Assembly (NCBI GenBank): GCA_039196715.1 | Contig: JBCCUP010000003.1 | Location: forward strand, 34,097 to 98,096 | Direction: 5' to 3' | Source of the DNA: Pseudomonadota bacterium | Lineage (GTDB): Bacteria > Pseudomonadota > Gammaproteobacteria > CALCKW01 | DNA: 64,000 bases | In this document: positions 1 to 64,000 of the stretch, in pieces | How the letters are laid out: every line of letters starts with the position of its first letter | Position numbering within the stretch: the first letter of the stretch is position 1 | Translations under genes and position numbers: made by a program | The notes under the pieces: model-generated | Database searches by the model: none | What the model was told of the DNA's origin: nothing | The model's input: only the letters and a program-made list of their open reading frames with translations

Positions 1-870
1 GCGGGTTCCGACATCTCGATGTTCTACGACCCCATGATTGCCAAGCTGGTCACCTGGGGGCCGGACCGCGACACCGCCATCCGCGAGATGCGCCGTGCAC
101 TGGACCACTACGTGATCCGCGGCGTGCAGCACAACATCCCGTTTTTGAGCGCGTTGCTCGGGCAGGACGATTTCGTCTCCGGTGCCCTGCACACGGGTTT
201 CATCGACACCCACTACCCGAGCGGCTTTGACAGCGCCATGGTGCCTGGCATGCCGGCGCTCTCGCTGGCCGCCGCGTGCGTCTGTCAGTGCCGTGAAGAC
301 GACGCCGACGCACAGATCGAGGGGCAGCTTCGCGACACGCCAACACCCACCGAACGGGTGTACTGCAGTGTCATCGACGGCGACACCGTGGCGGTTCACA
401 GCGTGCACGACGGCGCGCAGTTCACGGTGCACTGGGCGGACAACCGCGTTGAGGGGCACTGCGACTGGCAGCCGGGCCAGACGCTGCTCACGCTGAACGT
501 CGACGGTGCCGAACACTGTCTCCAGGTCGACCGTGTGGGACGGGCCTGGCAGGTGCAGTGCGCCGGACGCGTCGACCGCTGGCAGCTCTACCCCGGGCAC
601 ATCCAGGCGCTCCTCGCCCACATGCCCGCGGACGTCGAGGCCGACATGAGCGGCTTCCTGGTGTCACCGATGCCGGGCCTGCTCGTTCGGGTGTCGGTTG
701 CTGTCGGTGACACGGTCAAGGCCGGGCAGGAGCTCGCGGTGGTCGAGGCGATGAAAATGGAGAACGTGCTCAGCGCCGAGCGCGACGGACAGATCAAGTC
801 GATCGAGGCCAGCGCAGGCCAGAGCCTCGACGTCGACCAGGTGATCCTCGCCTTCGAGGACGACGCGTGA
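1..870 (+). CDS. pccA: Biotin-dependent acyl-CoA carboxylase alpha subunit, C-terminal part (5' end off-window); most likely propionyl-CoA carboxylase alpha
   Basis: The frame of ORF 19..870 is open back to base 1 (..AGSDIS-MFYDPMIAKLVTWG). It contains the biotin carboxylase C-terminal region and a biotinyl domain with the EAMKMEN attachment motif. GTGA stop/start overlap with the epimerase gene downstream. Confidence 0.8.
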   Translation, partial: AGSDISMFYDPMIAKLVTWGPDRDTAIREMRRALDHYVIRGVQHNIPFLSALLGQDDFVSGALHTGFIDTHYPSGFDSAMVPGMPALSLAAACVCQCREDDADAQIEGQLRDTPTPTERVYCSVIDGDTVAVHSVHDGAQFTVHWADNRVEGHCDWQPGQTLLTLNVDGAEHCLQVDRVGRAWQVQCAGRVDRWQLYPGHIQALLAHMPADVEADMSGFLVSPMPGLLVRVSVAVGDTVKAGQELAVVEAMKMENVLSAERDGQIKSIEASAGQSLDVDQVILAFEDDA

Positions 871-1271
871 TCGGCCGCCTGAACCACGTCGCGCTCGCGG
901 TACCCGACCTCGACGCGGCCAGCGCGACCTACCGCAGTGCGCTCGGTGCCACGGTGTCAGCGCCGCAGGCGCTGCCGGAACACGGTGTGACGGTGGTGTT
1001 CGTGGAGCTGCCGAACACCAAGGTCGAGCTGCTCCACCCGCTCGGCGACAACTCGCCGATCCAGGCCTTCCTCGACAAACACCCCAAGGGTGGCATGCAC
1101 CACCTGTGCTACGAAGTCGAGGACATTCGCGCGGCGCGTGACGCCTTGGAGGCCACCGGCGCGCGGGTTCTGGGCGACGGCGAGCCGCGCATCGGTGCCC
1201 ACGGTAAGCCGGTGCTGTTTCTGCACCCAGCCGATTTCAGCGGCACACTGGTCGAATTGGAAGAGGTCTGA
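867..1271 (+). CDS. mce: Methylmalonyl-CoA epimerase (glyoxalase/VOC fold)
   Basis: 134 aa, MIGRLNHVALAVPDLD...GMHHLCYEV...GKPVLFLHP, typical of the epimerase family. Translationally coupled to the carboxylase gene. Confidence 0.85.
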   Translation: MIGRLNHVALAVPDLDAASATYRSALGATVSAPQALPEHGVTVVFVELPNTKVELLHPLGDNSPIQAFLDKHPKGGMHHLCYEVEDIRAARDALEATGARVLGDGEPRIGAHGKPVLFLHPADFSGTLVELEEV

Positions 1272-1291
1272 GGCGACGCGCGATCGCGCGT

Positions 1292-2125
1292 TCAACGTGC
1301 GCTGGCGGGCCGCGTCTGCGCGGTCAATCGGCGCAGCAGCTCGGCCGCCGCCGCGAAACCGAAGCTCGCGGTGACCATGCTCGTTGCGCCAAGTGCACCT
1401 GCGCAATCGAGTCGCCCGCCCGCGCCGTCAACCGGAAGCCCGGACGCCAGCTGCCCGGACGCCGGCCTGCCCTGGCGTGCTTCGCCGTCGGCGTGCTGGT
1501 GTCGCACGGGCTCGCCCGAAAACACCGTCGGGATGCCGTAGCGCCGTTTCGGGTTCCGGCTGTAGCCGTAGCGGTGGCGCAGTCGCGAGCGCACCCGCGC
1601 CGACAAGGCGTCGCCGCGCACCGTGTTGAGATCGGCGATCTCGATTCGGGTCGGGTCGAGGCGGCCGCCAGCGCCACCGGTCGAGACCACCGGCAGCTTG
1701 GCGCGCCGGCACCAGGCCAGCAGGTCGGATTTCGCCACCACGCTGTCGATGCAGTCGAGCACGCCGTCGAGTGGCGCAGCCAGCACGGTGTCGAGGTTGT
1801 CCTGCGTGGCGAAATCGATGAGCGCTTCAACGTCGCAGCCGGGGTGGATGTCACGCAGGCGCGCCGCGAGCACCTCGGCCTTGAACTGGCCCACCGTGCC
1901 GCCGAGCGCGTGTGACTGGCGGTTGGTGTTGCTCACACAGACGTCGTCGAGGTCGACCAGCCGAATCCGCGCGACGCCGGTGCGCACCAGCGCCTCGGCG
2001 GCCCAGGACCCGACGCCGCCGAGGCCCACAACGCACAGACTCAGCGACCGGATCCGGTCGGCCGCGTGCGCGCCGTAGACGCGCTCGATGCCACCGAAGC
2101 GCGCCTGCCAGTCGCTCGCGTCCAT
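1292..2125 (-). CDS. tcdA: tRNA threonylcarbamoyladenosine dehydratase (ThiF/HesA family)
   Basis: FGGIERVYG...VVGLGGVGSWAAEALVRTGV..LVDLDDVCVSNTNRQ, a Rossmann E1-like motif. Lies directly downstream of dnaJ. Confidence 0.85.
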   Translation of the reverse strand: MDASDWQARFGGIERVYGAHAADRIRSLSLCVVGLGGVGSWAAEALVRTGVARIRLVDLDDVCVSNTNRQSHALGGTVGQFKAEVLAARLRDIHPGCDVEALIDFATQDNLDTVLAAPLDGVLDCIDSVVAKSDLLAWCRRAKLPVVSTGGAGGRLDPTRIEIADLNTVRGDALSARVRSRLRHRYGYSRNPKRRYGIPTVFSGEPVRHQHADGEARQGRPASGQLASGLPVDGAGGRLDCAGALGATSMVTASFGFAAAAELLRRLTAQTRPASAR

Positions 2126-2131
2126 CCTGAA

Positions 2132-3256
2132 TCAGCTGCGTTCGAAGAAAGACTTCACCGAGTCGATCCAACTGCTGTGCTCCGGACTGTGCCGGTCGCC
2201 GCCGAGCGACTCGCCAAGCTTCTCGAGCAATTCGCGCTGCTCGGCGTTGAGGTTGACCGGCGTCTCCACACGCATTTCGCACATCAGATCGCCGACAGCG
2301 CCACCGCGCACCGGCTTCACACCCTTGCCGCGCAAGCGAAAGAGCTTGCCGTTCTGCGTGCCGGCCGGGATCTTCAGTTTCACACGGCCGTCGAGCGTCG
2401 GCACTTCGAGCTCGCCGCCGAGGGAGGCCGTCACCATGTTGATCGGCACACTGCAGATGAGGTTCGCGCCGTCGCGCTCGAAGATGTCGTGCGGCTGGAC
2501 CCGGATCTGGACGTAGAGGTCGCCCGTCGGGCCACCGCGCTCCCCGGCTTCGCCCTCGCCGCTGAGCCGGATGCGGTCACCGGTGTCGACACCGGCGGGA
2601 ATCTTGACCGAGAGCGTCTTGTTCTCCTGGATGCGTCCGCGTCCGTTGCAAGGGGCACAGGGATCTTTGATGACTCTTCCGGTGCCGCCGCAAGTCGGAC
2701 AAGTTTGTTGCACAGAGAAAAAGCCCTGCTGCATTCGAACCTGGCCCAGTCCATTGCACGTGGTGCAGGTTGTCGGGCTCGTACCGGGTGCAGCGCCGTT
2801 GCCATCACACGTATCACACTCCACCAGCGTTGGCACCTGGATCTTGACTTCGGTGCCGCGCACCGCGTCCTCGAGTGCGATGTCGAGGTTGTATTGCAGA
2901 TCGGATCCACGCGATGCGCGCGAGCCTCGGCCTCCAGCGCGTTGCCCGAAGATGTCGCCGAAGACATCGCCGAAGATGTCGCCGAAGTCGCCGCTGAAGC
3001 CGCCCGCACCGCCGCCGCCGCCCATGCCGCCTTCGAGGCCGGCGTGGCCGTACTGGTCGTACACGGCGCGCTTGCGCTCGTCACTCAGGACATCCCAGGC
3101 CTCCTTCGCCTCCTTGAATTTGGCCTCCGCTGTGTCATCGCCGGCATTGCGGTCCGGGTGATACTTCATGGCCAATCGGCGGTACGCTTTCTTCAGCGTG
3201 GCCTCGTCGCTGCCCTTGGCAACGCCGAGCACCTCGTAGTAATCGCGTTTGGACAT
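2132..3256 (-). CDS. dnaJ: Chaperone DnaJ
   Basis: J domain ([24 protein letters not shown]), G/F region ([13 protein letters not shown]) and four CxxCxGxG zinc-finger repeats. Confidence 0.97.
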
Positions 3257-3270
3257 ACCTGACTACCTGT

Positions 3271-3307
3271 AAACAGAAAAACCGGGGCGCTCAGATGCAA
3301 CCCCGGT
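3271..3307 (-). terminator. Hairpin plus T-tract between dnaK and dnaJ (intrinsic terminator or attenuator)
   Basis: The minus strand reads ACCGGGG-13 nt-CCCCGGT followed by TTTTTCTGTTT, starting 22 nt after the dnaK stop. Confidence 0.55.
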
Positions 3308-3328
3308 TCAGACTCGCGACGGTCGGGA

Positions 3329-5263
<1,935 letters not shown>

Positions 5264-5325
5264 GTTTTCAACCTTTTCCAGGAAGCTGTGCGACCGCGGG
5301 TGGCGGCCTTGTTAGATGTCAGTGA

Positions 5326-5353
5326 ACGTGGGGACTGTGCCTGTATTTTCAAG
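5326..5353 (-). promoter_or_regulatory. Sigma-32 (RpoH) heat-shock promoter for dnaK
   Basis: The minus strand reads CTTGAAA-13 nt-CCCCACGT (consensus CTTGAAA-N13-17-CCCCATnT). The -35 element overlaps the grpE stop codon, and the -10 element ends about 60 nt upstream of the dnaK ATG. Confidence 0.75.
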
Positions 5354-6011
5354 CACCTGAGTCCGCCGCCTTGGAAACCATGACCAGGGCCGGCCGCAGC
5401 AACCGGTCGTTGAGCGTGTAGCCCTTCTGCATGACCGCGAGGACCGTGTTCGGCGCGTGCTCCGCGCTCTCTTGCAGGGTCATGGCCTGGTGTCGTTCGG
5501 GGTCGAAGGCCTCGCCGGTCGGGTCGACGGCGACGAGCTGGAACTTGTCCATCGCCGACACCAGCATCTTCAAGGTGAGATCGGTGCCCTCCTGGATGCG
5601 CTGGAGGTCAGCGTCGTCCTGCTGGGCGGCTTCCAGACCCATTTCCAGGCTATCGCGCACCGGCAACAGCTCGTTGGCGAACTTCTCGAGCGCAAACTTG
5701 TGCGCGTTCTCGACATCGCGTGCCGAGCGCTTGCGCAAGTTCTCCATGTCGGCGTGCAGCCGCAGCGCCAGCGCGGCCTGCTCATCCGCGCGCGCCGCCT
5801 CCGCCTCGCAGCGTGCCTGCCAGTCGATCGCCTCCGGCGTGTCAGCGTCCGAAGACGCGTCGACCTCCTCGCCAGCGTCGACCTCGGCGTCGGCTGAGAC
5901 GGCGTCGCCGGCAGGGCTGCCGTCAGCCGGGTCAGCCGGGTCAGCCGGCTTTTCGATCGGGTCGTCGGCTGCCTCAGCAGGTTTTTCAGGATCAGGTGAT
6001 TGCGACGCCAT
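5349..6011 (-). CDS. grpE: Nucleotide exchange factor GrpE
   Basis: GrpE core (RLHADMENLRKRSARDVENAHKFALEKF...VMQKGYTLNDRLLRPALV). I chose the ATG at 6011 (MASQSP..) because GGAGA lies 5 nt upstream and the track start (TTG at 6101) falls inside the predicted promoter. The ATG at 6023 is an alternative. Confidence 0.92.
   Translation of the reverse strand: MASQSPDPEKPAEAADDPIEKPADPADPADGSPAGDAVSADAEVDAGEEVDASSDADTPEAIDWQARCEAEAARADEQAALALRLHADMENLRKRSARDVENAHKFALEKFANELLPVRDSLEMGLEAAQQDDADLQRIQEGTDLTLKMLVSAMDKFQLVAVDPTGEAFDPERHQAMTLQESAEHAPNTVLAVMQKGYTLNDRLLRPALVMVSKAADSGA
5922..5948. repeat. Three perfect tandem copies of a 9-nt unit inside grpE
   Basis: gtcagccgg x3 on the plus strand, encoding (PAD)3 in the acidic N-terminal tail of GrpE. 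Confidence 0.9.
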
Positions 6012-6101
6012 GGCGCTCTCCATCAAGGCAATTGCGGGTGGACGGCACGCGAAACGCCGCGCACCGCCGCACGCGGTGCCGGTGCACCGAGATTGCGCCA
6101 A

Positions 6102-6129
6102 GCATGGGGATCAGCGGTTGGAATTCAAG
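6102..6129 (-). promoter_or_regulatory. Sigma-32 (RpoH) heat-shock promoter for grpE
   Basis: The minus strand reads CTTGAAT-13 nt-CCCCATGC. The -35 element lies in the last codons of hrcA and the -10 element just after the hrcA stop. Confidence 0.7.
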
Positions 6130-7169
6130 GCCGCGCCGAGGATTTTCGAGGTCACGTCGACAACCGGTACCACGCGGTCGTACGCCATCCGGGTGGGACC
6201 GATCACACCGAGCATGCCGAGGACCTCCCCGTCGACCTCACAGGGGGCACTGACAAGGCTGTAGTTGTCGAGCACCTCGTGGCCGGCCTCGGCCCCGATG
6301 AACACCCGAACGCCGTCGGCACCCATGCAGCGTTCAAACAGGTGGTACATGTCGCGCTGGTTGTTGAAGGTGTCGAAAAGCGTGCGCAGGTGTTCGACGT
6401 CCGACGCCGAGTTGACGCCCATCAGGTTGGTCTGGCCCGCGACCGCGTAGTCGCCCGAGGCTTCGCGGTCGGGTGCGGCCAGCACCTGGCCCGCCACGGT
6501 GATCATGTGCTCCATCTGCGAGGCCATGTCGTCGCGCAGATCCTCGAGCGCGTCGAGCAGCCGTTTGCGCACCTCGTGCAAGCTCAGCCCGCCGAACTTC
6601 GCCGTGATGAAGCGCGCGGCGGCGGCCAGTTCCTCAGCCGAGTAGTCGCGGTCGAGGCTGACCACGCGGTTCTGCACGTCGTGGTCGTTGGTGACCAGGA
6701 TCACCAGTGCGCGCTGTTCGGAGAGCGCGACAAATTCGATCTGACGCAGGGTCTCCTCGGCCGGCCGGGGGGCAAACACCAGCCCCGCCATATGGGTCAT
6801 TCCCGAGAGGTACTCGGACGCACGGGCGATCAGTTGCTCGCGGTTCAGGTCGGCCGAGAGGTGCTGGCGCAACGCGTCCACGCTGGCGTGCTCAAGCGGT
6901 TGGTACTGGACCATGCGGTCGACGAACAACCGGTACGCCTGCTCGGTCGGCACCCGGCCGGCCGAGGTGTGCGGCGCACGCAGCAGGCCGAGTTCCTCGA
7001 GGTCGCACATCACGTTGCGGATGCTGGCAGCGCTGAGGGCGATGCCGGAGCGCTTGCTCAGGGTACGTGAGCCGATCGGTGCGCCCTCGCGGATGTACTC
7101 GTCGACCAGCGCGCGCAGGATGGCCTCCTCGCGGTCCGACAACAGCGCTTGCGGCGATTCCTCGGTCAT
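6111..7169 (-). CDS. hrcA: Heat-inducible transcription repressor HrcA
   Basis: MTEESPQALLSDREEAILRALVDEYIREGAPIGSRTL...HTSAGRVPT, the winged-helix N-terminus typical of HrcA. Start taken at the ATG at 7169. Confidence 0.92.
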   Translation of the reverse strand: MTEESPQALLSDREEAILRALVDEYIREGAPIGSRTLSKRSGIALSAASIRNVMCDLEELGLLRAPHTSAGRVPTEQAYRLFVDRMVQYQPLEHASVDALRQHLSADLNREQLIARASEYLSGMTHMAGLVFAPRPAEETLRQIEFVALSEQRALVILVTNDHDVQNRVVSLDRDYSAEELAAAARFITAKFGGLSLHEVRKRLLDALEDLRDDMASQMEHMITVAGQVLAAPDREASGDYAVAGQTNLMGVNSASDVEHLRTLFDTFNNQRDMYHLFERCMGADGVRVFIGAEAGHEVLDNYSLVSAPCEVDGEVLGMLGVIGPTRMAYDRVVPVVDVTSKILGAALNSNR

Positions 7170-7315
7170 GGTCCCGTGCTCACTTCTCAGCGCACCGTGC
7201 ACTCAGTGGGAGGGTGCCCGCTGCGCGGCAGCCGGCGTTGTCGGCGTGGCTGTTTGCCGCGCCGTCATCCCGTAAACTACACCAAAGTAATGCGCCCGAC
7301 TGACAGAATATCAAG

Positions 7316-7492
7316 ATGACTCGCCGAAAAGGGCACGCTGTACGCATTGGCAACGTCACGCTGGGTGGTGACGTCCCCGCGGTGGTGCAGTCGATGACCA
7401 ACACGGACACCGCGGACACCCTCGGAGCCGAGGCGTTTCAGCAGCTTGTCGAGGCCTACGTCGAAAACCGCTACGGCCTTGCACGCCACTGA
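7316..7492 (+). pseudogene. ispG: Stub of ispG (HMBPP synthase): only about 34 N-terminal codons recognisable
   Basis: A 58-codon ORF, below the track cutoff: [58 protein letters not shown]. The first 34 aa match the IspG N-terminus including the VQSMTNT.T.D signature. The remaining ~330 aa of the enzyme are absent. Confidence 0.6.
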
Positions 7493-8663
7493 GTCGGGAC
7501 TGACCACACCGCCGTCCGGCGATCCCCGGGCCGCGCTGGTCATCGGCGGCGGCATCGCCGGTGCCGCGATCGCACGGGCCCTTGCCGACCGCGGCAGCGA
7601 GGTCAGGGTGCTGGAAGCCGGTGACCAACCGGCACGCGGTGCCAGCGGCAACCCGCGCGCCGTCGTACGACCGGTGCTGGCGCGGAGTCGCCACGATCCG
7701 CTCGCCACGTTCTACAGCCGCGCGAGCGAACACGCGCGCCGATCCCTGGTGTTGCACCCCGATCTCGACCGCCCGAACCTCTGCTGTCTGGCGGGCGCGC
7801 ACGTCGAAACCGAGCATGCCCACGAGCTCGATTGCAGCGCACACGGTGTGACCCTCCTCGACGCGGCCAGCGCGAGTGCACGTCTCGGGCTTGACGCCCG
7901 CGCCGGGTTTTTTTTGCACGACGCCTTGACACTCGCCCCGGCCGCGCTCTGTGCCGCCCTGCTCGCTCATCCGGCGATCACACTGAGGCAAAACGCCACG
8001 GTGGCGGCACTGCAGCGAAACGGGTCGAACTGGGCAGCGCTCGACACCGCGGGACAGGTGATCGGGCGGGCGCCCACCGCCGTTGTGGCCACCGGCCCCG
8101 CTCTCGACACCCTCGCGCCGACGCTCGCACGCGCGCTGCACCGCACAACCGGCGTATCGATCCAGCACGCCCCGACACCGTCAGCGCAGCGGCCCCGTGC
8201 ATCCCTGCTCGGCCCTATGTCCTTGTCACCGACGGCGGACGGCATCGCCGTCTACGGCGGCCATTGGCGCAACAGCGAACCGCTGAAGACCCAGCTCGCG
8301 GGTCTCCCGTCGCGCTTTGCCACGCTCGTCGATGGGGCAAGCGACCACCGTGTTGTGGCACGCCTGCACACACCCGATCGGTTGCCACTGGTGGGTCCGT
8401 TGCCCGACATGGCAGCGACAGCCTCACACTTCGCGCCGCTGCGACACGGCAAACCGCCCGCGGGAGAACCGATCTACCAGCGCGACGCCTATGTGCTCGG
8501 CGCACTCGGCGGGCGCGGCATCACGTCGGCCCTCTGGTGTGCCGACCTGCTCGCGTCGGCGGTCTACGGTGCAGAACGGGCGGCGCTGCGGCCGCTTCAC
8601 CCGCTGCGTTTTCTGGTGCGTTCGCTCCGGCGCAACCTACCGCCGTACGCGACTGGACGCTGA
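7446..8663 (+). CDS. FAD-dependent oxidoreductase equivalent to the C-terminal (oxidase) domain of MnmC; start uncertain and possibly 5'-truncated
   Basis: [45 protein letters not shown] and the C-terminal [19 protein letters not shown]...LHPLRFLVR resemble MnmC residues ~260 to the end. There is no in-frame ATG upstream of the dinucleotide-binding motif; only TTG at 7446 and 7479. Confidence 0.65.
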
Positions 8664-8712
8664 TCCCGGGTGCTGCTCAAATAGCAGGCCCCTGACACAG
8701 GTTCACCGTGTG

Positions 8713-9576
8713 ATGCGTGTCTACAACTTCGGCTCCGTCAACATCGACCACGTCTACCGCGTTGCGCACTTCGTGCAACCGGGCGAGACCCGTGCGGTGA
8801 CGTCGTACCACCGCTTTCTCGGTGGCAAAGGGGCCAACCAATCGCTTGCACTGGCCAGGGCAGGTGCGCCAGTCAGCCACATCGGTGCAGTGGATCACGG
8901 CAGCGAGTGGGCGCTCGACGAACTGCAGGCCAGCGGCGTCGATGTCAGCGGTATTGCAACCGTGAACACACCGACCGGGCACGCCATCATTCAGGTCGAC
9001 GACAGCGGTGAGAACTGCATCCTGATCGAAGCCGGCGCAAATGCGCGCGTGTCCGTGGACGCCTTGAAAGCGCACCTCGGCTCGGCCGCCGCTGGCGATT
9101 GGCTGCTGTTGCAAAACGAGACCAACGGCGTCGAGGACGCGGCACGCGCCGCGTGCGCGCGCGGCCTGTCCGTCGCCTACAACCCCGCCCCGTTTGACGC
9201 CGAAACCGCTGCAGCCATGCTCGACCACATCGCCCTGCTGATCGTGAATGGCAGTGAGTTCGAGGCGCTCCGGGCAACCCTTGGCGACGCGGTGCCAGCG
9301 CAGGTGGACCTGCTGATCACGCACGGCGAACACGGTGCCGAGTACCGAAGCCGAGGCGACCAGATCTTCGTGCCAGCCCGAAAAGTGAAAGCGATCGACA
9401 CCACCGCGGCCGGCGACACGTTCATCGGCTATTACCTCGCAAGTGTGTCAGCCGGACTCGACCGCGTGTCCGCACTCGAGCGGGCCGCTCTCGCCAGCGC
9501 GCTGTGCGTGAGTGTGGCAGGTGCTGCCGTGTCGATTCCAACTGCGGACGCCGTGAGCCACTTCGCGAGACACTGA
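8713..9576 (+). CDS. rbsK: Ribokinase / PfkB-family sugar kinase
   Basis: MRVYNFGSVNIDHVYRV...GGKGANQSLALARAG...DTTAAGDTFIGYYLA (PfkB signatures). The ATG at 8713 was chosen; the track ORF begins 132 codons upstream in Arg/Cys-rich non-coding-looking sequence. Confidence 0.8.
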   Translation: MRVYNFGSVNIDHVYRVAHFVQPGETRAVTSYHRFLGGKGANQSLALARAGAPVSHIGAVDHGSEWALDELQASGVDVSGIATVNTPTGHAIIQVDDSGENCILIEAGANARVSVDALKAHLGSAAAGDWLLLQNETNGVEDAARAACARGLSVAYNPAPFDAETAAAMLDHIALLIVNGSEFEALRATLGDAVPAQVDLLITHGEHGAEYRSRGDQIFVPARKVKAIDTTAAGDTFIGYYLASVSAGLDRVSALERAALASALCVSVAGAAVSIPTADAVSHFARH

Positions 9577-9579
9577 ACC

Positions 9580-10530
9580 ATGGCCCAGAAAATCATCATC
9601 GACACCGACCCCGGCATCGACGACGCCCTGGCCATCCTGTTTGCCCTGGCGCACCCGGCACTCGACGTCCTCGGCTTGACCACGGTCTTCGGTAATGTGC
9701 CGGTGTCGCTCGCCACCGACAATGCACTGCGCATCGCGGACACGGCCGAGAGTACGGTGCCCGTCGCCGCGGGCGCGGCCACGCCGCTGCTCATACCACC
9801 GCGCGGGTACGCGGATTTCGTGCACGGCCAGGACGGGCTCGGTAACACTCACCCCGCGCCGAGTGTGCGTCAGGCGCTGGACCTCAGTGCCGCCGAGTTC
9901 ATTGTGCAACAGGTGCGTTCGGCACCCGACGACATCACACTGGTGCCTGTCGGGCCATTGACGAATCTGGCACTGGCCCTGAAGCTCGCACCCGATATCG
10001 CCCACAAGACGCGGGTTGTGCTGATGGGCGGTGCCGTGCACGAGCCCGGCAATTGCAGCCCTGTCGCCGAAGCCAACATCTGGCAGGACCCACACGCGGC
10101 GGACGTCGTGTTCGCAGCCGATTGGCACGTGACGATGGTCGGGCTCGATGCGACGCACCAGGTCCGCCTCGACCAGGCGTTCTTCGACGCGTGTGCCGCA
10201 GCGGCGCCCCGCGTCGGCGGGTTCCTGAACGACGTCCACCAGTTCTATCTGGATTTCTACGCCAAGCGGTTCGGTGAACGGGTCTGCGCTGCACACGACG
10301 CGCTCGCGGTGGCGGCAGTGGTCGACCCGTCCGTGATCACCACCGAGCCGGGGGCCATCCGGGTGTGCACCGACGGCGTGGCCGAAGGCCAAACCCTGCT
10401 GGCCACGCCGGGGGCGTTCGACGATCAGCCGTGGTGGCAGGGGCGACCGGTGCACCGCGCGGCGCTCGGCGCGGATGCCGACGCGGTGCGGCAGCTGATC
10501 CTCGGCACGCTGGCCGACAACGCCAGCTGA
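9580..10530 (+). CDS. Nucleoside hydrolase (inosine/uridine-preferring, IUNH family)
   Basis: The N-terminal IIDTDPGIDDALAILFAL aspartate cluster is characteristic of IUNH enzymes. Adjacent to the ribokinase gene. Confidence 0.9.
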   Translation: MAQKIIIDTDPGIDDALAILFALAHPALDVLGLTTVFGNVPVSLATDNALRIADTAESTVPVAAGAATPLLIPPRGYADFVHGQDGLGNTHPAPSVRQALDLSAAEFIVQQVRSAPDDITLVPVGPLTNLALALKLAPDIAHKTRVVLMGGAVHEPGNCSPVAEANIWQDPHAADVVFAADWHVTMVGLDATHQVRLDQAFFDACAAAAPRVGGFLNDVHQFYLDFYAKRFGERVCAAHDALAVAAVVDPSVITTEPGAIRVCTDGVAEGQTLLATPGAFDDQPWWQGRPVHRAALGADADAVRQLILGTLADNAS

Positions 10531-10553
10531 GGCTCAGCCGTCGGGGGCGCCGC

Positions 10554-12017
10554 TCAGGTGTCCGCGCCCGACGTGTCCCGCGGCATGCGGTTCCAGGCAT
10601 CGAGTGCCGCGACCTTGTACGCCTCGGCGAGGGTCGGGTAGTTGAACGTGTTCTCGAGGAAGTAGTCGAGCTTGCCCTTGTGCCCCATGACCGCTTGCGC
10701 AACGTGGATCAGCTCGGTCGCGCCCTCGCCGACGATGTGCGCGCCGAGCAAGCGGTGCGACTTGATGGAAAAGATCAATTTCATCATGCCGCTGTTGAGG
10801 CCCATGATCTGACCGCGCGCGGTCTCGCGCAGCCGTGCCGTGCCGACTTCGTAGGGGATCCCCCGCTCGGCAACTTCCTGCTCGGACATCCCGACCGTGC
10901 TGATCTCGGGCACCGCGTAGATGCCGTAGGGTATGTGTTTGTCCGGTTCCGGCGCCTTGTTGTCAAACGCGTGCGCGGCGGCCAGACGCCCCTGCTCCAT
11001 CGAGGACGATGCCAACGAGGGAAACCCGATCACGTCGCCCACCGCGTAGATGTGCGGTACGTCGGTGCGGTAGAACTCGTCCACCTTGAGCCGATTTCGG
11101 TGGTCGACCTCAAGACCGGCTTTGTCCAGTTCGAGCGCACCGGTGGCGCCCATGCGCCCGGCACAAAACAGCACCATGTCGCTCGAGGCGATGCGCCCAC
11201 CGCCGAGGTGGCAGATGCAGCGGCCCTCGGCATCGCGTGTCACCTTGTCGACCGTGTGGCCCAGTCGCAGGGTCACGCCGCGTTCGCGCAAGTCGTGCAA
11301 CAGGTACTGGACGATGTCGTGGTCGACAAATCCCAACACGTCCGAGCGCGGGTCGATCAAGGTGACCCTGACATCCAACGCGCTGAAGATCGTCGCGTAT
11401 TCGACCCCGATCACGCCGGCGCCGATGACTGTCAGCGAGGCCGGGATACGATCAAGTGAGAGCAGTTCATCCGAATCGATGACGGTCGAGCCGTCGAAAG
11501 GGATGCTGTCCGGGCGAAACGGCTCCGTGCCCACCGCGAGCAGGATCTTCTCGCCGCGCAAGCGCCGCGTGTTGCCATCCGCCTGGCCGACATCGAGCGT
11601 GTGCGTGTCGACAAATCGCGCGACCCCGCACACCGTGTCGACGTGGTTGCGCATGAACTGGTGCTCCTGGATTTCCACTTCGTGGTCCAGCGTCCGGCGC
11701 AACCGGTGCAGCAGGTCGCTTGCCGTGATGCTCTGTTTGACCCGGTAGGTGCGCCCGTAGAATTCGCGTTCCCGCCACCCGGTCAGATTCAACACGGTCT
11801 CGCGCATGGTCTTGCTCGGGATCGTGCCGGTGTGGACGGACACGCCACCAACGCGCCGCCTCTTCTCGATCACCGCCACACGGCGCCCGAGTTTGGCCGC
11901 CTGGATCGCCGCCCGGCGCCCGCCGGGCCCACTGCCGACAATCACCAGATCGTACTGATCGGCGTCAGCCACGGTGATGGCCGGTTCGATGCGCGACACG
12001 GTCGCTTTTTTTGGCAT
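10554..12017 (-). CDS. sthA: Soluble pyridine nucleotide transhydrogenase (Si-specific)
   Basis: YDLVIVGSGPGGRRAAIQAAKLG..GGVSVHTGTIPSK plus a second Rossmann motif (LTVIGAGVIGVEYA). Start taken at ATG 12017; an in-frame GTG at 11978 would reduce the overlap with the upstream ORF. Confidence 0.9.
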   Translation of the reverse strand: MPKKATVSRIEPAITVADADQYDLVIVGSGPGGRRAAIQAAKLGRRVAVIEKRRRVGGVSVHTGTIPSKTMRETVLNLTGWREREFYGRTYRVKQSITASDLLHRLRRTLDHEVEIQEHQFMRNHVDTVCGVARFVDTHTLDVGQADGNTRRLRGEKILLAVGTEPFRPDSIPFDGSTVIDSDELLSLDRIPASLTVIGAGVIGVEYATIFSALDVRVTLIDPRSDVLGFVDHDIVQYLLHDLRERGVTLRLGHTVDKVTRDAEGRCICHLGGGRIASSDMVLFCAGRMGATGALELDKAGLEVDHRNRLKVDEFYRTDVPHIYAVGDVIGFPSLASSSMEQGRLAAAHAFDNKAPEPDKHIPYGIYAVPEISTVGMSEQEVAERGIPYEVGTARLRETARGQIMGLNSGMMKLIFSIKSHRLLGAHIVGEGATELIHVAQAVMGHKGKLDYFLENTFNYPTLAEAYKVAALDAWNRMPRDTSGADT

Positions 12018-13662
12018 GGCTGCGCCCTCGGTTCTGCGCGGTGTGCATGACAGTCTTGTAAGCAAGTGCGGTGCCGGTGCCGGCGCACCGGTGCCGGATG
12101 AGCCTGACGCAAAAAAGCCAGCCGATCAACCACACGCCCAGCCCACCACCGCCGCCAGCCGACGCGCTGTCGGCACTGGGGTCGGGGTCGCTGTCCACCG
12201 GGTCGGTCACGTCAGCGTCGTCGCCCTCGACCCCGCCCGGGTCGGTGCCCGACCCGTCGCCTCCCGGCCCGGGCGGCGGGGGCACGGGGGCGTCGATCGC
12301 CGCCTCCGCGCGCGCCGCCAGCCAATCGTAGGCGTCGGCCAGTGCGTCTCGGGCCACCACTGCATCGAGCAGGTCACCGGCCTGACACGCAAGGCCCGGC
12401 ACACACACTTCGAGCGCGTGGTCCGCGCCACGCAGCAGGTCGAGTTGGCCCCCCTGGCCGCACGCGATGCGTTCGCGCCGCGCCGTGAGCGTCGGCGCCT
12501 CCAGTGCATCGTGCACCGACAGCCACTGCGTCCGCGAGCGCGTCGCCGCACAGAGCAGCCGCGACTGCCGGGCCGGCACCAGGGCATCGGCACCGCCGTG
12601 CACGGCGCGCAGCGGTGCGACCGGCGCACCCTCGGCCACCCGGTTCGCCAACGACAGCCGCTGCAGCCGCGGCGAGCTCACCGTCCAGTCTGAGGCGGGC
12701 ACACCCAGGAACCGTTCCAGGATGCGCACCCCGTCGTCGTTGCCGTACCGGCCTGACGCCACCTGAGACGCAAAGTCCGCGACATCGGTGGGCGGATACA
12801 TCAGCAGCGCAGCCGCGACCGACGCGCGACGCTCCACCGCCAGCCACGCGGCGAGGTAGCCGCCTGCCGACTGACCAAACAGCACGGGCGACCCGGTTGC
12901 CGCGCCGTAGCGCGTGCCGTGGGTTTGCACCCAATCGAGCGCGGCCTCGGCGTCGGCGAGGATGTCCTCGGCGAGCCAGCCGCGACACGCCGCCGGACCG
13001 TCCTCGTCTCCGGCCAGACGGTAGAACGGGGCGAAGACCACGAGACCGCGGTCGGTGAAGTGTGCGATCAGGCTCTCGAGTCCGGGGTAGCCCGTCCGAC
13101 GGGCCGACCAGCTGCCACCGTGAAAGGCGATCACCGCCGGCTGCGCCCGCGCGCCCGGCCGCGCGGTGTACACCCGCATCTCGAGCGCGCACACGTCGTC
13201 CCCGTCGGCGCGCGACACGCTGCGGTACGCGACACGCCCAAGGTAGGGCTCGGCACTGTCGCGCAACCCGGGCAACGTCAATGGCATGCGCGTGCCCGGT
13301 GTGCTGAGCCAGGTTTGCACGGTATCCGGCAGGTCGGTGGCGTCGCCGAGCACACCGGGTACACCGAGCTCGGCGCAGTAGCGGGCCATCGGCACCACCG
13401 CCGTGTCGACCGGCTGACTGCAGCCCGCGTCGAGGTAGCGCGTCCCGCCGAGGGTCGCAGACACGGTGCACTGCCCCTGGGTACGGGCGTACAGCGGTTC
13501 GCGCGGCAAGCTGAGCACCAGTTGTTCGGCGACCTCACACGCGAGCTCGCCGCCGATGTCACCGGCCGTCGCGCCGAACGATAACGACGGCCCGCACGCC
13601 CCCCCTAGCAGGAGTGCGAGCGTGAACGCACAACGCGACCGTGTGAGCTCCATCCTCAGCAT
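11965..13662 (-). CDS. Secreted alpha/beta hydrolase (esterase/lipase-type) with an acidic Pro/Gly linker and a GlyGly-CTERM-like tail
   Basis: Signal peptide MLRMELTRSRCAFTLALLLGGACG. HGGSW oxyanion motif and GQSAGG nucleophile elbow. C-terminal ...SAGGGGGLGVWLIGWLFCVRLIRHR followed by 40 more codons that overlap the sthA start. ATG at 13662 or 13653. Confidence 0.8.
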   Translation of the reverse strand: MLRMELTRSRCAFTLALLLGGACGPSLSFGATAGDIGGELACEVAEQLVLSLPREPLYARTQGQCTVSATLGGTRYLDAGCSQPVDTAVVPMARYCAELGVPGVLGDATDLPDTVQTWLSTPGTRMPLTLPGLRDSAEPYLGRVAYRSVSRADGDDVCALEMRVYTARPGARAQPAVIAFHGGSWSARRTGYPGLESLIAHFTDRGLVVFAPFYRLAGDEDGPAACRGWLAEDILADAEAALDWVQTHGTRYGAATGSPVLFGQSAGGYLAAWLAVERRASVAAALLMYPPTDVADFASQVASGRYGNDDGVRILERFLGVPASDWTVSSPRLQRLSLANRVAEGAPVAPLRAVHGGADALVPARQSRLLCAATRSRTQWLSVHDALEAPTLTARRERIACGQGGQLDLLRGADHALEVCVPGLACQAGDLLDAVVARDALADAYDWLAARAEAAIDAPVPPPPGPGGDGSGTDPGGVEGDDADVTDPVDSDPDPSADSASAGGGGGLGVWLIGWLFCVRLIRHRCAGTGTALAYKTVMHTAQNRGRSHAKKSDRVAHRTGHHRG

Positions 13663-13843
13663 GCACCTCACCTGAAAACGCGTCCGACGGCCGTTGAATT
13701 TGGGCCAACCGGCTGTTGTGCACAAGTCGCTTGGCCGTGCGTGCCACGCCGAGCCCGGTGTCAACGCCGTCGCCGATGCATTGCCGCGACAAATTGACAT
13801 AGACTGAAACGCAATCGAAGGCGGGCTTGGGAGCACAGGGCGG

Positions 13844-14437
13844 GTGACGGTATCGCGGTGGTTTTTCGGCTACGGCTCGTTGGTCAACGACCACACCTTG
13901 CCCGAGGGCACGGAGTGGCAGACCGTCACGGTGCGCGGCTGGCGACGGTGCTGGGGTCACACGATTCCGCGCGACCCAGCCTGGTTCGCGCTCTCGCTGG
14001 TGTCCGACCCCGACGGCGCGGTCGATGGCGTCTTGATCCGTGAAACCGCCACACTGGCGCCGGTGCTGGTCGAGCGCGAGTCCGGCTACAGCCCGCACCC
14101 GCTGACGCTCGATACGCTCAGCGCGGCGCTGCCTGATGGCGACACCCCCTGGGTGTGGCTGAGCGACCACCTCGCCGAGCCCGACGCATCAGGCTGTCTG
14201 CTGCAAAGCTACGTGGACTGCGTGATGGCCGGGTTTCTGCGCCACTTCGGTGCCGACGGGCTCGACCGCTTCATCGCCACCACCGACGGCTGGACACACC
14301 CCGTCATCGCCGACCGCGGCGCGCCCCGCTACCCGCGCGCCGTCACGCTGCAGGACGACGCAACCCACGCGATCGATCAACGCGTCGCGACCGCGCAACG
14401 GCGCGCGCGCGCCACCGGAGAACCGTCCCGTGCTTAG
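13844..14437 (+). CDS. ChaC-like gamma-glutamylcyclotransferase family protein
   Basis: N-terminal WFFGYGSLV motif and a later RE.GY segment, as in the ChaC/GGCT fold. GTG start. Confidence 0.65.
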   Translation: MTVSRWFFGYGSLVNDHTLPEGTEWQTVTVRGWRRCWGHTIPRDPAWFALSLVSDPDGAVDGVLIRETATLAPVLVERESGYSPHPLTLDTLSAALPDGDTPWVWLSDHLAEPDASGCLLQSYVDCVMAGFLRHFGADGLDRFIATTDGWTHPVIADRGAPRYPRAVTLQDDATHAIDQRVATAQRRARATGEPSRA

Positions 14438-14702
14438 GCTCATAGCCGGTCCGGTCGGGTTGGTGGTCTGCGGCGTGCTCGCCGCCCTGCTCGTGGCCTA
14501 CCTCTGTCAGGCACGCGGTCGCTGGCTCGCCGCGATCGCGGTGATCGCCGTGCCCACCACTTTTGTCGGCATCCTGATCCACGACCTGCTCGACCTCGAC
14601 GTCGGCTTGTCACCGCTGACCAGCACGCTGGTCGTTGTCTCCACCACCACCGGTGTTGTCGCCGGCCTGATCGCCACCCTCTTTGCGTCGCGGGCCACGT
14701 AG
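14430..14702 (+). CDS. Small hypothetical membrane protein (~90 aa, three hydrophobic segments)
   Basis: GTG at 14430 overlaps the stop of the preceding gene: VLRLIAGPVGLVVCGVLAALLVAYL...IAVIAVPTTFVGILI...VVVSTTTGVVAGLIATLF. No recognisable family. Confidence 0.4.
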   Translation: MLRLIAGPVGLVVCGVLAALLVAYLCQARGRWLAAIAVIAVPTTFVGILIHDLLDLDVGLSPLTSTLVVVSTTTGVVAGLIATLFASRAT

Positions 14703-14730
14703 AACGCCACTCCGTTTCAGGGACACTGTC

Positions 14731-16095
14731 ATGCCAGACGCCGTTGCATGGGCCACGCTCCGCACACTCTCCGAGCAACTCCAGCGCGGCGAGGTGCAGG
14801 CCGCCGATCTGGTCGAGGCGGCGCTGGCGCGGATCGATGCGGCCGACACCCCCGACGGCCCGGTGTTTCTGCGTCGGTTTGACAGCGAGGCGCGACGCGA
14901 GGCCCTGGCCGTCGACAACGCGCGAGCGCGCGGCGAGGCGGTCTCACCCTGGGCCGGGATCCCGTTCGCAGTCAAGGATCTGTTCGACGTCAGCGGGCAC
15001 GTGACCCACGCCGGCGCCGTGGCCACACGAGATGACCCGCCCGCACGACACGACGCCACCGTGGTCGCGGCCCTGCGCCAGGCCGGGCTGATACCGGTCG
15101 GCGCGACCAACATGACCGAATTCGCGTTCTCCGGCATTGGCATCAACCCCCACTACGGCACGCCGGAGGCCGCGCCCTGGCCCGGTGAGCGGCGGGCCCC
15201 GGGTGGCTCGTCGAGCGGCGCAGGTGTGTCGGTTGCACGGCAGATGGTGCCGTTGTCGCTCGGCACCGACACCGCGGGCTCCTGCCGCATCCCGGCGGCC
15301 TGGAACAACGTCGTCGGGCTCAAGCCCAGTCAGTCTCGGGTGTCGCGCGACGGCGTCTTTCCGCTGTCCACCACACTCGACGCACCCGGCCCGCTTGCGC
15401 AGAGTGCCGACTGTTGCCGCATTGCCGATGCCCTGATGCGCGGCGTGATGCCAGCGCCGGCGCCGTCGGCTTCGCTCTCTGCCTTCCGCTTCATAGCGCC
15501 GGTCGGCGATCGCCTGCCGCCGCTCGACGACGACGTGGCCGAGCACTACCGCGCCGCACTGCAACAGCTCGAAGACGCCGGCGCCACCGTGGTCGAGCAA
15601 CCGGCACCCGCGTTCGAGCAGGCGGCCGAGGCGTTTCTGTCGCGCCCGATTGCGGGCTACGAAGCCTGGCTGGTACACCGCGATCGCCTTGCCGCACGGG
15701 GCGGCGAGTACGACCCCAACGTCGCGGCGCGTCTGCGTGCCGGCGCCAATGTCGACCCTGCCGAACACGCCCGCACGGTCGCCGAGCGACGTCACGTCGC
15801 TGACGCCTTCCGCGCTGACACACCACCAAAAACGGTCCACCTGCTGCCCACCACGGCAAACACACCGCCGTCGATCGATGCGCTGGCACGAGACAACGAC
15901 CTGTTCGCAAAACAGAACCTCAGAGCACTGGTCTACACCTCGATCGCGAACTACCTGGACGGCTGTGCCCTCTCACTGCCGATCGGGCGTGGCGTGGGAC
16001 TGAGCCTGATTGGCCCGAGTGGCACCGATGATGCGTTGTTTGACGCAGCAGAGGCCGTCGAGCACGTGTTGTCGAGGTCCCGCTCCACACCCTGA
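14731..16095 (+). CDS. Amidase-signature family amidase
   Basis: GGSSSGAGVSVA...LGTDTAGSCRIPA amidase signature and the catalytic Lys context FAVKDLFDV. ATG at 14731. Confidence 0.88.
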   Translation: MPDAVAWATLRTLSEQLQRGEVQAADLVEAALARIDAADTPDGPVFLRRFDSEARREALAVDNARARGEAVSPWAGIPFAVKDLFDVSGHVTHAGAVATRDDPPARHDATVVAALRQAGLIPVGATNMTEFAFSGIGINPHYGTPEAAPWPGERRAPGGSSSGAGVSVARQMVPLSLGTDTAGSCRIPAAWNNVVGLKPSQSRVSRDGVFPLSTTLDAPGPLAQSADCCRIADALMRGVMPAPAPSASLSAFRFIAPVGDRLPPLDDDVAEHYRAALQQLEDAGATVVEQPAPAFEQAAEAFLSRPIAGYEAWLVHRDRLAARGGEYDPNVAARLRAGANVDPAEHARTVAERRHVADAFRADTPPKTVHLLPTTANTPPSIDALARDNDLFAKQNLRALVYTSIANYLDGCALSLPIGRGVGLSLIGPSGTDDALFDAAEAVEHVLSRSRSTP

Positions 16096-16116
16096 CCGCA
16101 CAGCGACCTGCACGAC

Positions 16117-17511
16117 ATGAGACTCCAACGCGCGCTGGCCGTGGCCGCATTGCTCACGGCGACCCCCACCCTGTTCACTGTCACAACGCACGCGCCGCAC
16201 GGCACTGGCGCAGCGGCTGCGGCATCCTGCCCGACCATCGACGAGCCCCGGTACGTCGACCTGTGCGCCGGTGTGGAACCGCAGTTCGGGGCGGTCCGCA
16301 TGTTGCGCCAGAAGCGACCCGCGCAGTACGAGGCGATGACCGACCCGACCTTCGGCACCACGATCCGGCGCATCACCGACGCGTCCGAGGGCGAGATCCA
16401 CAAGCCGGTGTACAGCACGATCCAGGCGTGGAACGCCGACGAGAGCTACCTGGTGCTGTATTACCAGCCCGGTGACGGGGACGGTGAACACCGGCTGTAC
16501 GACGGCCAGACCTACCGCTACGTACGCACACTCGATATCGACCCCGCCGACCTCGAAGAGGTGTTCTGGCACAACACGGACCCGGACATCCTCTTCTACG
16601 CCGAGTCCTACTACCGCAAGCTCTACCGCTACCACGTGTCGGAGCACCGCAGCGAACTGTGGATGGACTTCAACAAGGTGTGCCCAAAGGGCAACGACCT
16701 CGTCAGCGGAGGCGATGTCCACATGCCGAGCTGGGACAGCCGGTACATGGGGTTCCGCTGCGGCGGCTACAGCGACGCGGCTGCCAAGACCTACATCGTC
16801 GACCTGCAGGAACGCCTGCTGCTGAGCGTGGGCACCAGCGGGGTGGGTGACGCGGACGACGACCCCCGCGGCTACGACGCCTACTCGGCGCCGATGCCGG
16901 GGCCGTCCGGGAAGACCTACTTCTACCAGGGCGACGTGCTCGATGTGAAACAACGCAAGCTGCGCTCTCTCGCCGTCGCACAGGAAGAACACAGCTCCCT
17001 CGGTCGCCTGCCCGACGGCAGCGACGCGTTCTTCGCCGTCGGCTTCATCGACGCACCCGACAAGCGCTGCGGCGGCAGCATCGGTCAGGTCGTCGCACAC
17101 AACCTCGAAACCGGCGAGTGTTTCATCGCCCTGGGGCCCGAACAGGGCATCGGCTACCCGGCGACGAGCACGCACCACTCTGCCCTGGCCCGTGCGGCAC
17201 CGGGCTGGGTCGCGAGTTCCTCGGTGGGCGAGACCGGCCGGGATCTGATCGGCAGCTACCAGAAGATGCCCGGTCAGGAGATCTACCTGACCTACGCGGA
17301 CAAGGCCAACCCGCAACACTGCCGGGTGGCCCACCACCGCAGTTTCGGCAAGGACAACACCCGTTTGCACAACGGCTACTTCGCCGAGCCGCACGTGACC
17401 ATCAGCCCGAGCGGCACGCGGCTGCTGTTCGGCAGCGATTGGCACGGCGAGAACCGCGTCGACACCTACGTGGTCGAGTTGCCGATCCACGCAGCCTGCG
17501 CAACCCCCTGA
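16117..17511 (+). CDS. Secreted hypothetical protein, probably beta-propeller-like
   Basis: Signal peptide MRLQRALAVAALLTATPTLF. C-terminal ..HVTISPSGTRLLFGSDWHGE..VDTYVVEL resembles TolB/PD40-type blades. No confident family assignment. Confidence 0.7.
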   Translation: MRLQRALAVAALLTATPTLFTVTTHAPHGTGAAAAASCPTIDEPRYVDLCAGVEPQFGAVRMLRQKRPAQYEAMTDPTFGTTIRRITDASEGEIHKPVYSTIQAWNADESYLVLYYQPGDGDGEHRLYDGQTYRYVRTLDIDPADLEEVFWHNTDPDILFYAESYYRKLYRYHVSEHRSELWMDFNKVCPKGNDLVSGGDVHMPSWDSRYMGFRCGGYSDAAAKTYIVDLQERLLLSVGTSGVGDADDDPRGYDAYSAPMPGPSGKTYFYQGDVLDVKQRKLRSLAVAQEEHSSLGRLPDGSDAFFAVGFIDAPDKRCGGSIGQVVAHNLETGECFIALGPEQGIGYPATSTHHSALARAAPGWVASSSVGETGRDLIGSYQKMPGQEIYLTYADKANPQHCRVAHHRSFGKDNTRLHNGYFAEPHVTISPSGTRLLFGSDWHGENRVDTYVVELPIHAACATP

Positions 17512-17569
17512 GCGTCAGTCAAACGCCCGGTCGTTCACGGGGCTCCACGCCACCGCGTGTCATCGGGCC

Positions 17570-19507
17570 TCACCGGCGCTGTCGACGCGCGCGGCGCGAC
17601 TCCGCCGCCGGGTGCGGTCTAGCCGTTCTATCTGGATCAAGACTGCCAGCATCTGCTGCACTGTGGGCACCGTGTCTGAAGCCGATTTTCACATCCCTGT
17701 GCAGTACCCCGTCGTCGGTCGACGCCTCCGAGCCGTCATGGCCTATGCGCTTTATCTTTTCCTGGTCCTTCGACTGGTCCAAACCGACCTTCGCGCGCAC
17801 GGTGCGCGCCGTGGCTTGGCGACCCAATTTGCTGCGCAGGCTCACCGGGTCCTGCGACATACCGAGCACCGAAACCAATTGTTCTTTGCGCCCCACCTCA
17901 GGCTGGTCAGCAGGATCGAAAGCGCCACGGTTAGCCTCGACCCGCAACAGGTTGGTGTAGAGCACCTGCATGATCACGAGGTAGGCGTAGAAATAGGCCG
18001 TGAATTCCAGGTTCACCATGCGTGAGCCGAACACGTTGATCAACGCGAGGCAAAGCACCATCGAGGCGGCACTCGCCCCAAGTATCCGTTCAAAGCGCTG
18101 TTCGCTTCGTCGGTAAATTTGCCAGCCCATCCACATGAACATGGCTTTCATCGACAGGAAAATGAAGAAGGCCGGCAGCCCCATCTGCGCGGCCACGTAA
18201 AAATACATGCTGTGCGGGTCGCCCTCTTTCACCTGTTCCCGTGTGTACTGGGACTTCAGGTACGGAAAGGCCTTGAAGCCCTTACCGAGGATCGGGCTCT
18301 CAGCAATCATGTTGCCCGCGGCTTCCCAGAGGATGAAACGGATCTCCGAACTGCGGTCGAGCTGCCCCTGTTGGCCAGTTTCGGTGGTCTGGTTGAGCCG
18401 CGCCATGATGGATTGCGGAATCAGCGACGGAAATGCAGCCAAGGTCCCAACGCCGAGCACCGCTGCAAGCACAAGAAACCGTTTACCACGGAAATACGTG
18501 AGCAGCCCACCGCCTGCCGCCAGCGCCACGTAGGCGCCGCGCGAGAAGGTGGCGATCAGCACTTTCGCGGTCAACAACAGGTACGGCGCCAGCACCCAAT
18601 AGCGCACCTTGGTCAGATTGAACAGCAACAGGGCGGCGATCGGCAGTGTCGTGAAGGCGAGAAAGCCACCGAAATCGTTCGGCTGTTCGAAGGTACCGCC
18701 CACACGTGCCTTTTCGATCGAAGACGCGCCGCGCTTCTCCACCCACTCCTTGGCGCCCAGGCCGACAACCAGCAAGGTGCCGATCATGCTGTAGATCGCC
18801 ATCCGCTTGGCCTGCCCCGGGGTGCGAACAAGGCCGATGACCGCGACGTAAAACCCGGCCTGGGCAACCCAGGCCGTCGCCTGTGAGAGCTCGTTGCCAA
18901 TGACCCACGACAAGGCGCCCGGTGTGAAGACGAGGGTCGCAATCGAACCGCAACTCAGGACCCACCACGCCAACACCAGGTTTCGTCCCTTGATCGCCGG
19001 CAGAAACGGCGTGCCGGATTCCTTGGCGCTCTTCCACGCGAAGAAGAGACACAGCGCAATGAAGATGTTCGTGCCGTTCACCAGCGGCGCAATCGACACC
19101 GCGTACAGTTTGGCGAACGGCAGGTAGAGCAAGGACACCGCGAGAATGATTTCAGGCTGCTCGCGCGCACGCAGGATGATCGAGCCGAGGATGGCCCCAG
19201 CGATGCCGTACAACACCAGTTTGGGCATCGGGATTTGCAGCAGCACGATCGCGCCCATGAACAGACCGGGCACGATCAGGAAACGCAGAATCTCGAACAC
19301 CCGCTCGATGTTGAGGTCCTCGTCCTCGATCTCGCGTGCCGTCGCGGCGTGGCGCTGCTTGATTTGGCCACCGACCGATGCCAGACCCGCCGTCGGGTCG
19401 TGGCCGATGCGCGGGCCGTCTTCGAGCGTCTCGCCGCCTGCGTCCGGCGCGCGGCCGATTTTAGGTTGCAAATTGCCGATAGATCGCATCGTAGACCCCG
19501 TTTCCAA
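17570..19507 (-). CDS. O-antigen ligase / Wzy-like polytopic membrane protein with long hydrophilic N- and C-terminal extensions
   Basis: About 10 hydrophobic segments with a large periplasmic loop (..ARVGGTFEQPNDFGGFLAF..), typical of the Wzy_C/O-antigen ligase family. Last gene of the EPS operon. Start and functional C-terminal end are uncertain. Confidence 0.75.
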   Translation of the reverse strand: METGSTMRSIGNLQPKIGRAPDAGGETLEDGPRIGHDPTAGLASVGGQIKQRHAATAREIEDEDLNIERVFEILRFLIVPGLFMGAIVLLQIPMPKLVLYGIAGAILGSIILRAREQPEIILAVSLLYLPFAKLYAVSIAPLVNGTNIFIALCLFFAWKSAKESGTPFLPAIKGRNLVLAWWVLSCGSIATLVFTPGALSWVIGNELSQATAWVAQAGFYVAVIGLVRTPGQAKRMAIYSMIGTLLVVGLGAKEWVEKRGASSIEKARVGGTFEQPNDFGGFLAFTTLPIAALLLFNLTKVRYWVLAPYLLLTAKVLIATFSRGAYVALAAGGGLLTYFRGKRFLVLAAVLGVGTLAAFPSLIPQSIMARLNQTTETGQQGQLDRSSEIRFILWEAAGNMIAESPILGKGFKAFPYLKSQYTREQVKEGDPHSMYFYVAAQMGLPAFFIFLSMKAMFMWMGWQIYRRSEQRFERILGASAASMVLCLALINVFGSRMVNLEFTAYFYAYLVIMQVLYTNLLRVEANRGAFDPADQPEVGRKEQLVSVLGMSQDPVSLRSKLGRQATARTVRAKVGLDQSKDQEKIKRIGHDGSEASTDDGVLHRDVKIGFRHGAHSAADAGSLDPDRTARPHPAAESRRARRQRR

Positions 19508-20246
19508 GCACCCGCTTGGCGGTCGATTTCAACAGTGAATTGCGCCGTGCCCGCCGGTGCTGGGTCGACTCAGGGTCGCACAACGCGACCACGGTGTCCG
19601 CTGCCATGCCCTCGCGCACCGGCAGTCGGCCGATCAATTCACGCTGGCCCCAGCGGTGAAGCTTGAACTCGCTGCCGTACACCCAGCGGTAACCGAGTTC
19701 GAAGGCCAGTTCCACATCGCGTCGACCACAGCGGCCGCCAGGGAAACTGATCGTGTCGACCTCAGCGCCGAGCACACCCTCGAGAATCGCCTTGCTGTCA
19801 GCGAGTTCGGCGCGTGCCGCGCTGGCGTCGAGGTCAGCAATGAACCGGTGGCTGCAGCCGTGGCTGCCGATCTGCATGCCGAGCGCGCGCATCTCGCGGA
19901 GGTCAGACGCGGCACAGAAATGCGGGCGTGCGTCGACCCAGTCGGTGGTGATGAAGAACACGCCGTTCAGTTCGCGCTCCGCCAGCGTTGGCGCAACGAA
20001 ACGGGCGTTGCTCACATGACCGTCGTCGAAGCTCAGCAACACAGTCCGCTCGGTCCTAGGTGTGTCGACTGCGTTGACGTCGGCAATACCGTAGCCGGCA
20101 GTTTGCAAGGCAACCAGGTGCGCGACGAAGGCTGACTCCGACACCGCGTAGGGTCTGTCAGCGGCCTCGATCGCGGACTGCGGCGTGCACGTGCCGTAGG
20201 TCGCATGGTACATCAACACCGCCAGTTGCTCGCCTCGCGCGCCCAT
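19461..20246 (-). CDS. Polysaccharide deacetylase (NodB homology domain)
   Basis: LLSFDDGHVSN...IGSHGCSHR motifs. The ATG at 20246 lies 1 nt after the TGA of the upstream glycosyltransferase; the 71 codons before it in the track ORF are rejected. Confidence 0.85.
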   Translation of the reverse strand: MGARGEQLAVLMYHATYGTCTPQSAIEAADRPYAVSESAFVAHLVALQTAGYGIADVNAVDTPRTERTVLLSFDDGHVSNARFVAPTLAERELNGVFFITTDWVDARPHFCAASDLREMRALGMQIGSHGCSHRFIADLDASAARAELADSKAILEGVLGAEVDTISFPGGRCGRRDVELAFELGYRWVYGSEFKLHRWGQRELIGRLPVREGMAADTVVALCDPESTQHRRARRNSLLKSTAKRVLGNGVYDAIYRQFAT

Positions 20247-20247
20247 G

Positions 20248-21402
20248 TCAGGAGGACTCGAGCGCGGGCGCAAGGGACTCGCCGCGGTAGCAGCGCTCGA
20301 TCGCAGAGACCACCTGCTCGACGCCGAAACGCGCCTCGATGCCACGGCGGGCCGCAGTGCCCATCTCCCGGCACCAGGTGCGGTCGGCCTGCAACCGCTG
20401 CAGCGCGTCGGCGATCGATTCAGGGTCGCCGACCGGCACGCCGAGGCCGTTGCTGCCATCTCGCAGCAAATCGGCGTTGCCCTGAATCAGCGACAGCACG
20501 CACGGCAAGGCACTGGCCATGGCCTCGAGCACGCTGTTGGAGAGGCCCTCGATGTACGACACCTGACAATACACATGGGCCTCGGAGAGGAAACGGTCCA
20601 CGGCGTCGATCTCGCCGAGAAAGTGCACGGTGTCCTGTACATGACACCGTGCGACCAGCGCCTCGAGCTCGCTGCGCAGGGGGCCGTCGCCGGCGAGTCG
20701 AAACTCGATGTCGGTGACGCCGCGCTCGCGCAGCACCGCAGCCGCCCGCACCAGGTCCGGCAGGGATTTTTCCTTCACCAGGCGCCCGGTGAAAACGACG
20801 ACCATCGGACCGTCTTCGGGGCCGGCGTGCAAGGCCGCCGACGGCGTGAAGCGGTTGAGGTCGATCGCGTTGGGCAGCGCCAGGATCCTGTCGGCGGGCA
20901 AGCCGAGCGCGTTCAGCCGCACCACGGTGTCCTGGCTGATCGCCTGGAACACACCGATGTTGAGCGTCAGACGCCGTCTGAGGGTGGCCCACCAACCGGT
21001 GTTGCGCGTGTCGAATACGCCGCCGCCATCGAATTCCGTGGCGCCGGCGACCTTGGCCAGCACGCGCGCGCGCAGAAAAGGTTTGACCAGCGCGAGCGCA
21101 AGCGCGAATTTTTCAACCATGTGCACGTGGATGACGTCGTACCGTCTGCCGTGGCGCAACAGGAACCACGCAGCGTTGAGCACGTAGGTAACACTTGCCA
21201 AGCCTGGCACACGCAGAAAGCCGAGCCGTTGGCAGCGGATGCCGTTCAGCGATTCGGTTTGCGCTTGCTGTTCCAACAGCCAGGGGCAGACGTAGTCGAC
21301 ATGGTGCCCGCGCAGAACGAGGTTCTCCGCGATCAGGATGGCTTGCTTTTCACTGCCGCCGGCGCTCGGGAAGAAGCCGTCAACCGCAGAGAGGATGTTC
21401 AT
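20248..21402 (-). CDS. Glycosyltransferase family 4 (GT-B, group 1)
   Basis: N-terminal FFPSAGGSEKQ..L...GH and a C-terminal EGLSNSVLEAMASALPCV (E-x7-E region). Confidence 0.9.
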   Translation of the reverse strand: MNILSAVDGFFPSAGGSEKQAILIAENLVLRGHHVDYVCPWLLEQQAQTESLNGIRCQRLGFLRVPGLASVTYVLNAAWFLLRHGRRYDVIHVHMVEKFALALALVKPFLRARVLAKVAGATEFDGGGVFDTRNTGWWATLRRRLTLNIGVFQAISQDTVVRLNALGLPADRILALPNAIDLNRFTPSAALHAGPEDGPMVVVFTGRLVKEKSLPDLVRAAAVLRERGVTDIEFRLAGDGPLRSELEALVARCHVQDTVHFLGEIDAVDRFLSEAHVYCQVSYIEGLSNSVLEAMASALPCVLSLIQGNADLLRDGSNGLGVPVGDPESIADALQRLQADRTWCREMGTAARRGIEARFGVEQVVSAIERCYRGESLAPALESS

Positions 21403-21418
21403 GCCGGTGCATCGGACA

Positions 21419-22792
21419 TCAGAGCACCGGTTGCAGGGCGCGCTGCTGACGAGACTGGTTGATCAGGTCCAGGCGCGACCGCGGGTTCCAGGTGAGGCTA
21501 TACCAGGTCGCCTCTTCGTCAAACTGGCCGAGCCCGTCGGCGCCGGTGCTCTCGATGGTGTTCTCACGCCAGCCGAGGCGCGAACGGAATGCCACGGTGT
21601 GTTGCCAGGACAGGCCGACCTCGACCTCTTCCGAGACGTCCTCACGGTCCTGGGTGGACGGTGAAAACTCGAGGCTCTCGTAGGACGCGTTGGCAAAGAA
21701 ACCCAACCGCCCGGTCACGGCGTAGTTGATGCCGAAGTTCGCGCCATAGGTTGTGGTGTCGTCTGCCGGGTCTTCGAAGGTGTTCTCGGCCCACGAGAAG
21801 CCCGCCCCCATGCCCCAGATGGCACCCTGTCGGTTCAGATCGAGGCGAACGAGGTCCTCGAGAAACACCCCGTTGCCGTCGTCGAGCGTGTCGTCCTGAC
21901 CCGCGATCACGTCCGAGAGCTGCGACAACACCGAATCGGTGTAGCTCCGACCGATCTGCAGGCTCGCGCTCCAGTTTCGCGTCAGGCGTTGGTTGGCCCG
22001 CAGTTGGAAGAACAACGCCGAATCGGTGGTGTCGCTGCCGTCGTCGTTTTCGCTCACGTTATAGCTGACGCCAAGGTCGGTCTCGAACAGACCCTGCCGC
22101 GGCAGTTGGTTGGTGAGTCGAGCAAAGATGTTGTTGATGGCGTAGCCCGCACCCGGGTCGGCGTTGAGCAATTGCGTGTGTTCGATGTTGCCGCTTAGCG
22201 TCTGGCGTGCGTTGAGCCGCCGCGCGAGTGATGTGCGAGCGAGCAACAGCTCCTCGTCCGGGTCGTTCTCGTTCCAGAAGTGCAGGTAAAAGGCTTCGCC
22301 GTTCAGCGAATCCACGCTGTTGATCCGGTAGGTCAGCACAGGACCCGTGATCACCGCGTTGGACTGGTTGCGCTCATCCTCCTGCCCAAGGGCGACGAGG
22401 TCGTCCGCCGTGATGAAGTAGTAGTCGGCCAGCACCCACTTCGCCGTCGCCGGTCGGATGCGGTACTCCGCCTGAAAGCCGCCGCGCCCGGACACCTGGT
22501 CGCTCAGCACATTGTCTTCGTAGGTCGTGCCCTCGGCAAACAGCGCGAGGTCGTAGTCGAGCTTCGCTGCACGTTGCTCGCCGCGCAACGCGATGTCAAC
22601 GCTCTGCCGAATGCCCGGCACGATCGGTTCCGGGTCCACAGCCTGCTGGCTCGCTTCAAGGCTGGTGTTGGTGAGATTGGTGCTGTCAGTGATGGTGTAG
22701 CCGGCGGACACATCGAATTCCACGGCCAGCGCCGGAGACACCGTGAGTGCCAGTGCGATTGCACAACTCGGTACCGCGCGTGGAGTGGTCAT
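21419..22792 (-). CDS. Outer-membrane beta-barrel protein of the EPS locus (EpsL-like / PEP-CTERM-locus-associated type)
   Basis: Signal peptide ..ALALTVSPALA-VE, with alternating amphipathic strands rich in Y/G/D/N/T throughout. Confidence 0.7.
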   Translation of the reverse strand: MTTPRAVPSCAIALALTVSPALAVEFDVSAGYTITDSTNLTNTSLEASQQAVDPEPIVPGIRQSVDIALRGEQRAAKLDYDLALFAEGTTYEDNVLSDQVSGRGGFQAEYRIRPATAKWVLADYYFITADDLVALGQEDERNQSNAVITGPVLTYRINSVDSLNGEAFYLHFWNENDPDEELLLARTSLARRLNARQTLSGNIEHTQLLNADPGAGYAINNIFARLTNQLPRQGLFETDLGVSYNVSENDDGSDTTDSALFFQLRANQRLTRNWSASLQIGRSYTDSVLSQLSDVIAGQDDTLDDGNGVFLEDLVRLDLNRQGAIWGMGAGFSWAENTFEDPADDTTTYGANFGINYAVTGRLGFFANASYESLEFSPSTQDREDVSEEVEVGLSWQHTVAFRSRLGWRENTIESTGADGLGQFDEEATWYSLTWNPRSRLDLINQSRQQRALQPVL

Positions 22793-22795
22793 GGT

Positions 22796-23647
22796 TCAGC
22801 TCAGCTCCGCCAACGGCTCGTTGTTCAACACGGTTCCGACCAGCTTGCGTTGGTCGATGTCCTGACACGCTGCGACAATCTGCGACGTCGTGACACGGCC
22901 GTAGGGAATCACCAGCACGATGTAGTCGGCGAGGTTTGCGAGAATCTTCGCGTCGGCCGAACTCACCAGGCTCGGTGAATCAATGATGATGAAACGGTCC
23001 TTGTAGCGCTGCTTCGCTTCGGCCAGAAAGGCCCGCATGGTCGACGAGGAGAAGTACTCGACACTGCTCTGCGTGCTCGACCCGACCGGAACGATGCGCA
23101 GGCGTGGAATCCCGGACGGCCGCACCACGGACTCGATGCCGATGCTCGGGTCTGACAAGTAATCCGTCAGGCCTGTGCCGGAATCGAGGCGTGCAAGCTG
23201 CAGCACCTTGTGGAAATACGGGTTTTGCAAGTTGCAGTCGACCAACAGCGAGGTCTTGCTGTCCTCGAAGGCGATCGACGCTGCGAGGTTCATCGACACG
23301 AAGGTGCCACCGCCCTCGGGTGACACCGAGGCGATCATCATGCTGAAGTTCTCACCGCGCCGCAGGCCGAGAAGCCGCGTGCGCAGCTCGCGAAACGTGT
23401 CGACCAGGCGGCGGTTCTGCGACTGCGGGTGAATGATCTTCATGAAGTCGAGTTGCTCGGGCGAGAACAACCGGGGTTCTTGCATGAGCATGATCGACCG
23501 CGACGTGGACACCGGGTCGTGTGCGACCGACCGGCGCTTGATGCGCGCGAGGTCGCGGCCACTGGAGCGCAAGCGCGCGCGCCGCTCGGCGAGTTCGTCG
23601 CGCGCCGTCGGACGCTGGGTCGAGCGATTTCTACGAATGAAAGACAT
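22796..23647 (-). CDS. BY-kinase-like P-loop protein (EpsG-like) with degenerate Walker A
   Basis: ..MMIASVSPEGGGTFVSMNLAASIA..SLLVDCNLQNP...FIIIDSPSL aligns with the Walker A / A' / B motifs of polysaccharide co-polymerase kinases. The ATG at 23647 shares one base with the upstream TGA (TGATG). Confidence 0.8.
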   Translation of the reverse strand: MSFIRRNRSTQRPTARDELAERRARLRSSGRDLARIKRRSVAHDPVSTSRSIMLMQEPRLFSPEQLDFMKIIHPQSQNRRLVDTFRELRTRLLGLRRGENFSMMIASVSPEGGGTFVSMNLAASIAFEDSKTSLLVDCNLQNPYFHKVLQLARLDSGTGLTDYLSDPSIGIESVVRPSGIPRLRIVPVGSSTQSSVEYFSSSTMRAFLAEAKQRYKDRFIIIDSPSLVSSADAKILANLADYIVLVIPYGRVTTSQIVAACQDIDQRKLVGTVLNNEPLAELS

Positions 23648-25182
23648 CAGAGAATTCCACCTGTCCAGCGAATCCAACCAGCAAGCATATACACCACGAT
23701 CACGCCGGCAATCACCGACCCGAGGATCAGCGGGCTGGTCAGAATGTTACCAATTTCGCCCTTGACCCTGGCGTGTGGCACGACCGCGAGCACCGGCAGC
23801 CCGAGGTTGTTTTGCAGCGCACTGGGCAAGCGCAGTTTCGGGTCGAGGTAGAGCAAGCCGAACAGCGCGCCGAGCGGCAACAGGATCGCGAGAATCGGGC
23901 CCACAATGCCGAAGTGCAGGAAACGCAGGCCTTTGGGCAGGTTCGGCAATTGGGCTGGCTCCTGGATCTTGACCGCCGAGCCCTGGCGTTTCTCGTCGAG
24001 GTTCATCGACACGCGCGCGCTCTCCCGCCGGCGCAGCATTTCCTGGTAGATCTCCTGGTCGACCTGGTAATCGCGCTGCAAATCCGCAAGCTTGGCGCCA
24101 AACTCGTTCGACGACGCCGCCCGTTCGCGTTCTTTCACGAACAGCGCGCGCTGCTGCTGCAAACGGGCGCGCAACGAGGAGACCGCCGTCTCCGCGCCGG
24201 AGAGCTGCTGGCGCAAGCGTTGGTATACCGGGTTGATCGACGACTGTTCCTGCACTTGCTCGTCGCTCAAGCGGGTTTCACGCTCGTTGGCTGCGAGCTG
24301 CCGCAGGTCGGCGATCTGCTGTTTCAGGCGGACGATGTCAGGGTAGGTGTCGGTGTAATCGAGTCGCAACCGGTCGATTTCGTTCTGCATGCCCGCAATC
24401 TGCTGCTGAAACTGCGACTCGCGAAAATCCTTGACTGCGGTGACCGACTCGCTCTGCAACTGACGTGCGAGCGACGCGCGCCTTGCCTCCGCCTCGCTCA
24501 GTTCGAGCTGGGTGATGTCGATGTTGCGGCGGAGCTCGATAAGTTCTTCGTCGATGTCGACGGCGTTTGCTGCGACACCCTCGCCAAAGCGCGTGCGAAA
24601 CTCGCGCAAGCGCGCCTCCGAAGCGGCCAGCTTCCGACGGTAGATATCGACCTGGTTCTCGATGAACTCGAACGCGTCGTTCGACTCGCGCGTCTGCTCG
24701 CGCACACTGCGCTCGACGTAGCGATCTCCGAACTGCTTGGTCACGCGGTAGGCACGCACCGGATCGACGTCCTTGTAGGACACCATCGTGAGGTTGCTGC
24801 CGAGGTTGCTGACCGTGGTCTGGCGGTAGAGGTCGATGCGCGCCAGTTCCATCTGGGTCGGGTTGTTGACGTCCTTGGCGAGGCCATTCGTGACGATCAC
24901 GTCGTCGACGATGTCACGGGAGAAGATGATCTCCCGCGCGATGGCTTCGCTGTCCGCCACCTGGGTCTGCGCAGTGGCACCCTCAAGGATCGGGGCAATG
25001 ACATTCTGGTTGTCGGCGAAGATCGTCACCGAGGACTCGAACTTCGGTTTGTAGAACCACCCCAGCACGAGCATCAGAATCGCGATCACCGCAAACGCCA
25101 CGGTGAGTGCACCGCGGCGAGCAATGATTTCGCGATTGAACATCGCAATCCATTCTTCAGTAAACATCTCAGACAGATTCAC
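23647..25182 (-). CDS. Polysaccharide chain-length determinant (Wzz/PCP family, EpsF-like)
   Basis: N-terminal TM (ALTVAFAVIAILMLVLGWF), a long coiled-coil region, and C-terminal TM segments. Confidence 0.85.
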   Translation of the reverse strand: MNLSEMFTEEWIAMFNREIIARRGALTVAFAVIAILMLVLGWFYKPKFESSVTIFADNQNVIAPILEGATAQTQVADSEAIAREIIFSRDIVDDVIVTNGLAKDVNNPTQMELARIDLYRQTTVSNLGSNLTMVSYKDVDPVRAYRVTKQFGDRYVERSVREQTRESNDAFEFIENQVDIYRRKLAASEARLREFRTRFGEGVAANAVDIDEELIELRRNIDITQLELSEAEARRASLARQLQSESVTAVKDFRESQFQQQIAGMQNEIDRLRLDYTDTYPDIVRLKQQIADLRQLAANERETRLSDEQVQEQSSINPVYQRLRQQLSGAETAVSSLRARLQQQRALFVKERERAASSNEFGAKLADLQRDYQVDQEIYQEMLRRRESARVSMNLDEKRQGSAVKIQEPAQLPNLPKGLRFLHFGIVGPILAILLPLGALFGLLYLDPKLRLPSALQNNLGLPVLAVVPHARVKGEIGNILTSPLILGSVIAGVIVVYMLAGWIRWTGGIL

Positions 25183-25226
25183 TCAATGTCATGGTGGGTA
25201 AGCCCAGTACAACCACAGCGTCCGAA

Positions 25227-25886
25227 TCAGAACTTGCGCTCGGGCACGGTGATCACATCACCGGGTTGCAGCGCGTAGTTAGAACGCAGGTCGCCCTCAT
25301 TCAGGATGCTACCGAGCTTGATCGAGTAGGTCTTGTTCGACCCGTCGGCGTGACGGCGGTACAGCTTGGCCCGCTGCGCGACGGCAAATTCGTTGATGCC
25401 ACCGCTCTCGAGCACCAGATCCAGCACCGTCATACCCGGCCGGTATGGCATGGAGATCGGGTTGCGCACCGCACCGGTCACCCGCACACGGGACAGGAAC
25501 TCGTGGCTGACCAGCGATGTGAGGATCACCGACACCTGCGGCTGTCGGATGAACTTGGACAGCTTGCGTTCGATGTCACGCGCCACATCGTAGGCGGGGC
25601 GGCCACCGGCTGCGACTTCGCCGATCAGCGGCACGGAGATGTAGCCGTCGGGACGCACGGGCACCTCGACCGAGAGGTCTTCGTTGCGCCAGACCGAGAC
25701 CCGCACGGTGTCGTCCACCCCGATCAGGTAGGCACCACGCTCGGACAAGTCGATCTCGTCGGTGTTGGTGGTGGGCGCAGCCGCGTCGGGCGGTTGCACC
25801 TGCCGTTCCGTTTGGCGTGGCGCCTGGCTGCACGCAGCCACTGCCATCACCACCGCAAATATTGTTGCTAGACGCACAATCGCCAT
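25227..25886 (-). CDS. Polysaccharide export lipoprotein (Wza-like, Poly_export + SLBB)
   Basis: Lipobox AVAAC. IGVDDTVRVSVWRNEDLS..PVRPDGYISVPLIGEV and a C-terminal LQPGDVITVPE. The ATG at 25886 has AAGGAG 9 nt upstream. Confidence 0.88.
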   Translation of the reverse strand: MAIVRLATIFAVVMAVAACSQAPRQTERQVQPPDAAAPTTNTDEIDLSERGAYLIGVDDTVRVSVWRNEDLSVEVPVRPDGYISVPLIGEVAAGGRPAYDVARDIERKLSKFIRQPQVSVILTSLVSHEFLSRVRVTGAVRNPISMPYRPGMTVLDLVLESGGINEFAVAQRAKLYRRHADGSNKTYSIKLGSILNEGDLRSNYALQPGDVITVPERKF

Positions 25887-26185
25887 CTCAGTCATCTCCT
25901 TTCAACCACCGGCACGACACCGGCGGCAGGTTTTTGCCGCAGCATCACCGCGCAGCGCGGCGTAGCCACCGGGTCCACACTGTTTGCGGCGGACCACGGA
26001 AAATATTGACGTGCATGATTCACATACTGGTGAACCGTCGCGGGCCACCGCCCCTGATGGAGCAGTTTCTGCACCAGCGGCAACCCCCCTGTGTACCCTG
26101 TACACGTCCCGGAGGGTTCAACAACGCGTGCGTTGGCCGCTAGGCTAACGGTCACCACCGGACTTCCACTCTCGAATTCGACAGC

Positions 26186-26701
26186 ATGCGCGACCAATTC
26201 GACACGGCGTTCAAGCACCTTCACCTGGAACCCAACACGGACCGGGATCGGATTCGGCGTGCCTACAAGCGCCGTGTGCAGCAACTGCACCCCGATCGCG
26301 CCGGCGAAAACGCGAGCCCGCAAAAGCAGCAGGAATTCCAGGACGTATTAAACGCATACAAATTGCTCGACGATGCCCTCAAATCGGGAAAACTGTCTGT
26401 TACGCACGCTGAGACGCCCGAACCCGAGAGCCGTTCCAGCGCACCCAGGGATGCGCCCGAGGGCCCGGCCGAGCGTCACCCGGAAAACCGGCGGCACGCC
26501 GCCAGCGAAACCTTCTACCAAACGAGCAAACCCGCGAGCGCGCTGAAGTTCATCTCGGTTGTCGTGTCCGTGGTGGGACTCTTCGTGTTCACCTTGCTCG
26601 CGATCGCCGCGTGGCAGAAGGCCAACACCACGCCCCGACAATGGGATGCAAACGTCCACGAGCAGCGGGCGCAGGGCTCGGACAGCGCAAACCGCCCCTG
26701 A
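26186..26701 (+). CDS. J-domain protein with a C-terminal transmembrane anchor
   Basis: J domain with RRAYKRRVQQLHPDR (HPD motif), a linker, then LKFISVVVSVVGLFVFTLLAIAAW. Confidence 0.75.
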   Translation: MRDQFDTAFKHLHLEPNTDRDRIRRAYKRRVQQLHPDRAGENASPQKQQEFQDVLNAYKLLDDALKSGKLSVTHAETPEPESRSSAPRDAPEGPAERHPENRRHAASETFYQTSKPASALKFISVVVSVVGLFVFTLLAIAAWQKANTTPRQWDANVHEQRAQGSDSANRP

Positions 26702-26729
26702 CCGCGCGAGCCCGAAGAGCGCACGCAGT

Positions 26730-28139
26730 TTAGCGCGCACCTTTTCCCAACAGCACGACCTCAACGGTTTGTAACAAAATAAACAGGTCCAGGAACAAAC
26801 TGCGGTTCTTGACGTAGTAGAGGTCGAATTCGTGTTTGCACCGGGCGTCGTCGATGGAGGCGCCGTAGGGGTAGCTCACCTGGGCCCAGCCAGTGACACC
26901 GGGTTTAACCTGGTGCCGCTCGGCGTAATACGGAATCGTCTGCTTCAACTCCTCGACAAACGCAGGCCGCTCCGGTCTCGGTCCGACCAGGCTCATGTCG
27001 CCTTTGAACACGTTCAGAATCTGCGGCAGCTCGTCGATGCGCAGCGCGCGGATGACGCGGCCCACCCGGGTCACTCGGTCGTCCTGCGCGCTAGCCCAAA
27101 TGGCCTGGCCGGCGGCCTCGGCGTCGACACGCATACTGCGGAACTTGAGCACGTCGATCAGCTGGCCGCCGAAGCCGACGCGCTCCTGCCGATAGAAGAT
27201 CGGCGCACGCGGCCCGCTTTCGATCAGGATCGCGATCCCGGTCAACACCATCACAGGCAAGCTGATCAGCAACAACACGCCGCTCGCGAGCAGGTCCACG
27301 GCACGCTTCGCGGCATCCCACGCGCGGCCGGATTGAAACCCACCGGCGTAGATGAACCAGCTCGGCCGCACCAGATTGAGCGGCAGAAAGCCGGCCTCGC
27401 GCTCGAAGAAGGAAATCAGTTCGATCACATCAATGCCCGCCAGGCGGCATTCGATCAGCTGGTCCGAGGGCAAGTTTTCGCGTTGATCGTTCAACGCCAG
27501 AACCAGTTCATGGACACCGTGCTGGCGGCAATAGTGCAGCAGCGAGGGCGGTGGCGTGATCACGTTATCGCGCTCGACCAGAACGCTGCTGGCGCCCTCG
27601 ATATTGAGGTAATGAATGATCTCGAAGCCGCGCCGATCGGCCCGCCGCTTGAGCCGGCGGTCGATGGTCGCGGCGTCTTCACCGCAGCCCAACACCGCCA
27701 CCCGACGCTTGAGGTTCTTGCGCTCGACAATCGGCAGATACAGCGGGCGCAGCGTGCCGATGACGAAAAAGGAGATGGTCATCGCGATGGCCGTGACCCC
27801 GCGGCCAAGGTAGGCAGACGGCACAATGTAGTAGAAGAGCGCCAACGCGACGCCGCCGGCGACGAAGCCCAGCGCGATCCGCAACAGCACTCCGAGCGCC
27901 CCGCCACGGAAGTGAGACTGGTACAAACCGAAGCTCACCAGCGAGAAGGTCATGATCGCGCCAAACGCGGTTGTAGAGAGCAGCGGGGAGTCGAATTGCT
28001 CCGAGATGGTTGCGGCGTCGCCCACGAAGCGCACCGTGACAGCCATGATCACAGCGAGCATGCAAATGAGGAACTCGAGTAACCAGAAGAGCACGAACGG
28101 TGCCCGAATGGTCATACCCGACACCCGCACTGAGATCAC
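26730..28139 (-). CDS. Polyprenyl-phosphate glycosyl-1-phosphate (priming) sugar transferase, EpsB/WbaP type
   Basis: N-terminal TM bundle plus the C-terminal bacterial sugar transferase domain (..FYRQERVG.GG..F...KFRSM..DAE...RVT.VG..LR...DELPQ..NV..G.MSLVGPRP). Start is GTG 28139 or ATG 28115. Confidence 0.92.
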   Translation of the reverse strand: MISVRVSGMTIRAPFVLFWLLEFLICMLAVIMAVTVRFVGDAATISEQFDSPLLSTTAFGAIMTFSLVSFGLYQSHFRGGALGVLLRIALGFVAGGVALALFYYIVPSAYLGRGVTAIAMTISFFVIGTLRPLYLPIVERKNLKRRVAVLGCGEDAATIDRRLKRRADRRGFEIIHYLNIEGASSVLVERDNVITPPPSLLHYCRQHGVHELVLALNDQRENLPSDQLIECRLAGIDVIELISFFEREAGFLPLNLVRPSWFIYAGGFQSGRAWDAAKRAVDLLASGVLLLISLPVMVLTGIAILIESGPRAPIFYRQERVGFGGQLIDVLKFRSMRVDAEAAGQAIWASAQDDRVTRVGRVIRALRIDELPQILNVFKGDMSLVGPRPERPAFVEELKQTIPYYAERHQVKPGVTGWAQVSYPYGASIDDARCKHEFDLYYVKNRSLFLDLFILLQTVEVVLLGKGAR

Positions 28140-28210
28140 GCTTCCCTACCCCTTCGCGCTGAAAAACTTGGACAACTTGGTCACATTGTATCGAGTGCGT
28201 AGCCACAAAG

Positions 28211-28226
28211 TGTGACGTCACTCACA
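28211..28226. promoter_or_regulatory. Consensus CRP/Vfr-type binding site (TGTGA-N6-TCACA)
   Basis: TGTGACGTCACTCACA with both half-sites perfect. It lies in the divergent region between the priming transferase (start 28139/28115) and the UDP-sugar dehydrogenase (start 28471). Confidence 0.55.
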
Positions 28227-28427
28227 CCCTGCCGGATTGGGGGTGTTTCGACCGCGCAACACGACCGGTGCACGCTCCGTACCGATCTAAACTTGAACAT
28301 TCAATGGACGCTAACAAGTTTCAGACCCGTTAACGCGCCTCAGCGGCGTCGCAGTGGAAGCTAACGCTGCTGCAACACCCACCCGGCGTCGAGCAACTCC
28401 GTTTTCTTTGGCACCCACTCGCCGACG

Positions 28428-28443
28428 TGTGACGTCCAACGCA
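28428..28443. promoter_or_regulatory. Second, weaker CRP-like site sharing the decamer GTGTGACGTC
   Basis: TGTGACGTCCAACGCA: the left half is perfect and the right half matches 3 of 5. It ends 28 nt upstream of the dehydrogenase ATG. Confidence 0.3.
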
Positions 28444-28470
28444 CACAGGACTGTAAGGACACCCAAAACC

Positions 28471-29751
28471 ATGATCGACCGTGTCAGCGACGCAAAAATT
28501 GCAATAATCGGCTTGGGTTACGTGGGCTTGCCGCTCGCCGTGGAGTTCGGCAAGCAGTACCCGACGACTGGCTTTGACATCTCCGCCGAGCGCGTGGCCG
28601 AGCTCGAACGCGGCATCGATCGCACGCTCGAAGTCGAATCCGCCGAGCTCGCAACCAGCACGCAGCTGCGCTACACATCGGACCCGGCCGACCTCGCCGA
28701 CAGCACGGTCTACATCGTGACCGTCCCGACCCCCATCGACAGCGCGAACCAACCCGACCTGACTCCGCTGACCCGGGCGAGTGAAACCCTCGGCCGCGTG
28801 CTCAAGCGCGGCGACATCGTGATCTACGAGTCGACCGTCTACCCCGGTGCGACGGAGGAACACTGTGTGCCGGTGCTCGAACGCGAGTCCGGCCTGGTCT
28901 ACCAGACCGACTTCCATTGCGGGTACAGCCCGGAGCGGATCAACCCGGGCGACAAGGCCCACCGCGTGACGAATATCCTCAAGGTCACGTCAGGGTCCTC
29001 AGCCGAAGTGGCAGACACCGTCGACGCGCTCTACCGCAGCGTGATTCCGGCTGGCACGCACAAGGCCCCGAGCATCCGCGTCGCCGAAGCGGCGAAAGTC
29101 ATCGAAAACACCCAGCGCGATGTCAACATCGCGCTGATCAACGAGCTCGCGCTGATTTTCAACAAGCTCGGTATCGACACCGAGGACGTGCTCGCCGCCG
29201 CCGGCACCAAGTGGAACTTCCTGCCGTTTAAGCCCGGTTTGGTGGGCGGGCACTGCATCAGCGTCGACCCCTACTACCTGACCCACAAAGCCCAGGAGAT
29301 CGGCTACCACCCGGCGGTGATCCTCGCCGGTCGCCGCATCAACGACGGCATGGGCCAACACATCGCCGAGCAAGTGGTGAAAACCATGGCTGGCAAGGGC
29401 ATTGGTGCCGTTGCCGCCAAGGTGCTGATCTTGGGCCTGGCATTCAAGGAAGACTGCCCGGACCTGCGCAACACACGCGTGGTCGACATCGTCGCCGCGC
29501 TCGAAGAGTACGGCGCACAGACCGACGTGCACGACCCCTGGGTCGACGCGGCGGAGGCCCGTCACGATTACGGCATCGACCTCCTCGACACACCGGCCAC
29601 CGCGCACTACGACGCCATCGTGCTGGCGGTGGGACACCGCCGCTTTGCCGAGTTGGGGGCGCCCGGTATCCGTGCTCACGGCAAACCCAATCACGTGCTG
29701 TACGACGTGAAATCGCTGCTGCCCCGCGAACACGTCGACGCGCGCCTCTAA
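28471..29751 (+). CDS. UDP-sugar 6-dehydrogenase, TviB/WbpO-like (UDP-N-acetylhexosamine dehydrogenase type)
   Basis: [28 protein letters not shown]... with the catalytic-Cys context [20 protein letters not shown] lies 11 nt upstream of the ATG at 28471. Confidence 0.9.
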
Positions 29752-29772
29752 CCCCACTTCCCCGGATACACC

Positions 29773-30780
29773 ATGAAAGTTCTGATCACCGGCAGCGCCG
29801 GCTTCATCGGCTCACACCTCGCCCACGTGCTGCTCGACCGCGGCGATGAAGTCGTCGGCATCGACAATGTGAATGACTACTACGATCCCGCGTTGAAGGA
29901 AGCCCGGCTCAGCCGGATATTCGGCAAGCCCGGTTTCACCGAGGTTCGTGCGAGTCTCGAGGACCGCGAGGCGGTGGAGCGCTGCTTTGCCGAACACCGG
30001 CCCGACCGCGTGGTTAACCTCGCGGCCCAGGCCGGGGTGCGGTACTCGCTGGAAAACCCGCACGCGTACATCGACGCCAACGTCGTCGGCTTCCTCAACA
30101 TCCTCGAGGGCTGCCGCCACCACGGCGTGGAGCACCTGGTGTACGCCTCGACCAGCAGCGTGTACGGGGCACACACAAACATGCCGTTCTCGGTGCACGA
30201 GCACGTCGACCACCCGGTCAGCCTGTACGCAGCAACCAAGAAATCCAATGAGCTCATGGCCCACACCTACGCTCATCTGTTCGGATTGCCGGTCACGGGC
30301 CTGCGGTTCTTCACCGTCTACGGTCCGTGGGGTCGGCCTGACATGGCGCTGTTCCTGTTCACGCGAAAAATCCTCGCCGGCGAACCGATCGACGTCTTCA
30401 ACTACGGCAAGCACAAACGCGATTTCACCTACGTGGACGACATCGTCGAGGGGGTGAAACGGGCCCTGGACAACGTCGCCACGCCGAACGACGCGTGGCA
30501 GGGTGATGCCCCGGATTCCGCCACCAGCAGCGCGCCCTACCGCATCTACAACATCGGCAACAACAGCCCGGTGGAGCTCGAGCGTTACATTGCCGTGCTC
30601 GAAGACAAGCTCGGTATCGAGGCGAAGCGCAACCTGCTGCCGCTGCAACCGGGCGACGTGCCGGACACCTACGCCGACGTCAGCGACCTGGTGCGGGACG
30701 TCGGCTACAAACCGGACACACCGATCGAAGTCGGTATCGGCAACTTTGTCGAGTGGTACCGCGACTACTATCGGGTCTAG
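29773..30780 (+). CDS. NAD-dependent UDP-uronate 4-epimerase (SDR, Cap1J/TviC-like)
   Basis: [16 protein letters not shown]...[14 protein letters not shown] and YAATKKSNE (YxxxK). Confidence 0.9.
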
Positions 30781-30807
30781 GTCGCCGCCACACCCTGTCA
30801 GCCGGCG

Positions 30808-31137
30808 CTAGCGCGGTGCTGCGAGGCTCAGCAGCACCGCCGCGCGGTCAGGCGCCGACCGCCACAGCGCCTGCTTGGCGTGCGGCGCCAGCGTCTTGAT
30901 CCGACGCTCGACGCTGAGCGCCTCTGCGCGGGTGCGCATCGGGGCCTGCCAGCGCAGCGTCAATCGCGCACAACCGCGTAGACAGCGCGCACCGCGGCCC
31001 GCGGTGTGGGCGGCAAAGCGCTTGCCCACATCGGTCGACACGCCGGTATACAGGTGACCGCGGTCGGTTTCGAGCATGTACACCCACCAGGTTTTCCCCG
31101 CCGGACCAGGCGTGTGTGCGGACTCATGCATGCCCAT
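30808..31137 (-). CDS. GIY-YIG domain protein (UPF0213/YhbQ-like)
   Basis: WWVYMLETDRGHLYTGVSTDVGKRFAAH..G.GA...R...L..RIK. Confidence 0.8.
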   Translation of the reverse strand: MGMHESAHTPGPAGKTWWVYMLETDRGHLYTGVSTDVGKRFAAHTAGRGARCLRGCARLTLRWQAPMRTRAEALSVERRIKTLAPHAKQALWRSAPDRAAVLLSLAAPR

Positions 31138-31198
31138 TGCGAATCATTCTCGTTTAGCCTACCATCGCGCCTAAACAGGTTTTAGTACACTGCCGGTC

Positions 31199-31456
31199 AT
31201 GAGCCAAGACGACACTGCAGCCCACCTGCGCCTCGCCCGGCGCCTGATCCGTGTCTACGCCCACGCCCCGGACAACGACACGGCGAGCGACGTCGCGGAC
31301 GCGTTCGAACGCTGCCTTGATTGCCCGCTGAAGTCCCTGCGCCTGCGGTGCTGCCTGCGTCGCGAAGCAAAGCGCTGGCGCGCACTGAGCGACCGGTGTG
31401 ACAGTGCGCACGACGCGCCGCCTGACGCGCCGCCCCCGCCCCTGACGCTGCACTGA
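31199..31456 (+). CDS. Hypothetical small protein (85 aa)
   Basis: The only support is an open frame with strongly G/C-biased third positions in the gap between GIY-YIG and nagZ. No family recognised, and competing antisense ORFs exist. Confidence 0.3.
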   Translation: MSQDDTAAHLRLARRLIRVYAHAPDNDTASDVADAFERCLDCPLKSLRLRCCLRREAKRWRALSDRCDSAHDAPPDAPPPPLTLH

Positions 31457-31467
31457 CAGCACCGGCG

Positions 31468-32517
31468 CTAGGGCGTCGCCGCGCTCTCCTGCCAGGCACG
31501 GTCAAGCGTCTGGATACGCGCGGCGTCGCCCACGTGAACGTTCGCCGCCCGACTCGCCGAGCGCTGCCGCAGTGCGTCGACGCGCCGCGCGCGGGCGTCC
31601 TGCTCGCCGACATCCCGCAACCCGTCCAACAGCGTGGCGACGGCCCCAGGTCGTTGACAGCTGAGGATCAGATCACAGCCCGCCGCGAGCGCAGCCTCGG
31701 CCGAGGCGACAATGCCTCCGGGCATGGCCGCCGCTGCCATGCTGAGGTCGTCGCTGATGATCAGTCCGGCAAAACCCAATTGCTGCCGCAGGACGCCCTG
31801 CAGCCACCGTCGAGAGAAGCCCACTGGTCGGTCATCGATCGCCGAAAAGCAGACGTGGGCGGGCAACACACCGTCAATTCCCGCGCGCACCAGGGCCTCG
31901 AAGGGCGCCGCATCGCGCTCACGCAGCGTGTCCCAGGGACGGGGGTCCACGGCCTGTGCCGTGTGAGTGTCCTCGACGACCCCACCGTGACCGGGGAAAT
32001 GCTTCGCCACCGCACCGAGTCCGCCGGACTGGATGCCCTGAACGACGGCGGCCGCCAGCGCCGTGGTCACGGCCGGATCCGCCGAGAAGGCGCGGCTGCC
32101 AATCACCGAACCGCCGCCCTGAAGATCGACCACCGGCGCGAGATTGACATCGACACCGACCGCAGCAAGCTCCTGCGCCATGACGCGGCCAACCGCGGCG
32201 GCGGTCGCAATCGCTTCGTCCGGGTCACGGCCGTGGAGCCAACCCAGGGCCGCCGCGGGCGGCAACGCGCTGAAACCGTCGCGAAAGCGTTGCACGCGTC
32301 CACCCTCGTGGTCGACCAACACCAGCGGGTGCACGCCATGGGCGGCACGGCAGTCTGCGATCAGGGCCCGCAGCTGCGCCGGATCCGCGTAATTGTGCCG
32401 AAACAGGATCACCCCGCCGACCAGTGGATGCGCAAGCATGTCGCGCTCCTCCGCGCTCAGTTCGAGCCCGACAGGGTCGAACGCGAGCGGCCCACGCCCA
32501 GCTCGGCGCGCGATCAC
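31468..32517 (-). CDS. nagZ: Beta-N-acetylhexosaminidase NagZ (GH3)
   Basis: GGVILF..N......L......LVLVDHEGGRVQRF...KHFPGHG...ISDDLSM. The GTG start overlaps the ispF stop (GTGA). Confidence 0.92.
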   Translation of the reverse strand: MIARRAGRGPLAFDPVGLELSAEERDMLAHPLVGGVILFRHNYADPAQLRALIADCRAAHGVHPLVLVDHEGGRVQRFRDGFSALPPAAALGWLHGRDPDEAIATAAAVGRVMAQELAAVGVDVNLAPVVDLQGGGSVIGSRAFSADPAVTTALAAAVVQGIQSGGLGAVAKHFPGHGGVVEDTHTAQAVDPRPWDTLRERDAAPFEALVRAGIDGVLPAHVCFSAIDDRPVGFSRRWLQGVLRQQLGFAGLIISDDLSMAAAAMPGGIVASAEAALAAGCDLILSCQRPGAVATLLDGLRDVGEQDARARRVDALRQRSASRAANVHVGDAARIQTLDRAWQESAATP

Positions 32518-32995
32518 GCAGCCGGTTCGCGCAGGGTCACGACGGCAAACGCCGAAATGCCCCCGGCGCGTCCGCTGAAACCGAGCCGGTTGCTGGTGGT
32601 GGCCTTGACAGTGACAGAGCGCCGATCAAGGCCGAGGCCTGCCGCCACGGTCACCGCCATCGTCTCGGTGTGCGGCGCGCGCGTGGGCGCCTTGGCAGCC
32701 ACGGAGACGTCGGCGTTGTGGCATGCCAGGCGACGTCTGCCACGCGGTCGACAACCGAGCGCAACAGCATGCGGCTGTCTGCGCCACGCCACTGCGGATC
32801 GGTGTCGGGCACATGCTGGCTGATGTCACCAAGCGCCGCAGCGCCGAGGACCGCGTCGGCCAGGGCGTGCACGGCTTTGTCACCGTCGCTGTGGGCCACG
32901 AATCCCGGGTGAAACGGCACGCGCACGCCGCAGAGCATCGGGTGATCGCCCGGGCCGAGGGCCTGCACGTCAAAACGGTGTCCTGCGCGAATCAC
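32514..32995 (-). pseudogene. ispF: ispF (MECDP synthase) interrupted by a frameshift
   Basis: N-terminal ~85 codons are in ORF 32651..32995 ([45 protein letters not shown]). The rest is in ORF 32514..32792 (..[15 protein letters not shown]...VTVKATTSNRLGFSGR.GGIS). The frames join with a 1-nt gap near 32731..32740. Confidence 0.8.
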
Positions 32996-33618
32996 CGAGC
33001 GCCTCCTGCGGGTTCGTCGGTTTGATGCTCGAGCATAGACGCTGCCAGCGCGAGGTCGCCGGGCCGCGTGACCGGGATGTTGTCATCCCGGCCCGCCACC
33101 ACCAACACCCGGTGACCGGCCCGTTCCATCGCCGAGGTATCGTCGCTCACCGCCACGCCGTCGCGCCTCGTCAACCCGCCTGATCGTGCCGCGCACGGGC
33201 GACGCGGGCGTACCGCCGTCGGCGTCCGATTCACGCACGGCCTGCAGAAGCCGCTGCACACCGGCGAGCGCGACGCACGGGCACTCGGCGTCGTGCACCA
33301 ACACCCAGCTCGTCGCAGGCTGGTCAGCCAGCGCATCGAGCAGGGCCAACACCGAGCTTGCCCGATCGACGCCACCCGAGACCGTCTCGACCCCCGGCCA
33401 CCGGCGCACAACGGTGCCCGGGTCGTTCGGCGCAAAGGCCACCAGCGTGCGTTCGACGCCGCGGGGCAACGCGTGGTGTGCTCGAGGGTGTGGGCGATGA
33501 CCGTGCTGCCGCGCAACGCGGCGCACTGTTCGGGGCGTTCCCCGCCGGTTCGGGCACCGTGTCCCGCAGCGAGGATCAGCGCGATCACGGGTTCAAGGCG
33601 AGGCGTCGCGTCACTCAC
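32992..33618 (-). pseudogene. ispD: ispD (MEP cytidylyltransferase) with two frame changes and an internal deletion
   Basis: The ends match IspD in the frame of ORF 32992..33618. The middle third (GVERTLVAF..SWVLVHDAECPC..PASPVRGTIRRVDEA) is in the frame of ORF 33083..33526. About 40 residues between the PVR..T and (I/V)(T/S)D(E/D).SA.E blocks are missing. Confidence 0.8.
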
Positions 33619-33892
33619 CCGACGCGGCGGTGTCGTCCAGGAGCTGAAAGAACACTTCGTCTTCGCGGATCATACCGAGTTCGGTGCGGGCGATCTCCTC
33701 GACTGCATCGAGCCCGGATTTGAGATCGTTGACCTCGGCGAACAGCGCGCGATTGCGTTCGACCAGGCGCTGCGTCTCCTGCCGCTTGTCGTCAATCTGG
33801 TCGCGCAGCTGCCACACTTCCTGGACGCTGCCCTGCCCGAACCAAAGCTTGTATTGCAAGCCTGCAATCAGGGCCAGGGCGATGAAGGTCAT
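33611..33892 (-). CDS. ftsB: Cell division protein FtsB
   Basis: MTFIALALIAGLQYKLWFG.GS...........Q...L..RN..L..EV.DLK.G.DA.EE.AR.ELGM. ATG at 33892 (the track start is a TTG six codons upstream). Confidence 0.88.
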   Translation of the reverse strand: MTFIALALIAGLQYKLWFGQGSVQEVWQLRDQIDDKRQETQRLVERNRALFAEVNDLKSGLDAVEEIARTELGMIREDEVFFQLLDDTAASGE

Positions 33893-33934
33893 GGCGCGCA
33901 CGGGCGTCAACTCGTCAGTTCCACTCGGCGCACA

Positions 33935-35248
<1,314 letters not shown>

Positions 35249-35297
35249 TCAGTCAAAGGTGTGGCAGCAGCAGCAAGGTTCGTGACAGGGCAGCGGG

Positions 35298-36149
35298 TCA
35301 CGCCAGGGGATCCGCCAGCAGCGCCGCTTCCGCGAGTGGCCGGGATTTCACCACCGCATCGAGCTCGAGCAGTTGCTCGACCAACGCAGGCATCGCCGCC
35401 AGAGGCCACGCGTTGGGACCGTCGCAGAGTGCCCTGTCCGGATCCGGGTGGGTTTCCATGAATACCCCCGACACACCGGCCGCCACGGCAGCACGCGCCA
35501 ACACCGGTACAAACTGGCGTTCGCCACCGCTCGCGCCGCCGAGGCCGCCCGGCAGCTGCACCGAGTGGGTCGCGTCAAACACCACCGGACACGCGGTGTC
35601 CCGCATGATGGCAAGCGCACGCATGTCAGACACCAGGTTGTTGTAGCCGAAACTCACGCCACGCTCACAGACCATGATCTGCGCGTTGCCCGTCTCGTGC
35701 GCCTTGTCAACCACGTTGCGCATGTCGGCGGGCGCAAGAAACTGCCCTTTCTTGATGTTGACGGGTTTGCCGGTGGCGGCGACACGCCGAATGAAATTGG
35801 TCTGCCGACAGAGGAAGGCCGGTGTCTGCAGCACGTCGACGACACTCGCAACCTCGTCGAGCGGCGTGTCCTCGTGGACGTCCGTGAGCACCGGCAACCC
35901 GGTCTCCTGCCGAACACGCTCGAGAATGCGCAGTCCCTCGGCGACACCCGGCCCGCGGTACGAGGACGCCGACGAGCGGTTCGCCTTGTCAAAACTCGAT
36001 TTGTAGATCAGGTGGCAACCCAGGCGCGCAGCAAGCTCGCGCAGGGTCTCGGCCGTGGAGAGCGCCAGGCTCTCGGATTCGATCACACAGGGCCCGGCAA
36101 TGAAGAACAACGCTTCAGCCAGGCCAACCGGTTTGCCGCACAGCTCCAT
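35298..36149 (-). CDS. kdsA: 2-dehydro-3-deoxyphosphooctonate aldolase (KDO8P synthase)
   Basis: [11 protein letters not shown]....L..A..L...........[16 protein letters not shown]...GL; ATG at 36149 (GTG at 36158 is an alternative). Confidence 0.95.
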
Positions 36150-36154
36150 TGCCC

Positions 36155-37843
<1,689 letters not shown>

Positions 37844-37856
37844 TTACCACAGCCCG

Positions 37857-39188
37857 CTAAGTCGCTCCAACGAAATCAGCCCGCCTGAAGGCGTGGTCGA
37901 CGCCGAGCTGCTCGACCCAGGCGAGCTCGCCGTCGATATACAAGTACGGCAAGGCCGGGCGCTGCCACGCCGGCACGCCAACGGCGTTGAGCAGCTTCTT
38001 GACCCGGGCTCGTGACCGGCGCGGCGGCTTGAGCAAGGCACTGCCGCACGCGAAGCGGACCTGCCAGCGCCGGTGCAGGTGAGCGCGATCGAGCCCGTCG
38101 GCGAGCACCGTGTCGGCGTGCAACACCTGCCCGGTGGGCAAGGCCAGTGGTTGCGAGGGGTCGGACCACTCGAGGGAGGCACCGGTGTCGAAGACCGGGA
38201 CATCCGGCGCCGCGTGCAGTCGTCCCCGGTGCCGCCGCACCGTGAGGCCGCCCACCCGCAGCGCCGGCTGCGCATCCGCACGGGCCCCGGCGACTTCCGT
38301 GCGCAACCGGTCGAGGGTCGCGCGCGACGGCACCGGCACCCCGTTCCGGTTGAGCCAGCGGTGGAGCAGCGTGCGCGCGTGCGCGGGCGACGCCCGCGCG
38401 AGCAACGCCACTGACACTGTTTCAGCCGCCCCGTCTTGCGCGAGCAGCCCGTCCGCGTGCTGATCGAGCACCAGCGCAGCATCGTCGAAGTTGGCCGCCG
38501 CGGTGCCGATCGAGCGCGACAGTGACGGCCACCGCGCGCGCAGCTGGGGCAGCACGCACTGGCGCAGGAAGTTCCGGTCAAAGCGCGGGTCGGCGTTGCT
38601 CGGGTCTTCGACCCAGGCGAGGCCCTCGGCCTGCGCGACCGCCGCTATCTCGTCGGCTGTGACGCTCAGCCACGGTCGCCAGAGCACACCCGAGCCAAGC
38701 GGCCGCGTCGCTGGAATGCCGGCTGCCCCGTGCGCGCCACTGCCGCGCAGCAACCGCAGCAGCACCGTCTCGGCCTGGTCGTCGGCGTGGTGCGCTTGCA
38801 GCAACACCGCGCCCGGGGGCAGGTGATCGGCGAAGGCGCGGTAGCGCGCTGCACGAGCCGCCGCCTCGAGCCCCTGCCCGTCCGGCTGCACCGCGACCGC
38901 AAGGACCGTGCATTCCACGCCGAGTTCGGCGCAGACGGCCTCGCAGTGCACCGCCCAGTGCCCCGCCGCCGGCTGCAAGCCGTGGTTGATGTGCAGGGCC
39001 GACACAGCCGTGGCGGAGGACGCGAAACACGCGACGACCGAGGTCAGCAAGGTGTGGGAATCCCGGCCTCCGCTGTAGGCCACGACAACCCTGTCGGCGT
39101 CTGGCCAGTGCTGCGGCAGGCGCCCGATCAGGGCGCGCAGCCGCGCGGCGAGGGCCTCGGTGTCAGCCGTCGAACTGCCCGTAGCCAC
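37857..39188 (-). CDS. tilS: tRNA(Ile)-lysidine synthetase
   Basis: PP-loop [15 protein letters not shown]. The start is proposed at GTG 39188, 24 nt inside the accA 3' end. The 81 upstream codons of the track ORF lie antisense-frame over accA and are rejected. Confidence 0.85.
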
Positions 39189-40119
39189 GCAACCTAGCCC
39201 GGCGACGGGTGATGAGTTCCTCGATGGGCATGTCGACGAGATCGTCGAGGTTGCGCACCAGCGAGGCCCGCAAGGCGTTGCTCGCACCGTCAAAATCGCG
39301 GTGTGCGCCGCCAAGCGGTTCCTCGATGATCTCGTCGATGAGATCGAGTTCCTTGAGGCGACCCGAGGTGATGCCAAGCGCGGTTGCCGCGTCGCCGGCT
39401 TTCTCGGCACTCTTCCAGAGGATCGATGCACAGCCTTCGGGCGAGATCACCGAGTAGGTGCTGTACTGCATCATGTTGACGCGGTCGGCCACGCCGATCG
39501 CGAGCGCACCGCCCGAGCCGCCCTCGCCAATGACCGTGGCGACGATCGGCACCTTGAGTTCGCTCATGACGAAGAGGTTGCGGGCGATGGCCTCGGACTG
39601 GTTGCGCTCCTCGGCCTGCACGCCCGGGTACGCACCGGTGGTGTCGATCAGGGTCACGACCGGCAGCGCGAAGCGCTCGGCCATTTCCATCACACGCAGC
39701 GCCTTGCGGTAGCCCTCGGGTTTGGGCATGCCGAAATTGCGCCGCAGTTTTTCCTTGGTGTCCCGACCCTTCTGCTGGCCGATGATGGCGACCGAGCGGC
39801 CCTCGAGGCGACCGATGCCGCAGACCATGGCCTCGTCGTCGGCGAAGTGCCGATCGCCGTGCAGCTCGTGGAAATCGGTGAAGACCGACTGGATGTAGTC
39901 GAGCGCGTAGGGGCGCAAGGGGTGCCGCGCCAACTGCGACACCTGCCAGGGCGTGAGCTTGCCGAAAATGCCCTCGGTGAGCGTCACGAGCTTGCCCTGC
40001 AAGCGGGTGATCTCCTCGTTGAGATTGATGTCCACGTCGGCTGTGGCGATCTTGAGCTCGCGGATCTTGGCGTCGAGCTCGGCGATCGGTTGCTCAAATT
40101 CGAGAAAATTCGGATTCAT
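39163..40119 (-). CDS. accA: Acetyl-CoA carboxylase carboxyltransferase subunit alpha
   Basis: [22 protein letters not shown]...; full-length AccA. Confidence 0.97.
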
Positions 40120-40185
40120 GCTTCAATTGTACCGTGCGGTTGACACCGTGTCCGCTGCACACGCGATTTCCGCCCGCGTGGCGGA

Positions 40186-40878
40186 GTGCCCGAGACCACA
40201 GCGCGTGCGCCCGCCGGCGTGCGCGGCCGACCAGGAATCCCCACACCCTTGAACCGAGCCAGTGCCAAGCCCGACCCGGGCACCGTTCACCGTCCGATCC
40301 TGTGTGCCTGCCTGCTGTTTCTGGGCGCGCTCGCCACCCTGCCCGTCCGCGCCGAGCAACCCGGGCTCACGCACGGCCGCCTCGCGACATCGGCGGCCAT
40401 CTCCCCGAGGAGCGTTGAACTCGGCGCGCGCTACGCAAGGGATTTCAGTTACCTTGGCGCGCGCTACAACGCGCGCGTGAGCGACCGTACCACGGCGTTC
40501 ATCGACCTCGGGTCGACCCGCTTTGACGGCGCATCCCCGGCCAAGACCGTCGGTGCCGGCGCATACTACTACTGGGGTCCGATCAACCACTGGCTGGATT
40601 TCGCCGCCCGGGCCGCTGTGCACCACATCGCCGGCCGCAGCGACACCACCTTTCTCGGCTTCGACGCACTCTTCAGCAGCGTACACCTGCAGGCGCTGCC
40701 GGCCCGGTGGCAGTGGTACGCCAGCGTCGGCCTGTACCGGCCGCTGAACCGCAGCGACTCGCCCAAGTTGGGCTTGTCACTCGGGCTGGTCAAGCCCACA
40801 TCGCGAGGCCAGGTCTTTGTTGGCTACGACGCCGACGATGCCGCTGTCGCCGCCGGCTATCGGCTGCGCTGGGACTGA
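40186..40878 (+). CDS. Hypothetical small outer-membrane beta-barrel-like protein; start uncertain
   Basis: Signal peptide ILCACLLFLGALATLPVRA-EQ, then alternating Y/G/A-rich strands ending ..AAGYRLRWD (aromatic C-terminus). The true start is probably internal (for example TTG 40249). Confidence 0.5.
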   Translation: MPETTARAPAGVRGRPGIPTPLNRASAKPDPGTVHRPILCACLLFLGALATLPVRAEQPGLTHGRLATSAAISPRSVELGARYARDFSYLGARYNARVSDRTTAFIDLGSTRFDGASPAKTVGAGAYYYWGPINHWLDFAARAAVHHIAGRSDTTFLGFDALFSSVHLQALPARWQWYASVGLYRPLNRSDSPKLGLSLGLVKPTSRGQVFVGYDADDAAVAAGYRLRWD

Positions 40879-40986
40879 TTCCCTGGCACGGTCGGGGCGC
40901 CGTACGGGCGACCTGTGTGGTCCGGTGACGCGCGGTCCGAGGCTTGCATGAGGTGCTGTGCGCGCTGAGCGCTTTCGAGACCGATC

Positions 40987-43116
40987 ATGCAGCCTTCACA
41001 CCTGCTCGCGGCCCGCTGTGTCGGGCTTCTTTTCGCGGCCCTGGCCCACCTCGCCAGTGCGTCGCCCACCCCGCCCCCCGACCAACAGGCTGCACTGCAG
41101 GCGTTGTACACCGCGACGTCCGGCGCCGACTGGGTTGACGCCGACGGCTGGTCCGCCAGCGAGACGATCGCCTGCGACGCGACCGGCATCACCTGTGACG
41201 CAAACGGCAACGTGCTTGAGATCTTTCTCGTCGACAACGGCCTGAACGGCCCCCTGCCGTCGAGCTTGCCGGCCCTGCGCACGTTGCGCGGACTGGTGCT
41301 CAACCGTAACAGCCTCACCGGCACGGTGCCGACACAGTGGGCCGACTTCGAGACGCTGCAGCTGCTGTCCTTGCGCGACAACGCGCTCGAGGGGGCACTG
41401 CCGACCGGGCTGGCCGAGGTTGAGTCCCTCAAGGTGCTGGATCTCTGCCACAACCACTTCAGCGGTGAGGTGCCCTTGGCCTACTACGGGATGCCGGCGC
41501 TCAACACGCTGGCGCTGTGCCACAACCGGCTGTCGGGCACCCTGCCCGCCGGTTTGCGCACCGGGGAGCTCGTCGATCTCGACCTCAGCCACAACCAACT
41601 GAGCGGTACGTTGCCCGTCACACTGTTCGACGCGCCGTCGCTCTGGCGACTCCACCTGGCGGGCAACGGGTTCACCGGGGCACTGCCACAGCCGAGCGCA
41701 GCAGACCCGGCCGTGGTGGACATCGACCTCTCCGACAACGCTCTGTCCGGTGAGCTCGAAGACACCTGGGCGCGCTTTGCCAACCTCACATTCCTGCGGC
41801 TGGCCCGCAACCGTTTCGAGGGCGCGGTCCCGACCGCGCTCGGTCATCTCGACACCCTTCGACGCCTCGATCTCGCCGGCAACCGCCTGGTCGGCACCCT
41901 GCCCGCCGCGCTGGCAGCCCACCCGGTCCTGCTGGCTGCGACGCGGTCCGGCGATCCGTCGATCGCGCTCGACTGGAACGCCGTGGCGCTCGATGGCGTC
42001 GACCCGGACTGGGTCGACGCCATCGGCATCGACCGCACTCGCCTGGTCCGCCCGGTGAGCGGCGTCCGGGTGGTGGAGACGGCAGACGGCGGCTGGCAGG
42101 TGAGTTGGCAGCCAGCTCCGCTGTCCGGCAACCTGACGGGCCACTACCGGGTCGAGACAGCGCTGGGCGACACCGTGGCTGAAACCGCGTCGCTCGACGC
42201 TGCACGCGCCACGGTGCCGGCGAGCGCGGCGGTCGATCCGGCCGGCCTGCGCGTGGTCACGGTGGTGCCGACACACGCACTCAACCCCAACACGGTCCTG
42301 AGCGCCGGCGCACGCCCGGGAGACAGCACCACCGCGCGGTGGGCGCCGCCTGAGACCGTGAACCACCCGGCCAACTTCGGCCCCTACGACAGGGCGGACT
42401 GGACACAACGTCCGGCGGGCACCACGCTTCGAGTCGCCTCGGTCGCCACGCCAGCGCTCTTCCACGTGCCGCCGCACATCGACGCTGACGGGCGCCTGCA
42501 GTTCACGCCGTCGGGAACCCCGGGCCGAAGCCGCGTCACGGTTGACGCGCTGGACGCCAACGGCCGCTACCAGGCGAGCTTCGACATCGTGATCGGTCCG
42601 GCAGCCAACCGCGCACCGAGCTTTGTCGCCGGCCCGGACCTCACCGTGCTGCAAAGCGGCCAGATGCAGGTTGTCGAGTGGGCCTCGGCGCTCGACGACG
42701 GCGACGGCGGCACGCAGTCGATGCGCTTCGTGATCGACACCGAGCAGGCGGACTGGTTTGCCTTCGCACCCGACCTCAGCGTGCCATCGGGCACCTTCCG
42801 GTTTCGCGTCAACGCCGGTCGGACCGGCGAGATCACACTCCGCATTCGGCTGCGCGACGACGGTGGCACCGACAACGGCGGGTCCGATGAGAGTGCCGAG
42901 CACACACTGCGCATCACGGTGACCGAGGACGCCTCTGCGGTGGCCGGCAGCGGCCTGTCGTCAGATGGCACCGTCGGGTCGGGCGGTGGTGCGCTGGGTC
43001 TGTTGACGCTGTGGTGGGCCACAGGGCTCGTGGCGGCACGACGCTCAGTAGTGCGGCGGCACCTCGTGCCCGGTCGACTCCGCGGCGGTGCCGCCCGCCG
43101 ACAGCTGCTCGCGTAG
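40987..43116 (+). CDS. Secreted leucine-rich-repeat protein (24-residue plant-specific-type LRRs) with Ig-like C-terminal region and GlyGly-CTERM-like tail
   Basis: Signal peptide, a cap-like segment (QQAALQALY..W.....W......C...GITCD..GNV), about 10 repeats of L..L..L.L..N.L.G.LP, then ..GSGGGALGLLTLWWATGLVAARR followed by 23 further codons. Confidence 0.85.
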   Translation: MQPSHLLAARCVGLLFAALAHLASASPTPPPDQQAALQALYTATSGADWVDADGWSASETIACDATGITCDANGNVLEIFLVDNGLNGPLPSSLPALRTLRGLVLNRNSLTGTVPTQWADFETLQLLSLRDNALEGALPTGLAEVESLKVLDLCHNHFSGEVPLAYYGMPALNTLALCHNRLSGTLPAGLRTGELVDLDLSHNQLSGTLPVTLFDAPSLWRLHLAGNGFTGALPQPSAADPAVVDIDLSDNALSGELEDTWARFANLTFLRLARNRFEGAVPTALGHLDTLRRLDLAGNRLVGTLPAALAAHPVLLAATRSGDPSIALDWNAVALDGVDPDWVDAIGIDRTRLVRPVSGVRVVETADGGWQVSWQPAPLSGNLTGHYRVETALGDTVAETASLDAARATVPASAAVDPAGLRVVTVVPTHALNPNTVLSAGARPGDSTTARWAPPETVNHPANFGPYDRADWTQRPAGTTLRVASVATPALFHVPPHIDADGRLQFTPSGTPGRSRVTVDALDANGRYQASFDIVIGPAANRAPSFVAGPDLTVLQSGQMQVVEWASALDDGDGGTQSMRFVIDTEQADWFAFAPDLSVPSGTFRFRVNAGRTGEITLRIRLRDDGGTDNGGSDESAEHTLRITVTEDASAVAGSGLSSDGTVGSGGGALGLLTLWWATGLVAARRSVVRRHLVPGRLRGGAARRQLLA

Positions 43117-43269
43117 ACGCTCGGTCAACACGCGCAATTTCTCCTCCAGGCGCGTGATAGCGATCGCCTGTTCGGCGATCGCGGCGTTCAGCGTGTCGAT
43201 CGTCTGGTCCTGCCAGGCCACTCGGCTCTCGAGCTCATCGAGCCGTTGCTCGCGCGCATCTATTCCCAC
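43045..43269 (-). CDS. slyX: SlyX family protein
   Basis: RLDELESRVAWQDQTIDTLN......Q......L...L..L..RL and C-terminal PPHY, as in E. coli SlyX. GTG start. Confidence 0.8.
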   Translation of the reverse strand: MGIDAREQRLDELESRVAWQDQTIDTLNAAIAEQAIAITRLEEKLRVLTERLREQLSAGGTAAESTGHEVPPHY

Positions 43270-43979
43270 ATCACCTCCCCGACAAACACATAGCCACCAC
43301 CGTAGATTGTCTTGATCGTCTTCGGGTCGCGCGGGTCGTCATCCAGCTTGGTGCGCAGGCGCGACACGCGCACGTCGATCGAGCGGTCGAAGTTCTCGGT
43401 TAGGCTGCCGCCGATCGCCTCCTGGATCTGGGCGCGGCTCAGGAGCTGGTTCGGGCGCTCGAGAAACACGTTCAGCACCGATGCCTCGGCTTGACTGAGT
43501 GTCTGGGTGCGACCGCCACGGTGGGCAATTTCATAGGTCGCGAGGTTCGCCACCCACTCACCAAAGCGCACCCGCCGCGCGCGGTCGGATCGCTGCTCAC
43601 CCGCACGTGCACTTGCGCGCCGCAGAATCGCACGCACCCGCGCCACCACTTCAATGGGGTCGAAGGGTTTGATGACATAGTCGTCTGCGCCAAGCTCGAG
43701 GCCGGCGACCCGGTCCTGCACCTGTGCGCGCCCGGAGACAATCAGTATTGCCGCGTCGGATTGCCGCGACACCGTGTTGACCAGCGCCAGGCCATCGTGA
43801 TCAGGCAAGCCGAGGTCGACGATGCAGACCGCGGGCGCGTGCACCTTGAGCCAGCCGAGGAAGGGCCGCCCGCTGTGGAACACCGCCGTGGACATGTCGG
43901 CTTCGGCAAAGGCGTCGGCAAGCAATCGGCAGACGACGGGTTCGTCGTCGACAATGGCCACCTGGATGTCGGTCTTCAC
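43260..43979 (-). CDS. OmpR/PhoB-family response regulator
   Basis: Receiver domain (VAIVDDEP...CIVDLGLPDHDG) plus a winged-helix output domain (..IKTIYGGGYVF). The GTG start overlaps the kinase stop (GTGA). Confidence 0.92.
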   Translation of the reverse strand: MKTDIQVAIVDDEPVVCRLLADAFAEADMSTAVFHSGRPFLGWLKVHAPAVCIVDLGLPDHDGLALVNTVSRQSDAAILIVSGRAQVQDRVAGLELGADDYVIKPFDPIEVVARVRAILRRASARAGEQRSDRARRVRFGEWVANLATYEIAHRGGRTQTLSQAEASVLNVFLERPNQLLSRAQIQEAIGGSLTENFDRSIDVRVSRLRTKLDDDPRDPKTIKTIYGGGYVFVGEVMWE

Positions 43980-45970
43980 GGCGAGAGCGGTTCCGCGATC
44001 TGGCGCAGCGCGCGCGCCAACTGGTAGGTGTCAAAGGGCTTGGCCAACACGAGGCCGAGTTCGGCGGCCTGCCCGTGCAAACCGTGGTGCGCGGGCAGCG
44101 CCGTCATGATACAGATCGGCGGCGCGCTGTCACCGCGGGCCGCATGCACCCGCTGCACCAGGTCCAGACCGGTGTCCGTACCGCCCAGTTGCAAGTCCGA
44201 CACAATCGCAGCTATTGCCACCACGCCGGTCAGCTGCACGGCCTCGTCGGCGCTCGCCGCCTCGAGGACCTGACAGCCGATGTCCTGCAACTGCTGGCGA
44301 ACGTTCTCGCGGATCTCCGGATCGTCGTCGACCAGCAACACCACACCGCCTACAGGCGGTTGCACCGCGACCGGGTCCGGCAGGCGAATGCGCACCCGCG
44401 CGCCCGCCGTCGCGCCGCCGTCAACGACGTTTTCCAACAACACCCGCCCACCGGACAGGCTGGCGAAATCGAACACCATCGACAGTCCGAGACCCGAGCC
44501 GAGCGTGGCTGCCTTGGTCGTGAAAAAGGGTTCGAGCGCGTGCGCCAGCGCGGCGTCGCTGAAGCCCGGACCGTTGTCCCGCACGCTGAACTCGAGCCCG
44601 CCCTCGCGGGTGCGTCGAACCTGCAGGTGGATGTCGCCCGGCTGTTCGGCGATCACATCACGCGCGTTGAGCACGAGGTTCAGCAGCGAGTCCAGCAAGT
44701 AGCCCGGGTCGAGGCGCGCACGCGACACGCCCGGGTCGATGTCGGTCACGAGGCGAATGTGGGCCGGCAGCAACGGCCCGACCAGGCGAACCAGCTGTAC
44801 GACAGCGGCCGGCACGTCCGTGACCTCCGGCGCCAGGGTCCGCGGCGCGGCAATGCCACTGAGGCGATCGAGCAGTTCGCCGCCGCGCCGCGCCGCCAGG
44901 TGCACGTCCTCGAGCAGGGAACGGGCCTCCGGCGGCAGCCCGGGCATACGCGCAAGCTGGCCCTGAGCGCCGAGTATCACGGTGAGCAGGTTGGCGAAAT
45001 CGTGCGCAAGGCCACTGCTCAACTGGGCCGCGAGTTCGCGGCGGCGCGTCTGCGCGACTTCGGCGCGGGCACGCGCCTCGCGCGTGACGTCCATCGTCAA
45101 CACGAACACGCCAGACACCTCGCCGGACGCGTCTACGTCCGGTGTGAAGGCGCAGCGCACACGGTGGGTGCCCTCGTCGAGGGCAAACTCGAACACGCTC
45201 TCCTCGCCCCCGAGTGCCTTCACCAGACGGGGCTGAATCGCGTTGTAGGCCTCCGGCACCAGCACGTCCTGGCAGCGACGGCCGACGATCTCGCGGTCCA
45301 GGCCCGCGCTCAAACCGGCAATAGAGTGCAAGCGCCGATTCGAGTAGGTGTAGCGTTGATCGCGGCTGACCCGGGCGATGTGGGCAGGCAGCATCTCGGT
45401 TGTGGCGCGGATGCGCGCCTCGGACGCGGTGAGCTCACGCTGGGTCTGTTGCAGCGCAACGACCGACGCCTCGAGCTCGCGGTTGGCGCGGGCCAGCGCC
45501 TCAGAGCGCGACAACAGCGCCTCAGAGAGCGAATCCGAGCGCGATTTCAGCATGGACTCCGAACGACGGATGTCGGTGATGTCGGTGTACACGGTCACCC
45601 ACCCGCCCTGCCGCAGGGGGTGCCCCTCAATCGACACGAACTGTCCATTCGGCCGCTGGCGCTCGAAATAATGGGGCTCGAAGGCCCGCGCCTGTGCCTC
45701 TCGGCTCGCGAGGTAGCCCTCGAGATCGGCGATGTCGCCGTACTCGCCGCGGCTGGCGAGCAGCCGCAAGGTGTCACCGAAGCCGGCACCCGCCCGACCC
45801 AGGTGCTCGGGCAGATCGAACATCTCGAGAAAGCGGCGGTTGCAGACCACGAGCCGCAGGTCGCGGTCGTAGATGCTCAGCGCCTGCTGGATCAGGTTCA
45901 GGCCGGCCAGCGTGAAGTCGAGCGTGTCGCCCGTGTCCACGCCCACTCGATTCTGTGGGCCTTGCAACAT
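43976..45970 (-). CDS. Hybrid sensor histidine kinase (PAS-PAS-HisKA-HATPase-REC), no obvious TM segment
   Basis: PAS regions, H-box LSSGLAHDFANLL, N/G boxes (NLVLNARDV; DNGPGF; GSGLGLS) and a C-terminal receiver (VLLVDDDP). ATG at 45970; the 73 upstream codons of the track ORF are rejected. Confidence 0.9.
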   Translation of the reverse strand: MLQGPQNRVGVDTGDTLDFTLAGLNLIQQALSIYDRDLRLVVCNRRFLEMFDLPEHLGRAGAGFGDTLRLLASRGEYGDIADLEGYLASREAQARAFEPHYFERQRPNGQFVSIEGHPLRQGGWVTVYTDITDIRRSESMLKSRSDSLSEALLSRSEALARANRELEASVVALQQTQRELTASEARIRATTEMLPAHIARVSRDQRYTYSNRRLHSIAGLSAGLDREIVGRRCQDVLVPEAYNAIQPRLVKALGGEESVFEFALDEGTHRVRCAFTPDVDASGEVSGVFVLTMDVTREARARAEVAQTRRRELAAQLSSGLAHDFANLLTVILGAQGQLARMPGLPPEARSLLEDVHLAARRGGELLDRLSGIAAPRTLAPEVTDVPAAVVQLVRLVGPLLPAHIRLVTDIDPGVSRARLDPGYLLDSLLNLVLNARDVIAEQPGDIHLQVRRTREGGLEFSVRDNGPGFSDAALAHALEPFFTTKAATLGSGLGLSMVFDFASLSGGRVLLENVVDGGATAGARVRIRLPDPVAVQPPVGGVVLLVDDDPEIRENVRQQLQDIGCQVLEAASADEAVQLTGVVAIAAIVSDLQLGGTDTGLDLVQRVHAARGDSAPPICIMTALPAHHGLHGQAAELGLVLAKPFDTYQLARALRQIAEPLSP

Positions 45971-46154
45971 TTCGATAGAACTCGGAAAAACTCTCGCAAC
46001 GAAGAGGATGTATAGTGCAGCCTCTTCGACGCCCGCCAGCTGGCCGCGCGACCGTGTTGCGCTGGCACCGGCCCGCGGACGTCGATTCGATACTACGCCG
46101 CTTCGCGTGCGGGCACCCGACCCGTGTGCAGCAGACGATACGGAGACGGGGCGC

Positions 46155-48125
46155 TTGGCCAGCCGACAACTCGACACCCACCTGAACACCGTGCCTCAGT
46201 TGCTGGCGCGCAACGTCCACCAGCACGGCGACCGGCCGGCCTACCGCTTCAAGGAGCTCGGCATCTGGCAGAGCTGGACGTGGACCGAAGTCGCCGCGGA
46301 GATCGACGGCATGGCCCTCGGTCTGGTCGACCTCGGGCTCGAGGTCGGCGACCACGTTGCGATCATCGGGCGCAACAACCCGGTGCTCTACTGGGCCATG
46401 GTGGCCGTGCAATGCGCGGGCGGCGTGCCGGTCCCGGTGTACCAGGACAGCGTGGCCGAGGAGATGGCCTACGTGCTCGAGCACTGCAACGCCCGCTTCG
46501 CGTTCGCCGAAAACCAGGAACAGGTCGACAAGGTCATGGAGGTGGCGGACAAGCTGCCAGGGCTCGACACCCTGATCTTTGTCGACCCGCGTGGCCTGCG
46601 AAAATACGACCGCTCGAAGCTCCGGGATTTTCGTGCGCTGCAGCAGGCCGGTCGCGACAACCGCGAGACCACCGCACCCGAACTCGAACGCCGGTTGCAG
46701 GAGCAGGACGGCGACACCACCTGCGTGATGCTCTACACCTCCGGGACCACCGGCCGCCCCAAGGGTGTGGTGTTGTCCAACCACAACGTCATCGAGGCCT
46801 CCCGGCTGTCGGTCGAATTCGACGGGCTCGACCACACCGACTCGGTGTTGGCCTACCTACCGATGGCCTGGGTCGGCGACTTCGTGTTTTCGATCGGCCA
46901 AGCCTACTACACCGGCTTTTGCGTGAACTGCCCGGAGAGCCCGGACACCATGCAGGCCGACTTGCGTGAGATCGGTCCAAGCTACTTCTTCGCGCCGCCA
47001 CGCTACTTCGAGGGCCTGCTGACCTCCGTGCAGATCCGCATGGAGGACGCGAGCCGACTCAAGCGCTGGTTGTTCAATGCGGTGATGGAGCACGCACGGT
47101 CTGTCGGCCCCGCCCTGCTCGACGGCCGGTCCGTGGGGCTGTTGGACCGCATCAAATACCGGCTCGGCAACGGACTCGTGATCGGCCCGTTGAAGAACAC
47201 CCTTGGTATGAGCCGCGTGCGCCTGGGGTACACCGCCGGGGAAGCGATCGGGCCCGAGATATTCGATTTCTACCGCGCGCTCGGCATCAACCTCAAGCAG
47301 CTCTACGGCCAGACCGAGGCGACGGTGTTCGTCACCATTCAACCCGACGGCGAAGTGCGTGCCGACACCGTCGGCGTGCCCGCGCCCGGCGTGGAACTGC
47401 GCATCGACGACAACGGCGAAGTGCACTACCGCTCACCGGGCACTTTTGTGGAGTACTACAAGAACCCCGAATCCACCGCCAGCACCAAAGACAGCGAGGG
47501 CTGGGTCGCAACCGGCGACGCGGGCTTCATCGAAGCCGACAGCGGTCACCTCCGCATCATCGACCGCGCGAAGGACGTCGGCAAGACGGCCTCCGGTGCG
47601 CTGTTCGCACCGAAGTACGTCGAGAACAAGCTGAAGTTCTACCCCGACATCCTCGAGGCTGTCGTGTTCGGCGCCGACCGTGACCAGTGCACCGCCTTCA
47701 TCAACATCGACCTGACCGCCGTCGGCAACTGGGCCGAGCGCAACAACGTCGCCTACGCCTCCTACCAGGAACTGGCAGGCCACCCGCGCGTGGCCGAGAT
47801 CATCAGCCAGCACGTCGAGGCCGTGAACCGGTCACTGGCCGAAGACGACATGCTGTCCGGCTGTCAGATTCACCGTTTCCTGATCCTGCACAAGGAACTC
47901 GACCCCGACGACGGCGAGATCACCCGCACCCGCAAGGTGCGCCGGCGCGTGATCGAGGAGCGCTACGCCACGCTGCTCGACGCGCTCTACGGTGACGTCG
48001 AGACCGTGCACGTCGAAACCGAGGTGACCTACGAAGACGGTCGCAAGGGATCGATCGCGGCCGACATCACGCTGCACAACGCGACGACGCACGCTGTGCG
48101 TGCCCCGGTGGAGAGCGCCGCATGA
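46155..48125 (+). CDS. AMP-forming acyl-CoA ligase (long-chain-fatty-acid-CoA-ligase-like) linked to the ABC importer
   Basis: AMP-binding motif LYTSGTTGRPKGV, later GWVATGD and a C-terminal TRTRKVRR. A TTG start at 46155 with GGAG 9 nt upstream is preferred; ATG 46008 would leave only 37 nt to the divergent kinase gene. Confidence 0.85.
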   Translation: MASRQLDTHLNTVPQLLARNVHQHGDRPAYRFKELGIWQSWTWTEVAAEIDGMALGLVDLGLEVGDHVAIIGRNNPVLYWAMVAVQCAGGVPVPVYQDSVAEEMAYVLEHCNARFAFAENQEQVDKVMEVADKLPGLDTLIFVDPRGLRKYDRSKLRDFRALQQAGRDNRETTAPELERRLQEQDGDTTCVMLYTSGTTGRPKGVVLSNHNVIEASRLSVEFDGLDHTDSVLAYLPMAWVGDFVFSIGQAYYTGFCVNCPESPDTMQADLREIGPSYFFAPPRYFEGLLTSVQIRMEDASRLKRWLFNAVMEHARSVGPALLDGRSVGLLDRIKYRLGNGLVIGPLKNTLGMSRVRLGYTAGEAIGPEIFDFYRALGINLKQLYGQTEATVFVTIQPDGEVRADTVGVPAPGVELRIDDNGEVHYRSPGTFVEYYKNPESTASTKDSEGWVATGDAGFIEADSGHLRIIDRAKDVGKTASGALFAPKYVENKLKFYPDILEAVVFGADRDQCTAFINIDLTAVGNWAERNNVAYASYQELAGHPRVAEIISQHVEAVNRSLAEDDMLSGCQIHRFLILHKELDPDDGEITRTRKVRRRVIEERYATLLDALYGDVETVHVETEVTYEDGRKGSIAADITLHNATTHAVRAPVESAA

Positions 48126-48964
48126 CCGCCGCCAACGCCACGCCGTCGGCAGACACCCGCCCCGACACCACCCCCGACGGCCGCCCGCTCGGCGACACGC
48201 TGATGGAGATGCGCAACATCACCCTGCGCTTCGGCGGCGTGGTTGCAATCAAGGACATCACCTTCGACATCCGCGAAGGTGAGATCCGCGCCATCATCGG
48301 TCCGAACGGCGCCGGCAAGTCGTCGATGCTGAACGTCATCAACGGCTTCTACCACCCGCAGGAGGGCGAGATCTGGTTCCGCGGCGAGCGCCGCAAGCCG
48401 ATGAAGCCGCACCAGATTGCCCACCAGGGCATCGCGCGCACCTTCCAGAACATCGCCCTGTTCAAGGGCATGAGCACGCTCGACAACATCATGACCGGCC
48501 GCTTCACCCACATGCACGCGAGCCTGTTGTCGCAGGTCATCTGGCACGGCAAGGCGGCGCGCGAAGAGGACGAGAACCGCGCCAAGGTCGAGCGCATCAT
48601 CGATTTCCTCGAAATCCAGGCGATCCGCAAGACCCCGGTCGGGCGCCTGCCCTACGGCCTGCAAAAGCGGGTCGAGCTCGGCCGCGCCCTGGTCGCCGAG
48701 CCGAAGTTGCTCCTGCTAGACGAGCCGATGGCCGGCATGAACGTCGAGGAAAAGGAAGACATGTCGCGTTTCATCCTCGACGTGAACGAGGAGTTCGGCA
48801 CCACCATCGCGCTGATCGAACACGACATGGGCGTGGTCATGGACATCTCGGACCGCGTCGTGGTGCTCGACTACGGACGCAAGATCGGCGACGGCACGCC
48901 CGACGAGGTGCGCAACAACCAGGCGGTGATCGACGCCTACCTCGGGGTGCCCAGCGATGACTGA
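48122..48964 (+). CDS. ABC transporter ATP-binding protein (LivG-like)
   Basis: Walker A GPNGAGKSS, signature and Walker B LLLLDEP. ATGA overlap with the ligase gene. Confidence 0.93.
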   Translation: MTAANATPSADTRPDTTPDGRPLGDTLMEMRNITLRFGGVVAIKDITFDIREGEIRAIIGPNGAGKSSMLNVINGFYHPQEGEIWFRGERRKPMKPHQIAHQGIARTFQNIALFKGMSTLDNIMTGRFTHMHASLLSQVIWHGKAAREEDENRAKVERIIDFLEIQAIRKTPVGRLPYGLQKRVELGRALVAEPKLLLLDEPMAGMNVEEKEDMSRFILDVNEEFGTTIALIEHDMGVVMDISDRVVVLDYGRKIGDGTPDEVRNNQAVIDAYLGVPSDD

Positions 48965-49003
48965 GGTTTACCGCACCGCCACCGTGACCCGAGGACGCGC
49001 CTG

Positions 49004-50005
49004 ATGTCGCCCGATTTTCTCTACACCATCGAAGTCATCATCAACGGCCTGATGACCGGGGTCATGTACGCGCTGGTCGCGCTCGGCTTCGTGCTCATCT
49101 TCAAGTCGTCCGGCATCTTCAACTACGCCCAGGGCGTGATGGCGCTGTTCGCCGCGATGACCCTGGTGGGCTTCCAGACCGGGCAGATCCCCTTCTCGCA
49201 CCTGATCAACGCCATCTTCGGCACCAGCCTGCACCACTTCGGCTGGCACATCCCGGCGGTGGTGGCGATCCTCATGACCCTGCTCGTGATGATCGCGTTT
49301 GCCTGGCTGGTCGAACGCTACGTGCTCTCGCACCTGGTCAACCAGGAACCGATCATCCTGTTCATGGCGACCATCGGTCTCGCCTACTTCATGGAAGGCT
49401 TCGGCGACCTCATGTGGGGCGCCGAGATCAAGAAACTGGACGTCGGCATTCCCTCCGGCGGGTCGTTCTGGATCGAGGATGTGACCGCCACCTGGGCCGC
49501 CGAGGGCAGCAACTTCTACGGCTGGTACATTGACAAGCTCGACATCACGGCCGCCATCGTCGCCATCGTGCTCGTCGTCACGCTCACCCTGTTCAGCCAG
49601 TACACCGCGACCGGCCGCGCGCTGCGCGCGGTGGCCGACGACCACCAGGCCGCGTTGTCGGTCGGTATCAGCCTGCGCGCGATCTGGGTCATCGTCTGGT
49701 CGATCGCCGGTTTCGTCGCACTCGTCGCGGGCATCATGTGGGGCGCCAAATCCGGCGTGCAGTTTTCGCTCTCGCTGATCGCGCTCAAGGCCCTGCCGGT
49801 GTTGATGCTCGGCGGGTTCACCTCGATACCCGGCGCGATCGTTGGCGGCCTGATCATCGGCGTCGGCGAGAAGCTCTTCGAGTACGCGATCGGCCCGATG
49901 ATCGGCGGTGCCACCGAGAACTGGTTTGCCTACGTGCTGGCCCTGGTCTTCCTCGTGTTCAGGCCGCAGGGCCTGTTCGGCGAAAAAATCATCGAGAGGG
50001 TCTGA
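49004..50005 (+). CDS. Branched-chain-amino-acid-type ABC permease (LivH-like)
   Basis: Polytopic, N-terminal INGLMTGVMYALVALGF.LIF typical of the LivH family. GAGGA lies upstream. Confidence 0.93.
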   Translation: MSPDFLYTIEVIINGLMTGVMYALVALGFVLIFKSSGIFNYAQGVMALFAAMTLVGFQTGQIPFSHLINAIFGTSLHHFGWHIPAVVAILMTLLVMIAFAWLVERYVLSHLVNQEPIILFMATIGLAYFMEGFGDLMWGAEIKKLDVGIPSGGSFWIEDVTATWAAEGSNFYGWYIDKLDITAAIVAIVLVVTLTLFSQYTATGRALRAVADDHQAALSVGISLRAIWVIVWSIAGFVALVAGIMWGAKSGVQFSLSLIALKALPVLMLGGFTSIPGAIVGGLIIGVGEKLFEYAIGPMIGGATENWFAYVLALVFLVFRPQGLFGEKIIERV

Positions 50006-50008
50006 GCC

Positions 50009-51085
50009 ATGTTCTATCGCGAAGCAGGCGACTTCAAAACGAGCTACGGCGCCGACAACCAGACCTTTCCAATCAGCCAGGACCGCTACGCCTACTGGGC
50101 GCTGATGGCCGTCGCGGTCGCGGTTGTACCCTTCCTGATCAACGACTACTGGGCCAGCGCCGTGCTGGTGCCGTTCCTGATCTACGCCATCGCCTCGATC
50201 GGGCTCAACCTCCTGACCGGCTACTGCGGCCAGGTGTCGCTCGGCACCGGCGGCTTCATGGCGGTGGGCGCGTTCGCGAGCTACAAGCTCATGACGGCCT
50301 TCCCGGGCATGAGCATCGTGCTGATCATCCTGATCTCCGGGTTGATCACGGCCGCGGTCGGCATCCTGTTCGGGTTGCCCTCACTGCGCATCAAGGGGTT
50401 CTACCTCGCGGTGGCTACGCTCGCAGCGCAGTTCTTTCTCGTGTGGTTGTTCAACAAGCAAGCCTGGTTCTACAACTACTCGGCCTCCGGCCAGATCAAC
50501 GCCCCCGAACGCACGGTGTTCGGCGTGGCCGTCACCGGCCCGGCCGCGGAGGCCTGGGCGAAGTACCTCTTCTGCCTGTTCTTCGTGGTGCTGCTCGCCT
50601 GGATGGCGCGCAACCTCACGCGCGGCCGCAGCGGGCGGTCGTGGATGGCCATCCGCGACATGGACATCGCCGCCGAGATCATCGGCGTCAACCCGCTGAA
50701 GACCAAACTCTCGGCCTTCGCGATTTCCTCGTTCTACGTCGGCGTCGCCGGTGCGCTGTTCTTCACCGTGTACCTCGGCGCGGTGGAGGTCGGCGAGGCC
50801 TTCAGCATCACGCAAAGTTTTCTGGTGCTGTTCATGATCATCATCGGCGGCCTGGGATCAATCCTCGGCAGCTTCCTCGGCGCCGCCTTCCTGGTGCTGA
50901 TGCCGGTGTTGCTCAAGAACGTGATGGTCGGCGGCTTCGGCTGGGCGACCGACATCGCAGCCCATTTCGAGTTCATGATTGTCGGCGGGTTGATCGTCGC
51001 CTTTCTGATCCTGGAGCCCCACGGTCTCGCGCAGCTCTGGCGCCTGACCAAGGACAAGCTTCGACTCTGGCCATTCCCGCACTGA
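50009..51085 (+). CDS. Branched-chain-amino-acid-type ABC permease (LivM-like)
   Basis: Polytopic; GLNLLTGYCGQVSLGTGGFMAVGAF is typical of the LivM family. Confidence 0.93.
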   Translation: MFYREAGDFKTSYGADNQTFPISQDRYAYWALMAVAVAVVPFLINDYWASAVLVPFLIYAIASIGLNLLTGYCGQVSLGTGGFMAVGAFASYKLMTAFPGMSIVLIILISGLITAAVGILFGLPSLRIKGFYLAVATLAAQFFLVWLFNKQAWFYNYSASGQINAPERTVFGVAVTGPAAEAWAKYLFCLFFVVLLAWMARNLTRGRSGRSWMAIRDMDIAAEIIGVNPLKTKLSAFAISSFYVGVAGALFFTVYLGAVEVGEAFSITQSFLVLFMIIIGGLGSILGSFLGAAFLVLMPVLLKNVMVGGFGWATDIAAHFEFMIVGGLIVAFLILEPHGLAQLWRLTKDKLRLWPFPH

Positions 51086-51152
51086 CGGGCTGGCCGGAAC
51101 CCCCGTGCGACCCTCGGTTCGGCACGCTTTTCACCCTGATGAGGATGACACA

Positions 51153-52442
51153 ATGAAAATGACCCGACTTGCAACAGTCGCCCTGCTGGGCACACTGGCT
51201 GCTGGACAGGCGGCTGCCGACTTGGTGTTCCCGTCGCTCAGCTACCGCACCGGCCCCTACGCGGCCAACGGCATTCCCTACGCCGACGGCTACGCCGACT
51301 ACTTCACGCTGGTCAACGAGCGCGACGGCGGTGTCGGCGGCGAGATGATCCGTATGGTCGAATGCGAGACCGGCTACAACACCCAGAAGGGCGTTGAGTG
51401 CTACGAGTCGACCAAGGGCGAAGGCGCGCTGGTGTACCAGCCGCTCTCGACCGGCATCACCTACCAGTTGATCCCGAAGGTCAGCGCCGACGGCATCCCG
51501 CTGCACTCGATGGGCTACGGCCGCACCTCGGCCGCCAACGGCTCGATCTTCGAGTGGGTGTTCAACTACCCGGTCAACTACTGGAACGGTGCGTCCATCG
51601 GCGTCAACCACCTGCTCGAGCTGAACAGCAGCGACATCGCGGGCAAGAAAGTCGCGTTGGTCTACCACAACTCGGCCTACGGCAAGGAGCCGATCCGCAC
51701 GCTCGAGGAGCTGTCGAAGAAGCACGGCTTCGACCTGACCCTGATCCCCGTCGATCACCCGGGCCAGGAGCAGAAATCCCAGTGGCTGCAGATTCGCCGT
51801 GAACGCCCCGACTACGTCTTCATGTGGGGCTGGGGCGTGATGAACCAGGTCGCGATTCAGGAAGCCGTCAACATCCGTTTCCCGATGGAAAACTTCATCG
51901 GCATCTGGTGGTCCGGTTCGGAGAACGACGTGATCCCCGCCGGCGGTGGCGCAAACGGCTACAAGGCCCTGACCTTCCACAACCCGGGCTCGGGCGCGCC
52001 GATCTTCGCCGACATCCAGGAGTACGTGGTTGACACGGGCAAGGCGGCCGGCACCGGCGACCAGATCGGCACCGTGTTGTACAACCGTGGTCTCTACGCA
52101 GCCATGCTCGCGGTCGAAGCTGCGCGCACTGCGCAGGAGATCCACGGTGTCTCCGATATCACGCCGGCGATGATGCGCGATGGCATGGAAGCCCTGGTCA
52201 TGGACGAAGCCAAGATGGCCTCGCTCGGCCTGCCGGGCTTCGGACCGGAGTTCTCCGTGTCCTGTGAGAACCACGGCGGCCCGGGCCTCGGCGCGGTGCA
52301 GCAGTGGGATGCCTCTGCCGAGAAGTGGAACATGATCACCGATTTCGGTCCGTCCGACATGGACGTGATCGGTGCGCTGATCGACGAAGACTCGGCCGCT
52401 TACGCAGCCGAGAGCGGCATCACACCGCGCGCGTGCAGCTGA
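51153..52442 (+). CDS. Periplasmic substrate-binding protein (LivK-like, type I PBP)
   Basis: Signal peptide MKMTRLATVALLGTLAAGQAAA. GAGGA lies 7 nt upstream of ATG 51153. Confidence 0.9.
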   Translation: MKMTRLATVALLGTLAAGQAAADLVFPSLSYRTGPYAANGIPYADGYADYFTLVNERDGGVGGEMIRMVECETGYNTQKGVECYESTKGEGALVYQPLSTGITYQLIPKVSADGIPLHSMGYGRTSAANGSIFEWVFNYPVNYWNGASIGVNHLLELNSSDIAGKKVALVYHNSAYGKEPIRTLEELSKKHGFDLTLIPVDHPGQEQKSQWLQIRRERPDYVFMWGWGVMNQVAIQEAVNIRFPMENFIGIWWSGSENDVIPAGGGANGYKALTFHNPGSGAPIFADIQEYVVDTGKAAGTGDQIGTVLYNRGLYAAMLAVEAARTAQEIHGVSDITPAMMRDGMEALVMDEAKMASLGLPGFGPEFSVSCENHGGPGLGAVQQWDASAEKWNMITDFGPSDMDVIGALIDEDSAAYAAESGITPRACS

Positions 52443-52517
52443 CAGCCTGAACGCTGACAGCGGGCCGGCGCGCCGTGTGCGCGCCGGCCACCCCCCACTC
52501 TGAACAAGGTTGCTGAC

Positions 52518-53348
52518 ATGCAGGCGGCTGAAACCGAGCCCACAGCGGAGACGCTGCTCTCGGTCAACAACATCGAAGTCATTTACAACCACGTCATCCT
52601 GGTCCTCAAAGGCGTGAGCCTGAGCGTGCCCAAAGGCGGTATCACTGCCCTGCTCGGCGGCAACGGCGCCGGCAAGACCACCACGCTGAAGTCGATTTCG
52701 ACGCTGTTGCAATCGGAGCGCGGCGAGGTCACCAAAGGCACGATCGAGTACCGTGGCACGTCTGTGGCGGGTCTCAACCCCGCTGACCTGGTGCGCCGGG
52801 GCGTGATCCAGGTGATGGAGGGCCGTCACTGCTTCGAGCACCTCACGGTCGAGGAAAACCTGCTGACCGGTGCGTATACGCGGCGCGACGGCAAGGGCTC
52901 GATCGCCGAGGACCTCGAGATGGTGTACACCTACTTCCCACGCCTGAAGGAGCGTCGGAAATCGCAAGCCGGGTACACATCGGGTGGCGAACAGCAGATG
53001 TGTGCGATCGGACGCGCCCTGATGTCACGCCCCGAGACCGTGCTGCTCGACGAACCCTCGATGGGGCTCGCACCGCAGCTTGTTGAAGAGATCTTCAACA
53101 TCGTCAAGGATCTCAACGAAAAGGAAGGCGTGTCCTTCCTGCTCGCCGAACAGAACACCAACGTCGCGTTGCGCTTTGCGCACTACGGTTACATCCTGGA
53201 ATCGGGTCGCGTCGTGATGGACGGCCCCGCCGCGCAGTTGCGCGAAAACCCGGACGTCAAGGAGTTCTACCTCGGCATGGCCGAGGGCGGACGCAAATCC
53301 TTCCGCGATGTCCGCAGCTACCGTCGCCGCAAGCGCTGGCTGAGCTGA
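52518..53348 (+). CDS. ABC transporter ATP-binding protein (LivF-like)
   Basis: Walker A GGNGAGKTT, signature SGGEQQM and Walker B VLLDEPS. Confidence 0.93.
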   Translation: MQAAETEPTAETLLSVNNIEVIYNHVILVLKGVSLSVPKGGITALLGGNGAGKTTTLKSISTLLQSERGEVTKGTIEYRGTSVAGLNPADLVRRGVIQVMEGRHCFEHLTVEENLLTGAYTRRDGKGSIAEDLEMVYTYFPRLKERRKSQAGYTSGGEQQMCAIGRALMSRPETVLLDEPSMGLAPQLVEEIFNIVKDLNEKEGVSFLLAEQNTNVALRFAHYGYILESGRVVMDGPAAQLRENPDVKEFYLGMAEGGRKSFRDVRSYRRRKRWLS

Positions 53349-54571
53349 TGAGCTATTTCGACGACCTCGAGACACGCAGTGTCGACGAGCGTGAGCGCGC
53401 GCTGAAACTGGATTTGCCCAACCAGGTCGCACGGGCGCAGGCCACCACCGGCGGTATGGCCCAGCTGGCCGGGGTCGACGCCGACCTGATTTCGACTCGC
53501 GACGAACTGGCCACCCTGCCGGTGCTGCGCAAGTCCGTGCTGGTCGCCGCCCAGGAGCTCGACCCACCCTTCGGCGGTTTCAGCTCACTGCCCGTGTCGC
53601 ACTACACCAACGTGTACCAGAGCCCCGGGCCGATCTACGAACCCGGCATGGACAGCCCGGACTGGTGGCGCCTGGGCCGGTTCCTGCACGCGAGCGGCAT
53701 CGGCCGCGGCGATGTCGTGCAGAACTGCTTTTCCTACCATTTGACACCGGCTGGCATGATGTTCGAGTCGGCCGCGCGTGCCGTGTCCGCTGCGGTGCTG
53801 CCGGCCGGCGTCGGCCAGACCGAATTGCAAGTCCAGGCCGCCGCACGCATCGGCATCACCGCCTACGCCGGCACACCGGACTACCTCAAGGTCATTCTCG
53901 AGGCCGCTGACGCGTCCGGGCACGACCTCAGTCGCATCGGCAAGGCCACGGTCGGCGGCGGTGCGTTGTTTCCGAGCTTGCGCGACTACTACACCGACCG
54001 GGGCATCACCTGCCGCCAGTGCTACGCCACGGCAGACCTCGGCAACATTGCCTACGAATCCGACGCGCTCGACGGCATGATCATCGACGAGGGTGTGATT
54101 GTTGAAATTGTCAGGCCCGGCACCGGTGACCCGGTCCCCGACGGCGAGGTCGGCGAAGTCATCGTCACCACGCTGAACGCCGACTACCCCCTTGTGCGCT
54201 TCGCCACCGGCGACCTCTCCGCCTTCATGCCGGGTATCAGCCCGTGCGGGCGCACCAACCGTCGCATCAAGGGCTGGATGGGCCGAGCCGACCAGACGAC
54301 GAAGATCAAGGGCATGTTCGTGCGACCGGAACAGGTCGCCAGTCTGATCAAGGCCTGTCCCGACGTCTCGAAGGTGCGCGTCACGGTGACCCGGGAAAAC
54401 GAGCAAGACGCCATGAGCGTGCAGTTCGAAGGTCCCGACCAGGACCTCGGCACCCTGCAGAACGCGGTTAAGGCGCATCTCAAGTTGCTCGCTGAGGTGT
54501 CACTGTGCGCGCCGGGCAGCTTGCCGAACGACGGCAAGGTCATCGACGATCAACGGCACTACGATTCCTGA
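53348..54571 (+). CDS. Phenylacetate-CoA-ligase-like adenylate-forming enzyme (PaaK / F390 synthetase family)
   Basis: 407 aa; size and layout are PaaK-like (..YHLTPAG......A......G.G..........AY.GTP.Y...). The start shares one base with the LivF-like stop (TGATG). Confidence 0.8.
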   Translation: MSYFDDLETRSVDERERALKLDLPNQVARAQATTGGMAQLAGVDADLISTRDELATLPVLRKSVLVAAQELDPPFGGFSSLPVSHYTNVYQSPGPIYEPGMDSPDWWRLGRFLHASGIGRGDVVQNCFSYHLTPAGMMFESAARAVSAAVLPAGVGQTELQVQAAARIGITAYAGTPDYLKVILEAADASGHDLSRIGKATVGGGALFPSLRDYYTDRGITCRQCYATADLGNIAYESDALDGMIIDEGVIVEIVRPGTGDPVPDGEVGEVIVTTLNADYPLVRFATGDLSAFMPGISPCGRTNRRIKGWMGRADQTTKIKGMFVRPEQVASLIKACPDVSKVRVTVTRENEQDAMSVQFEGPDQDLGTLQNAVKAHLKLLAEVSLCAPGSLPNDGKVIDDQRHYDS

Positions 54572-54607
54572 GCGGCCGGTCCGAACCGCCGGAGCGCGGA
54601 CCGCCGC
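54572..54607 (+). terminator. GC-rich hairpin immediately after the ABC/ligase operon (no U-tract)
   Basis: gcggccggtccg-13 nt-cggaccgccgc, 11 bp with one bulge, starting 1 nt after the stop codon. Confidence 0.3.
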
Positions 54608-54696
54608 ACCGCGGTCAGCGCGGCGACGCGTGACGGTGAATCGGGCCGCGTACCGCAACAGGTCGTACACTGGGCGCACCAGCACGAGGTAGACGA

Positions 54697-56394
54697 ATGA
54701 GCGGTGACACGATCGCAGTGGACAGGGCGCGTTGGGAGGCCGAGGTGGCTCGCGTGGCGCGGGGCACGCCCATCGACGCCCTGCTGAATCGCCGGTTTCC
54801 GGGGGCCGTCTCGGTACCCTGTCTGCACACACCAACCGCGCGACCGAACGACATGCCCGGCGCCGGAGACCGGCGACGCGGGTTCAGCGCGACCACGGCA
54901 CCGTGGTTGATCGGTCAGTTCTGGCCGTCCGACCCGCGCGTTGCCGCTGACGCGGTTGCCGCCGAAGCCACGCAAGGCGTTCAGGCCTGGCAACTGCCCG
55001 CGGACGGCTTCGACGCAGACTGCATCGCGGCGTGCGTCCGCGCAGTCGGCAGCAGCGCCGCCATCGACCTCGGTGGATCAGCGGCGCAGGCGCACGCGGC
55101 AATCGACGCTGCGCCCGACACCTGCATCAATGCAAACATCGACTGTTTTGCGCGCGCACTCGACACCGGCGTCCTGGCCGACGCCGCCGACGTTGAGGCG
55201 CTGCTCGGCGAGCTCGTCGGTCGGTACCGCACACCGCTCGGACACCGCCTGGTGTCTTGTGACGGTGCGCGTTACCACGCGTCGGGCGCGTCGGACACAA
55301 CAGAGCTCGCCGTGATGTTCGCGACCTTCGTGGCCTGGCTGCGGCATTTCGACGCACTGGGCCACAGCGTGCCCGACGCGGCCGCCCTGACGGTGCTCCG
55401 ACCGGCCGTCACCGTGTCCGTGGTGCCCACCCTGGCGAAACTGCGCGCCTTGCGGGCCGGCCTGAGTGCGATATGCCACCACTGCGGCGCGGCGGACGCG
55501 GTGGAGCGCCTGCGAATTCACGCGCTGCCCGCCAGCCGCGAGCTGTCGCGCACCGGCCCGTGGGTGAACAGCCTGCGCTCGTCGGCGATGGTGTTGGGCG
55601 CGGCGCTCGGTGGCGCGGACACCGTCTTCTCGGCCACCCACGACGGCACCGACACGGCCGCCGCGCGACGGCTGTCGCGCAACACCCAGTTGGTGCTGCA
55701 GCACGAGAGCCGACTCGCGGACGTGCAGGACCCCGCCGGCGGCAGCGGGCAGATCGAAGCCCACACCGACGCGCTGTTGGCACAGGCGTGGCAGCAGTTT
55801 CAGGACATCGAAACCGCCGGTGGGATGGCTGCCGTGCTGCGCACGGGCGAACTCGCCGCGACCCTGCAGCGCGAAGCCGGGGCGCTGCTGAACGACGTCC
55901 GGCACCGGCGCCGCGCGATCACCGGCGTCAGTCTGCACCCCGATCCGGAGGGACCGGCACAGGCACCCGAGGACGCCGACAGCGACGGTCTGCGCTGTCC
56001 AACGCTGCGGGCCTCGGACCCCTTCGACCGGCTCAGAGCCCGAGCGCAGGACGCACCGGTGCACGCCACCGTTGTCACGCTGAGCGACGCGCCACTCGCA
56101 CAGGCGCGCGCCACCTTCTGTCTCAACCTGCTCGGCGCGGGCGGTATCGACACCACCACCAGCGCACAGCCGAGCGCCGTGCTGGTGTGCGGCACCGACG
56201 ACGACTACGCGCAGCTCGACAGCGCCGCCCTGGCCAGGTTGACACCGGCCACGGAGACGCCGGTCTACGTGGCCGGTGGCAGCACCGACGCCCGCGCCCA
56301 CCTTGCAACACTCGCCGTCACCGGCCACATCAGCGCGGGCGACGACGTCATCGCCTTCCTCGACGCGCTGCACACCGGAGACGCCCGCGCGTGA
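54697..56394 (+). CDS. mutA: Methylmalonyl-CoA mutase small (beta, non-catalytic) subunit
   Basis: MutA-like blocks (..[51 protein letters not shown]) without a DxHxxG B12 motif. GTGA overlap with mutB. Confidence 0.8.
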
Positions 56395-58535
56395 TCCCGA
56401 ATTTCAGCCAGTTGCCCCTCACCACCGCGCCAGCGCCGTCGGCCACCGCACCGCGCTCCACGGCCTTCCAGAGTCCCGAGGGGATCGACATCGCGTCGCG
56501 GTACGACACCGCCGACAGCGCGTCGCTCGGTGCCGCGCAGACGTTTCCCGGGCTGGCGCCTTACCTGCGTGGCCCCTACCCGACGATGTACGCCCAGCGT
56601 CCGTGGACGGTTCGGCAGTACGCCGGCTTTTCGACCGCAGCGGAGAGCAATGCGTTCTACCGCCGCAACCTCGCCGCCGGACAGAAAGGCCTGTCGGTCG
56701 CCTTTGATCTCGCGACACACCGCGGCTACGACTCCGACCACCCGCGCGTTGTCGGCGACGTGGGCATGGCCGGTGTTGCCATCGACTCGATCCTCGACAT
56801 GCGCGCCCTGTTCGACGGCATCCCGCTCGACAGGATGAGCGTGTCGATGACGATGAACGGCGCGGTGCTGCCGGTTCTCGCGCTGTTCATCGTCGCGGGC
56901 GAGGAACAGGGGGTACCGCACGCGGCGCTCAGTGGCACGATCCAGAACGACATCCTCAAGGAGTTCATGGTTCGCAACACCTACATCTACCCGCCCGGAC
57001 CGTCGATGCGGATCATCGCGGACATCTTTGCCTACACCTCCGAAGAGATGCCGAAGTTCAACAGCATCTCGATATCCGGCTATCACATGCAAGAGGCCGG
57101 CGCGACGGCCGACCTCGAACTCGCCTACACCCTCGCCGACGGCATCGAATACCTCCGGACCGGCATCGCAGCGGGCCTCGACGTGGATGCGTTCGCGCCA
57201 CGCTTGTCGTTTTTCTGGGCCATCGGCATGAACTACTTCATGGAGATTGCCAAGATGCGCGCCGCGCGCCTCCTGTGGCACGAATTGCTCCAGCCGTTCG
57301 CGCCCAAGAACCCGAAATCGGCCATGTTACGCACCCACTGCCAGACCTCCGGGTGGAGCCTGACCGCACAGGACGTCAACAACAACATTGTGCGCACTGC
57401 GGTGGAGGCGATGGCAGCGACGCACGGGGGCACGCAATCGCTGCACACCAACTCGCTCGACGAGGCCCTGGCACTGCCCACCGATTTCTCGGCCCGCATC
57501 GCCCGCGACACCCAGTTGTTTCTGCAGCAGGAGGCTGGCCTGGGCGACAGTATCGACCCCTGGGGCGGCAGCCACTACGTCGAGAAGCTCACGGCCGACC
57601 TCGCGGACAAGGCGCGACAGCACATCGCCGAAGTCGAGGCCGAGGGCGGCATGGCGCGCGCGATCGAACGCGGCATACCGAAGATGCGCATCGAGGCCGC
57701 GGCGGCACGCACGCAGGCACGCATCGACGGCGGCGACCAGACTGTGGTCGGGGTCAACCGCTACCGCGTTCAGGACGACGATGTGCCAGAGGTGCGCGTG
57801 GTCGACAATGCCAAGGTGCGTGCAGAGCAGCTGGCCAAACTCGACACGCTGCGACGCGAGCGCGATGACGACCGCGTGCACCGGGTGCTGAGAGCACTCA
57901 CGGACGGCGCTCAGGCGAGTGGCAACCTGCTCGCGTTGAGCGTGGACGCCGCGCGCGCGGGCGCAACCGTTGGCGAGATGTCGACCGCCATGGAGAACGC
58001 CTTCGGCCGCCACGTTGCCGAGATTCGCAGCGTTCAGGGCGTCTACAAAAAGACGCTGGGGGAGGACAGCGACATGCTCGAAAACAGTGCTGCACGCATC
58101 CGCGCGTTCGCCGACGCCGAAGGGCGTCAACCGCGCATCCTGATCGCAAAGATGGGCCAGGACGGTCACGACCGCGGGCAGAAAGTGATTGCAAGCGCCT
58201 TCGCCGACCTCGGTTTCGATGTCGACATCGGCCCGCTCTTTCAGACACCGGACGAGGCGGCGCGGCAGGCGGTCGAGAACGACGTCCACGCCGTCGGTGC
58301 AAGTTCACTGGCCGCCGGCCACCTCACGTTGGTGCCAGCCTTGCGCAAAGCGCTCGATGCCGAGGGCCGGCCGGATATCCTGATCGTGGTCGGCGGGGTG
58401 GTGCCGCCCCAGGATGTCCCGGCGCTGCTGGAGGCCGGGGCGAGCGCGGTGTACCCGCCCGGTACCGTGATCGCCGACGCCGCGTCGGATCTCGTCGACG
58501 CCATCGCCAGGGCACGCGGCCACTCGCAGCCGTGA
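56391..58535 (+). CDS. mutB: Methylmalonyl-CoA mutase large (alpha, catalytic) subunit
   Basis: [30 protein letters not shown].....[19 protein letters not shown] and the B12 motif [11 protein letters not shown] at 56391; the first 306 codons of the 1020-aa track ORF are an out-of-frame read across mutA. Confidence 0.96.
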
Positions 58536-59518
58536 GCGCCGCTGCCACACTCGACACGCAGGCCTTCGTCGACGGCGTGTTGGCTGGCAACCGCGGGGTG
58601 TTGGCACGCGCGATCACCCTCATCGAATCGCGCAACCCACATCACCGCGACCAGGCCGCCGAGGTGCTCGAGCAGGTTCTTCCGCACACCGGTGGCGCCC
58701 GACGAGTGGGACTGTCGGGTGTGCCGGGGGTCGGCAAGAGCAGCCTGATCGAATCCCTCGGCACCGCGCTCTGCGACGCCGGAGAGCGTGTGTCGGTGCT
58801 CGCGGTCGACCCGTCCAGCCAACGCACGGGCGGTAGCATCCTCGGTGACAAGACCCGGATGCCCCGGCTCACGGTGCACCCGAACGCATTCATCCGGCCG
58901 TCGCCGGCCGGCGAGCAACTCGGCGGCGTCGCGGCCGCCACCGCCGACACGATCAGCCTGGTCGAGGCTGCCGGTTTCTCGACCGTGATCGTCGAAACAG
59001 TTGGCGTGGGCCAGTCCGAGACGCTGGTCAGTGCCATGACCGACTGCTTTCTCGTGCTGATGCTGCCCGGCGCCGGCGACGAGCTGCAGGGTATCAAGAA
59101 AGGCATTGTCGAGCTCGCCGACATTGTCGCCGTGAACAAGGCCGACGGCGACACCGCCATTGCCGCGGCACACGCGGCGCGTGACTACGAGGCGGCGTTG
59201 CGGACATTACAGCAACGCGACGCGCACTGGCCCGTGCCAGTCATCACCTGTTCGGCCACCCAGGCCGGCGGGGCCGACCCGGTCCACGCCCAACTCGACG
59301 CCTACTTTCAGGCCGCCCACGGCGCCGGCGCGATCGAGGCGCGGCGCGCCCGACAACGCGTGACCTGGTTGTGGCAGCAGCTCGATGCGGCCATGCGGGC
59401 GCGCGCCCGAGCACGTGGCACAACGGCGATCGACGACATCGAGCGCGCCGTGGCCTCGGGCGCACTCAGCACGCGCACGGGCGCCGCGCGCCTGCTCACG
59501 GCGCTATTCGGTGACTGA
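58532..59518 (+). CDS. meaB: Methylmalonyl-CoA mutase-associated GTPase MeaB (ArgK family)
   Basis: P-loop [18 protein letters not shown] and VNKADGD. Confidence 0.93.
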
Positions 59519-59944
59519 GTCGCCCGCGTCATCGATCAGGCGTTTGCCCATGCTGATGGCAGCATCGGTCTGAAAACCCAGGCGTCGGTAAAACTCGATC
59601 GCCCGCGTGTTGCTCTCTCGGATTTGCAGGTTGAGCTTCGGGCAGCCGACGTCGGTCAGCACGCGCTCGGCGTGCGCCACCAGCGCGCGGCCAATGCCGC
59701 CTCCCTGGTGTGTCGGGTCCACCGCAAGGTAATTGATCCAGCCACGGTGGCCGTCGTAGCCAATCATCGCGCTGCCAACCAGCCCGCCCTCGGCGCTGAG
59801 GGCAACGACAAACCAGTCCGCCTGGACCGCAGCCTTGCGGGCAATGTCGCGCACCGGATCGTTCCAGGGGCGGGTCAAGCCGCAGCGTTGCCACAGGGCA
59901 ATCACATGAGCCTGATCGCGGTCTTCGAAGGGTCGGATGTGCAT
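59504..59944 (-). CDS. GNAT family N-acetyltransferase
   Basis: MHIRPFEDRD......W......Y.AV.P..QGGGIGRALV......L...GC.K..L.....N..A..FY..LGF. ATG at 59944; the upstream 213 codons of the track ORF are rejected. Confidence 0.85.
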   Translation of the reverse strand: MHIRPFEDRDQAHVIALWQRCGLTRPWNDPVRDIARKAAVQADWFVVALSAEGGLVGSAMIGYDGHRGWINYLAVDPTHQGGGIGRALVAHAERVLTDVGCPKLNLQIRESNTRAIEFYRRLGFQTDAAISMGKRLIDDAGDSVTE

Positions 59945-60103
59945 GGGCCGTCGCCTGTCTGCGGTGTGCCTCCAGTGTACTGATCCGCGGCCGGTGGTGC
60001 CGTGGCACGGCAGCGCAGTGGCGCTTGCGCACCCGATTTCAGAGGACAACCTTTTATACTCAGTGCCTCGCACCCCGGTTTTACCCCCCACCGAGCACAC
60101 ACG

Positions 60104-60958
60104 ATGTCCGCTGACACCCTGTCGAGCACCAATTTCAAACGCCTGCAACGGCGCCTGGAACGCGACACCGGTCGCGCGATCAGCGATTTCAACATGATCG
60201 AAAACGGCGACCGCGTGTTGGTGTGCCTCAGCGGTGGCAAGGACAGCTACACGATGCTCGACCTGCTCGAGCGCCTGCGCAAGCGCGCACCGGTCGATTT
60301 CGAGCTGATCGCCATGAACCTCGATCAGCGCCAGCCGGGCTTCCCGGTCGACGTGCTGCCGACGTGGCTGACCGGCGAAGGCTACACCTTCCACATCGAG
60401 ACCGAGGACACCTACAGCATCGTCACCGAGAAGATCGAGCCCGGCAAGACCACCTGCTCGCTCTGCTCCCGCCTGCGCCGGGGCATCATCTACCGCGTGG
60501 CCGACGAACTCGGCGCCAACAAGATCGCACTCGGGCACCACCGCGAAGACCTGCTGGAGACCTTCTTCCTGAACCTCTTCCACGGCGGCCGGTTAAAAGC
60601 GATGCCGCCCAAGTTGCTCTCGGACAACAAACGGCACACCGTGATCCGGCCGCTCGCCTACATGGCCGAGGCCGACATCGCCCGCTACGCCCGCGCGCGC
60701 GCGTTTCCGATCATCCCGTGCAACCTGTGTGGCAGCCAGGACAACCTCCAGCGCGTGGCCATCAAGGCGATGCTGCAGCGTTGGGAGCAGGCCAGCCCCG
60801 GGCGCCTGGCCACCATGTTCACGGCCCTGCAAACGGTCGTGCCCTCGCACCTGGCCGACACCGACCTGTTCGACTTTCACACGCTCGCCTCGGCGGCCAC
60901 GCTGAACGAGCTGGACACGGTGCTGGACACGGAATCCGTTGTGGCGCTGAGGCGCTGA
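60104..60958 (+). CDS. ttcA: tRNA 2-thiocytidine(32) synthetase
   Basis: [41 protein letters not shown] (PP-loop) and the CSLCSR/CNLCGSQ cysteine motifs. Confidence 0.93.
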
Positions 60959-61004
60959 GCGGGCGAGCCGCGCCGGCGTCCCCGCCAGGAGAGCCCCACT
61001 GACC

Positions 61005-62585
61005 ATGCAGCCCATCGAACCGCCAACACAGACCTTGTGGGTCGTGCATCACCGCCACACGATGCCACACTGGGTGGCTGCCGTACTCGTCCGTGTGCAT
61101 GCCCTGCCCGGGCTGTCACTGCGGCAACTGTCGGTGGCCGAGCTGCCGCCCACGCGACACCACAACACCTGGAATCAGCTGATCAACGCGCTGGACAACC
61201 TGCTCTTCCCGGCCGCCGACTCGGCCAGCCGCGCGGTAGCCACCAGCACCTTGCCCGACGACCTGTTTGCGCAACGCGCCCACGTCGAGCAACTCGGTCA
61301 CGTCACGTCAACGCACGCCGGAGACGATTGGGTGTTGAACGCGACGAGCCTGCCCGACGCGGACGTCGCGGCGGCACTCGGCGCCCCGGTGCTCTCCGTC
61401 GCCTGCGGTGAAAGCGGCGGGCCACCGGGCCTGCACGAGAGCCTTGAACAGGCCAGCCACACGGCACTGCACGTGGTGCGTACCCCCCCGGGAGACATCC
61501 CCGCCGAGGTGCTGGCAAGCGCAACCGAGTGCACCGATCCGGCCTCGATCGGCCGGACCCGAAATGCCGCGCTCTGGGCCGGCGCGGAGTTGCTCCGCCA
61601 CACGGTAGAGGCCTGGGTTGATGGCAAGGCGGGCACGGTTTCGCAACCGTGGAACGCGCCACGCCGGCGGGCACCGAGCGCGGTCGACGCACTGCTTCGC
61701 ATGCCCCTTCACATTCACCGCGGGGTCACGCGCAAATGGCGGCGGCGCGGTGCCCTGCGACAGTGGATACTGCTGGCACGCGAGGGAGCTCACACCGAGA
61801 CGGGCACGGCATCCGAGATCGACTTCGGCCGGTGGCAACGGATTCTGCCACCACGCGACGTGTTCTGGGCCGACCCGTTCCCGGTGGAGCGCGACGGCAC
61901 ACGCTACGTGTTCATCGAGGAAGCCACCTTCACGCCGCGCCGAGGTCACTTGAGTGTACTCACACTGTCGGCCGATGGCCAAGCCGAGGCCTGTGCCACG
62001 ATTCTGAAGACGCCATACCACCTGTCGTACCCCAACGTGTTCCGTCACGGTGGGGAGTGGTACATGATGCCCGAGAGCGGCGAGGACAAGACCCTGCAGA
62101 TCTACCGCTGCACGGCCTGGCCCGACCAGTGGGCGTGGCAACAGAACGTGCTCGAGGGCATCGCGGTGTACGACGGCACCCTGCTCGAACACGGCGGCCG
62201 CTGGTGGTTGTTTGCCACGGTTCAACATTTCGAGGCCGCCAGCCCGAACGTCTTCCTGCACCTGTGGTACGCCGACAGCCCCTTCGGCCCGTGGCAACCG
62301 CACGCCGCCAATCCGATCGTGAGCGACGTGCGCAGCGCAAGACCGGCGGGGCAGTTCTTCGAGCACGAGGGCGTGCTCTACCGGCCTTCACAGGATTGCA
62401 GCACCCACTACGGGCACGGCCTGCGGATCAACCGGGTCGACCAGCTCGACCTTGACGGGTACCGGGAAACGGCTGTCACGGCACACGCGCCCTGGGCGCC
62501 CGACATCGACGGCGTACACACCGTCAACCGCGCCGGTGCGTTCGCCGTGGCGGACGCGATTCACTGGCGGGGTCAGGCAGACTGA
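61005..62585 (+). CDS. Hypothetical two-domain protein; the C-terminal half resembles the beta-propeller-type glucosamine-inositolphosphorylceramide-transferase-like family
   Basis: AGGAGAG lies 11 nt upstream. C-terminal FWADPFPV..DG..YVF.EE........G.......YHLSYPNVF...G.WYM.PES....L..Y.......W. The N-terminal half is unassigned. Confidence 0.7.
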   Translation: MQPIEPPTQTLWVVHHRHTMPHWVAAVLVRVHALPGLSLRQLSVAELPPTRHHNTWNQLINALDNLLFPAADSASRAVATSTLPDDLFAQRAHVEQLGHVTSTHAGDDWVLNATSLPDADVAAALGAPVLSVACGESGGPPGLHESLEQASHTALHVVRTPPGDIPAEVLASATECTDPASIGRTRNAALWAGAELLRHTVEAWVDGKAGTVSQPWNAPRRRAPSAVDALLRMPLHIHRGVTRKWRRRGALRQWILLAREGAHTETGTASEIDFGRWQRILPPRDVFWADPFPVERDGTRYVFIEEATFTPRRGHLSVLTLSADGQAEACATILKTPYHLSYPNVFRHGGEWYMMPESGEDKTLQIYRCTAWPDQWAWQQNVLEGIAVYDGTLLEHGGRWWLFATVQHFEAASPNVFLHLWYADSPFGPWQPHAANPIVSDVRSARPAGQFFEHEGVLYRPSQDCSTHYGHGLRINRVDQLDLDGYRETAVTAHAPWAPDIDGVHTVNRAGAFAVADAIHWRGQAD

Positions 62586-62671
62586 CTCGGACTGGCCGGG
62601 CCCGTCGGCTGTGCATGTCGGGTGACCGGCCGACGACGTACAATGGGGCCCCGCCTCAAGTGCCGCCAACC

Positions 62672-63397
62672 ATGCCGGACCGCGACCGCTACTACGCGCA
62701 GCCGATAGGCGCCGTGCCCGACTTCAGCTTCAACGCTGACGTGGTGCGGGTGTTCGACGACATGATCGGGCGTTCGGTGCCCGGCTACGACACCATCGTC
62801 GCGCTGACCGGCCAGCTCGCGGCGCGGTTTGCCGACGGGGGCGATCGTGTCTACGAACTCGGCTGTTCGACCGGGGCGAGCCTGTTTGCCATGCGGCAAC
62901 ACCTCGACCCTGCGGCGCGGCTGATCGGTGTGGATGCCTCCGAACCCATGATCACGCAGTGCCGGGCAAACCTCGCACAGCAGGCGGACGGCTGCGAAGT
63001 CGAGCTCGTCACCGGTGACATCACGGCGCTGGCGTTCGAGCAGACCGCCTTTGTGGTGCTGAACTTCACGTTGCAGTTCGTGCCACCCGCACAACGCGAC
63101 ACCCTGCTCGCCCGAATCGCACGCGCAACGCGCCCTGGCGGCGCACTCGTTTTGTCGGAGAAGATCGTGTTCGAGGACCCGGATCAACAGGCGCTGCACG
63201 ACGCGATGCACCTCGAATTCAAACGGTGCAACGGCTACAGCCAGTTGGAGATCAGCCAGAAGCGCTCGGCACTCGAGCGCGTGATGGTGCCCGAACCCCT
63301 CGCCACCCACCGCGCCCGCCTGCTCGCCGCCGGCTACCGGAGTTGCGAAGTCTGGTTTCAGTGCTTCAACTTCATGTCGCTGGTCGCGATCCGGTGA
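62672..63397 (+). CDS. cmoA: Carboxy-S-adenosyl-L-methionine synthase
   Basis: F.F...V..VFDDMI.RSVPGYD......G.L........VY.LGCSTG. ATG at 62672. Confidence 0.92.
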   Translation: MPDRDRYYAQPIGAVPDFSFNADVVRVFDDMIGRSVPGYDTIVALTGQLAARFADGGDRVYELGCSTGASLFAMRQHLDPAARLIGVDASEPMITQCRANLAQQADGCEVELVTGDITALAFEQTAFVVLNFTLQFVPPAQRDTLLARIARATRPGGALVLSEKIVFEDPDQQALHDAMHLEFKRCNGYSQLEISQKRSALERVMVPEPLATHRARLLAAGYRSCEVWFQCFNFMSLVAIR

Positions 63398-64000
63398 TCG
63401 ACTGGGCGGCTCTGATCCAGGATACCAGGGACAACCCTGCGTTGCTGGCCTGGCTCGCTCAGCTGCGTGCCTCGGGGACCACGACGCTCGACGCGACGCG
63501 CTACGGCGACCTGCCACGCTGGTTGTCGGTACTCGATGCGCTCCCCGACATCGGTGATCGCACGGTCGATCTCGACCGGGATGCGCCCCGTGTCACCTGT
63601 GATCAGGGCACCGTGGACACGGCGTTGTTACGAGCGCAATTGCAGGCCCTGCACCCGTGGCGAAAAGGCCCATTCCAGATCGAGGGCGTCCTGATCGATT
63701 CGGAGTGGCGCTCGGACGCGAAGTGGCGGCGCATTGCACCACACCTCGGTCCGCTGAGCGGCCGCACCGTGCTGGACGTGGGATCGGGCAACGGCTACTT
63801 CGGACTGCGGGCGGTGGGCGCCGGCGCGGCGCTGGTACTGTGCCTGGACCCGTCCGCGCTGTTCAACGTCCAGTTCGCCGCACTGAAACGGCTGTTTGGC
63901 GCCCTGCCCGTTCACATGCTGCCGGTGCCCGACACCGCACTCGCCGACCTGACCCGCGGCGCTGACACCGTGTTGTCTATGGGTGTGCTCTACCACCGCA
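63394..64000 (+). CDS. cmoB: tRNA U34 carboxymethyltransferase, 5' part (runs off the window end)
   Basis: Not in the ORF track because there is no stop in the window. The GTG at 63394 overlaps the cmoA stop (GTGA). My translation gives ..LHPWRKGPFQIEGVLIDSEWRSDAKWRRIAPHLGPLSGRTVLDVGSGNGYF...SMGVLYHR, closely matching E. coli CmoB. Confidence 0.9.
   Translation, partial: MIDWAALIQDTRDNPALLAWLAQLRASGTTTLDATRYGDLPRWLSVLDALPDIGDRTVDLDRDAPRVTCDQGTVDTALLRAQLQALHPWRKGPFQIEGVLIDSEWRSDAKWRRIAPHLGPLSGRTVLDVGSGNGYFGLRAVGAGAALVLCLDPSALFNVQFAALKRLFGALPVHMLPVPDTALADLTRGADTVLSMGVLYHR

Follow-up and report, generated by a model that had tools for sequence, protein, structure and literature searches.

In this study, we found that ispF in the genome of a gammaproteobacterium is a true pseudogene. 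A horizontally gained mevalonate (MVA) operon of roseobacter type has very probably displaced the MEP pathway in this lineage, and ispF is one of six relics that this displacement left behind. All six MEP-specific genes (dxr, ispD, ispE, ispF, ispG and ispH) are decaying at their ancestral loci. The coordinates of these genes, of their neighbours and of the MVA operon are given in Table 1.

The window analysed here is the whole stretch of 64,000 nucleotides, which corresponds to C3:34097-98096 of the genome under study (G000). The genome is a metagenome bin of 4.95 Mb in 169 contigs, with a completeness of 96%, an estimated contamination of 2.4% and a GC content of 65.7%, and its sequence was detected in marine metagenome runs. 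Five genomes of the same genus, including G003 and G005, were used as congeners. A protein search also found a relative closer than the congeners, the MAG GCA_039029295.1, whose Eno is 97% identical. Its locus is referred to as L145 and its IspF as P0001. The minus strand of the window carries kdsA, eno, ftsB, ispD, ispF and nagZ in this order, and L145 has the same order, kdsA-eno-ftsB-ispD-ispF-nagZ-GIY-YIG-epimerase. The orthology of ispF was established by position, as the order ftsB-ispD-ispF-nagZ is common to G003, G005 and GCA_039029295.1, in which the genes are intact. An intact ispD and ispF pair in this arrangement is present in all five congeners. Numerous long ORFs, up to 429 aa in length, overlap one another or run antisense on both strands of window positions 29800-36200; one of them, 31534-32823 (+), lies opposite nagZ and ispF. 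Such spurious long ORFs arise because the GC content is 66%, and bare open frames are therefore weak evidence here. IspF read on the wrong strand likewise gave four stop-free translations, open by chance in the high-GC DNA.

Table 1. Positions of the MEP genes and relics, the lesions of ispF, the neighbouring genes and the MVA operon. Positions without a contig prefix are window positions.
Feature	Position	Strand	Basis or description
ispF relic, whole	32514-32995	-	two ORFs in different frames
ispF N-terminal frame, codons 1 to ~87	32736..32995	-	Pfam YgbB and tblastn with congener IspF
ispF C-terminal frame	32514..32735	-	Pfam YgbB and tblastn
1-nt deletion splitting ispF	32729..32741, best estimate ~32733-32737	-	tblastn and L145 nucleotide alignment
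CAG (Gln) replacing Zn-ligand His (E. coli His10)	32963..32965	-	sequence; 18 functional IspF; structures
ispD relic	33019..33684 (approx.)	-	Pfam IspD in three pieces; tblastn frames 2>1>2; L145 alignment
ispG stub	7316..7492	+	TIGR00612 positions 1-33 only, 34 bits; tblastn
dxr relic	C4:32807-33475		residues 4-130 fused in frame to 297-394
ispE relic	C5:78822-79521		residues 71-125 absent, frame change
ispH relic	C43:20140-20653		residues 91-216 absent, two in-frame stops, frame change
dxs, intact	C66:12171-14051		849 bits; 79% identical to G005
MVA operon, six full-length genes	C2:149092-155383		HMGR, IDI-2, HMGS, MK, PMK, MVD
HMGR, head of operon	C2:149092-150147		Pfam 284 bits
kdsA	35298-36158	-	93.3% identical to L145
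eno, intact	33935..35221	-	ORF 428 aa; 97.0% identical to L145, 90.4% to G005
ftsB, intact, upstream neighbour	33611..33910	-	Pfam DivIC 82 bits; 96.9% identical to L145
nagZ, intact, downstream neighbour	31468..32517	-	Pfam Glyco_hydro_3, 251 bits; 78.5% identical to L145

At its GTG start, ispF overlaps with the last part of the ispD relic, and at its TGA stop with the GTG start of nagZ. An earlier note, made from the letters of the window alone, had proposed that ispF is split by a 1-nt frameshift. The Pfam halves, tblastn and the alignment with L145 agreed on this point. ORF 32651..32995(-) corresponded to positions 1-90 of the Pfam YgbB profile (97.8-99.8 bits) and ORF 32514..32792(-) to positions 88-154 (48.7-51.3 bits), and no single continuous frame of this gene covered the whole profile. 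Each congener has a single intact copy of IspF in one frame, scoring 206-222 bits (5/5 genomes). The frame change was located at 32729-32741 by tblastn with five congener IspF queries. In the nucleotide alignment, the sole indel of ispF relative to L145 was a 1-nt deletion at ~32733, and exactly three internal indels separated the two genomes across ispD-ispF, two in ispD and one in ispF. After repair of the frame, IspF is 160 aa long, equal in length to P0001, in which the canonical residues are all present. A second ispF or a fused ispDF was sought with the YgbB profile throughout the 4.95-Mb genome. Neither was found, and both matches obtained were the two halves in the window.

The metal ligands of B. 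subtilis IspF are Asp9, His11 and His43 (PMC5821942). By alignment, these residues are equivalent to Asp8, His10 and His42 of the E. coli protein. In the ispF relic, the GHGFDVH motif is changed to GHRFDVQ, and the metal triad is incomplete: the Asp and the second His remain, and His10 has become Gln. Loss of this Zn ligand was also part of the earlier claim and was borne out. The codon at 32965-32963 reads CAG, and the His is invariant in 18/18 functional IspF sequences, including that of the closest relative. These 18 comprised five congeners, 12 sequences from the class and E. coli IspF. A functional ortholog with Gln at the His10 position was sought and none was present among the 18 aligned. 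The repaired IspF also aligned without gaps, over residues 2-155, to solved IspF structures exemplified by PDB 1GX1, 1JY8, 1JN1 and 5B8F (YgbB, PF02542), which have His at the Gln position. The TSN and GGI blocks named in the earlier note were both read in the sequence, where they replace TSE and GEG. In total, the repaired IspF broke 8/36 invariant columns, compared with 0-3 in leave-one-out controls. The eight changes, in relic numbering, are G7R, H11Q, V40K, G59S, F62V, T98S, E136N and E145G. These results verify that ispF has been damaged in two independent ways, by a frameshift and by the loss of a catalytic ligand, as had been suggested. The relic is like members of the IspF family (PF02542) in position, in sequence and, once repaired, in its gap-free alignment, but it differs from them in its broken frame, in the change of a metal-ligand His to Gln and in the alteration of 8/36 invariant columns. 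It is not an IspF member in the functional sense. Elsewhere in the class, three genomes (G014, G027 and G034) encode full-length but divergent IspF proteins scoring 105-130 bits, compared with ~200-235 in the others, and these may be under relaxed constraint.

The other MEP genes were searched in G000 and in three congeners with NCBIfam equivalogs, and by tblastn with the proteins of G005. We found that dxr, ispE, ispG, ispH and ispD are intact in the congeners. The ispD gene adjoining ispF, which had also been described as damaged, carries two lesions relative to L145: an insertion of 2 nt at ~33463 and a deletion of 104 nt at ~33164, by which residues ~180-213 were lost. Its PKQY motif is changed to PEQC. 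The IspD (232 aa) and IspF (160 aa) of GCA_039029295.1 are both intact. Two weak profile matches were considered as a second ispD and rejected; one was a MobA-like NTP transferase (NTP_transf_3 110.7 bits vs IspD 39.7), and the other was GlmU, recognised from its sequence. In ispG, ~60 N-terminal and ~20 C-terminal codons are left and ~325 codons are deleted; its TIGR00612 score is 34 bits, compared with 382-387 in the congeners. The dxr relic retains the NADPH domain and the C-terminal domain, and residues 131-296, the catalytic middle domain, are absent. Its ORF (C4:32795-33493) is uninterrupted over 232 aa, with a start that overlaps the cdsA stop and a stop that overlaps the rseP start. 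The exactly in-frame deletion of 166 codons could be due to chance (1 in 3) or to kept translational coupling of the operon.

The relics outside the window lie among intact core genes, in the orders pyrH-frr-uppS-cdsA-[dxr]-rseP-bamA, lolB-[ispE]-prs and ileS-lspA-[ispH]. The neighbours, uppS excepted, were named from their N-terminal sequences and gene order. The uppS gene adjoining the dxr relic is intact (250 bits), and the cell therefore still consumes IPP. DXP feeds the synthesis of thiamine and of pyridoxal (phosphate), and the continuing demand for these products is presumably why dxs was kept. The partners of IspF in the pathway, IspD, IspE, IspG and IspH, are all four wrecked in G000.

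We then compared the rate of change of ispF with that of its neighbours. The repaired IspF shares 72.3% identity with the L145 protein. Eno, FtsB, KdsA and the epimerase reach 93-97%, and even the fast-evolving NagZ, at 78.5%, exceeds IspF. Between the functional lineages G003 and G005, the identities are 79.9% for IspF, 83.5% for FtsB and 60.8% for NagZ. Since IspF is well ahead of NagZ in this pair, it is normally by far the better conserved of the two proteins. First and second codon-position differences in ispF were ~0.15 between G003 and G005, compared with 0.23-0.28 in the pairs with G000; for nagZ and ftsB, they were alike in all three pairs. Protein change in the ispF relic was raised relative to the neighbouring genes, and the divergence at first and second codon positions was raised on the G000 branch only. 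Among the six relics, ispF is the least damaged, with one indel despite many substitutions, and it may have been inactivated late or may for some time have been under relaxed but non-zero constraint.

The single indel among many substitutions, together with two halves that are still open frames and the kept start and stop overlaps with the adjoining genes, could also be read as signs that the split ispF still works, by programmed frameshifting, by assembly from two pieces or in a new non-catalytic or moonlighting role. However, a slippery or homopolymer sequence was sought at the shift site and none was found, and DNA of 66% GC often has long open frames by chance alone. The Zn ligand is gone and eight invariant positions are altered. 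Furthermore, the substrate of the enzyme cannot be made with ispD and ispE destroyed, and its product cannot be used with ispG and ispH destroyed. None of the three, a programmed frameshift, an enzyme in two pieces or a moonlighting role, is likely, and a working ispF in any of these forms is very unlikely.

The genome carries a complete MVA operon on another contig. The NCBIfam scores were 375 bits for IDI-2 (cut-off 281), 507 for HMGS (360) and 237 for MVD (171). The two GHMP kinases, of the mevalonate/phosphomevalonate kinase type, scored 114 and 147 bits, both lower than the mevalonate-kinase equivalog cut-off of 163. Its gene order is collinear with that in Thalassobius, Cognatishimia, Paracoccus zeaxanthinifaciens and Roseibium, and the proteins are 51-71% identical to theirs over the full length. 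Identity to the operon of Marinobacterium (Oceanospirillales), a gammaproteobacterium, is 39-58%. In a quick single-gene tree of 81 HMGS sequences, the G000 protein was nested inside a Rhodobacterales clade (SH-aLRT 99), and its terminal branch was long (0.58). No HMGS closer than 70% identity was found among 5.8 billion proteins, and therefore no sampled close relative shares the operon. With identity capped at 70% and a terminal branch of this length, either the donor has yet to be sampled or the transfer dates back further than the comparison implies.

The genes of the P. zeaxanthinifaciens operon were reportedly named mvaA-idi-hcs-mvk-pmk-mvd by Huembelin and colleagues in 2002. The G000 operon agrees with this operon and those of Rhodobacterales in all six genes and in their order. 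It differs from them in that its host is a gammaproteobacterium, in that the nearest sequence is just ~70% identical, and in that the inserted block adds a methyltransferase and a low-GC homocysteine S-methyltransferase. The P. zeaxanthinifaciens operon was functional in another host, Rhodobacter sphaeroides (PMC11335630). The homocysteine S-methyltransferase-like gene lies at the far end of the island (C2:156548-157483; L011:16548-17483), with a GC content of 50.7% and a GC3 of 0.52. This gene is clearly of foreign origin, and it and the MVA operon probably arrived in separate events. A second HMG-CoA reductase is encoded at C32:14861-16375 (L010:8862-10376). It belongs to the NAD-dependent 'degradative' class II (TIGR00532, 391 bits) and is unlinked to the MVA operon.

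The island that carries the operon occupies C2:148423-157560 (9.1 kb), directly downstream of polA. The next gene after the island in G000 is C2:157561-159444; in G005, its orthologue lies immediately beside polA, and C2:148423-157560 was therefore inserted in G000. The polA gene adjoining the operon is 87% identical to that of G005 and 92% to that of G003. The flanks, with TRAP-transporter genes and others upstream and C2:157561-159444 downstream, are 51-94% identical to G005 in conserved order. An independent Logan contig of 18,985 nt (depth 13.6) crosses both island junctions without a gap. Short 'joints' in this contig were spurious, with matches of just 20-25 nt. The GC content of the operon is 66.2%, compared with 65.7% for the genome, and composition is thus uninformative on a foreign origin. 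MVD was absent from the five congener genomes searched (0/5). A survey of 41 genomes of the class showed that the four well-assembled, free-living genomes lacking ispF (G025, G031, G035 and G040) are those that carry MVD, so that ispF and MVD are mutually exclusive across the class.

An alternative is that a co-occurring roseobacter contributed the MVA operon through a binning error or a chimeric assembly and that the organism, having no IPP pathway, scavenges isoprenoids from a host or partner in the manner of Rickettsia. The nearest relatives of the operon are indeed Rhodobacterales, the contamination estimate is 2.4%, and Rickettsia parkeri relies on host isoprenoids (PMC6854040). This alternative is nevertheless highly improbable. 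The operon lies inside a 187-kb contig between flanking genes that on both sides are 76-94% identical to those of G005 and keep the G005 order, the independent 19-kb contig covers both junctions, the GC content of the operon matches that of the genome, and a genome of ~5 Mb shows no sign of reduction. A location of the island on a contaminating contig is ruled out by the synteny and identity of the flanks and by the junction-spanning contig. The operon belongs to this organism.

The lesions themselves were compared with independent assemblies; the read evidence consists of Logan contigs, not raw reads. A Logan contig of a public marine metagenome run (X1; 2,411 nt, word depth 9.5) spans 32300-33569 with zero indels and three substitutions, and the base lacking from the window at 32725-32745 is missing from this contig as well. 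Two 151-nt unitigs of a run from a different study (X2) match over the frameshift site of ispD. The indels are not assembly errors, because an independent assembly gives the region without an indel. At 32949-32950 (+), the X1 contig has GG where the window has CC, which changes Gly16 of the relic to Pro (GPGDHP to GPPDHP), and this variant also occurs as the protein P0003. The difference has the look of a non-synonymous polymorphism of two bases in a pseudogene and fits neutral drift. Although the draft was assembled from a metagenome at modest read depth (word depth ~9.5), it is extremely improbable that sequencing or assembly introduced the frameshift into an intact and functional ispF, since the independent assembly of 32300-33569 agrees with the draft, repair of the frame leaves Gln at the Zn-ligand His with seven further invariant columns altered, and the five other MEP genes are damaged, with deletions of 55-325 codons, next to intact genes.

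As an explanation, we propose that the lineage acquired the 9.1-kb island, with a complete MVA operon of Rhodobacterales type, after its split from the closest sampled relative. IPP and DMAPP would from then on have come from mevalonate, and selection on the MEP-specific genes would have lapsed. Under such conditions, ispF would have gained changes at invariant sites, including that of the Zn-ligand His to Gln, and one 1-nt deletion, while larger deletions, frameshifts and stop codons would have built up in the other five MEP genes. dxs would have stayed intact, with DXP still required. The cell would survive without the MEP pathway because of the acquired mevalonate operon elsewhere in its genome. 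This operon is presumably expressed and presumably supplies the isoprenoids of the cell, and we infer that its acquisition preceded the decay of the MEP genes. A second MEP set in unassembled DNA is, strictly speaking, conceivable.

Listeria innocua has kept the MVA pathway and lacks the last two MEP genes, and Coxiella and Legionella carry MVA genes. Substitution of MVA for MEP and decay of pseudogenes are both known kinds of event (PMC3847144). A literature search for a full set of MEP relics together with an acquired MVA operon in Gammaproteobacteria found no earlier description. G000 resembles other bacteria in which acquired MVA genes have replaced the MEP pathway in having a complete MVA operon and non-functional MEP-specific steps. 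In contrast to them, it keeps six recognisable relics at canonical loci, the event took place in one species-level lineage while the other members of the genus are pure MEP users, and the insertion site and the source clade are both identifiable. G000 is similar to Rickettsia (PMC6854040) in its lost or pseudogenised MEP genes, but it has a 5-Mb genome and its own complete MVA route, so that scavenging is not required as an explanation. G000 represents an ordinary kind of event and, at the same time, an unusually complete and clean example of pathway displacement.

We regard it as unlikely that the swap from MEP to MVA was adaptive and not neutral. Replacement of MEP by MVA does away with two [4Fe-4S] enzymes that are sensitive to oxygen, IspG and IspH, and with Dxr, on which fosmidomycin acts, and could spare iron or confer resistance to oxidants or antibiotics in surface sea water. 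If the swap was adaptive, the same roseobacter-type island should recur in other marine Gammaproteobacteria, each time with MEP decay. The most thoroughly deleted relic is ispG, an observation that is anecdotal with regard to an adaptive reading.

A single event probably lifted selection from six unlinked genes. The six relics thus offer an internal comparison of pseudogene decay in a bacterium, with lesions that extend from the loss of one nucleotide in ispF to that of ~325 codons in ispG. The practical importance lies in the metabolic annotation of this lineage. Annotation pipelines could miscall G000 as MEP-positive from matches to fragments of ispD, ispF, dxr and ispE, or could miscall the genome as incomplete owing to missing essential genes. 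The phenotype predicted for the organism is resistance to fosmidomycin and sensitivity to HMG-CoA reductase inhibitors, and dxs would still be needed for vitamins.

What the first reader, a model, noticed from the sequence alone, without database searches (positions are those of the whole stretch)
32992..33618. ispD at its conserved ftsB-ispD-ispF position is a decayed gene: two frame changes, ~40-codon deletion, catalytic substitutions
Seen in sequence. The 208-codon ORF matches IspD only at its ends: VIALILAAGHGAR..STVIAHTLEH at the N-terminus and [36 protein letters not shown] at the C-terminus. The middle third (GVERTLVAFAPNDPG..SWVLVHDAECPC..GGTPASPVRGTIRRVDEA) is read in another frame (ORF 33083..33526). 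Switch 1 lies in CACACCACG at about 33472-33480. Switch 2, at about 33157-33164, coincides with loss of the ~40 residues that in E. coli IspD separate PVRDTMKRAE from ITDEASALE (the TVDR..LW..TPQ block). Residues I recall as catalytic are also replaced: PKQY becomes PEQC (Lys27 equivalent) and HDAARP becomes HDAECP (Arg109 equivalent). More than 45 other genes in the window read cleanly in one frame, so random sequencing error is an unlikely cause. ispF next door and an ispG stub at 7.3 kb are also damaged, so every MEP-pathway gene visible here is eroded. Inference: isoprenoid precursor supply has moved to a mevalonate pathway, or to replacement ispD/ispF/ispG copies (for example a fused ispDF) elsewhere. 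That would be unusual for a gammaproteobacterium with this otherwise standard gene order. The start/stop couplings (GTGA with ispF, 8-nt overlap with ftsB) are preserved, which suggests the decay is relatively recent.
Basis: partly seen in the sequence, partly recalled or inferred. Interest (0 to 1): 0.8.

Follow-up and report, generated by a model that had tools for sequence, protein, structure and literature searches.

The report
Dead MEP-pathway genes ispD, ispF, ispG
In this marine-type gammaproteobacterium, three genes of the usual bacterial route to isoprenoid building blocks (ispD, ispF, ispG) are genuine wrecks at their ancestral positions while all close relatives keep them intact, so the cell must get these essential precursors another way that the window does not show.

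Summary

**ispD (32992-33618, minus strand).** It matches IspD in three pieces, frame A, then B, then A. It lacks the block equivalent to E. coli residues 147-179. It has lost both catalytic lysines (K27E, K213P) and R109.

**ispF (32514-32995).** It has one frameshift near 32736 and H10Q.

**The "ispG stub".** This is a 58-codon ORF (7316-7492) made of the IspG N-terminus fused in frame to its C-terminus, an internal deletion of about 348 codons.

**Relatives.** Seven or more related lineages have the same gene order with intact ispD and ispF. Two more distant ones have full ispG beside hrcA.

**Rate of change.** On the window's branch, ispD and ispF changed at 21-22% of sites that are invariant in five relatives. 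The seven flanking genes changed at 1% (P = 4e-16).

**Independent assembly.** A Logan assembly of run SRR22824306 covers 31159-33569 with 8 mismatches and no gaps.

**Conclusion.** The MEP pathway is broken at three or more steps. What replaced it could not be tested, because the rest of the genome was out of reach and the window has no mevalonate genes. The candidates are a mevalonate pathway (most likely), foreign second copies, or uptake. Loss of MEP genes after pathway replacement is a known kind of event, so interest is moderate.

The parts
32992..33618 (-). ispD pseudogene. The whole relic is one open 208-codon frame from the native GTG start to the native TGA stop, but only its two ends are in the IspD frame.
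33478..33618 (-). ispD N-terminal segment in frame A (P-loop region). Carries P13L, K27E and Y29C in E. coli numbering.
33471..33480 (-). ispD frame switch 1, inside CACACCACG. By length comparison with relatives it is a net +2 (or -1) nt.
33164..33469 (-). ispD middle segment in frame B, part of ORF 33083-33526 (Pfam positions 44-139). Carries A108E, R109C, L133P, D139G and K142R.
33155..33165 (-). ispD frame switch 2 and deletion junction. About 104 nt are lost, removing the counterpart of E. coli residues 147-179 (T154-L178 of the conserved columns).
32992..33153 (-). ispD C-terminal segment, back in frame A (Pfam positions 174-220). Carries K213P.
32514..32995 (-). ispF pseudogene. PF02542 positions 1-90 are in ORF 32651-32995 and positions 88-154 are in ORF 32514-32792. 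There is a one-nucleotide loss near 32735-32738 and a premature stop at 32651-32653. Substitutions: G6R, H10Q, F12L, V39K, G58S, F61V, T97S, E135N and A147S.
7316..7492 (+). ispG relic, a 58-codon ORF. Codons 1-36 are the IspG N-terminus and codons ~37-54 are the IspG C-terminus. The junction lies near 7418-7426, and about 348 codons were deleted in frame.
33611..33901 (-). ftsB, intact (96 aa as called in the public record). It overlaps the ispD start by 8 nt.
31468..32517 (-). nagZ, intact. Its GTG start overlaps the native ispF stop (GTGA). It is the downstream gene of the same transcription direction.
6111..7202 (-). hrcA, intact. It is divergent from the ispG relic, as in relatives L087 and L091.
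7446..8663 (+). Stand-alone MnmC1-type FAD oxidoreductase directly after the ispG relic, as in L087 and L091. The start codon is uncertain.

Best explanation
ispD, ispF and ispG are unitary pseudogenes. They are the ancestral single copies, still at their ancestral places, and each was inactivated by its own lesions after selection on the whole MEP pathway was lifted in this one lineage.

**Shown**
- The lesions themselves.
- Loss of catalytic residues.
- A roughly 20-fold excess of changes at conserved sites, equal in ispD and ispF. This fits one common release of constraint.
- Intact orthologues in all sampled relatives.
- The same indels in an independent assembly.

**Consequence**
No CDP-ME, MEcDP or HMBPP can be made from these loci, so the MEP route is dead unless other copies exist.

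**Inferred**
- The organism still needs isoprenoids. The window encodes an intact undecaprenyl-phosphate-dependent sugar transferase, an O-antigen-ligase-type protein and cell-wall genes. IPP and DMAPP must therefore come from elsewhere.
- My estimates for the source: a horizontally acquired mevalonate pathway about 0.6, foreign second copies of the MEP genes about 0.15, uptake from a host or community about 0.1.
- The relics probably persist because they sit inside transcription units whose downstream genes (nagZ; the mnmC1-like gene) are still needed. The ispG and ispD relics both keep native start and stop in one open frame, which would limit polarity.
For: **Lesions and frames:**

**Conserved-column test:**
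- IspD breaks 24 of 53 columns, against at most 7 in 34 other sequences.
- The breaks include K27E, R109C and K213P.
- IspF breaks 9 of 53, including H10Q.
- K27 and K213 are critical in E. coli IspD (PMC5020098).

**Lineage-specific acceleration:**
- Private substitutions number 11 of 185 columns in ispD and 16 of 155 in ispF, against 12 of 2285 in seven flanking genes. Fisher P = 3.8e-16.
- Siblings show no such excess.

**Relatives:**
- ispD and ispF are intact in L081-L086, L097, L099 and L101, with identical synteny.
- Every other syntenic gene in the window matches in one frame.
- ispG sits beside hrcA and before the mnmC1-like gene in L087 and L091. The window ORF matches both ends of IspG.

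**Independent assembly:**
- Logan contigs of SRR22824306 include L104, which is 99.67% identical over 2411 nt with 0 gaps.
- Its gene calls reproduce the 114-aa IspF fragment.
- All four nagZ differences are silent.

**Coding signature:** the codon-position GC pattern is kept in the homologous frames.

**Literature:** a census found no species with a substitute for IspG or IspH (PMC10663253). MVA genes occur in some gamma-proteobacteria by transfer (PMC6107057).
Against: - No mevalonate gene, second ispD/ispF/ispG or ispDF fusion is in the 64 kb, so the replacing route is pure inference.
- The other four MEP genes (dxs, dxr, ispE, ispH) were not seen at all.
- The frame-corrected IspF still scores 157 bits against solved IspF structures, so its decay is moderate.
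- The polarity argument is weakened by ispF, whose frameshift causes termination 134 nt before nagZ.
- Only one sample (SRR22824306) is known to contain this organism.
Confidence: 0.8

Rival explanations
1. Sequencing or assembly error: the genes are intact in the cell, and the indels are artefacts of the assembly.
For: Frameshifts in single assemblies are a common artefact. The record is probably a metagenome-derived contig.
Against: - An independent Logan assembly of SRR22824306 has the same sequence across 31159-33569. It differs at 8 substitutions and has no gaps, so it is a slightly different haplotype with the same indels.
- Errors do not replace K27, R109, K213 and H10, remove 34 codons, delete 348 codons of ispG in frame, or raise amino-acid change 20-fold in just two genes.
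- Sixteen or more neighbouring genes are clean.
Confidence: 0.02
2. Replacement by foreign MEP genes: the MEP pathway still works with horizontally acquired ispD/ispF (for example a fused ispDF) and ispG located elsewhere. The native copies became redundant and decayed.
For: - Bifunctional IspDF exists in other bacteria (model NF006899; PDB 1w55; PMC10663253).
- Redundancy is the usual road to pseudogenes.
Against: - It needs three separate native genes at two loci to be replaced. One mevalonate operon would free all of them at once.
- ispD and ispF show the same degree of decay, which fits a single release of constraint.
- No second copy is in the window.
- MEP genes are reported as rarely transferred compared with MEV operons (PMC13001223).
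Confidence: 0.15
3. No pathway of its own: the organism has neither MEP nor mevalonate genes. It takes isoprenoid precursors from a host or from neighbours, as Rickettsia does.
For: - About 2.6% of surveyed species have neither pathway (PMC13001223).
- Rickettsia parkeri depends on host isoprenoids (PMC6854040).
- A secreted leucine-rich-repeat protein gene has been inserted in this lineage. Such proteins are often tied to interaction with eukaryotes.
Against: - The window looks like a large, GC-rich (about 66%), unreduced genome. It has intact chaperone, nucleotide, lipid, exopolysaccharide, transport and two-component genes and no other pseudogenes.
- Known cases are obligate intracellular bacteria with reduced genomes.
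- Relatives come from ocean metagenome assemblies, judged from record names (my reading of the names).
Confidence: 0.1
4. New function: the open 208-codon ORF and the 58-codon ispG fusion ORF are kept because their products do something new.
For: Both relics keep the native start and stop in one open frame.
Against: - In DNA of about 70% G+C, an open wrong frame of about 105 codons is expected roughly one time in eight (my estimate).
- The middle of the 208-aa product is out-of-frame sequence with GC2 = 0.86, unlike coding sequence.
- No exact copy of either product exists in 15 billion proteins.
Confidence: 0.03

Closest known systems
Bacteria with a complete mevalonate pathway plus an incomplete MEP pathway (Listeria species; some Streptococcus and about half of Enterococcus species; PMC13001223)
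   Same: MEP genes are lost or left incomplete in a lineage whose relatives or ancestors had the full pathway. This is interpreted as pathway decay after an alternative became available.
   Different: - Those are Firmicutes, and the mevalonate pathway is documented in them.
- In Listeria the retained part runs as far as MEcDP and may have a signalling role.
- Here ispD and ispF, the steps before MEcDP, are dead too. The relics are still visible as pseudogenes. The alternative route has not been seen.
Gamma-proteobacteria carrying horizontally acquired mevalonate genes (Hoshino and Gaucher 2018, PMC6107057; Coxiella and Legionella from my own knowledge)
   Same: The same bacterial class, and mevalonate genes arrive by transfer into a MEP-using group.
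   Different: No mevalonate gene was found in the window. I know of no report of MEP pseudogenes left at their ancestral positions in such lineages.
Rickettsia: no MEP and no mevalonate pathway, with scavenging of host isoprenoids (PMC6854040)
   Same: Loss of MEP-pathway function while isoprenoid-dependent processes continue.
   Different: Rickettsia is an obligate intracellular alphaproteobacterium with a reduced genome. The window shows no general gene decay.
Ordinary bacterial unitary pseudogenes
   Same: Frameshifts, internal deletions, loss of catalytic residues, faster protein evolution, and intact orthologues in relatives.
   Different: Three genes of one essential pathway at two loci are affected, with equal decay in two of them. 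The cause is therefore at pathway level, not gene level.

Membership tests
IspD, functional MEP cytidylyltransferase (PF01128 / TIGR00453) | Full-length match above the curated cut-off in one reading frame | tested here: not met
   TIGR00453 scores 55.4 and 53.7 bits for the two ORFs, against a cut-off of 181.3. The match is split over two frames.
IspD, functional MEP cytidylyltransferase (PF01128 / TIGR00453) | Catalytic lysines equivalent to E. coli Lys27 and Lys213 | tested here: not met
   K27E and K213P. Their role is taken from PMC5020098.
IspD, functional MEP cytidylyltransferase (PF01128 / TIGR00453) | Segment equivalent to E. coli residues 147-179, with conserved T154, R157, W161, T165, P166 and Q167 | tested here: not met
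   Absent: Pfam positions 140-173, PDB alignment, and 11 conserved columns deleted.
IspD, functional MEP cytidylyltransferase (PF01128 / TIGR00453) | Descent from the ancestral ispD (orthologous position ftsB-ispD-ispF) | tested here: met
   The same order accA-tilS-pyrG-kdsA-eno-ftsB-ispD-ispF-nagZ is found in 7 or more relatives.
IspF, functional MEcDP synthase (PF02542 / TIGR00151) | Full-length match above the cut-off in one frame | tested here: not met
   97.6 and 48.7 bits for the two ORFs, against a cut-off of 116.45. There is a frame change between profile positions 88 and 90.
IspF, functional MEcDP synthase (PF02542 / TIGR00151) | Zinc ligands Asp8, His10 and His42 (E. coli numbering; their role is from my own knowledge, not checked in a paper here) | tested here: not met
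   D8 and H42 are kept but H10 is Gln. H10 is at least 90% conserved in 30 other sequences.
IspG, functional HMBPP synthase | Full-length protein of about 370-410 aa with the TIM-barrel and Fe-S domains | tested here: not met
   Only 58 codons remain. They match IspG residues 1-36 and about 385-401 of 406.
Unitary pseudogene | Disabling lesions in the only local copy, at the orthologous position | tested here: met
   Whether other copies exist elsewhere in the genome is not testable here.
Unitary pseudogene | Relaxed constraint on the lineage's branch | tested here: met
   21-22% of otherwise invariant sites changed, against 1% in flanking genes. P = 3.8e-16.
Unitary pseudogene | Lesions reproducible in independent data | tested here: met
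   Logan contig L104 has 0 gaps over 2411 nt. The ispG locus was not covered by an independent contig.
MEP-to-mevalonate pathway replacement | Mevalonate-pathway genes in the same genome | not testable with these tools
   None are in the 64-kb window. The rest of the 159,231-bp contig and of the genome is masked or out of reach.
MEP-to-mevalonate pathway replacement | State of the remaining MEP genes (dxs, dxr, ispE, ispH) | not testable with these tools
   They are not in the window.

The most novel reading that the evidence does not exclude
A free-living-type marine gammaproteobacterium with a large, GC-rich genome has neither a working MEP pathway nor a mevalonate pathway. It lives on isoprenoid precursors taken from other organisms, or it makes IPP by a route not yet described.
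Probability: 0.1. Interest if true: 0.85.

Novelty: new member of a known kind. Interest (0 to 1): 0.5.

Why it matters
Isoprenoid precursors are essential for cell-wall carrier lipids and quinones. The MEP pathway is both an antibiotic target and an engineering target, and IspG in particular is regarded as irreplaceable within it.

This locus catches the pathway in the act of being discarded. The relics are still readable, and intact versions exist in all sampled relatives. That gives a dated, lineage-specific case for studying what makes the MEP pathway dispensable.

If the genome has a mevalonate operon, this is a clean natural example of pathway replacement in a gammaproteobacterium. If it has none, it would be a rare case of isoprenoid auxotrophy outside obligate intracellular bacteria.

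It also warns that presence/absence surveys based on domain hits with E below 1e-10 would score ispD and ispF as present here.

Tried and rejected
- **Exact look-ups of window proteins.** They found nothing, because the source record is masked. Only Logan contigs of the same run could be reached, by guessing gene-caller start codons.
- **Metagenome scan with HrcA.** It found only relatives at 56% identity or less. That was enough for ispG synteny but too distant for DNA-level breakpoints.
- **Literature searches for the accession numbers SRR22824306, JBCCII, GCA_039028355, ERZ6863480 and SRR12730523.** They found nothing, so the habitat and taxonomy of the source remain unknown beyond Gammaproteobacteria.
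- **Literature search for IspF zinc ligands.** It found no usable paper.
- **Mevalonate-enzyme protein search.** I considered querying the protein database with a mevalonate enzyme and decided against it, because hits cannot be tied to this genome.
- **dN/dS.** Not attempted, because synonymous sites are saturated between the window and its nearest relatives (about 80% nucleotide identity even in enolase).
- **Programmed frameshifting.** Rejected, because the catalytic residues and a 34-codon block are gone.

Full report
**What is in the sequence**

On the minus strand the window carries eno (33935-35221), ftsB (33611-33901), a 208-codon ORF (32992-33618), two overlapping ORFs with IspF similarity (32651-32995 and 32514-32792), and nagZ (31468-32517).

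- Pfam IspD matches the 208-codon ORF only at profile positions about 1-43 and 174-220.
- Positions 44-139 are matched by a different frame, ORF 33083-33526. Positions 140-173 are matched by nothing.
- NCBIfam agrees. Neither piece comes near the equivalog cut-off: 55 and 54 bits against 181.
- tblastn with E. coli IspD and phmmer against solved structures give the same picture. In one search, E. coli IspD 1i52 aligns at residues 6-146 and 180-227.
- The first frame change lies in CACACCACG at 33471-33480. The second lies at about 33155-33165.
- By length comparison with relatives, the first is a net +2 nt and the second a loss of about 104 nt. The relic is therefore 34 codons short and back in its original frame at the native stop.

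The only adjustment is that the missing block is 33-34 residues rather than about 40.

**ispF and ispG**

ispF has PF02542 positions 1-90 in one frame and 88-154 in another. Comparison with relatives places a one-nucleotide loss near 32735-32738. In the first frame translation stops at 32651, which is 134 nt before nagZ.

The "ispG stub" is more interesting than a stub:
- It is a 58-codon ORF (7316-7492, plus strand).
- Its first 36 residues match the IspG N-terminus (E = 6e-10 and 1e-11 against IspG of two relatives).
- Its residues about 37-54 match the last residues of IspG (385-401 of 406; E = 4e-4 and 2e-4).
- It is therefore ispG with a single in-frame internal deletion of about 348 codons.
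- In relatives L087 and L091, full-length ispG lies at the same place. It is divergent from hrcA and, in both, followed by the same FAD oxidoreductase.
- That oxidoreductase is a stand-alone MnmC1-type enzyme in the window.

**Is it real?**

Four lines of evidence say yes.

*Line 1: conserved residues.* I aligned 35 IspD and 31 IspF sequences taken from fetched loci plus E. coli.
- The frame-corrected window IspD breaks 24 of the 53 columns that are at least 90% conserved. Of these, 13 are substitutions and 11 are deleted. The worst of the other 34 sequences breaks 7.
- The substitutions include P13L, K27E, Y29C, A108E, R109C, D139G, K142R and K213P.
- Lys27 and Lys213 of E. coli IspD stabilise the transition state (PMC5020098).
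- IspF breaks 9 of 53 columns, including H10Q. His10 is a zinc ligand by my own knowledge. I found no open paper to cite for this.

*Line 2: lineage-specific acceleration.* I built six-taxon alignments of the window and five relatives.
- In the seven flanking genes the window has 0-5 private substitutions per gene, 12 in 2285 columns in total.
- In ispD it has 11 in 185 columns, and in ispF 16 in 155.
- Its siblings have 0-2 in ispD and ispF.
- The excess is 16-fold, with P = 3.8e-16. The siblings show none.
- Of sites invariant in the five relatives, 21% (ispD) and 22% (ispF) have changed, against 1.0% in flanking genes.
- The equal decay of the two genes fits one common release of constraint.

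*Line 3: the neighbours are clean.* All 29 syntenic proteins of two relatives other than IspD and IspF match the window in a single frame at near full length. Pfam finds ordinary full-length domains in some 45 further ORFs.

*Line 4: an independent assembly.* Logan contigs of run SRR22824306 come from the same organism.
- One contig equals window 37338-42313 exactly.
- Another covers 31159-33569 with 8 substitutions and no gap. This is a slightly different haplotype with the same frame changes and the same deletion.
- Its gene calls reproduce the 114-residue IspF fragment.
- The four differences in nagZ are all silent.

The homologous frames of the relics also keep the codon-position GC signature, whereas the wrong frame of the ispD middle has GC2 = 0.86.

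**Relatives**

A protein search with enolase found lineages at 75-91% identity. Their contigs carry accA-tilS-pyrG-kdsA-eno-ftsB-ispD-ispF-nagZ in the same order, with intact ispD (232-249 aa) and ispF (157-162 aa). They are:
- three ENA or NCBI assemblies;
- two Logan assemblies;
- NCBI MAG GCA_039028355.1;
- a 326-kb contig;
- a complete 4.29-Mb genome.

The window and its four nearest relatives are about equidistant. The loss is therefore specific to the window's lineage. No closer relative is available to date it more finely.

**How it most likely works**

*Shown.* Three MEP genes at two loci are dead. From these loci the cell cannot make CDP-ME (IspD), MEcDP (IspF) or HMBPP (IspG).

*Established background.*
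- A census of 4,400 genomes found no species that appears to replace IspG or IspH (PMC10663253).
- About 12% of bacteria use the mevalonate pathway, 2.4% have both pathways and 2.6% have neither (PMC13001223).
- Mevalonate genes occur in some gamma-proteobacteria through transfer (PMC6107057).
- Rickettsia lives on host isoprenoids (PMC6854040).

*Inferred.*
- The organism still needs polyprenyl phosphates. The window holds an intact Bac_transf sugar transferase, a Wzy_C protein, a polysaccharide export protein and cell-wall genes.
- Its precursors therefore come from elsewhere.
- One acquired mevalonate operon would free all MEP genes at once, which fits the equal decay of ispD and ispF. I put this at about 0.6.
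- Foreign second copies of the three genes (about 0.15) and uptake (about 0.1) remain open.
- The window contains no mevalonate gene and no second MEP gene. I could not reach the rest of the genome.

*Why the relics persist.* This is also inference. ispD and ispF lie between ftsB and nagZ with overlapping start and stop codons. The ispG relic precedes the mnmC1-like gene. Clean removal would risk the expression of needed neighbours. The ispG relic (in-frame deletion) and the ispD relic (two compensating shifts) both remain open from native start to native stop. The ispF frameshift does not fit this neatly.

**Comparison with what is known**

- These are homologues by descent of IspD, IspF and IspG, but they fail every functional membership test that could be applied.
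- As a phenomenon, this belongs with lineages that carry an incomplete MEP pathway next to another isoprenoid source, such as Listeria and some Streptococcus and Enterococcus (PMC13001223).
- It differs in taxon. It also differs in that the steps before MEcDP are dead, so a signalling role for MEcDP cannot explain retention.
- It further differs in that the wrecks are still readable.
- I rate it a new member of a known kind.

**Verdict**

- The pseudogene interpretation is supported.
- The claim about what replaced the pathway is untested.
- "Recent" is only relative: about a fifth of the constrained sites have already changed.
- Interest is moderate (0.5). It would rise sharply if a complete genome showed neither pathway.

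Noticed in passing
window 40987-43116 (+): A 709-aa secreted protein with plant-type leucine-rich repeats. It has an N-terminal signal peptide and a Gly-rich, hydrophobic, then basic tail that resembles a GlyGly-CTERM sorting signal. Its LRR part resembles Xanthomonas type III effector LRR domains, well below their cut-offs. In relative L085, slyX sits directly next to the 210-aa gene, so this gene is an insertion in the window's lineage.
   Followed up: partly
window 7316-7492 and 32992-33618: Both the ispG relic (in-frame deletion) and the ispD relic (two compensating frame changes) stay open from the native start to the native stop. This could be chance, or selection against polar effects on downstream genes. 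The ispF relic does not follow the pattern.
   Followed up: no
window 31159-33569 versus L104: The Logan contig of the same run differs at 8 positions: 33139, 32950, 32949, 32182, 31966, 31926, 31921 and 31171. The sample therefore holds at least two haplotypes. The four nagZ differences are silent. ispF has an adjacent GG to CC change.
   Followed up: partly
window 7446-8663 (+): A stand-alone MnmC1-type FAD oxidoreductase (TIGR03197, 197 bits, above its cut-off) without the MnmC2 methyltransferase half. It follows ispG in this clade.
   Followed up: partly
L081 9857-10588; L101 10080-10817; L099 11079-11828: A PNP_UDP_1 nucleoside phosphorylase gene follows nagZ in some relatives. It is absent at that place in the window, L084 and L085.
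   Followed up: no
L098 481-2136: One relative's enolase is called as 551 aa with a repeated Enolase_C hit on a 2.6-kb contig. This is probably an assembly artefact or a local duplication.
   Followed up: no
window 37857-39200 (-): tilS is far less conserved among these relatives (about 50% identity) than its neighbours accA and pyrG (about 90%).
   Followed up: no
window 16117-17511, 21419-25182: Several long ORFs in and near the exopolysaccharide cluster have no Pfam or NCBIfam match: 464, 457, 293 and 511 aa. The 464-aa protein has homologues at 90% identity or more in an NCBI MAG (MEM7378069.1) and in a Logan assembly.
   Followed up: no
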